A stretch of 32,000 nucleotides of DNA from Buchnera aphidicola (Eriosoma harunire) (GTDB lineage Bacteria > Pseudomonadota > Gammaproteobacteria > Enterobacterales > Enterobacteriaceae), in contig CP188086.1 of assembly GCA_049942765.1 (NCBI GenBank), forward strand, positions 595,316 to 627,315, written 5' to 3'. Both the position numbers and the translations under genes were made by a program. Position 1 is the stretch's first letter. Every line of letters begins with the position of its first letter. Positions 1 through 32,000 of the stretch are shown one piece after another. The notes below the pieces were generated by a model, which saw nothing but the letters and a program-made list of their open reading frames with translations, did not search any database and had not been told where the DNA came from.

Positions 1-159
1 TATGCGTATCATATGAATCGAATAAATCAACGTCATAAAAACATATTTCATAATTTAAATAACAAAAAAAATCAAAATCATCAAATTAGTCTAGAAGAAG
101 CATCTGCTAATTTATCAGAATTACTTAATGCTACTAATATTAATAATAAACCCGATTAA
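1..159 (+). CDS. rpoC: 3' end of RNA polymerase beta' subunit (partial; the gene continues upstream of the window)
   Basis: Frame 1 is open from nt 1 to TAA at 157-159. The translated tail ...QISLEEASANLSELLNATNINNKPD resembles the E. coli RpoC C-terminus (..[22 protein letters not shown], recalled from memory). Confidence 0.55.
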   Translation, partial: YAYHMNRINQRHKNIFHNLNNKKNQNHQISLEEASANLSELLNATNINNKPD

Positions 160-180
160 ATATTGAAATTAATTAAATAA

Positions 181-208
181 ACGAGAAAGTTAATTCTTAT
201 TTTCTCGT
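181..208 (+). terminator. Putative intrinsic terminator after rpoC
   Basis: ACGAGAAA (181-188) pairs with TTTCTCGT (201-208). It lies 22 nt after the rpoC stop and is followed by CTATTT. Confidence 0.45.
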
Positions 209-496
209 CTATTTAAATATAGTTAAATATTATTCTTAAATTTATACATATGTATGTAATAATATACATAATTGGATTGATTAATACTTTATTAAATTTT
301 AACGCACATTACAAATGTAGTTATATTACTCATTAATTATCATGAAATATATTATATATAATAATAAAATTAATAAAAATAAATTTATTATTTTGGTACA
401 ATTATTTAAAAATATATTTTGTTGCTATTAATATTATTATCAATAATATAGTAACTATACAACATACCTGTTATTAACAATAACGAATACAAACTA

Positions 497-2095
497 ATGA
501 ATAAAAAAAATTCTATACGACAAGCTTTAATTAGTGTATCAGACAAATCTGGACTTGTTTCATTAGCTCAATCATTAATCAAAAGAAATATAAATATATT
601 TTCTACAGGTGGAACAGAAAAATTTTTAAAAAAAAATAATATCACTACTACCAGTATATCTGAATATACTCAGTTTCCTGAAATAATGAATGGTAAAATT
701 AAAACTATACATCCTAAAATTTACGGAAGTATTTTAGGTAATCCAAACGATGATAGAGATATTATGAATTTTTATAACATTGTTCCTATTGATCTTGTTA
801 TAGTTAATCTGTATCCATTTTCAAAAAAGATTGCTATTGATAATATTTATCATGAAAATATACTTAATTATATCGATATTGGTGGAGTTACATTAATTAG
901 AGCTGCTGCTAAAAACCATCCTAACGTTATGGTGGTAGTTTGTCCATTAGATTATCCATTAATTACCAATTTATTAGATAATAATAATAATACATTTAAC
1001 ATAGAAGACAAGTTCTACATGGCTTGTAAAGCGTTTAAATATACTTCTCAATATGACAAAACTATTTTTGATTACTTAATTCAACATAATATTAAAACAT
1101 CCACAATTCAATTAAAAACACAACCTTTACCCAATTATATAAATATTAAATTGAAAAAAAAACAAGATTTACGTTATGGAGAAAATCATCATCAAAAAGC
1201 AGCTTTGTATTTTAATACATTAGACAATCAACATCATATAACTAATTCTATTTCATCGGCTAAACAAATTCAAGGCAAATTACTATCATATAATAACATA
1301 TCTGATGCAGATATAGCATGGGAATGTGTTCAATCTTTTAAAAATCCTGCCTGTGTTATTGTTAAGCATGGAACTCCATGCGGAGTATCTGAAAGTACTT
1401 CTTTATTAAATGCATATTTATCTGCTTATCATTGCGATAGTATATCCGCATTTGGAGGGGTTATAGCGTTCAATCACATATTAAATAGTATTACAATTCA
1501 TGAAATATTAAAAACACAATTTGTAGAAGTAATTATAGCTGATTCTGTAACAGAATCAGGATTAGAAATTTTAAAACTTAAAAAAAATATTAGAGTAATA
1601 TTATGTAATAAAAATAAAAATAAAAATTGTTATGATATAAAATCAATTCATGGAGGAGGATTCTTAGTCCAAGATAGTGATACAATAGAAACTAATTATA
1701 ATGCATGGAAAAATGTTAGTTTTAAAACACCTACTAATCGGGAATATTTAGATTTGATATTTGCTTGGAAAGTAGTGAAATTTGTTAAATCTAATGCTAT
1801 AGTGTATGTACAAAATCAATCAACAATTAGTATTGGTAGTGGTCAAACAAGTCGAATTGATTCAACAAAAATAGCTACTTCAAAAATAAATGACAAAAAA
1901 CAATCTTTAAAAAACATTGTTATGGCTTCAGATGCTTTTTTACCCTTTAGAGATAATGTTGATGAAGCAATAAAAATAGGTGTATCTTGCATTATTCAAC
2001 CTGGTGGATCTATAAAAGATCAAGAAATTATTCAAGCTGCAAATGAACATAATATAATCATGATTTTTACTAATAAACGTCATTTTAAACATTAA
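497..2095 (+). CDS. purH: Bifunctional AICAR transformylase / IMP cyclohydrolase
   Basis: The 532-aa ORF is colinear with E. coli PurH. Shared motifs include ALISVSDK, STGGT, KTIHPKI, VNLYPF, DIGG, YGEN.HQ, SYNN and the MASDAF.PFRD...QPGGS C-terminus. Confidence 0.95.
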   Translation: MNKKNSIRQALISVSDKSGLVSLAQSLIKRNINIFSTGGTEKFLKKNNITTTSISEYTQFPEIMNGKIKTIHPKIYGSILGNPNDDRDIMNFYNIVPIDLVIVNLYPFSKKIAIDNIYHENILNYIDIGGVTLIRAAAKNHPNVMVVVCPLDYPLITNLLDNNNNTFNIEDKFYMACKAFKYTSQYDKTIFDYLIQHNIKTSTIQLKTQPLPNYINIKLKKKQDLRYGENHHQKAALYFNTLDNQHHITNSISSAKQIQGKLLSYNNISDADIAWECVQSFKNPACVIVKHGTPCGVSESTSLLNAYLSAYHCDSISAFGGVIAFNHILNSITIHEILKTQFVEVIIADSVTESGLEILKLKKNIRVILCNKNKNKNCYDIKSIHGGGFLVQDSDTIETNYNAWKNVSFKTPTNREYLDLIFAWKVVKFVKSNAIVYVQNQSTISIGSGQTSRIDSTKIATSKINDKKQSLKNIVMASDAFLPFRDNVDEAIKIGVSCIIQPGGSIKDQEIIQAANEHNIIMIFTNKRHFKH

Positions 2096-2188
2096 CTTTA
2101 TTTACTTTAATAAAAAATAAAATTCATATTTTATATTTATATAAAATATTAATGATAGTAATATTTTTATGTTTATTATTACTAAAAT

Positions 2189-2331
2189 AGTAAATAATCT
2201 CAGATCTCAAATCAGTTAGTAGATAGTAATTTTGTATGTTAAAAGGATGCTACAAAATTGAATTTTGTAGCATCCTTTTAACATACAAAATTACTATCTA
2301 CTAACTGATTTGAGATCTGAGATTATTTACT
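2189..2331. repeat. Perfect 143-bp palindrome (71-bp arms, single central nt 2260) between convergent purH and metE; the right arm overlaps the metE 3' end
   Basis: 2189-2259 is the exact reverse complement of 2261-2331, checked base by base. The inner core 2241-2279 (AAAAGGATGCTACAAAATT-G-AATTTTGTAGCATCCTTTT) has the form of a bidirectional intrinsic terminator. Confidence 0.95.
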
Positions 2332-4571
2332 GCAATCATCATATTATATAATGATCTCTTTGTTTCCAACCAATCTCTAGTTTTTAAACCACAATCTGGA
2401 TTCACCCATAATCTATTAGATGGAATATATTTCAAAGCTTTTTTTAATGAATTTTCTATCCATTCACTAGGAGGAATATTAGGAGAATGAATATCATAAA
2501 TACCAGGTCCTATTGAGTTAAGATATTTGAATTTTTTAAAACTTTTTAATAATTCCATATTTGATCTTGCTGTTTCAATAGTAATTACATCAGCATCTAA
2601 CAATAATATAGAACTCATAATATCATTAAACTCACAATAACACATATGAGTATGAATTTGAGTACAATCTTTTACTCCAGAAGAAGCTAATTTAAAAGCT
2701 GTTATAGCCCAATCTAAATATTTTTTCCATAAACTTTGACGTAATGGTAAACCTTCTCTTAATGCAGGTTCGTCAATTTGAATAATTTTGATTCCAGAAT
2801 TTTCCAAATCAGCAACTTCATCTCTTAAAGCAAAAGCTAATTGTTTAGCTATGATTTCTTTTGAAATATCTTCTCTTGAAAACGACCATAGTAACATTGT
2901 TACAGGACCAGTTAGCATCCCCTTTACAAATTTATTAGTTAATGACTGTGCATATTTAGTCCATTTAATAGTCATAGGAGATAACCTATAAATGTCTCCA
3001 ACAATAATTGGTGGTTTAACACAACGTGAACCATAACTTTGAACCCATCCATATGAAGTAAATACAAATCCTTCTAATTGTTCTCCAAAATATTCTACCA
3101 TATCGTTTCTTTCAGGCTCTCCATGAACTAAGACATCAATATTAAGGTTTTCCTGTTGATATATAGTATCTTTAATATATTCTGAAATTTGTTCATTATA
3201 GTCTGATAAATTAATTTTTTGTTGTTTAAAATCTGAACGTAACTTTCTTATTTTTATAGTTTGAGGAAAAGATCCAATAGTAGTAGTAGGTAAAATAGGT
3301 AATTTTAATGTATCTTGTTGTATTTGATATCGAATTGTATAACTATTATTTCTACATATATCCCTCTGAACAATATTATCAATTCTTTTTTGAACATCTT
3401 TATTATGAACTAATAAAGAATCTTTTCTTTTTAAGATGGAAGAACTCCATGTTGTAATATCATTAATATTATCATTATTTAATGCATTAGTTAATAATTT
3501 TAATTCAGTACATTTTTGTATAGCAAAAGAAAACCAACTTTTAGTTACAGTATCTAATTTATTTTCTATATTAATATCAATAGGTGTATGTAATAATGAA
3601 CAAGATGATCCAATCCACAAGTTATTTCGACAATTCATAACAGGTTGAATTAATTTAAATAATTTAACCAAATTAGCTTTCCAAATATTCCTACCGTTAA
3701 TTACACCTAAAGATAAAACTAAATTTTTAGATAATAATTGATTAATTTGTGTTAAATTACATTTTTCGGAAATTATATCAATATGTAAACCTTGAATTGG
3801 TAATTTTTGTATAATATCTAAGTTATGTTCAATATTTCCAAAATAAGTAGTTAACAATAAATTATTGATACCATATAAATAATTATAAGCTGTAAAAAAA
3901 GCTTTTTTCCACGTATCTGAAAGTTCGAGTACTAATATAGGTTCATCTATTTGAATCCATTTTATATTTTTTTTTGCTAATGTGTGTAAAATTTTTTTAT
4001 AGACTGGGAGAATATTGTTTAATAAATCTAATCTATTGAATGAATCATCTATTGATTTACCTAACCAAAGATATGTTATAGGTCCTATAATTACTGGTTT
4101 TATATTGCGATTAAAACACATCGATTCATCAATTTCTTCAAATAGTTGAGTCCAAGTAATGTTAAACGATTGATCTTTATTAAATTCTGGTACTATATAA
4201 TGATAATTAGTATTAAACCATTTAGTCATATCAGATGCATGAATTATTTTTTCTTTAAATATTGAACCTCTAGCTATATTAAATAATATATCTAATTTTG
4301 ATAAATTATCATAATTTTTATGACGTTCTGGAATATTACCTAGTAACATACTAGTATGTAATACGTGATCATACCAAGAAAAATCCCCTACGGATAAAAA
4401 ATCTAAATTATTATCTATTTGTATTTTCCAATTTTTATGTCTAATATTGTAGCCAACAGATAACAATTCTTGTTGACTGATATTTTTTTGCCAATATTTT
4501 TCTTGAGCGTGTTTTAATTCTCGATGACATCCAATTCTAGGAAACCCTAAAATATGATTCAATATAGTCAT
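2301..4571 (-). CDS. metE: Cobalamin-independent methionine synthase
   Basis: The 756-aa ORF is full-length colinear with E. coli MetE (753 aa). It starts MTILNHILGFPRIG and carries the C-terminal HTHMCY and W.NPDCGLKTR motifs. Confidence 0.97.
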   Translation of the reverse strand: MTILNHILGFPRIGCHRELKHAQEKYWQKNISQQELLSVGYNIRHKNWKIQIDNNLDFLSVGDFSWYDHVLHTSMLLGNIPERHKNYDNLSKLDILFNIARGSIFKEKIIHASDMTKWFNTNYHYIVPEFNKDQSFNITWTQLFEEIDESMCFNRNIKPVIIGPITYLWLGKSIDDSFNRLDLLNNILPVYKKILHTLAKKNIKWIQIDEPILVLELSDTWKKAFFTAYNYLYGINNLLLTTYFGNIEHNLDIIQKLPIQGLHIDIISEKCNLTQINQLLSKNLVLSLGVINGRNIWKANLVKLFKLIQPVMNCRNNLWIGSSCSLLHTPIDINIENKLDTVTKSWFSFAIQKCTELKLLTNALNNDNINDITTWSSSILKRKDSLLVHNKDVQKRIDNIVQRDICRNNSYTIRYQIQQDTLKLPILPTTTIGSFPQTIKIRKLRSDFKQQKINLSDYNEQISEYIKDTIYQQENLNIDVLVHGEPERNDMVEYFGEQLEGFVFTSYGWVQSYGSRCVKPPIIVGDIYRLSPMTIKWTKYAQSLTNKFVKGMLTGPVTMLLWSFSREDISKEIIAKQLAFALRDEVADLENSGIKIIQIDEPALREGLPLRQSLWKKYLDWAITAFKLASSGVKDCTQIHTHMCYCEFNDIMSSILLLDADVITIETARSNMELLKSFKKFKYLNSIGPGIYDIHSPNIPPSEWIENSLKKALKYIPSNRLWVNPDCGLKTRDWLETKRSLYNMMIAVNNLRSQIS

Positions 4572-5504
4572 ATATTGTCCTTATTATCGATATAATATTA
4601 TATATTTATTTTTGATATTAATAAAAACCAATAATTTTTAATACAATGTTTTATAGAAAAAATAAAACATTAATTAAATATAATTTAGTTGTTTACATAA
4701 ACTATTTTATAATATAAAACATTGAAATACAAAATTTTATATTAAAAAAAACTATTAATATATATACAATATTAATAAGTAATATTTAATTAATAAAAAA
4801 TTAAACAAATTATATAATTAATCAAAATTATATATTTATTAAAATCAATAAAAATATTTAATCTTAATTATTTTAAATAATGTTAAAAACATTTTTCTTA
4901 TTATTAAATTTACAAAATAAAATAAAATAATTTTTATTAACAATAAAAAAGAACTATTATTTAATAATAGAAAATATTTTTTATCATAAAAATAAATTTC
5001 AATATTTATTTAATATAAAACATTTAATATTTATAATTATATATATAAAATAAAAAATCTTTTGATTGTAAAAAATTTTAATAACATCAAATTAAATATG
5101 TTTTTAATAAAAATAATTTGTACTGAAATATATTTTTTTAGTTTATGTTGGTTACATTAATAATAAAAAAATACTCTATTTAACTCTGAATTAATAATAA
5201 CTATTTTTAATAAACATATATCAAAAAACAGATAATAAAATTATTATTTTATTAATAGTATTTATTATTAATAATAAATAATGATATAAATTTAACAAAA
5301 TTAATAATTAACAAAAAAAATAATTTTACTGTATATCGTACAACTAATAACATGAGTAACTTACATTATAATTTATAATAACATCACTAATTTTTATAAA
5401 TAAAATATAAATTAGACAAATATTTTAATTATTTTGTTAATATAATTTTTATTAATTACTTCTAATTGAGGTTAAATATATTTTGAAATTATAATTTACA
5501 GCAT

Positions 5505-6018
5505 TCATAATACATCCTTTACTTGAGATAAATACATATCATAATCATTCATATTATCTCCAAATGTAATATAATTATCTAGAGTGCAACATATTTTAGA
5601 TGAAATAAATTTCAATACTGTAACTTTAGATATATCATAGTGGACTACCATTGCACATCCTATAGCAAAAAAACATTGTATTTTTAAAACTATAGTTTTA
5701 TGATTTCCATTTTTAATAATTGTAATTTATTAATGTTTGAGAATTTAAAAAATATTTTATATATATTATTAAAAATTATAATTTTAAAATTTAATAAGTT
5801 AATTTTAAAAAAATATTACATATGCTATTTTTTAAATTAATATTGTTATGAATATATTATTAATTACGAAATATATTTTCGTAGTAATGTCTAAATTATT
5901 CCTTCTTAAATTACATAAATTGATTATCAATATTATGATAAATATAACAATAAAAAAATAATCTTTGATTAGGATCATGTGTTCGAAATTCATTAGAAAT
6001 TATTACATAAAGTTGCAT
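5505..6018 (-). pseudogene. yigL: Eroded relic of a Cof/YigL-type HAD sugar-phosphatase
   Basis: A minus-strand open stretch 5726->5508 (stop at 5505-5507, no start codon) reads ..GCAMVVHYDISKVTVLKFISSKICCTLDNYITFGDNMNDYDMYL. E. coli YigL reads ..TCLEVMAGGVSKGHALEAVAKKLGYSLKDCIAFGDGMNDAEML (HAD motifs III and IV). A 35-codon ORF at 6018->5911 (MQLYVIISNEFRTH..) sits where the N-terminal DxDGT motif would be, now degenerate. The fragments lie in different frames and the C-terminus is truncated. The position upstream of metE on the same strand matches E. coli yigL-yigM-metR-metE synteny (recalled from memory). Confidence 0.5.
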
Positions 6019-6256
6019 GTTAAAATATTCCACAATAAAAATATATCAGCATAGTATCAAACTGTTATAAGAATAAAATATATATTTTTTAAAAACATTC
6101 AACAAAATTGATTTTTTAAAATCAATAATTTTACATTGAGATGTAAATAATACCCTATCTAAATTACTTACTATAATTTTATACATATATAATACTTAAA
6201 ATAAGTCATTATATTAAATATGTTCCATTAAATAAAAAATTATTTTTTAATATTCC

Positions 6257-6301
6257 AGCATCAACAAAAAAACAATTAATATGAAAGATTTTGCTGATGC
6301 T
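6257..6301 (-). terminator. Possible rpoH terminator hairpin
   Basis: AGCATCAACAAAA (6257-6269) pairs with TTTTGCTGATGCT (6289-6301). The one non-Watson-Crick position is a G-U wobble only in the minus-strand (rpoH) transcript. It lies 27 nt after the rpoH stop. The 19-nt loop is large and the trailing U-tract is weak. Confidence 0.3.
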
Positions 6302-6327
6302 AAACCATTAATAAACAATCAGTAATA

Positions 6328-7197
6328 TTATGCTTCTATAGCTATCTTTAACTTTTCCATCGCAGCTTTTTCTAATTGTCTAACTCGTTCAGCTGATATT
6401 CCATAATCATTAGCTATTTTTTGTAATGTGATTTTATTATTTTCATTTAACCATCTAGCACAAATAATTTTTCTACTTCTTTCATCTAATCGTAATAAAG
6501 CATTAGATAATTTTAAAGTAGCATGTTTTTCCCAGTTATTTTCTTCTAATAAATTAGCAAAATCAGAAGCATGATCTCTTAAATATGGCATATTAGATTT
6601 AACTTTACCTTCTATATAATCATCTTCAGAATGTAAATTAAATGCTATATCTTGAGCTGACATACGAGATTCCATTTCTCTAACATCGTCACTACTAACA
6701 CCTAATTCTTTTGCAACTAAATCTAATTCTGATTTATTAAACCAACCTAATCTTGATTTATTTTTTCTTAAATTAAAGAACAATTTTCTTTGTGATTTTG
6801 TTGTTGCAACTTTTACAATTCTCCAATTTTTTAATACATATTCATGTATTTCTGATTTTATCCAATGAACAGCAAATGATACTAAACGTACTCCTATATC
6901 AGGATTAAATTTTTTAACAGCTTTCATTAAACCTATATTACCTTCTTGAATTAAATCAGCTTGCGGTAAACCATAACCTGAATAATTCCTAGCTACGTGT
7001 ACAACAAATCTTAAATGAGATAAAATAAGTGTTTTAGCAGCATTTAAATCACTATGGTAATACAATCTCTGAGATAAAAATTTTTCTTCTTCCAATGATA
7101 ACATAGGCCAAGAACTAGCAGATCTAATATAAGATTCTAAATTTCCTAACGAAGTAACTGCAAATCTATTTTTTTTATCAATCATTTCATATCTCAT
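6328..7197 (-). CDS. rpoH: RNA polymerase sigma-32 (heat-shock sigma factor)
   Basis: The 289-aa ORF is near-identical in blocks to E. coli RpoH, for example [39 protein letters not shown], the RpoH box [10 protein letters not shown], and [10 protein letters not shown]. The true start may be the internal Met at 7185. Confidence 0.95.
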
Positions 7198-7464
7198 ATA
7201 AATGTATTATATTAATATTAATGTTTATTACAGATAAAACTAAAGTAGTTATATTTTATTAATATAATTTAATAATATTAAATCTAATAGTTCTATTTTT
7301 ATAAAAAACATACTTTCTATGAATATGAAAATTGGTAATATTTTTAATAAAATCTATTCATATTATATTGATTAATAATACATTAAATTAATATTGTAAA
7401 ATACATATTTATAAATGAATTAATAATTTTATATAACATTAATTTTTAGTTAATGATAAATTAT

Positions 7465-8391
7465 TTATTTATCAAAAAACGCTTGAATAAAATCATGACT
7501 ATTAAACTCTCTTAAATCTGTAATTTTTTCTCCAATGCCAATATATCTAATTGGAATACAAAAATCATTAGCAAGAGAAAAAATAACACCTCCCTTTGCA
7601 GTGCCATCTAATTTAGTTAATGAAATACCAGTTAATTTTAAAGAATTGTGAAAAAACTTAGTTTGTTGTATGGTATTTTGTCCAGTACTTGCATCTATTA
7701 TTAACATAATTTCATGAGGACTATTCATTATTTTTTTTTTAATAACTCTAATAATTTTTTTTAATTCATTCATTAAATATAATTTATTATGTAATCTACC
7801 TGCCGTATCGATAATCAATATATCAATGTCTTTCGATATTGTATAATCTAATGCATTAAATACCACCGAAGCCGGATCAGATTTAATATTTGTAGATGAA
7901 ATTACTGGAATATTATATAAATCACCCCATCCTTGTAATTGATCAATTGCTGCAGGTCTAAATGTATCAGCAGCTGCTAATACAACTCTTTTACCTTCAA
8001 TACTATATTTTTTAGCTAATTTTCCTATTGTAGTAGTTTTCCCAACTCCATTAACTCCAACTACTAATATAACAAAAGGTTTTTTTTTTATATTAAATTG
8101 AATAGGTTTATCAACTTTATTTAAAATTAAAAACATTTCTTGTTTCAATTGTTCAATAATAAAATTAGTACTATACTTGTTGTGACGATTAATATAATTT
8201 TTTATATTATCAATGATTAATTCTGTAGTTATGATACTCATATCAGATAATAATAATTTTTCTTCAAGTTCTTCAATAAAATCATCATTAGTATTTTTTT
8301 TTAAAAATAAATTAGTTAACCCAGTGCTAAATTTTTTACTAGTTTTATATAAACTGTTTTTTAATCTTGTAAATAAATTATTATTCTTCAT
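7465..8391 (-). CDS. ftsY: Signal recognition particle receptor FtsY (NG domain only)
   Basis: The 308-aa ORF carries GVNGVGKTTTIGKLA, DTAGR, TKLDGTAKGG and the GIGE..DL..F tail. Its N-terminus aligns with the start of the E. coli NG domain, and no acidic A domain is present. Confidence 0.95.
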   Translation of the reverse strand: MKNNNLFTRLKNSLYKTSKKFSTGLTNLFLKKNTNDDFIEELEEKLLLSDMSIITTELIIDNIKNYINRHNKYSTNFIIEQLKQEMFLILNKVDKPIQFNIKKKPFVILVVGVNGVGKTTTIGKLAKKYSIEGKRVVLAAADTFRPAAIDQLQGWGDLYNIPVISSTNIKSDPASVVFNALDYTISKDIDILIIDTAGRLHNKLYLMNELKKIIRVIKKKIMNSPHEIMLIIDASTGQNTIQQTKFFHNSLKLTGISLTKLDGTAKGGVIFSLANDFCIPIRYIGIGEKITDLREFNSHDFIQAFFDK

Positions 8392-8774
8392 AATGTTATA
8401 TTTATGTTATATATTTTAATATTACAACTTAATTGTTGTATTTTATTGATTTTGTAATTTCGATTATTATCCTATAATGCATTATCATACAACAAATCAT
8501 AATATAAATATTGAGTTTAATAATATTACTTAACATTGTTTTTATTAAGATTTGATATATATCAATTAAGAATCACATCTCTAAATTTTAAATTTATTAA
8601 CATTTACGTAATTTAAAAAATAATTACACATATTTAAATTAAAAATTTAATAAAAATGAATTTATCTATTTAAATTAATTCGTTGTGTAAAAATAAACAA
8701 TTTATTTTTAAAATATTTTTATCCGTAATATACATTCAATATATTTTAAATAATGATTTTAAGAGAAACGTAGT

Positions 8775-9346
8775 ATGAAAATTAATGGAAAAAATAATAA
8801 AATTAGAATTATTGGTGGTTTTTTGAAAAACCAATTTATATCAACAAAAAATTTATGTAATGTTAGACCTACTACTAATTTTATGAAAGAGACATTATTT
8901 AATTGGCTAAAATACGATATTATTAATGCTAATTGCCTTGATTGTTTTGCTGGGAGTGGTTCATTAGGTATTGAAGCTATTTCTCGATACGCTAAAAAAG
9001 TTACTTTTATAGATTCAAAAAAAAAACTATTTATTATTTAAAAAGAAATTTAATTCAATTAAATATTCTTAATTATGTTCATCTTATAAATTCCGATATA
9101 TTTTTATGGTTAAAAAAAAATAAAAAAAATTATAACATCATATTTTTAGATCCACCGTTTCAAGAAAATATAATTAATTCAATTATTTTATTATTAGAAC
9201 AATATTCTTTATTTGCATTAAAAACATTTATTTATATAGAAAAACAACATAATTTACAATCTTTACATATTCCAAAAAATTGGTATTTATATAAATTTAA
9301 AAAAAAAAAAAATGTATCTTATTATTTATATATTAGAACAATATAA
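8775..9346 (+). pseudogene. rsmD: 16S rRNA m2G966 methyltransferase RsmD (YhhF), one frameshift in an A10 tract
   Basis: ORF 8775-9041 (IRIIGG, RPTT, ETLFNWL, LDCFAGSGSLGIEA) stops shortly after A10 at 9017-9026. The reading frame that starts at 9026 continues to TAA at 9344-9346. It reads ..IYYLKRNLIQL..NSD...YNIIFLDPPF...IYIE..IPKNW.LYK, colinear with the E. coli RsmD C-terminal half. Confidence 0.8.
9017..9026 (+). repeat. A10 homopolymer at the rsmD frameshift site
   Basis: Counted directly from the sequence. One extra A would put the two halves in frame. Confidence 0.9.
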
Positions 9347-9531
9347 ATTTATAAATATTTTATATACGTATCTATTAATCTTTTAATTGTTAATTTTTAA
9401 TATGTTTTTTTTAATAAAAATACACTTTTTTTTATAGTAAAAATATCAATTTTTTAACGATTTGACATTTTTAAATAAAATGAGTTATATATATAATATG
9501 ATTCAATTTTAATAATATTAAATATAAAACT

Positions 9532-10272
9532 ATGACAAAACATACTCATATTCTAATGCGATTAAAAAGATTAGTTCCACAACATATAAAACCAAAATTT
9601 AGACATGAATCTGAATTATTATCTTGGAATCAAGAACAAGGTATAATATCTTCCAATTTTATTGTACAAGAAAACCGAGCTATAAAAATGGAAAAAATAT
9701 TAGGTAGATCGGGTATAAGAGAATTATATATTAATTGTTCATTTGATAATTATCGTATTCATCATGATGGTCATAAAAGAGTATTAAGATGTGCAGAAAA
9801 ATATGCTAAAAATTTTGATAAAAATATAGCTGGTTTTATTTTTTCTGGTAAACCTGGAACAGGAAAAAATCATTTAGCTTCAGCTATAGGAAATTATTTA
9901 ATACTACATGGAAAAAGTGTTTTAATTGTTACTGTAGCTGATCTTATGTCTAATATTAAAAGTACTTTTAATAATTTCAGTCATATTACTGAAGAAAAAT
10001 TATTAAATAGATTAAGTACAGTCGATTTGTTAATGATTGATGAAATTGGAATGCAAATTGAATCTCGATATGAAAAAATTATTATCAATCAAATTGTTGA
10101 TAGAAGATCTTCTTCCAAACGTGCTACTGGTATGCTAACAAATTTAAATTTTTCTAAAATGAAACAATTGTTAGGTGAAAGAGTTATTGATCGTATGCGT
10201 TTAGGTAATAGTTTGTGGTTAAATTTTGAATGGGATAGTTATCGAAAAAATATTACAGGTAATGAATTATAA
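9532..10272 (+). CDS. dnaC: Replicative helicase loader DnaC
   Basis: The 246-aa ORF is colinear with E. coli DnaC. Shared blocks are ENRAIKMEK, SGI, NCSF.NYR, FIFSGKPGTGKNHLA (Walker A), LLMIDEIG, IINQIVDRRSSSKR.TGMLTN and RMRLGNSLW..F.WDSYR. Confidence 0.9.
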   Translation: MTKHTHILMRLKRLVPQHIKPKFRHESELLSWNQEQGIISSNFIVQENRAIKMEKILGRSGIRELYINCSFDNYRIHHDGHKRVLRCAEKYAKNFDKNIAGFIFSGKPGTGKNHLASAIGNYLILHGKSVLIVTVADLMSNIKSTFNNFSHITEEKLLNRLSTVDLLMIDEIGMQIESRYEKIIINQIVDRRSSSKRATGMLTNLNFSKMKQLLGERVIDRMRLGNSLWLNFEWDSYRKNITGNEL

Positions 10273-10329
10273 TTTACATTATATTTTTATACATAATATT
10301 AAGTACAAATATTCACAAATTAATGAAAA

Positions 10330-10902
10330 TTAGTTATCAACTATTTTTTTAATTCTAGAAATATATTGAATTGTTCGAGTATCTATTTTTATGATATTAT
10401 TTATATTGATAAATAAAGGGACTTTAATTTTTATTCCATTAGTTAGTTCTGCAAATTTAAATCCATGGGTTACTGATTCTCCTTTAAAACTATTAGATGT
10501 TTTTACTACTTGTAATTCAATAAAATTATTAGGAACAACAGTAATAATTTGATTGTTCCATAATTTTACTAAATAAGATTTTTGTTCTGACAGCCACGGT
10601 AATATATTTGATATAATATTTATTTTTACAGTATATTCTTCACAATTTTTTTTATTTAAAAAATAACAATGGAAATTATCTTTATATAAATATAATAATT
10701 TCACATCAATAATATTTGCTTGTTCAAAAGATTCATTAGAACGAAAAGATCGATCAATTAATTGACCAGACAATAATTTTCTGATTTTTACTCGTATAAA
10801 TGCTTGTCCTTTTCCGGGTTTAAAAAATTCACTATTTTCAATATTACAAGGTTCATTTTCAAAAATAATTTTAGTACCAATTTTAAAATTTTTACTAAAC
10901 AT
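10330..10902 (-). CDS. efp: Translation elongation factor P
   Basis: The 190-aa ORF carries F.KPGKGQAF.RVK (the conserved modified-lysine loop), the LW.NQ...V.PNF.EL motif, and the KVPLF...IK.DTR...Y.SR tail. Confidence 0.95.
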   Translation of the reverse strand: MFSKNFKIGTKIIFENEPCNIENSEFFKPGKGQAFIRVKIRKLLSGQLIDRSFRSNESFEQANIIDVKLLYLYKDNFHCYFLNKKNCEEYTVKINIISNILPWLSEQKSYLVKLWNNQIITVVPNNFIELQVVKTSNSFKGESVTHGFKFAELTNGIKIKVPLFININNIIKIDTRTIQYISRIKKIVDN

Positions 10903-11400
10903 ATTATTACCTATATTATTTTTTTTAAATAAATACTGATAAAATATATAAGTAGAATATTAAATAAAAACATATAATTAAAATATAGATGTATTTAATT
11001 ATACTAAATCTTTAACTAGTCAGTATTATTTATTCATAATGTATTAATTAATATTTATTGATGTTCTTTAATGTTTTTTTAAAAACAATAAATTGTTAAA
11101 AAATTAATTTAACAAAAATTAAATTCTAACACACATACTGAATATATATATAATATATTTTATATAATATTCATTATATATTAATATTAAACAATTCTTA
11201 AAATTTATAAATATAATAAACAATGTTTATATATATTTATTTTTAAATATATAAAAAAATTAATAATTTTTTATATCTATTCTAAATAGATATTATCTAT
11301 TAATTATATTAAATTTCATTTGATAAAAAATACTTTATGTCAATATTTTTAATACAAACAACATTTAAATATTGTTTTTTAATTAATATTACAAAATTAC

Positions 11401-11431
11401 ATCTCCAGATTATGAAAAATAATCTGGAGAT
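11401..11431 (-). terminator. groESL intrinsic terminator
   Basis: A perfect 12-bp stem pairs ATCTCCAGATTA (11401-11412) with TAATCTGGAGAT (11420-11431) around a 7-nt loop. It lies 27 nt after the groEL stop. On the transcribed strand it is followed by GUAAUUUUGUAAUAUU. Confidence 0.6.
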
Positions 11432-11458
11432 TAATATCAAATATTCAAAAATATCATA

Positions 11459-13144
<1,686 letters not shown>

Positions 13145-13147
13145 TTA

Positions 13148-13438
13148 TTATTCAACAATTGCTAAAATGTCACTTTCAGTTAAAATTAATACTTCTTCAT
13201 GATCCATTTTCTCTGTTTTTGCACCATAACCTTCATTAAATATTACAACATCTCCTACTTTAACATCAAGTGGTTTAACATTTCCATTATCTAAAATACG
13301 ACCATTTCCTACTGCAATAACCGTTCCACGAGTAGATTTACTTGCAGCAGATCCTGTCAGTACAATACCACCAGCTGATTTCGATTCAGCTTCTTGTCTT
13401 TTAATAATAACACGATCATGTAATGGACGAATTTTCAT
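13148..13438 (-). CDS. groES: Co-chaperonin GroES (10 kDa)
   Basis: The 96-aa ORF starts [13 protein letters not shown] and has the mobile loop ..[12 protein letters not shown]. It lies immediately upstream of groEL, with a GGGGA Shine-Dalgarno sequence. Confidence 0.98.
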
Positions 13439-13527
13439 TTAATCATTCCCCTGTTAATAACTATATTCAATTGTTTTAATAAATTAATTATTATATATAT
13501 ATTAAAAACAACATTGCTCAATTTAAG

Positions 13528-13556
13528 ATATGAGGATCAATTTTATAACTTTCAAG
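13528..13556 (-). promoter_or_regulatory. Sigma32-type heat-shock promoter for groESL
   Basis: The minus strand reads CTTGAAA (13556-13550), a 14-nt spacer, then CCTCATAT (13535-13528). The E. coli sigma32 consensus is CTTGAAA-N13-15-CCCCATNT. The promoter lies about 90 nt upstream of the groES ATG. Confidence 0.6.
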
Positions 13557-13608
13557 TCTTATTTTTATTTTTTTTAAATTAAAATTTATTTTTTATTGAA
13601 TAAAAGAG

Positions 13609-13638
13609 TTGACTTTTATTGAAAACTAATGATTAAAT
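13609..13638 (+). promoter_or_regulatory. Possible sigma70 promoter for tRNA-Phe
   Basis: TTGACT at 13609-13614 is followed by TTAAAT at 13633-13638 with an 18-nt spacer, about 10 nt before the tRNA 5' end. AT-rich background makes -10-like hexamers common. Confidence 0.35.
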
Positions 13639-13647
13639 ATTAATATT

Positions 13648-13720
13648 GCCCGAATAGCTCAGTTGGTAGAGCAGGGGACTGAAAATCCCCGTGTCGGTGG
13701 TTCAATTCCGCCTTCGGGCA
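13648..13720 (+). tRNA. pheV: tRNA-Phe (anticodon GAA)
   Basis: GCCCGAATAGCTCAGTTGGTAGAGCAGGGGACTGAAAATCCCCGTGTCGGTGGTTCAATTCCGCCTTCGGGCA is near-identical to E. coli tRNA-Phe. The acceptor stem pairs GCCCGAA with TTCGGGC. The 3' flank is TTA, so CCA is not encoded. Confidence 0.95.
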
Positions 13721-13823
13721 TTACATATATAAAAATATTTTATATTAATAATAAAATATTGATATTTATAAAATAAATATTAAAAATAATAAATAAAATA
13801 TATAAATATTTAAGAAAAAATTA

Positions 13824-15185
13824 TCATTTACCTAAACAGAAAGTAGAAAAAATATTATCTAATAATTTTTCGTTGCTTACAGTACCTGTTATTTCTCCTA
13901 GTTTTTTTTGAACAATATTAATATCTTCTGCTAAGAGTTCTATATTTTGACATATCAACCAATTTTTTTTCGTTTTAGATAATATTTTATTAATTTGATG
14001 CAATTTATTCAAATGTCTTCTTCTAGCTAAAAATATTCCTTCAGTATCATTATGCATACCTAACAAAGTAATAAAATGTTGATTCAATTGATTAAATCCA
14101 TCTAAAGTTAGAGATGACACATATAATACTGGATATTGTTGATTTTCTAAAAAAGTATTCTTTCTTTTTAAAAGATCAGTTTTATTTATTAAAATAGTTA
14201 TTGAACAATTTTTTGGAAATAAATCAATATATTGTAAATATATTTTTTTCTGTTTAATGACAGAATCTGTTGCACTCATTACAAATATAATATGATCTGA
14301 TTTATTAATTTCTTGCCATGCTCGTTCAATTCCTATGGAATCAATTTCATCTTTAGTTTGATGTAATCCTGCAGTATCTACCAATTGAAATGTTACATTA
14401 TGAATGTTGATATATTCTTTTAAAGTATCTCTTGTGGTACCTTTAATATTAGTGACAATAGCAGTATTAGATCCACATAATGCATTAAATAAACTAGATT
14501 TTCCTACATTAGGTTCACCTGTAATAACAATTTTAATTTTTTCTCTGAATATACTACCTCTTTTACTTTTTAATTCAATATTTTTGCAATGATTTAGAAT
14601 ATCATTTAAAATATTAACAATGTGATCTTGCGAAAAATTATTTTCTTCCAATTCAATAAAATTAATAGACCCTTCAATCTCTACTTGAAGTGTTGTAATT
14701 TTTTGCATTAAATTATTAATTTCTTTAGAAAATATTCCAGTTAATGATTCTAATGATAATTGAGCAGCTTTTTCTGAAGTTGCATGAATTAAATCAGCAA
14801 TAGCTTCTGCTTGAATCAGATCTAATTTATTATTTAGAAAAGCTCTTTCTGAAAATTCTCCAGGATTAGCTATTCGTACTCCAGGTATAGAAATAATATT
14901 TTTTATTAATAAATCTAATACGATAGGACTACCATGTCCTTGTAATTCTAGTACATCTTCTCCAGTAAAAGAGTTTGGAGCAGGAAACCAAATAGCAATA
15001 CCATGATCTAAAACATTGTTATTTTGATTTTTAAATAATGAAAAAGTTGCATATCTAGGAATAGGTATTTTTCCTAATATGATTTTTGTTAACATACGGG
15101 TTTTTGATCCGGATATTCTTAAAATTCCTACACTACTTATACCAATTGGTGTAGCTTGAGCAACAATAGTATCTTGTGATGTCAT
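13824..15185 (-). CDS. mnmE: tRNA modification GTPase MnmE (TrmE/ThdF)
   Basis: The 453-aa ORF starts with DTIVAQATP.G and carries the G-domain motifs GEPNVGKSSLFNAL, DTAG and NK.D, plus the C-terminal CLGK. Confidence 0.95.
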   Translation of the reverse strand: MTSQDTIVAQATPIGISSVGILRISGSKTRMLTKIILGKIPIPRYATFSLFKNQNNNVLDHGIAIWFPAPNSFTGEDVLELQGHGSPIVLDLLIKNIISIPGVRIANPGEFSERAFLNNKLDLIQAEAIADLIHATSEKAAQLSLESLTGIFSKEINNLMQKITTLQVEIEGSINFIELEENNFSQDHIVNILNDILNHCKNIELKSKRGSIFREKIKIVITGEPNVGKSSLFNALCGSNTAIVTNIKGTTRDTLKEYINIHNVTFQLVDTAGLHQTKDEIDSIGIERAWQEINKSDHIIFVMSATDSVIKQKKIYLQYIDLFPKNCSITILINKTDLLKRKNTFLENQQYPVLYVSSLTLDGFNQLNQHFITLLGMHNDTEGIFLARRRHLNKLHQINKILSKTKKNWLICQNIELLAEDINIVQKKLGEITGTVSNEKLLDNIFSTFCLGK

Positions 15186-15279
15186 ATATTATCTTTTTTC
15201 ATATTAAAAATTAAATTTTTTAGTTTGATATTTCATGACTATATTTTGTATAAAATATAAATTTATTGTAATAATTGAA

Positions 15280-16914
15280 TTAATTTTTGATGATATTATC
15301 ATTTATTAATTTTTGATGAATAATCTTTTGCTGAATAATAGTCATTAAATTATTTATTATATAATATAATACTAAACCAGAAGGAAACCATAAAAAAAAT
15401 ATCATAAAAACAATTGGAGTTATATACATAATTTGTTTTTGTAAAGGATTATCTACAGTGTTAGGAGAAATTTGTTGTAATAGAAACATAGTGATTCCCA
15501 TAAATATAGGTAAAATATAATATGGATCTTGAGCTGATAAATCATGTATCCAAAAAATAAATGGTGCGTGTCTTAGTTCTACTGAATTACTTAACATATA
15601 ATATAAAGCTAAAAAAATGGGCATTTGAATTAATAATGGAAGAAATCCTTTTAATGGATTAACTTGTTCATGTTTGTATAATGCAATTATTTCTTGATTT
15701 ATTTTTCTATTATCTGTTTTATAACGTTCTTTAATTAAATTGATTTTAGGTTGCAATTGTTTCATTTTTATCATAGACACATATTGTGCTTTAGTTAAAG
15801 GAAACATAATTAATTTAATTAATATTGTAATCAATATAATTGCATAACCCCAATTTCCAATTAAATAATAAAAAAATCTTAACAATTTAAACATTGGTTG
15901 TGATAACCACCAAAACATTCCATAATCAATAGTAAAATTTAAAGTAGGAGATATAAAACTCATATTATCTTGTATTTTTGGACCTAACCATAATTTAGAT
16001 TGAAAACTATAATTAGAATAAGGTAATATATTTATTGATACAGACTTATAACCTATAGTTGCTATAGAATTTTGATTGGAAACTGATGTATAAAACGTAT
16101 TAATTATAGGTGATATAGGTATCCACGCTGAAATAAAATATTGTTGAACCATTGCAATCCAACCATCGGATACTGTTGATAGTATTTGATTTTGTTTACT
16201 AACTGAATTTAAATTATATTTAACATATTTATCATGATCACTAGAATAAGCAATACCTCTATCTGAAGATAGAAAAATATTTGAATTATTATTTTTTTTA
16301 ATATTTTTAGGAATATGAATTGTTTGTTTAAATTGTCCAAACATAGCAATATTTAAATTTTTATTAGTATTGTTTATAATTTTATGTTCTATATCTAAAC
16401 TATATTGACCTGATTTTAAAGTAAATATTTTAATATATTTTGTACCTAAAGAATCTGACCAAATAAAGGGTATTGACATTTTTTTTTCTGTAAGTTTCAT
16501 ACGAAAGTTATGATTAGATACATGATAATATGGTCTATGATTTAAATTAATCTGATCAGGTCCATCTTTACCTGATATTCCACTTTGAGCTTGATAAATA
16601 AATTCAGGTGTAGTATTCAATAAATGTAAATATATGGGGGATTGAAGTGTATTTTTATATTTTAACAAAATTACTTTATCTATATCTCCTCCATATGGAT
16701 TTATAATAATAGACATAACATCATTACTTATCATTACATGTTCTTGATTGACAACATTGTGTTTTAATGAATGTATTGTTGTATCTTGATTATTTATAGA
16801 GTGAGTATATGGATATTGTTCATTTTGATATGGTTTCCATAAGATAAAAGCAGTGCATATACAAAATAAAATAAAAAAAATTCGTTGAAATACATTCATT
16901 ATTGAACATCTCAT
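15280..16914 (-). CDS. yidC: Membrane protein insertase YidC
   Basis: The 544-aa ORF has an N-terminal transmembrane segment, a large periplasmic domain, and a conserved C-terminal core (..WGYAIILITILIK...PLT.AQY.SM.KM..LQPK...). The true start may be the Met at 16899 (MNVFQR..). Confidence 0.95.
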   Translation of the reverse strand: MRCSIMNVFQRIFFILFCICTAFILWKPYQNEQYPYTHSINNQDTTIHSLKHNVVNQEHVMISNDVMSIIINPYGGDIDKVILLKYKNTLQSPIYLHLLNTTPEFIYQAQSGISGKDGPDQINLNHRPYYHVSNHNFRMKLTEKKMSIPFIWSDSLGTKYIKIFTLKSGQYSLDIEHKIINNTNKNLNIAMFGQFKQTIHIPKNIKKNNNSNIFLSSDRGIAYSSDHDKYVKYNLNSVSKQNQILSTVSDGWIAMVQQYFISAWIPISPIINTFYTSVSNQNSIATIGYKSVSINILPYSNYSFQSKLWLGPKIQDNMSFISPTLNFTIDYGMFWWLSQPMFKLLRFFYYLIGNWGYAIILITILIKLIMFPLTKAQYVSMIKMKQLQPKINLIKERYKTDNRKINQEIIALYKHEQVNPLKGFLPLLIQMPIFLALYYMLSNSVELRHAPFIFWIHDLSAQDPYYILPIFMGITMFLLQQISPNTVDNPLQKQIMYITPIVFMIFFLWFPSGLVLYYIINNLMTIIQQKIIHQKLINDNIIKN

Positions 16915-17105
16915 TTATATTGATATATTTAATAATATATATAGATATTATTTGTTAATTGATTTTATTAATATACAAAGATATATAGTTAATAACTGAA
17001 TTTAGATATAGCATTATTTATGCTAAATCAATAATGATAAAAATGTTTATTTTTTTGTTAATAATTATTAATTTTTTTAGGATTATTATAAATAATTATA
17101 TAATA

Positions 17106-17462
17106 TTATCGATAATATCGATACCATAAATATTTTAATACAGAAACTAATTTATTATTATTAGATACAGCTGAATCTTTTTTAGCTAAAATAACAAAAT
17201 CCATTAATAATAGTTTGTGTTGTAATAAACGAAATGTTTCTCTTATTAATCTTTTAATACGATTTCTTAAATAAGATTTTTTAATGTTTTTTTTAGATAC
17301 AATTAGACCTATACGTGGATATGGTAAATTATTATTACGAGCTAATATCATGAATTCTTTACTATCAGTTTTATTGTTCTTATTAAATACATAATCATAA
17401 TTTTTATATTTTAACAATCTTGATTTTTTTTTAAAAAAATATCTATGAGTAAATTCTGTCAT
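17106..17462 (-). CDS. rnpA: RNase P protein component
   Basis: The 118-aa basic ORF carries PRIGLIVSKKN.K....RNRIKRL.RE.FRL.QH.L...DFV..AKK, matching the E. coli RnpA RNR motif region. It lies downstream of rpmH, as in the conserved rpmH-rnpA operon. Confidence 0.9.
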   Translation of the reverse strand: MTEFTHRYFFKKKSRLLKYKNYDYVFNKNNKTDSKEFMILARNNNLPYPRIGLIVSKKNIKKSYLRNRIKRLIRETFRLLQHKLLLMDFVILAKKDSAVSNNNKLVSVLKYLWYRYYR

Positions 17463-17605
17463 TATTTAATTGATACAGTTAGTTTTAAACGTAATTTTTC
17501 TCTTCTTTTAGATAAAATATGACGACCGCTTTTTGTAGACATACGGGAACGAAAACCATGTCTACGACATTTTTTTATAATTGATGGTTGGAATGTTCTT
17601 TTCAT
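17462..17605 (-). CDS. rpmH: 50S ribosomal protein L34 (not in the supplied ORF track)
   Basis: The minus-strand [50 protein letters not shown] (47 aa) compares with E. coli L34 [45 protein letters not shown]. Its stop overlaps the rnpA ATG (TAATG). Confidence 0.9.
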
Positions 17606-18016
17606 AATATTTTCCTAGAATAAATAAAAAATAAATATATGTTATTAAAATGAAAATTTTAATTTTAGTTTTTAAATTATATAAAAAATTAATGCTATAT
17701 GTTTTTTAATATAAAATACATATTTTAATTTATTTTTAATATTTACAATAAATAATTGTTTGAAAATTGAATTACTTAACAATGTTCTTTATATTTTTTT
17801 TCATTAATAATGAACGTACATTTAAATATTACAATAATATGTATTTATTATCATATTATCTATATAAAGATAAGTTATATTTAATATTTAATTATTTTTT
17901 ATATAATACTTATTGAATATTTCATATTTGTTGTATAAATATTTTTTATAAAAATTTTTAAATATTTTTATGTTAATTTATAATTTTATATTAATGTTAT
18001 TAATATAAGGATTATT

Positions 18017-19368
18017 ATGTCATTGTCAATTTGGCAGTATTTTCTTTCTTTGTTACAAAATAAATTATCACCTATAGAATATAGTATATGGATTCGTCCA
18101 TTAAAAGTTCAATGTTTAGATAATAATGTTTTAGAATTATCAGCTCCTAATCAATTTGTATTAGATCGAGTAAAAAATAAATATATTTCTAATTACTATC
18201 CATTAATTAGTAATCATTTTGGACCTCATTGTCCAAAATTAAAAATTACAGTCAATAAAAAATTACAAGAAATTAATCAAAAATCATTTATAATAAAAAA
18301 AAAAAAAAAATAATTATTACAAATAATTCTATGTCTCCATTAAATTATAATAATTATTTAAAATTTCATTTTAATAAAAGTCATAATTTTGAAAATTTTA
18401 TTGAAGGTAAATCAAATCAATTAGCACGATCTGTAACATTTAAAATAGCTAATAATACTACAATTAGACGATATCTAATTTTATTATATGGAAATTCAGG
18501 ATTAGGTAAAACGCATTTATTGCATGCTGTAGGTAATTGTATTTTTATTAATAAAAAAAATGCAAAAGTAATATATATAGATTGTAAATTATTTTTAAAA
18601 AAATCAATGAATATATTAGAATCTAATTCTATTGAAGTATTAAAAAATTATTATAGTTCAATAGATGCATGTTTAATTGATAATATTCATTATTTTCAAT
18701 ATGCTAAAAAAAATCAAACATTGTTATTTAACACATTGCCGATGTTATTAAAAAATAGTCAACAAATAATTGCAACTTCAAATTGTTATCCTAAACATAT
18801 AATTGGTTTAGAAGATGTATTTAAATCGCAATTAAAATGGAGTATAGTAATAGAAATACATCCTCCTGAATTGCATACTAGAATATCTATTCTTATAAAA
18901 AAAGCAAACGAATATAAAATACTTTTATCTACTAAAATTGCTTATTTAATTGCTACAAAATTTAAATCAAATATTAAAGATTTAGAAAATATATTACATG
19001 AAATTATTTTTCATTCCAATATTACTAATCAAAAAATTACAATAAATTTTGTAAATGAAATACTAAATGATTGTAAAAGGGAAAAAATTAACATATCTGT
19101 CATACAACAAATAGTAGCACAATATTATCAAATAAAAATTACTGATTTATTGTCATCTAGTAGATTACGTTCAATAGTTAGACCTAGACAAATAGCAATG
19201 AGTATTTCAAAAACTATGACTAATCACAGTTTATCTGAAATAGGATATGCTTTTGGAAAACGTGATCATACAACAGTTTTACATGCATGTAAAACAATAC
19301 AAATATTAAAAAAACAAAAAACTATCTATGATGATTGGTGTAATATCATTAAAAAACTATCAGTGTAA
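18017..19368 (+). CDS. dnaA: Chromosomal replication initiator DnaA, with the reading frame interrupted inside an A16 tract (ORFs 18017-18313 and 18331-19368)
   Basis: ORF1 is domain I (MSLSIWQ..L...L...EYS.WIRPL, as in E. coli MSLSLWQQCL..). ORF2 covers domains III-IV (FENFIEGKSNQLA, GNSGLGKTHLLHAVGN, RPRQIAM, DHTTVLHAC). The frame of ORF2 is open back into the A16 tract at 18295-18310, so one extra A fuses the two parts. Confidence 0.9.
18295..18310 (+). repeat. A16 homopolymer at the dnaA frameshift site (domain I/II boundary)
   Basis: Counted directly from the sequence (18295-18310). Confidence 0.9.
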
Positions 19369-19372
19369 TTTT

Positions 19373-20485
19373 ATGAATTTTACTATAGAAAAACAAGTAT
19401 TATTGCAATATTTGCAAAAAATAAGTGTTATTTTAAATAAAAACCTTCATTTACCAATTTTGAATAACATTTTATTAAATGTTCAACATGGTTTTATATC
19501 ACTTACTACTACGAACATAGATATAGAAATCACAGTTAAAATTGCATTAACTAAGCCACATTCTATAGGAATAATAACAGTTCCTTGTAGAAAATTTTTA
19601 CAAATATGTCGTTTATTGCCTTCTGAATCTATTATAAATATTTATTTAGATGTTAATAAAATAATAATAAAATCATTTAATGTTATATTTTCTTTATGTA
19701 CATTATCAAGCAACACATTTCCTTTATTTCCTAAAACTTTTAAAAACAGTCAAATTTCATTTTCAATACCAGAAAAAATATTCAAATATATGATTGAAGC
19801 AACTTATTTTTGTATGGCTAAACAAGATATTAGGTTATTTTTAAATGGTATGTTATTTGAAATCAATGATAATATAATTCGAACAATTTCAACCGATGGA
19901 TACAGATTAGCTATTTGTAATCTTCCATTTAATAATTCTATACCATCATTTTCAGTAATTATTGCTAGACAAAGTATTATAGAATTAAATAAAATATTGA
20001 GTTTTAAAACAGATTTATTAAATATTTTTATAAATAATCAACACATTATTATTCAAACACAAAATTTAACCTTTATTACTAAATTAATTGATGAAAAATT
20101 TCCTAATTGTTCTTCTGTTCTAGATATTGATAACAATAAAGTTATTGAAATTAATACTAAAAATTTAAAAAATGCATTATTGAGAATTTCTATTCTATGT
20201 AATGAACAATATAAAGGTATAACCTTTAATATTTATCATAAAAAAATTCAAGTTATAAGTAATAATCAAGAAGATGAATATGCTGAAGAAATTATTGATT
20301 TACATTATGAAAATAATATAAATAAATTAAAATTTTCTTGTAATGTACATTATATAATAGCAATATTAAATGTCATTAAAGGTGATTATGTTCGATTTAT
20401 ATTAAATAACCCAATTTCTCATATTACAATTGAAGATACAATTAAAACTTTTGCTAAATATATTGTTATGCCATTACATATATAA
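19373..20485 (+). CDS. dnaN: DNA polymerase III beta sliding clamp
   Basis: The protein starts MNFTIEKQVLL.. (E. coli MKFTVEREHLL). The track ORF start at 19328 overlaps the dnaA 3' end and is an upstream in-frame extension. The ATG at 19373 lies 4 nt after the dnaA stop. Confidence 0.92.
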   Translation: MNFTIEKQVLLQYLQKISVILNKNLHLPILNNILLNVQHGFISLTTTNIDIEITVKIALTKPHSIGIITVPCRKFLQICRLLPSESIINIYLDVNKIIIKSFNVIFSLCTLSSNTFPLFPKTFKNSQISFSIPEKIFKYMIEATYFCMAKQDIRLFLNGMLFEINDNIIRTISTDGYRLAICNLPFNNSIPSFSVIIARQSIIELNKILSFKTDLLNIFINNQHIIIQTQNLTFITKLIDEKFPNCSSVLDIDNNKVIEINTKNLKNALLRISILCNEQYKGITFNIYHKKIQVISNNQEDEYAEEIIDLHYENNINKLKFSCNVHYIIAILNVIKGDYVRFILNNPISHITIEDTIKTFAKYIVMPLHI

Positions 20486-20503
20486 AATATCTTATTTTAA
20501 TAT

Positions 20504-20534
20504 AAAATCACTATTATTATTTTGAAGTGATTTT
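20504..20534 (+). terminator. Possible dnaN terminator hairpin
   Basis: AAAATCACT (20504-20512) pairs with AGTGATTTT (20526-20534) around a 13-nt loop, ending in a T run, 19 nt after the dnaN stop. The stem is weak. Confidence 0.3.
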
Positions 20535-20754
20535 TAAATTATTTTAAATAAAAATAATTAAATATTAAAAAATTACTAAATTTTTATAAAATTTTAATAT
20601 AATTTAAATATTTATATAATATTCTCTTGTATTTTATTTCATGCATGAATCTTTATTATTTAATTTATAGTTTAAAACTGTTCATTCTTTTATTTTTAAG
20701 AAATTTTTTTACGTTAATATTTAATAAATAAATTATAGATTAAATCTAGTTTAA

Positions 20755-23181
<2,427 letters not shown>

Positions 23182-23263
23182 AATCATTTTTATAATTTAA
23201 TCAACATTTTATTGCATAGATAATTTATGGTTTTTAATATGTTATATATTCAATTTTTTATCC

Positions 23264-23286
23264 CGGCAGGTGATAATTCCCTGCCG
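23264..23286. terminator. GC-rich hairpin between convergent gyrB and atpC (candidate bidirectional terminator or 3'-end stabiliser)
   Basis: CGGCAGG (23264-23270) pairs with CCTGCCG (23280-23286) around a 9-nt loop. It is a conspicuously GC-rich element in an otherwise A/T spacer. No canonical U-tract follows it on either strand. Confidence 0.45.
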
Positions 23287-23333
23287 AATTAAATGTAAAT
23301 GTATATTTATTTAAAATAATATATTTTTATGTA

Positions 23334-23744
23334 TTACATTTTTTTCATTACTTCAATTACTTTTAGTTTTTCTATAACTTGTTCTAATTCTGTTTTTAAA
23401 TTTTTTTTGTTATTTAAAACAATATTTTGTTTAATTTTTTCTTCTATTTCATTTTTATTTTTTATAATTTCTTCATAATTTAAATGTTCACCTAGTATTG
23501 CTGTTTTAGATAAAATTGTTATTAAACGAGGCTGTACTTCTAATATACCTTCTGATAAATAAATATATTTTTTTTTTAGATTATTTAATATTATTAATAA
23601 CAAACCTGGTTTTATTAATGTAAGTAAAGGAGAATGACTAGGATAAATACCTAATTGTCCTTCTATACTTGAAATTTGAATTTTTGTTATAAAATCTGAA
23701 AAAATTTGTTTTTCCATGTTCACTACATTTAGATAACAATTCAT
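23334..23744 (-). CDS. atpC: ATP synthase F1 epsilon subunit
   Basis: The 136-aa ORF reads ..LNVVNMEKQIFSDF..KIQISSIEGQLGIYPSHSPLLT, against E. coli ..[38 protein letters not shown]. Confidence 0.93.
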   Translation of the reverse strand: MNCYLNVVNMEKQIFSDFITKIQISSIEGQLGIYPSHSPLLTLIKPGLLLIILNNLKKKYIYLSEGILEVQPRLITILSKTAILGEHLNYEEIIKNKNEIEEKIKQNIVLNNKKNLKTELEQVIEKLKVIEVMKKM

Positions 23745-23773
23745 AATATTCTCATTATTAATTTTGCTCGGAA

Positions 23774-25171
<1,398 letters not shown>

Positions 25172-25191
25172 CTATAACCTCAGTTATTATA

Positions 25192-26070
25192 TTAATTACA
25201 GGTAATTGCATGAGATCCTGCAACAATTTCATTTAATTCTTGAGTAATTGCAGCTTGTCGTGCTTTATTATATATTAATTGTAATTGTTTAATAATATTA
25301 TTGCTATTATCACTAGCTGTTTTCATAGCTATCATTCTTGCAGCTTGTTCACTAGCTAAATTTTCTAGTACACTTTGATATATTTTAGATTCTAAAAAAC
25401 GATTTAATAAAGTATCTAATAAAATTTTTGGATTAGGTTCATAAATATAATCCCATTTTATTGTTTTATGAACATAATTTTCATTGGTAAAAATAATTGG
25501 TAAAAATAGATTGCAACATGGTGTATGAGATAACGTATTATTATATTGATTATAAGCTATATATAATTTATCAATTTTCCCATTAATATATTCTTCTAGT
25601 ACAACACGAATATATTGTATTAATCGAATAGAATTAAGCTGATTTTCAATGTCATTCAAATGATTTACAATATCATAATTTAAATTTTTAAAAAATTGTA
25701 TTCCTTTATCTCCCAAAATAATTAATTTTATATTTATATTTTGATTTAAATATTTTTGTATATGTAATAAAACTTTTTTATATAAATTATTATTTAAATT
25801 TCCACATAATCCACGATCAGTTGATATTATGATAAAACCTATAGTTTTTATAGTTTTTTTTTGAAAATAAATATGCTGATATTCTAAATTAGCTGATAAT
25901 AAATGTTGTATAATTTTTTGTATATTTTCTATATAAGGACGACTAGCTAACATTTTTATTTTGGCTTTTTTTGTTTTAGATATAGCTACCATTTCCATAG
26001 TTTTTGTAATTTTTTTAGTATTTTTCGCACTATTAATTTTGTTTTTTATTATTTTTATGGAAGTCATCAA
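25192..26070 (-). CDS. atpG: ATP synthase F1 gamma subunit
   Basis: The 292-aa ORF carries I..KI.S.KNT.KITK.MEMVA at the N-terminus and YNKARQA.ITQEL.EIV.G at the C-terminus. Confidence 0.95.
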   Translation of the reverse strand: MMTSIKIIKNKINSAKNTKKITKTMEMVAISKTKKAKIKMLASRPYIENIQKIIQHLLSANLEYQHIYFQKKTIKTIGFIIISTDRGLCGNLNNNLYKKVLLHIQKYLNQNINIKLIILGDKGIQFFKNLNYDIVNHLNDIENQLNSIRLIQYIRVVLEEYINGKIDKLYIAYNQYNNTLSHTPCCNLFLPIIFTNENYVHKTIKWDYIYEPNPKILLDTLLNRFLESKIYQSVLENLASEQAARMIAMKTASDNSNNIIKQLQLIYNKARQAAITQELNEIVAGSHAITCN

Positions 26071-26118
26071 ATAATCTTCTAAATAATGAAGTTGAAAAAT
26101 TTATTAAAGTTAAAAATA

Positions 26119-27654
26119 TTATTGAATTTTAAATCTTTGAATAATTAAGTGAAATTCTTTTTCAATTTCCATATTATATTTTTTTATATTATTAATTTTA
26201 TGTATAAAATTTCTATAATTCATATTAAACAATTTTAATAATTCATATTCAAATTTTTGAATATTTTCCACTTTAATATCATCAAAATAATTTTTTTCTG
26301 ATGCAAATAACATGAGTGCTTGTTCTGCTATTGTTAATGGCATATGTTTTTTTTGTTTAAGTAATTCAGTTATTTTTTGTCCATGTAATAATTGTTTTTT
26401 TGTAACTTCATCCAAATCTGAAGCGAATTGAGAAAAAGCAGCTAATTCTCGATATTGAGCTAATGATGTTCTAATTCCTCCAGATAATTTTTTAATAATA
26501 TTTGTTTGAGCTGCAGTTCCAATTCTAGAAACTGAAATGCTTGGATTAACAGCTGGTTTAATACCAGCATTAAATAAATTAGTTTCTAAAAATATTTGTC
26601 CATCAGTAATTGATATTACATTTGTAGGTACAAAAGCAGATACATCACCTGATTGGGTTTCAATGATTGGTAATGCAGTCAATGATCCAGTTTTATTTTT
26701 TATTTTTCCATTAGTTAATAACTTTACATAATTTGTATTGATTTTTGCAGCTCTTTCTAATAATCTTGCATGTAAATAAAATATATCTCCAGGGTATGCT
26801 TCACGTCCTGGAGGTCTTTTAAGTAATAAAGAAATTTGTCTATAAGCAATCGCATGTTTAGATAAATCATCATAAACTATTAGTGCATCTTCTCCATGAT
26901 TTCTAAAATATTCTCCCATAGAACAAGCAGCGTATGGTGCTATATATTGTAATGCTGCTTCTTCTGAAGCAGAAGCTACAACAATAATGGTATTATATAG
27001 AGCATTATTATTTTTTAAAATTTCTACAACATTTACTACATTAGAAATTTTTTGACCTATAGCTACATAAATACATTTAACTCCAGAGTTTTTTTGATTA
27101 ATGATGGTATCTATAGCAATAGTTGTTTTTCCTGTTTGTCGATCTCCTATAATCAATTCTCGTTGACCTTTACCAATAGGGATCATAGTATCTATTGATT
27201 TATATCCGGTTTGAATAGATTCATTAATAGATTGTCTATGGATAACATCAGGAGCTGCTTGTTCTATGGGATAAAAACAATTCTCGTATATTGGTCCATT
27301 TCCATCTATTGGCATTCCTAAAGCATTAATTACTCTTCCTAATAATTCGGTTCCAACAGGTATTTCTAATATTTTCCCAGTACATTTAATAATCATTCCT
27401 TCATTTAAATGATGATAGGATCCTAATACTATAGCTCCTACGGTATCTCTTTCTAAATTTAATGCTATTGCATATGTATTGCAATTTGGAACCACTAACA
27501 TTTCTCCTTGCATAACATCAGATAAACCATAAATCTTTATAATTCCATCTGCAATTGATATAATTTCTCCTTGATTATCAATTTTATATTCGATAGAGAA
27601 TTCATTGATTCTCTGTTGTATTAATTTGCTAATTTCAGTAGAATTTAATTGCAT
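26119..27654 (-). CDS. atpA: ATP synthase F1 alpha subunit
   Basis: The 511-aa ORF starts MQLN.TEIS.LI..RI and carries GDRQTGKT (Walker A), [15 protein letters not shown]-type and PAVNP.ISVSR motifs. Confidence 0.98.
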
Positions 27655-27668
27655 AAATTGTTGCTCTG

Positions 27669-28202
27669 TTAGTAATTTAATATAGTAGTTAATTTATTTA
27701 ATATATTTTTAATAGAGTAATCTATTACATGATCATCTGATTTGATTATTAACCCACTTATGAGAGTTTTATCAATTTTAAATTTAAAATTTATTTTTTT
27801 TTTAAAATGTTGTGAGAATATTTGATGTATAGATGTTAAAATTTTTTTTTCTAGAGTATAGGCTGATGTTATTTCTATAGTAATAAAATTTTCATAATTT
27901 TTTTTTAATATATAAAAATAATTTAAAATATCAGAAAAATAATTTATACGTTGATGTTTTGCCATTATTTTTATCAAGTTTTTAGTTTTTTGAGAAATTT
28001 CATTTTGTGTTATATAAAAAAACATTTTAATAATATCTGTATAGTGTAAATTATTTGGAATTTTCTGTATATTGAATAATATATGTGAAATGTGAGTACA
28101 TAACTTTAATTCTTGATGCCAAATATCTATAGAATTATCTAATAAAGCTATATTAAAAATAGCTGTAGCATAGGGTCTAGCTATATTTATAAAATAAGAC
28201 AT
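27669..28202 (-). CDS. atpH: ATP synthase F1 delta subunit
   Basis: The 177-aa ORF sits between atpF and atpA. It has an N-terminal ARPYA.A motif and a GL.IK..D.VID.S tail typical of OSCP/delta. The sequence is divergent. Confidence 0.88.
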
Positions 28203-28214
28203 GATTATTAATTC

Positions 28215-28685
28215 TTAAAAATTGGATAAAATTTCGTTAATATAATTTTGATGATCTTTTTCATTGATAGTTTTCTTTAAGATTTTTTCAGCTATTAAAA
28301 TCGATAGATTGGTTGTTTTTTTCTTTAATTCATTAAATATTTTATGTGTTTTATTTTGTATTTCCAATTGAGTATTTAATAGAATTTTTTCTCGTTCTTT
28401 ATTGGCTAATAATTTAGCTTCTGCTATGATGACTTTTTTATTTTGATTTGCGTTTTGAATAATTATTTCGGCTTCATGTTTTGCTTTGTTTATTGTTTTT
28501 TGAATATTTTTTTTTTCAATTTCTATTTCTATTTCTTTTTTTTTAATTAAATTAAAAGCATTTTCAATTTCTGTTTTTCTATCATGAATTATTTTAATAA
28601 TTGGAGGCCAAATATATTTCATACAAAACCAAACAAAAAAGATAAAAGAAATAGTTTGACCAATTATAGTAGCATTTAAATTCAT
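28215..28685 (-). CDS. atpF: ATP synthase F0 b subunit
   Basis: MNLNATIIGQ.I.F..FV.FCMKY.WPP matches the E. coli AtpF N-terminus. I prefer the ATG at 28685, which has an AAGG Shine-Dalgarno sequence 7 nt upstream, over the track start at 28691. Confidence 0.9.
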   Translation of the reverse strand: MNLNATIIGQTISFIFFVWFCMKYIWPPIIKIIHDRKTEIENAFNLIKKKEIEIEIEKKNIQKTINKAKHEAEIIIQNANQNKKVIIAEAKLLANKEREKILLNTQLEIQNKTHKIFNELKKKTTNLSILIAEKILKKTINEKDHQNYINEILSNF

Positions 28686-28711
28686 TATCATACCTTAAAA
28701 TAAATGAGAAA

Positions 28712-28746
28712 GAAATCTTACACGCTATTATAGCGTATAAGATTTC
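28712..28746 (-). terminator. Terminator-like hairpin inside the atp operon (atpE-atpF spacer)
   Basis: A 16-bp stem pairs GAAATCTTACACGCTA with TAGCGTATAAGATTTC around a 3-nt loop. The single non-Watson-Crick position is G-U only in the minus-strand (atp mRNA) sense. In the transcript it is followed by UUUCUCAUUUAUUUU and then the atpF Shine-Dalgarno sequence. Confidence 0.5.
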
Positions 28747-28784
28747 ATAAAAATAAGCTATTATATTTAATGTGTCGTAGCATA

Positions 28785-29054
<270 letters not shown>

Positions 29055-29065
29055 TTAGGTTATGT

Positions 29066-29890
<825 letters not shown>

Positions 29891-30104
29891 TTATTTTCCT
29901 TTTTTAGATTTGATTATATATATAATATGAAAAAAAAATAAATAAAAAATTGGTTTCGGTTAAATTAAATGTATATAACATTAATAAAGAATTAAGTATT
30001 CTTATATTTTTAAAGAAAGTAATTGTTACTAATAAACATTATTAAAATCTTTAAAAGGATAATTATCTTATATATTATAATATACAATTATTAATTTTAA
30101 ATTA

Positions 30105-32000
30105 TCATTGAACTTTTTGTTTAAAATTCATTGATAGCTTTTTTAAATAAATTAATATTATTGATATTGCAGCAGGTGTAATTCCTGAAATTCTTGAAGC
30201 TTGACCGATAGTACTAGGTTTGTAGTTATTTAGTTTTGCAACCACCTCATTAGATAAACCTTGAATATTGTTATAATCTAAACAAGGTGAAAGATTGGTA
30301 GTTTCATTTTTTATATGATTAAGAATTTCATTATATTGTCGCTGAATATAACCTTTATATTTTATTTGGATTTCAATTTGATTAAGTATATGTAATTCAA
30401 ATTGAGAATTTAATGTAGGATCAATAGCAATCAGATTATTTATTTTAACTTCAGGTCTTTTTAGTAATTCAATAGCGTTTATTTTTTTTTTAATGTGTAT
30501 ATTTAATTGTTGGTATAATTGTAAACTAAAATATGTATGTGGGATAAAAAATAATTGTTTTAAATATGTTTTAGTTTGTTTTATTTTTTCTATTTTGTTA
30601 TTTAGATTTATCCATCTGTCTTTTGTTATTAAACCTAATTTTTGACCTAATTCTGTTAATCTTAAGTCAGCATTATCTTCACGTAATAATAATCGATGTT
30701 CTGATCTAGCAGTGAACATTCTATAAGGTTCTGTAGTTCCTTTATTACATAAATCATCAATTAATACACCTATATATGCTTGGTCTCGTCTTAAAATTAA
30801 TGGTTTTTTATTAGATATATATAAGCTAGCATTGATTCCTGATATTAATCCTTGAGCAGCAGCTTCTTCATAACCAGTAGTACCATTTATTTGACCTGCT
30901 AAAAATAATCCATTAATAATTTTACTTTCTAAAGTTAATTTTAAATCTCTAGGATCAAAATAATCATATTCAATAGCATAACCAGGATGAATAATTTCAG
31001 CTTTTTCTAATCCTTTTATAGAATTAATCATTTTTATTTGTATAGATAAAGGTAAGCTGGTAGAAATTCCATTAGGATAAATACTATTTGTTGTTAAACC
31101 TTCTGGTTCTAAAAATATTTGATGGCTTTTTTTACTTTTAAAACGTATTATTTTATCTTCAATAGAAGGACAATAACGAGGTCCTATTGAAGCTATTTTT
31201 CCTTGAAAAATAGGACTTAGTTTTAAATTTGATTTAATAATATCATGAGTATTTTCATTTGTATTGGTAATATAGCATGGTATTTGCACTGGTCTTTTGT
31301 TAGTAAATTGCATAAAAGAAAAAAATGGTGTTGGGATATCTCCATGTTGAATATCAAGTTTATTATAGTTAATTGATAAACTGTTAATTCGTGGTGGCGT
31401 TCCAGTTTTTAATCTATTAATTCTAAATGGCATATTTCTTAATTTCTGAGATAATTGAAGTGAAGATTTATCACCAATTCTACCACCTTTAGTTTTTTTA
31501 AATCCTATGTGTATTATACCATTAAGAAAAGTACCAGTAGTTAATATAACACAAGTGCAATAAATTTTTTTTTCTGAAATAGTGACAATCCCTTGAATTG
31601 TTTCTTGTTTAATTATTAAATCTTTTACTTCTTCTTCTAATATTGTTAAATATTGTTGTTTTTTGAGAAAAGATAATACAGTTTTATGATAAAGAATACG
31701 ATCTGCTTGAGCTCTAGTAGATTTTACTGCTGGTCCTTTTTTTTCATTTAAAATTTTAAATTGAATGCCTGATCTATCAATAGCTTGAGCCATTAATCCA
31801 CCTAATGCATCAATTTCTTTAACTAAATGACTTTTTCCAATTCCACCAATGGCTGGATTACATGATAAAGCTCCAATAGTAGATATTTTTTGTGTAACTA
31901 ATAAAGTTCGTTTTTTCATTCTAGAAGCAGCCATAGCAGCTTCCGTTCCAGCATGTCCTCCTCCTATGATAATAATATCAAATATATTTGTTATATACAT
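30105..32000 (-). CDS. mnmG: tRNA uridine 5-carboxymethylaminomethyl modification enzyme MnmG (GidA)
   Basis: The 631-aa ORF carries the FAD motif [14 protein letters not shown], plus [11 protein letters not shown] and [17 protein letters not shown]. Its start codon is the last 3 nt of the window. Confidence 0.97.

Follow-up and report, generated by a model that had tools for sequence, protein, structure and literature searches.

A perfect palindrome of 143 bp separates the convergent genes purH and metE in Buchnera of the elm-gall aphid Eriosoma harunire, and long palindromes occupy the same site in four related Buchnera genomes. Because these palindromes have diverged between genomes while their arms are near-identical within each genome, the comparison of sequences indicates that the structure is a persistent palindrome under concerted evolution and not one recent accident. 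The account favoured here, to which we give a probability of roughly 0.6, is that the palindrome arose from an ancestral terminator, that its arms are corrected against each other by RecA-independent template switching, and that it is a tolerated by-product of this process.

The analysis covered a 32-kb stretch of the symbiont genome (CP188086), referred to as the window, whose own numbering is used for all positions. Nine Buchnera relatives were found by protein search and retrieval of the encoding contigs, giving ten lineages with the window, and 80 free-living Enterobacterales loci obtained from a MetE contig search (conserved HMCYCEFN pattern) served as the outgroup.

Structure of the Palindrome and Its Assembly Support

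Recomputed comparison of the arms revealed that positions 2189–2259 were the exact reverse complement of positions 2261–2331 (71/71) around the central base G2260, as the first-pass annotation of this DNA had claimed, so that a single base was left unpaired in the 143 bp. There was no rival inverted repeat in the 32-kb window, the next best being AT-rich, 20–42 nt in length and 70–90% complementary. The features of the region and the corresponding sites in related genomes are listed in Table 1.

Table 1. Features of the purH/metE region in the window, and the state of the same site in related Buchnera genomes.
Feature	Source	Position	Strand	Description
purH	Window	497..2095	+	Full-length; NCBIfam equivalog NF002049, 651 bits; convergent upstream neighbour
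Spacer, purH stop to palindrome	Window	2096..2188	.	7.5% GC; ordinary decayed DNA; neutral reference for the copy arm
Incidental 16-codon ORF	Window	2169..2219	+	MFIITKIVNNLRSQIS*; product of the copy arm
Copy arm	Window	2189..2259	+	Inverted copy of metE 3' end plus 3' flank, in the purH 3' region
Inner hairpin	Window	2241..2279	.	AAAAGGATGCTACAAAATT-G-AATTTTGTAGCATCCTTTT, GGATGC core; between convergent purH and metE
Centre	Window	2260	.	Single unpaired base, G on the + strand
Native arm	Window	2261..2331	-	metE 3' end and 40 nt of metE 3' flank (2261–2300)
metE	Window	2301..4571	-	Full-length; NCBIfam equivalog NF003556, 1087 bits; 3' end forms the native arm
Palindrome	Window, E. harunire, CP188086			Arm 71 nt; 0 arm differences; centre 1 nt; 31 coding nt
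Palindrome	L083, 'Buchnera (Eri...)', OZ060395			Arm about 86 nt; 1 substitution and 1 single-base indel between arms; 19-nt loop; 58 coding nt
Palindrome	L084, 'Buchnera (Eri...)', OZ060402			Arm 91 nt; 0 arm differences; centre 1 nt; 62 coding nt
Palindrome	L085, Mindarus japonicus, CP135030			Arm 129 nt; 0 arm differences; centre 0 nt; 88 coding nt
Palindrome	L088, M. keteleerifoliae, CP135024			Arm 146 nt; 0 arm differences; centre 1 nt; 94 coding nt
No long palindrome	L086 (641-kb genome)			
No long palindrome	L089, 'Tet...'			
No long palindrome	L090, 'Phy...'			
No long palindrome	L091, Cinara			
No long palindrome	L092, Baizongia pistaciae, AE016826			

The right arm holds the TAG stop codon of metE (2301–2303), followed at 2304–2331 by the last nine codons of the gene (VNNLRSQIS, 2304–2330) and one further nucleotide, and the left arm begins 94 nt past the final base of the purH stop codon; the coordinates bore out the first description of the arms on each of these points. 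Since the MetE equivalog profiles align up to residue 754–755 of 756, the right arm is the original end of the gene and the left arm is its inverted copy, in agreement with the direction of copying proposed at first. The open reading frame at 2169–2219, which had been noted as a side effect of the copy, was recovered with the translation given in Table 1 and is regarded as incidental, there being no evidence for a gene. Eight of nine Buchnera relatives retained the convergent arrangement of metE and purH; the exception was the Cinara genome, which has lost purH.

Folding of both strands, which had been proposed as a check, yielded extremely stable structures. As RNA, either strand was predicted to form one continuous hairpin of about -120 kcal/mol (z = -23 to -24), and as single-stranded DNA the fold reached -75 kcal/mol (z = -26), with none of 200 shuffled controls folding equally well. 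A search of Rfam found no family at its gathering score, and returned only generic hairpin look-alikes (miRNA precursors and HrrF) at 17–40 bits against thresholds of 49–139.

The palindrome is real and not an assembly artefact. A de Bruijn graph is expected to break k-1 nucleotides inside the outer edges of a true inverted repeat. In a separate test based on the Logan k = 31 de Bruijn assembly of Illumina run SRR33632139, the metE-side contig stopped at 2302 and the purH-side contig at 2218, both breaking exactly k-1 = 30 nt inside an arm, on the common 30-mer agtaaataatctcagatctcaaatcagtta. These breaks show that both outer junctions between flank and arm were present in the short reads; the Logan contigs support the outer 30 nt of each arm, and the inner 41 nt and the centre rest on the long-read assembly. 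The latter was made from Nanopore reads at 431x coverage with Miniasm and Racon, followed by polishing with Illumina PE75 reads (PMC12243488). Long palindromes were also found in four more assemblies, and the five palindrome-bearing genomes came from three groups and three pipelines (Nanopore plus Illumina; MEGAHIT plus NOVOPlasty; and an ENA-deposited series). It is thus very improbable that the palindrome is a product of assembly, polishing or library preparation, whether as a fold-back chimera or through equalisation of the arms by short-read polishing. Such an origin would draw on the use of Pilon with 75-nt reads and on the short-read assemblies of the relatives, where a read from one arm may be mapped to the other and a loop at the centre may be lost by collapse. 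It is opposed by the Nanopore base of the assembly together with the k-1 breaks in the Illumina graph, by the recurrence of the palindrome at one locus while genomes of the same series, e.g., L089 and L090, show none, and by the arm differences kept in L083, which demonstrate that the pipelines are able to represent them.

Palindromes in Related Buchnera and the Relationship Between Their Arms

The four palindrome-bearing relatives comprised two Buchnera from 'Eri...' hosts and two from Mindarus species, and in all five palindromes one arm was made up of the lineage's own metE 3' end and 3' flank. In L084 the outer end of the palindrome overlapped the stop codon of purH, and the arm terminated in AAGCATTAA, a 9-mer common to metE and the 3' end of purH. 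The long palindrome was absent from five of the ten sampled Buchnera lineages, in which a short hairpin or nothing was found at the site, and each sampled region with a palindrome had only one. Among the free-living Enterobacterales (n = 80 loci), stems after metE were at most 13 bp and none overlapped coding sequence. The MetE tree of the sampled Buchnera was star-like, and a single origin with several losses, or two or more origins, would fit both this tree and the five absences.

The palindromes lie at the same metE/purH site in five of five genomes and are orthologous by position, and their boundaries on the metE side agree between sisters. The arms of the two Mindarus palindromes start at the identical metE nucleotide (TTTAAAAACAAGAAC...) and have the same terminator core, and those of L083 and L084 start 1–4 nt apart; on the purH side, the flanks of the five palindromes were too decayed to align. 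Between their start and the core, the Mindarus arms were 22 substitutions and 21 gap columns apart, and the arms of L083 and L084 differed by 20 substitutions and 8 gap columns. Outside the arms, dS for metE was 0.59 between the Mindarus symbionts and 0.60 between L083 and L084, rising to 0.78–0.81 between the window and L083 or L084 and to 0.95 between the window and the M. japonicus symbiont.

Within genomes, by contrast, the arms differed at 2 of 523 positions when the five genomes were pooled (0.004 per site), with a pooled 95% upper bound of 0.007 per site for the four perfect palindromes, although in the Illumina-only assemblies (L083–L085 and L088) perfect identity and centres of 0–1 nt could be partly idealised through cross-mapping and loop collapse. 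Arms that evolved independently, one of them being unconstrained, should differ at tens of percent of their sites. The arms were far more alike within a genome than were orthologous arms between genomes, the pattern expected under concerted evolution.

Base composition gave a similar picture. The copy arm of the window had a GC content of 25.4%, equal to that of the native arm, against 7.5% in the adjoining spacer, and other inter-ORF DNA of the window had 13.6%. Across the five genomes, the copy arms had 24–38% GC vs. 7.5–14% in the spacer just outside. The unconstrained copies have therefore not decayed to neutral composition, and the copy arm of the window escapes AT decay. No decayed homology was detected past the arms in any of the five genomes (p = 0.3–0.9; p = 0.68 for the window), so the boundaries of the arms are sharp. 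On the same ground, the idea of a formerly longer palindrome was rejected. The idea that the outer flank of L083 is a relic of a purH 3' end, and so could date the junction, was discarded as well, the similarity not being significant (p = 0.16–0.66).

The simplest reading of these data is that the palindrome is older than the splits within each pair, every later change having been erased or mirrored, and it probably predates the split of the window lineage from L083 and L084 as well, on a time scale that is uncalibrated. The first-pass annotation had offered two explanations for the identity of the arms, very recent duplication or active maintenance. Active maintenance is supported by the comparison, and recent origin is contradicted by the long palindromes at the same site in relatives, one of which (L083) has differences between its arms; this is the observation that the annotation itself had named as fatal to a recent origin. 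A single very recent duplication confined to this strain, caused by a template-switch or snap-back error, would explain the zero divergence of the arms in the window; given that four relatives are palindromic at the same position, each from its own diverged metE, such an event is highly improbable as the source of the palindrome.

The Central Hairpin and the Maintenance of the Arms

The inner stem of the palindrome is located 40 nt after the metE stop codon and 145 nt after that of purH, and is a stable, G+C-containing stem-loop downstream of two convergent genes, as expected of a terminator stem. Alignment of the metE 3' regions and inspection of individual sequences showed that the window, L083, L084, Baizongia (L092) and Tetraneura (L089) have, at the same position, an A-tract followed by GATGC, a loop, GCATC and a T-tract. 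The hairpin of Baizongia (AAAACGATG...CATCGTTTT) and the looser form in Tetraneura occur without long arms, and the Mindarus symbionts have an equivalent hairpin with a GGCGC core. This positional conservation, extending to lineages without long arms, argues that the inner hairpin is most likely the ancestral bidirectional terminator core of metE and purH, and that the long arms were added to it. The suggestion that only the inner hairpin is ancestral, made before any relative had been compared, is thereby supported by the Baizongia and Tetraneura symbionts. Conserved hairpins have been described in Buchnera spacers in general, the metE/purH palindrome not being among them (PMC3164680).

The T-tracts give a mixed picture of the putative terminator role of the centre. 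Only 4 T follow the inner stem of the window, within the extended stem, whereas the relatives have tracts of T5–T8 and the criterion used was at least 5–8 U on both strands. A consensus terminator scan called a bidirectional terminator in the M. japonicus symbiont only and none in the window, L083 or L084, the scan being uninformative for perfect palindromes; the missed calls in L083 and L084 probably stem from the restrictions that it places on loop length, on G-C pairs and on the position of the tract. Of the earlier description of the inner part as an ordinary bidirectional terminator, the A-tract, GGATGC stem and T-tract thus stand, and the short tract and the lack of a call in the window leave this point less firm than first described.

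In the favoured account, the palindrome would have been built outward from this ancestral hairpin, an inverted copy of the metE 3' end and its flank having been placed on the purH side both in Buchnera of the Eriosoma lineage and in those of Mindarus. The arms would then co-evolve, a change in one arm being either removed or transferred to the other. This would take place during replication by template switching at the hairpin, either within a strand or across the fork (quasipalindrome correction): a stalled nascent strand would pair with the opposite arm, copy it and return, a process that would not need RecA. Buchnera has been reported to be without RecA and almost all proteins of homologous recombination (PMC1193525). 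Which sequence survives would be set by purifying selection on the metE arm, and the non-coding copy would follow that arm and so keep a coding-like GC content. Overshoot and return at microhomology could shift the outer boundary, giving arm lengths of 71–146 nt between lineages, and the 9-mer at the end of the L084 arm may be one such return point. Template switching would account for identical arms, mirrored substitutions and indels, sharp edges, symmetric centres and shifting boundaries alike.

According to the same account, the centre most likely still terminates both genes, and the outer arms are probably a self-perpetuating by-product tolerated by Buchnera, which would at most reinforce termination or destroy read-through transcripts. 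The stable inheritance of palindromes of 143–293 bp suggests that cleavage of the SbcCD type is absent or ineffective in these symbionts. We infer the template-switch mechanism, tolerance through absent hairpin nucleases, the role of the centre as a terminator and the absence of selection on the outer arms; the same pattern as from template switching would also result from annealing without RecA or from the repair of heteroduplex in a cruciform. It counts against the account that only this terminator was extended in each sampled region, which would be unexplained if template switching were generic.

Repeated new formation of the palindrome is distinctly unlikely as an alternative, and in practice merges with the favoured account, both needing an ongoing templated process. 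The terminator hairpin would here be a hotspot for snap-back or fold-back, and each lineage would carry its own recent inverted duplication. The number of coding nucleotides in the arm does differ by lineage (31, 58–62 and 88–94), the sharp boundaries lack decayed outer homology, centres of 0–1 nt resemble fresh fold-back products, and the outer end in L084 falls at the 9-nt identity of metE and purH, possibly a switch-back site. However, sister palindromes share their boundaries, exactly in Mindarus and within 1–4 nt in L083 and L084, which would be unexpected for independent events, and all five events would have to be confined to about the most recent 1% of the separate histories of the lineages. 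Insertion of a REP- or MITE-like palindromic mobile element, from which the C-terminus of MetE would now derive, was also considered, since a long, perfect and intergenic inverted repeat has the form of one, and was rejected as scarcely credible: a 40-mer from the non-coding part of the arm matched only the two arms in the 32-kb window, which thus holds no dispersed copies, the coding part is the native, profile-aligned MetE C-terminus, and the sequence of the arm tracks each lineage's own metE.

It is possible but unlikely that the long arms are kept for a function, as a selected RNA or transcription element. They might form a 'zipper' terminator, in which the growing stem abuts successive U-rich tracts and offsets weak AT-rich terminators; a fail-safe, in which read-through transcripts fold into 71–146 bp of double-stranded RNA that is cut by RNase III; or a 3' module common to the purH and metE mRNAs, which would then have identical 3' ends. 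The palindrome persists in at least two aphid-symbiont lineages across dS values of 0.6–0.8, both strands are predicted to give an extremely stable RNA duplex, and it follows directly from the sequence that both mRNAs would bear the same arm sequence upstream of the centre; moreover, extension of the stem might compensate for a poor terminator in the window, with its 4 T and no scan call. Yet pairing does not require 100% identity over 71–146 nt, and Buchnera is known for weak selection. The length and sequence of the arms vary freely between lineages, a short hairpin suffices at this site in five other Buchnera lineages, and the outer arms would not pair in RNA at all if transcription stopped at the inner stem.

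Termination at the inner hairpin would leave both mRNAs ending in the same arm sequence followed by the hairpin. Read-through, plausible given the weak T-tract, would be predicted to create a perfect 71-bp duplex that includes the metE stop codon, in either transcript, and this duplex, above the threshold of about 20 bp of perfect double-stranded RNA applied to such substrates, could be a candidate substrate for RNase III or could cause serial termination at the U-rich stretches of the descending arm. The more specific proposal that the long arms are an adaptive element conserved in Buchnera of Eriosoma and Mindarus, which extends the terminator into coding sequence, provides a shared 3' end for the purH and metE mRNAs, converts read-through into double-stranded RNA for RNase III and is kept perfect, over a long but uncalibrated time, by RecA-independent gene conversion of a coding and a non-coding arm, is considered unlikely. 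If true, it would represent a post-transcriptional control or insulation device for two folate-dependent enzymes, PurH and MetE, in a genome described as having lost metR and most regulators.

Implications and Comparison With Known Systems

Buchnera is a textbook case of genomic stasis. Arms that co-evolve across dS values of 0.6–0.8 provide direct genomic evidence for an active, recombination-like templated process that homogenises sequence in these genomes, and would represent natural quasipalindrome correction at a scale (arms of 71–146 nt) and time depth undocumented in the literature searched. Mutations in the copy arm, which is junk DNA, could be carried over to the end of metE, an essential gene of amino-acid biosynthesis, and the reverse. 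Tolerance of palindromes of a size that is lethal to SbcCD+ Escherichia coli may point to which nuclease losses matter. In addition, the locus should allow the rate of template switching relative to point mutation to be estimated from sequence alone, and a signature for mining palindromes in short-read collections is provided by de Bruijn contigs whose ends lie exactly k-1 inside a reverse-complement k-mer that they share.

Arm-to-arm gene conversion is well known from Y-chromosome palindromes and from the chloroplast inverted repeat, where it acts over kilobases to megabases by homologous recombination. As in these systems, the similarity of the metE arms within a genome far exceeds that of orthologous arms from different species, and one of the arms contains functional sequence where the larger repeats carry functional genes. 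The Buchnera repeat differs in being about 0.15–0.3 kb, and in residing in a bacterium reported to be without RecA. Arm-to-arm conversion in large palindromes has been mentioned in connection with short inverted repeats (PMC5941160). The closest analogue among endosymbionts is the duplicated rRNA operon of Tremblaya princeps, which evolves in concert, a behaviour attributed to recombination genes of its nested partner Moranella (PMC4479817). There too, the copies are identical within each genome even though the duplication predates the divergence of strains, but those repeats are dispersed and of kilobase scale, whereas the metE repeat is a short palindrome that forms a hairpin, in a symbiont for which RecA is reported missing.

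The engineered chromosomal palindromes of E. coli from the Leach laboratory, a 246-bp interrupted and a 460-bp perfect palindrome (PMC4245961; PMC3315005), are likewise perfect or near-perfect, a few hundred bp in length and prone to hairpin extrusion in replication. In E. coli, SbcCD cuts both sister chromosomes at a perfect chromosomal palindrome, with lethal effect (PMC4245961), whereas the Buchnera palindromes are stably inherited. At its centre, the metE palindrome resembles a bidirectional intrinsic terminator, with an A-tract, a G+C stem and a T-tract between convergent genes at a position conserved in Buchnera; unlike an ordinary terminator, its stem runs for 71 bp per arm into coding sequence, and the 4-nt T-tract lies inside the stem.

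Quasipalindrome template switching perfects imperfect inverted repeats independently of RecA, as in the Ripley model and in the thyA and lacZ QP reporters of E. coli (PMC7202029), and is a proposed cause of the conservation of short perfect inverted repeats with arms <20 bp across Proteobacteria (PMC5941160). It predicts identity of the arms and drift of the whole repeat between species, which is the pattern observed at metE. Known quasipalindromes are, however, either short (arms <20 bp; PMC5941160) and non-coding or single events in reporters, whereas the arms at metE reach 71–146 nt, contain as many as about 30 codons of an essential biosynthetic gene together with its stop codon, and have co-evolved across dS values of 0.6–0.8 by a mechanism that we infer. 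Literature searches found no specific earlier description of the metE/purH palindrome or of gene conversion in Buchnera. Concerted evolution of inverted repeats by templated correction is already known in kind, as are bidirectional terminators. In the literature searched, what appears to be new is the scale, with arms of 71–146 nt vs. <20 bp in the comparative study; the content, a functional gene having its stop codon and as many as about 30 codons within the repeat; and the persistence of the palindrome, despite substantial divergence, in a symbiont considered to be free of recombination.

Outer ends, loops and arm differences of the palindromes

In the Buchnera genome OZ060402 (L084), the metE-purH spacer was palindromic over its full length, and the 91-nt palindrome coincided at its outer end with the final two codons and the stop codon of purH (AAG CAT TAA). 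The same 9-mer was also present in metE, out of frame; this 9-nt identity between metE and purH could be the microhomology for the return of a template switch, the proposed copying of one arm onto the other at the hairpin. Among the palindromes, only that of the Buchnera genome OZ060395 (L083) kept an asymmetric 19-nt loop together with differences between its arms, namely a C absent from an A-run and a C/T mismatch 3 nt from the outer edge. The loop itself had become symmetric in the window, in L084 and in the Buchnera of Mindarus japonicus (CP135030, L085) and M. keteleerifoliae (CP135024, L088). L083 may represent an earlier, or less frequently corrected, state of the palindrome.

Features noted in and around the palindromes and near metE.
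Feature	Location	Strand	Basis
9-mer at palindrome outer ends	L084 6216-6224, 6390-6398
Loop and arm-difference region	L083 6289-6335
Promoter-like site, M. japonicus arm	L085 5265-5293	-	consensus match
Promoter-like site, M. japonicus arm	L085 5332-5360	+	consensus match
40%-GC non-coding arm part, M. keteleerifoliae	L088 5278-5329; mirror 5331-5382
Decayed HAD-family (Hydrolase_3) pseudogene	window ~5535-6186	-	tblastn vs L084 orthologue
Short terminator hairpin, sole hairpin structure in metE-purH gap	L092 5307-5340

Arms in the Mindarus symbionts

Both arms of the M. japonicus palindrome carried a mirrored promoter-like sequence, TTGACC-17-TACAAT, with 10/12 matches (a consensus match only). 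The sites faced away from the center, one directed antisense into metE and the other into purH. Duplication by the palindrome would yield an antisense promoter pair. In M. keteleerifoliae the non-coding part of the arm (GTCAGGTGGATGGGAAGGAATGGTC...) had a GC content of 40%, compared to 7.5% in the spacer directly outside, which is far more than expected in a Buchnera intergenic region. Possibilities include biased correction within the hairpin and a remnant of some other sequence.

Regions flanking metE

The 1.75 kb upstream of metE in the window (4572-6327) was free of ORFs, with a GC content of 14-18%. It contained a HAD-family relic (E = 6e-9 and 3.5e-5). The LysR-type gene metR adjoined metE in L084, in a 641-kb Buchnera genome (L086) and in the 'Phy...' genome (L090); no metR relic was detectable in window 4572-6327, and the metE activator therefore appears wholly lost from this strain. 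In the Buchnera of Baizongia pistaciae (AE016826, L092), the metE-purH gap was an AT-rich 1.35 kb (5275-6627) with zero genes called, compared to 100-300 nt in the other lineages; a degraded gene or inserted DNA probably accounts for it.

Short-read contig ends

The Logan contigs (k = 31, Illumina reads) on the metE side (L001) and purH side (L002) ended exactly k-1 = 30 nt inside the arms, at window 2302 and 2218, respectively, and terminated on an identical 30-mer. With such paired contig ends, at k-1 on a common k-mer, as a signature, collections of short-read assemblies could be mined for perfect inverted repeats that they conceal.

Follow-up and report, generated by a model that had tools for sequence, protein, structure and literature searches.

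dnaA of Buchnera aphidicola (Eriosoma harunire) (CP188086), the source of the 32,000-nucleotide stretch of DNA analysed here (hereafter, the window), raises the question of whether an initiator gene that is out of frame in the genome can still supply a full-length initiator. Retention of DnaA in symbionts has long been tied to the question of whether bacterium or host controls symbiont replication; in most Buchnera dnaA is present and highly conserved, and it has been lost from a few lineages. A preliminary description of this locus offered three readings of the break: that full-length DnaA is made by slippage on a poly(A) run, that two separate polypeptides are made, and that the gene is an early-stage pseudogene.

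dnaA is split by a frameshift at an A16 tract

The gene lies on the + strand in the context rpmH-dnaA-dnaN-gyrB, as in other Buchnera. Reading the sequence, we find an SD-like AAGGA (18007..18011, + strand) 5 nt 5' of the dnaA ATG at 18017, and dnaA therefore keeps a normal translation start signal. The frame that begins at this ATG (ORF1; 18017..18313; XRX42606.1) comprises 98 codons that encode DnaA domain I and the start of the linker, matches Pfam DnaA_N at 1.3e-13, and ends at a TAA stop codon (18311-18313) directly 3' of an A16 tract (18295..18310), which in frame 0 is read as five AAA Lys codons. No other homopolymer in the window reaches this length: an A14 run comes next, and the rest do not exceed 10 nt. 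The -1 frame relative to ORF1 (18277..19368) encodes what remains of the linker together with domain III (AAA+) and domain IV (DNA-binding); it is open as far back as 18277, with the reading ..SKIIYNKKKKKIIITNNSM... The first ATG of the -1 frame (18331..18333), 17 nt after the TAA, is a candidate re-initiation start; the ORF that it opens (18331-19368; 345 codons; XRX42607.1, 345 aa) matches Bac_DnaA at 6.9e-42 and Bac_DnaA_C at 1.9e-27, and all three DnaA Pfam domains score above their cut-offs. The tryptic peptide IIITNNSMSPLNYNNYLK is encoded by the -1 frame 5' of this ATG.

Since the downstream frame is -1 relative to ORF1, a tract of A17 (or A14) would join the two halves into a protein of 450 aa, and the transcript lengths that connect ORF1 to the -1 frame are A17, A14 or A20. 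The fused 450-aa DnaA scores 389.3 bits against TIGR00362, covering profile positions 1-436 of 437, where the equivalog cut-off is 343.9 bits; R. padi Buchnera DnaA scores 592 bits. The results bear out three claims of the preliminary description: that a 98-codon domain I ends immediately after A16, that the frame for domains III-IV is open into the tract, and that one extra A would give a single DnaA of normal architecture. What the genome holds in place of a single uninterrupted reading frame is a stop at TAA 18311-13 and a continuation in the -1 frame. DnaA boxes (TTWTNCACA) are no guide to the origin within the window, where 3 matches were found vs 6.2 expected by chance; oriC is presumed to lie past the window end, upstream of gidA/mnmG.

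The reading that we favour, and to which we give about an even chance of being right, is that a hypermutable linker tract has left dnaA out of frame in the genome, with partial rescue by +1 transcriptional slippage, by -1 ribosomal slippage, or by both.

A second Eriosoma Buchnera is also out of frame at the orthologous tract

Comparison of tract lengths among relatives, a check that the preliminary description had proposed, gave A16 in E. harunire, A11 in E. grossulariae and A8 in E. lanigerum. In Buchnera of E. grossulariae (OZ060402.1, from a different laboratory) the orthologous tract is likewise out of frame and needs one additional A: dnaA is 1364 nt long, frame 0 reads ..SIKIKKKIIL followed by two stops, and the 454-aa protein deposited for it (CAL4317703.1) can be obtained only by reading one A twice. 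In Buchnera of E. lanigerum dnaA is intact. The flanks of the tract, T-(A)n-TAATT, are identical in E. harunire and E. grossulariae, the tract is the longest homopolymer of the locus in both, and neither half of dnaA carries any lesion besides the frameshift in either species. When genome contigs were scanned with the C-terminal ORF, all matches were distant, namely a psyllid secondary symbiont at 49% identity and a single MAG, with no Eriosoma Buchnera among them; a contig-index look-up with the 345-aa ORF, E. lanigerum DnaA and YidC gave no match, and the contigs for these loci were retrieved via GyrB, RpmH and DnaC.

The frameshift was not simply inherited unchanged, because the tracts differ by 5 nt (16 vs 11) and place TAATT in different frames. 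Multi-gene distances suggest the tree ((E. grossulariae, E. lanigerum), E. harunire) for the three Eriosoma Buchnera, and given that topology and the intact dnaA of E. lanigerum, two events would be required under any scenario. On these sequences recurrence of the frameshift at the tract is as likely as its inheritance.

Both halves of dnaA are under selection, and DnaA is under relaxed constraint in the clade

Between E. harunire and E. grossulariae, dN/dS (Nei-Gojobori) is 0.47 for the N part of dnaA and 0.51 for the C part, and by region is 0.49 for domain III, 0.48 for domain IV and 0.81 for the linker; the intact neighbours give 0.50 (dnaN), 0.51 (yidC) and 0.52 (atpH) for the same species pair. 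Each of these values averages the entire path that separates E. harunire from E. grossulariae, and would be compatible with two recent independent inactivations. In a neutral simulation, the probability that the 345-codon frame stays free of stops was 0.017 at 0.05 substitutions/site and 0 at >=0.1, whereas dS between the two species is ~0.6. Neutral drift would have put stop codons into dnaA quickly. We conclude, from these substitution patterns, that both halves of dnaA are under purifying selection.

DnaA evolves fast in all three Eriosoma Buchnera, with an excess in rate of ~2-fold (1.8-2.4 vs 0.95-1.5 for other genes). The E. harunire protein (E. coli numbering) keeps K178 and D235 of the AAA+ residues, and carries the changes D236N, D269N, R281V, R285Q and R334K. 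Of these positions, we take K178 to belong to Walker A, D235 and D236 to Walker B, D269 to sensor I, R281 to box VII and R334 to sensor II, and R285 to be the arginine finger. All three Eriosoma Buchnera, including E. lanigerum with its intact gene, share D269N and have lost R281 and R285; only E. harunire has D236N and R334K, and six other Buchnera are canonical at all of these AAA+ residues. E. harunire retains the domain IV residues that contact the DnaA box (R399, R407, D433, H434, T435 and H439) and the domain I residues W6, E21 and F46. This pattern of substitution points to relaxed constraint on DnaA across the Eriosoma-Buchnera clade.

According to the first of the alternatives, dnaA is becoming dispensable and the frameshift is a recent inactivation, so that no useful DnaA is made. 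The ~2-fold acceleration, the clade-wide loss of R281, R285 and D269, and the further changes D236N and R334K in E. harunire would fit a gene on its way out, as would the TIGR00362 score, which is well below that of an ordinary Buchnera DnaA. The genome and the host offer further points in its favour: 17 pseudogenes are annotated in E. harunire Buchnera, rsmD, which also lies in the window, is likewise broken at a poly(A) tract, and Cerataphidini Buchnera, which have lost dnaA outright, live in aphids with Arsenophonus (bioRxiv 10.1101/2025.07.09.664008), which is abundant in E. harunire too. However, dnaA shows neither the multiple lesions nor the dN/dS near 1 of a pseudogene, although a very recent inactivation would look alike. 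It has one lesion only, with both frames free of stops that neutral drift would introduce within ~0.05 substitutions/site; its dN/dS of ~0.5 is not above that of dnaN or yidC; and its E. harunire to E. grossulariae branch ratio, 1.9, falls inside the range for intact genes (1.1-2.0). E. grossulariae, whose dnaA is otherwise intact, is out of frame at this tract too, so that two very recent independent inactivations would be required. We consider a pseudogene unlikely.

A16 is supported by Illumina-only contigs

A second alternative is that the frameshift is an artefact of sequencing, the genomic tract being A17 (or A14) and dnaA ordinary and intact. The CP188086 assembly was made from Nanopore R10.3 reads with Guppy 4.2.3, miniasm and Racon, followed by three rounds of Pilon polishing with 75-bp Illumina reads (PMC12243488). 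Homopolymers of 16 bases are miscounted by both Nanopore and Illumina, and PCR stutter tends to shorten them; moreover, the Illumina libraries are described with a 'TruSeq RNA' kit (PMC12243488), so that they may represent cDNA and not DNA. Three Illumina-only Logan contigs (run SRR33632139) are nevertheless identical to the window base for base, including A16, which therefore is no leftover Nanopore error, although the count at a 16-mer may still be off by one base. A break in the Illumina-only graph falls exactly on the tract, one contig (L010) finishing with 15 nt and A16 and another (L008) beginning with 14 nt, A16 and T, with an overlap of 30 nt, as a second continuation of A17 or longer would cause. 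The break is also the sole hint here of a mixed mRNA pool that includes in-frame transcripts. It is weak evidence of heterogeneity among the reads, because the contigs also break at sites that lack long homopolymers, one at 15372-15400 holding an A8 run only. Against an artefact, the Illumina contigs connect the downstream flank to no tract length but A16, as in the polished assembly, and the same contigs cross A10 and A14 tracts unbroken. E. grossulariae has its frameshift at the same site, in an A11 tract that is much more reliably sequenced, and those who deposited the sequence curated the frameshift as real. We regard an artefact as distinctly unlikely.

Possible re-initiation at ATG 18331

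The third alternative holds that dnaA has become a split gene, with domain I (98 aa) and a domain-I-less DnaA (345 aa, from re-initiation at ATG 18331) both in use. The short distance from the stop to the ATG in E. harunire would suit re-initiation, and in E. grossulariae the counterpart of this ATG overlaps the frame-0 stop as ATGA, a classic arrangement for translational coupling; domain I is itself under purifying selection (dN/dS 0.47), and the GenBank annotation has two CDS. Inspection of the sequence upstream of ATG 18331 revealed no SD sequence, however, and the alignment shows no conservation of this Met, which E. lanigerum lacks; at ~80% A+T, moreover, it is not unusual to meet an ATG within 10 codons. 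In E. coli, domain I needs to be tethered to origin-bound DnaA for recruitment of the DnaB helicase, and to our knowledge an N-terminally truncated DnaA fails to support initiation in vivo in that species. Taken with these points, a split gene seems improbable to us.

Slippage at the tract as a proposed route to full-length DnaA

Slippage rescue is favoured, on comparison of the sequences, by the out-of-frame tract shared with E. grossulariae, the purifying selection and the freedom from any other lesion. The three readings of the preliminary description make up the correct set. According to the hypothesis of slippage rescue, the one-base frameshift is real and lies in a hypermutable poly(A) run of the linker that separates domain I from domains III-IV and is itself unconstrained, dnaA would still be in use, and a fraction of its expression would give full-length DnaA of ~450 aa. 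RNA polymerase would backslide on the 16 template T's and add one A to the mRNA (A17, with A14 and A20 also in frame), and ribosomes may additionally slip by -1 on the AAA-AAA codons just 5' of the UAA stop. Since the tract lies in a variable linker, the gain or loss of one Lys should make no difference to the function of the product. The frameshift would be tolerated for two reasons: with slippage on so long a tract it costs little, and constraint on DnaA is relaxed clade-wide.

Rescue of poly(A) frameshifts by transcriptional slippage in the endosymbionts Buchnera and Blochmannia is attributed to Tamas et al. 2008 in the accounts given by PMC5009743 and PMC3017870. In Buchnera, +1 insertions are the main transcription error at A/T runs, and their frequency grows exponentially as the run gets longer (PMC5574713); both Eriosoma tracts need a +1 insertion, the commonest slippage type of the Buchnera polymerase. 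PMC5009743 gives 12-50% corrected transcripts for frameshifted poly(A) genes of Buchnera and Blochmannia, and Blochmannia has poly(A) frameshifts in dnaX and dnaG, the one in dnaX being common to two species (PMC3017870). As a counterpoint, Traverse and Ochman found no frame-restoring transcription error in Buchnera pseudogenes. The E. harunire locus has the features of such endosymbiont frameshifts: a single indel in a long sense-strand A homopolymer (at least about 9 nt), a replication gene that is otherwise intact and under purifying selection, an AT-rich reduced genome, and a relative, E. grossulariae, frameshifted at the same tract and free of further decay. It differs from the usual cases in that the gene is the initiator dnaA, the tract is 16 nt rather than the <=12 usually discussed and lies in a length-tolerant linker, its length and downstream frame differ between species, and slippage is here inferred. 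We found no report in the searchable literature of a dnaA frameshift in any Eriosoma Buchnera, and none there of poly(A) slippage in the initiator dnaA. We conclude that the phenomenon is already known in endosymbionts and that dnaA is a new addition to that kind. The preliminary description held the case to be unusual for a master initiator; it is less so, because such slippage has been described (PMC3017870, PMC5009743) and some Buchnera have lost dnaA.

The tract also invites comparison with programmed -1 frameshifting of the dnaX type (A_AAA_AAG). Slippery A_AAA_AAA heptamers occur repeatedly, in zero frame, within 18295-18310, and a -1 shift on them would enter the functional frame; a stop codon right after the tract could favour P-site slippage. 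Unlike dnaX, the locus has no conserved stimulatory architecture, and whereas the dnaX shift leads to a shorter product, here the shift would be needed for the full-length one. The 90 nt 3' of the tract have no significant stimulatory RNA structure (-8.8 kcal/mol, z = -1.45, with 16/200 shuffles folding as well), and no SD-like stimulator (GGAG-/AGGA-like) upstream of the tract was seen by eye. Since no significant downstream structure was found, we do not claim a programmed frameshift signal. The locus resembles phase-variable loci of Haemophilus and Neisseria in that a hypermutable coding homopolymer toggles the frame over evolutionary time, but differs from them in being a housekeeping gene of a clonal, bottlenecked symbiont, with no sign of adaptive switching and with a rescue that is proposed at the level of RNA or ribosome, not of DNA.

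It is very doubtful that the tract is a maintained expression device, in which the slippage rate of polymerase or ribosome sets initiator dosage, coupled to a remodelled DnaA without the canonical arginine-finger ATP switch, and in which, if it were true, slippage could respond to temperature, nucleotide pools or growth state and make for a slippage-gated initiator in a polyploid symbiont. The built-in throttling of initiation proposed in the preliminary description is unsupported speculation. Throughout the clade, even where the gene is intact, DnaA evolves fast and has no arginine finger, which suggests that constraint has been relaxed and not that regulation was designed.

Implications for DnaA in Buchnera

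Loss of dnaA is described for Wigglesworthia, most Blochmannia, Baumannia, Carsonella and Sulcia (PMC4389277), as well as for Cerataphidini Buchnera. The E. harunire symbiont resembles these endosymbionts as a reduced insect symbiont with relaxed constraint on DnaA and a companion Arsenophonus in the host, and differs from them in that it has a dnaA with one lesion, both halves conserved and DNA-binding residues intact. The Eriosoma-associated Buchnera look like an intermediate stage between retention and loss of dnaA. In two of the three Eriosoma species, judging from their genome sequences, full-length DnaA would require poly(A) slippage, and the GenBank annotation of E. harunire dnaA as two CDS is misleading. 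If slippage does operate, the initiator joins the essential genes that are expressed by way of polymerase infidelity in reduced genomes, and the trio of species with A16, A11 and A8 would be a tractable system for asking how much DnaA a symbiont needs.

The dnaA gene of E. harunire Buchnera is split at an A16 tract

The dnaA start, an ATG at window position 18017 (+ strand) with AAGGA 5' of it at 18007-18011, opens a frame of 98 codons that enters a homopolymer of 16 A residues (A16; 18295-18310, + strand, as read from the sequence) and ends at the TAA directly 3' of the tract (18311-18313, + strand); this 98-codon ORF matches Pfam DnaA_N (E = 1.3e-13). The frame one base behind (-1 frame), which reads ..SKIIYNKKKKKIIITNNSMSPLNYNN.., is open from 18277 to 19368 (+ strand), and from its first ATG, at 18331, encodes 345 residues that match Pfam Bac_DnaA (6.9e-42) and Bac_DnaA_C (1.9e-27). 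One additional A (A17) would make a single 450-aa protein of the two frames, and two A's fewer (A14) one of 449 aa; the fused DnaA covers profile positions 1-436 of 437 in TIGR00362, the NCBIfam DnaA equivalog, with a score of 389 bits (cut-off 343.9). No homopolymer of the 32-kb window is longer than A16; an A14 comes second, and the remainder are at most 10 nt. The preliminary description had a domain I ORF stopping immediately after A16 and a domain III-IV frame open back into the tract, an anatomy that sequence, ORFs, and Pfam matches bear out throughout. The 98-aa and 345-aa ORFs are identical to XRX42606.1 and XRX42607.1 of the 627,315-bp E. harunire Buchnera chromosome; GenBank therefore already has dnaA as two separate CDS.

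The same tract is frameshifted in E. grossulariae Buchnera

The closest database DnaA is a 454-aa protein of E. grossulariae Buchnera, with 52-53% identity. The dnaA of E. grossulariae Buchnera (OZ060402.1; locus L003, 10001-11364) has a length of 1364 nt, not divisible by three; on translation, frame 0 ends ..KEKEKSIKIKKKIIL followed by two stops, and the remainder of DnaA (..NKKKNNFMINQ..) lies in another frame. The frameshift tract is A11 (L003 10282-10292), and the protein CAL4317703.1 is obtainable only if one A of A11 is read twice; the depositors therefore annotated this dnaA across the slippage, and in literature searches we found no paper describing a dnaA frameshift in any Eriosoma Buchnera. 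At L003 10295-10302 (TTATGATAA), the frame-0 stop overlaps the downstream DnaA-frame ATG as ATGA, an arrangement typical of translationally coupled genes. DNA alignment gives equal flanks, AATCAWTTAWAAT-(A)n-TAATT, with n = 16 in E. harunire and n = 11 in E. grossulariae, and both tracts require +1 A. Because the E. grossulariae assembly comes from another laboratory and 11-mers are sequenced reliably, we conclude that at least one of the Eriosoma Buchnera truly carries a frameshift at this dnaA tract.

The preliminary description had also proposed comparing tract length among relatives, which is A16, A11, and A8 in the three Eriosoma Buchnera. E. lanigerum Buchnera (OZ060395.1; locus L009), with A8 only at the site, has an intact dnaA (454/458 aa) whose product is accepted by RefSeq (WP_367679435.1), and dnaA is likewise intact in Tetraneura ulmi Buchnera and four further Buchnera. 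By multi-gene distances, E. harunire is the outlying member of the three, with E. grossulariae and E. lanigerum nearer to one another, and on this grouping a frameshift present in E. harunire and E. grossulariae but absent from E. lanigerum needs two events. Since, in addition, the tract lengths are 5 nt apart and E. harunire and E. grossulariae differ in the frame of the TAATT that follows the tract, an ancestral frameshift cannot be claimed; the data are equally compatible with a hypermutable tract going out of frame again and again.

Selection has kept both frames open

Besides the shift, neither half of dnaA contains a stop or indel in E. harunire or E. grossulariae Buchnera. Nei-Gojobori dN/dS between these two symbionts is 0.47 for the domain I part, 0.51 for the downstream part, 0.49 for domain III, 0.48 for domain IV, and 0.81 for the linker, with 0.50 for dnaN, 0.51 for yidC, and 0.52 for atpH; constraint on the dnaA coding parts is thus no weaker than on undoubted adjoining genes. 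In a neutral simulation, with AT-biased substitution applied to the actual dnaA sequence, the 345-codon frame stayed stop-free with P = 0.017 at 0.05 substitutions/site and never at 0.1 or more. With dS between the two at ~0.6, selection has therefore kept the frames open for essentially all of the divergence. We conclude that loss of dnaA function, if any, can only be very recent, and independently so in both species. The E. harunire-specific DnaA branch exceeds the E. grossulariae one by a factor of 1.9, which falls within the 1.1-2.0 of the other 17 genes. An early pseudogene, decaying in E. harunire Buchnera, would be in keeping with the degenerate AAA+ motifs of DnaA, with the poly(A) frameshift of rsmD in the same window, with the abundant Arsenophonus of E. 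harunire, and with the complete loss of dnaA from Cerataphidini Buchnera living with Arsenophonus (bioRxiv 10.1101/2025.07.09.664008), but is unlikely for a gene that carries a single lesion, whose frames are still open, and whose frameshift recurs in E. grossulariae.

Reliability of the A16 count

The E. harunire Buchnera genome, in which 17 pseudogenes are annotated, was sequenced with Nanopore R10.3 reads (basecaller Guppy 4.2.3), assembled with miniasm, corrected with Racon, and polished three times with Pilon and 75-bp Illumina reads (PMC12243488), a route that makes homopolymer error at A16 a serious possibility. The Illumina libraries are ascribed to a "TruSeq RNA" kit (PMC12243488), so the polishing reads may be DNA or cDNA. 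As an Illumina-only check, we compared three Logan contigs of SRR33632139, L011 (window 2302-15400), L010 (15372-18310), and L008 (18281-31826), with the window, and found them identical to it at every base. The 3' end of L010 consists of 15 nt and A16, and L008 starts with 14 nt, A16, and T; Illumina k-mers thus link A16 to the downstream flank. The overlap of L010 and L008 at the tract is exactly 30 nt (18281-18310), and at the Logan k of 31 a 30-nt contig overlap marks a branching node, which at A16 would mean a 17th A in some reads. A second break, between L011 and L010, falls at 15372-15400, where the longest run is A8; the break at A16 therefore only hints at length heterogeneity. A count off by one base, which takes read pile-ups to judge, would suit the Nanopore-based assembly and is compatible with the 30-nt overlap, as expected from reads of a longer tract, but is quite improbable given that the Illumina-only contigs L010 and L008 reproduce A16.

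Proposed rescue by slippage

The best-supported reading is that dnaA is an instance of the known endosymbiont poly(A) frameshift, tolerated because slippage restores part of the expression; each step has backing in the literature. Blochmannia dnaX and dnaG are among the poly(A)-frameshifted, otherwise intact genes, and some such frameshifts are common to several species (PMC3017870). PMC5009743 puts corrected transcripts at 12-50% of the pool in the measured Buchnera and Blochmannia cases, and PMC3017870 quotes a share of ~30%. Transcription errors in Buchnera A/T runs are overwhelmingly single-base insertions, at a rate that climbs exponentially with run length (PMC5574713). The E. harunire and E. 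grossulariae tracts both require precisely this kind of +1 insertion, and A16, at 16 nt, exceeds every tract measured in PMC5574713, so that a large in-frame fraction of dnaA transcripts through +1 slippage is plausible. Ribosomal -1 slippage on A_AAA_AAA could add to this, possibly favoured by UAA in the A site; folding revealed no stimulatory structure at the dnaA tract, and we therefore do not call A_AAA_AAA a programmed frameshift site. The products of A14, A17, and A20 mRNAs would differ by just one lysine and would all be expected to function, because the tract sits in a poorly conserved linker (dN/dS 0.81; the three Eriosoma proteins are 14-26% identical there). Production of two separate polypeptides, which is compatible with slippage, is very unlikely: an ATG lies 17 nt past the stop in E. 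harunire, and ATG and stop overlap in E. grossulariae, but ATG 18331 has no Shine-Dalgarno sequence, its Met is not conserved, and no route is known by which an untethered domain I could recruit helicase. The kind of feature is already known; dnaA as the affected gene is new. The idea, in the preliminary description, that a slippage-dependent dnaA throttles initiation draws no support from anything tested here.

Other features of the window

The 16S rRNA methyltransferase gene rsmD (8775-9340, + strand) is split by a -1-type frameshift in an A10 tract (9017-9026) that, as in dnaA, requires +1 A; in alignment with the intact 187-aa E. grossulariae RsmD, the first part spans residues 1-82 and the second residues 81-186, and the Illumina-only contig L011 has an identical tract. 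An A14 tract (9299-9312, + strand; ..YKFKKKKNVSYY..) lies in frame within the C-terminal portion of rsmD, so E. harunire Buchnera can retain very long tracts without loss of frame. The primosomal gene dnaT is missing from the rsmD-dnaC interval of E. harunire (9341-9531) and E. grossulariae (L003 1347-1470), whereas three other Buchnera (L005, L006, L007) have it directly 5' of dnaC. DnaC shows a 2.1-fold clade-specific acceleration, yet 82% identity between these two symbionts. The absence of dnaT and the fast DnaC suggest that the replication initiation/restart machinery is eroding more widely. Between metE (2301-4571) and rpoH (6328-7197), positions 4572-6327 (1.75 kb, ~16% G+C) contain no ORF of at least 80 aa and may be a remnant of decayed genes; in Buchnera APS, glmS and glmU lie near rpoH. 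No yidD was called in the three Eriosoma loci (window 16915-17105, L003, L009) or the Formosaphis locus; the gene lies between rnpA and yidC in Buchnera of R. padi (L006) and T. ulmi (L012) and in L007.

Clade-wide change in Eriosoma DnaA

Among other Buchnera, DnaA and GyrB are conserved to a similar degree (mean identity 0.71 vs. 0.69), but between Eriosoma symbionts DnaA has diverged far more (0.50-0.61 vs. 0.72-0.76 for GyrB). Scaled to the spread among the outgroups themselves, the distance of DnaA from them is 2.4 in E. harunire, 2.2 in E. lanigerum, and 1.8 in E. grossulariae; the other compared genes give 0.95-1.5. In all three (window 18331-19368; L003 10001-11364; L009 7222-8598), the DnaA rate is about twice that expected from neighbouring genes. 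The acceleration extends to E. lanigerum, with its intact gene, and so is not caused by the frameshift.

Direct alignment, with E. coli K-12 residue numbering, shows D269N (sensor I) in all three Eriosoma DnaA proteins, together with loss of box VII R281 (V, F, F) and of R285 (Q, K, K); two further changes, Walker B D236 to N and sensor II R334 to K, occur only in E. harunire. All these positions are canonical in six of six other Buchnera, the T. ulmi symbiont included. E. harunire DnaA keeps Walker A K178 and D235, the domain IV DNA-contact set R399, R407, D433, H434, T435, and H439, and domain I W6, E21, and F46. In E. coli DnaA, the arginine finger R285 is needed for oligomerisation specific to ATP-DnaA and for unwinding of the origin; R281 gives the oligomer stability, and ATP hydrolysis depends on R334. 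We read these substitutions as pointing to an ATP switch under relaxed or shifted constraint across the Eriosoma clade. Such a change in constraint would let a smaller dose of DnaA be tolerated. Studies of symbiont replication control have a worthwhile lead in this pairing of a recurrent frameshift with an arginine finger lost across the clade.
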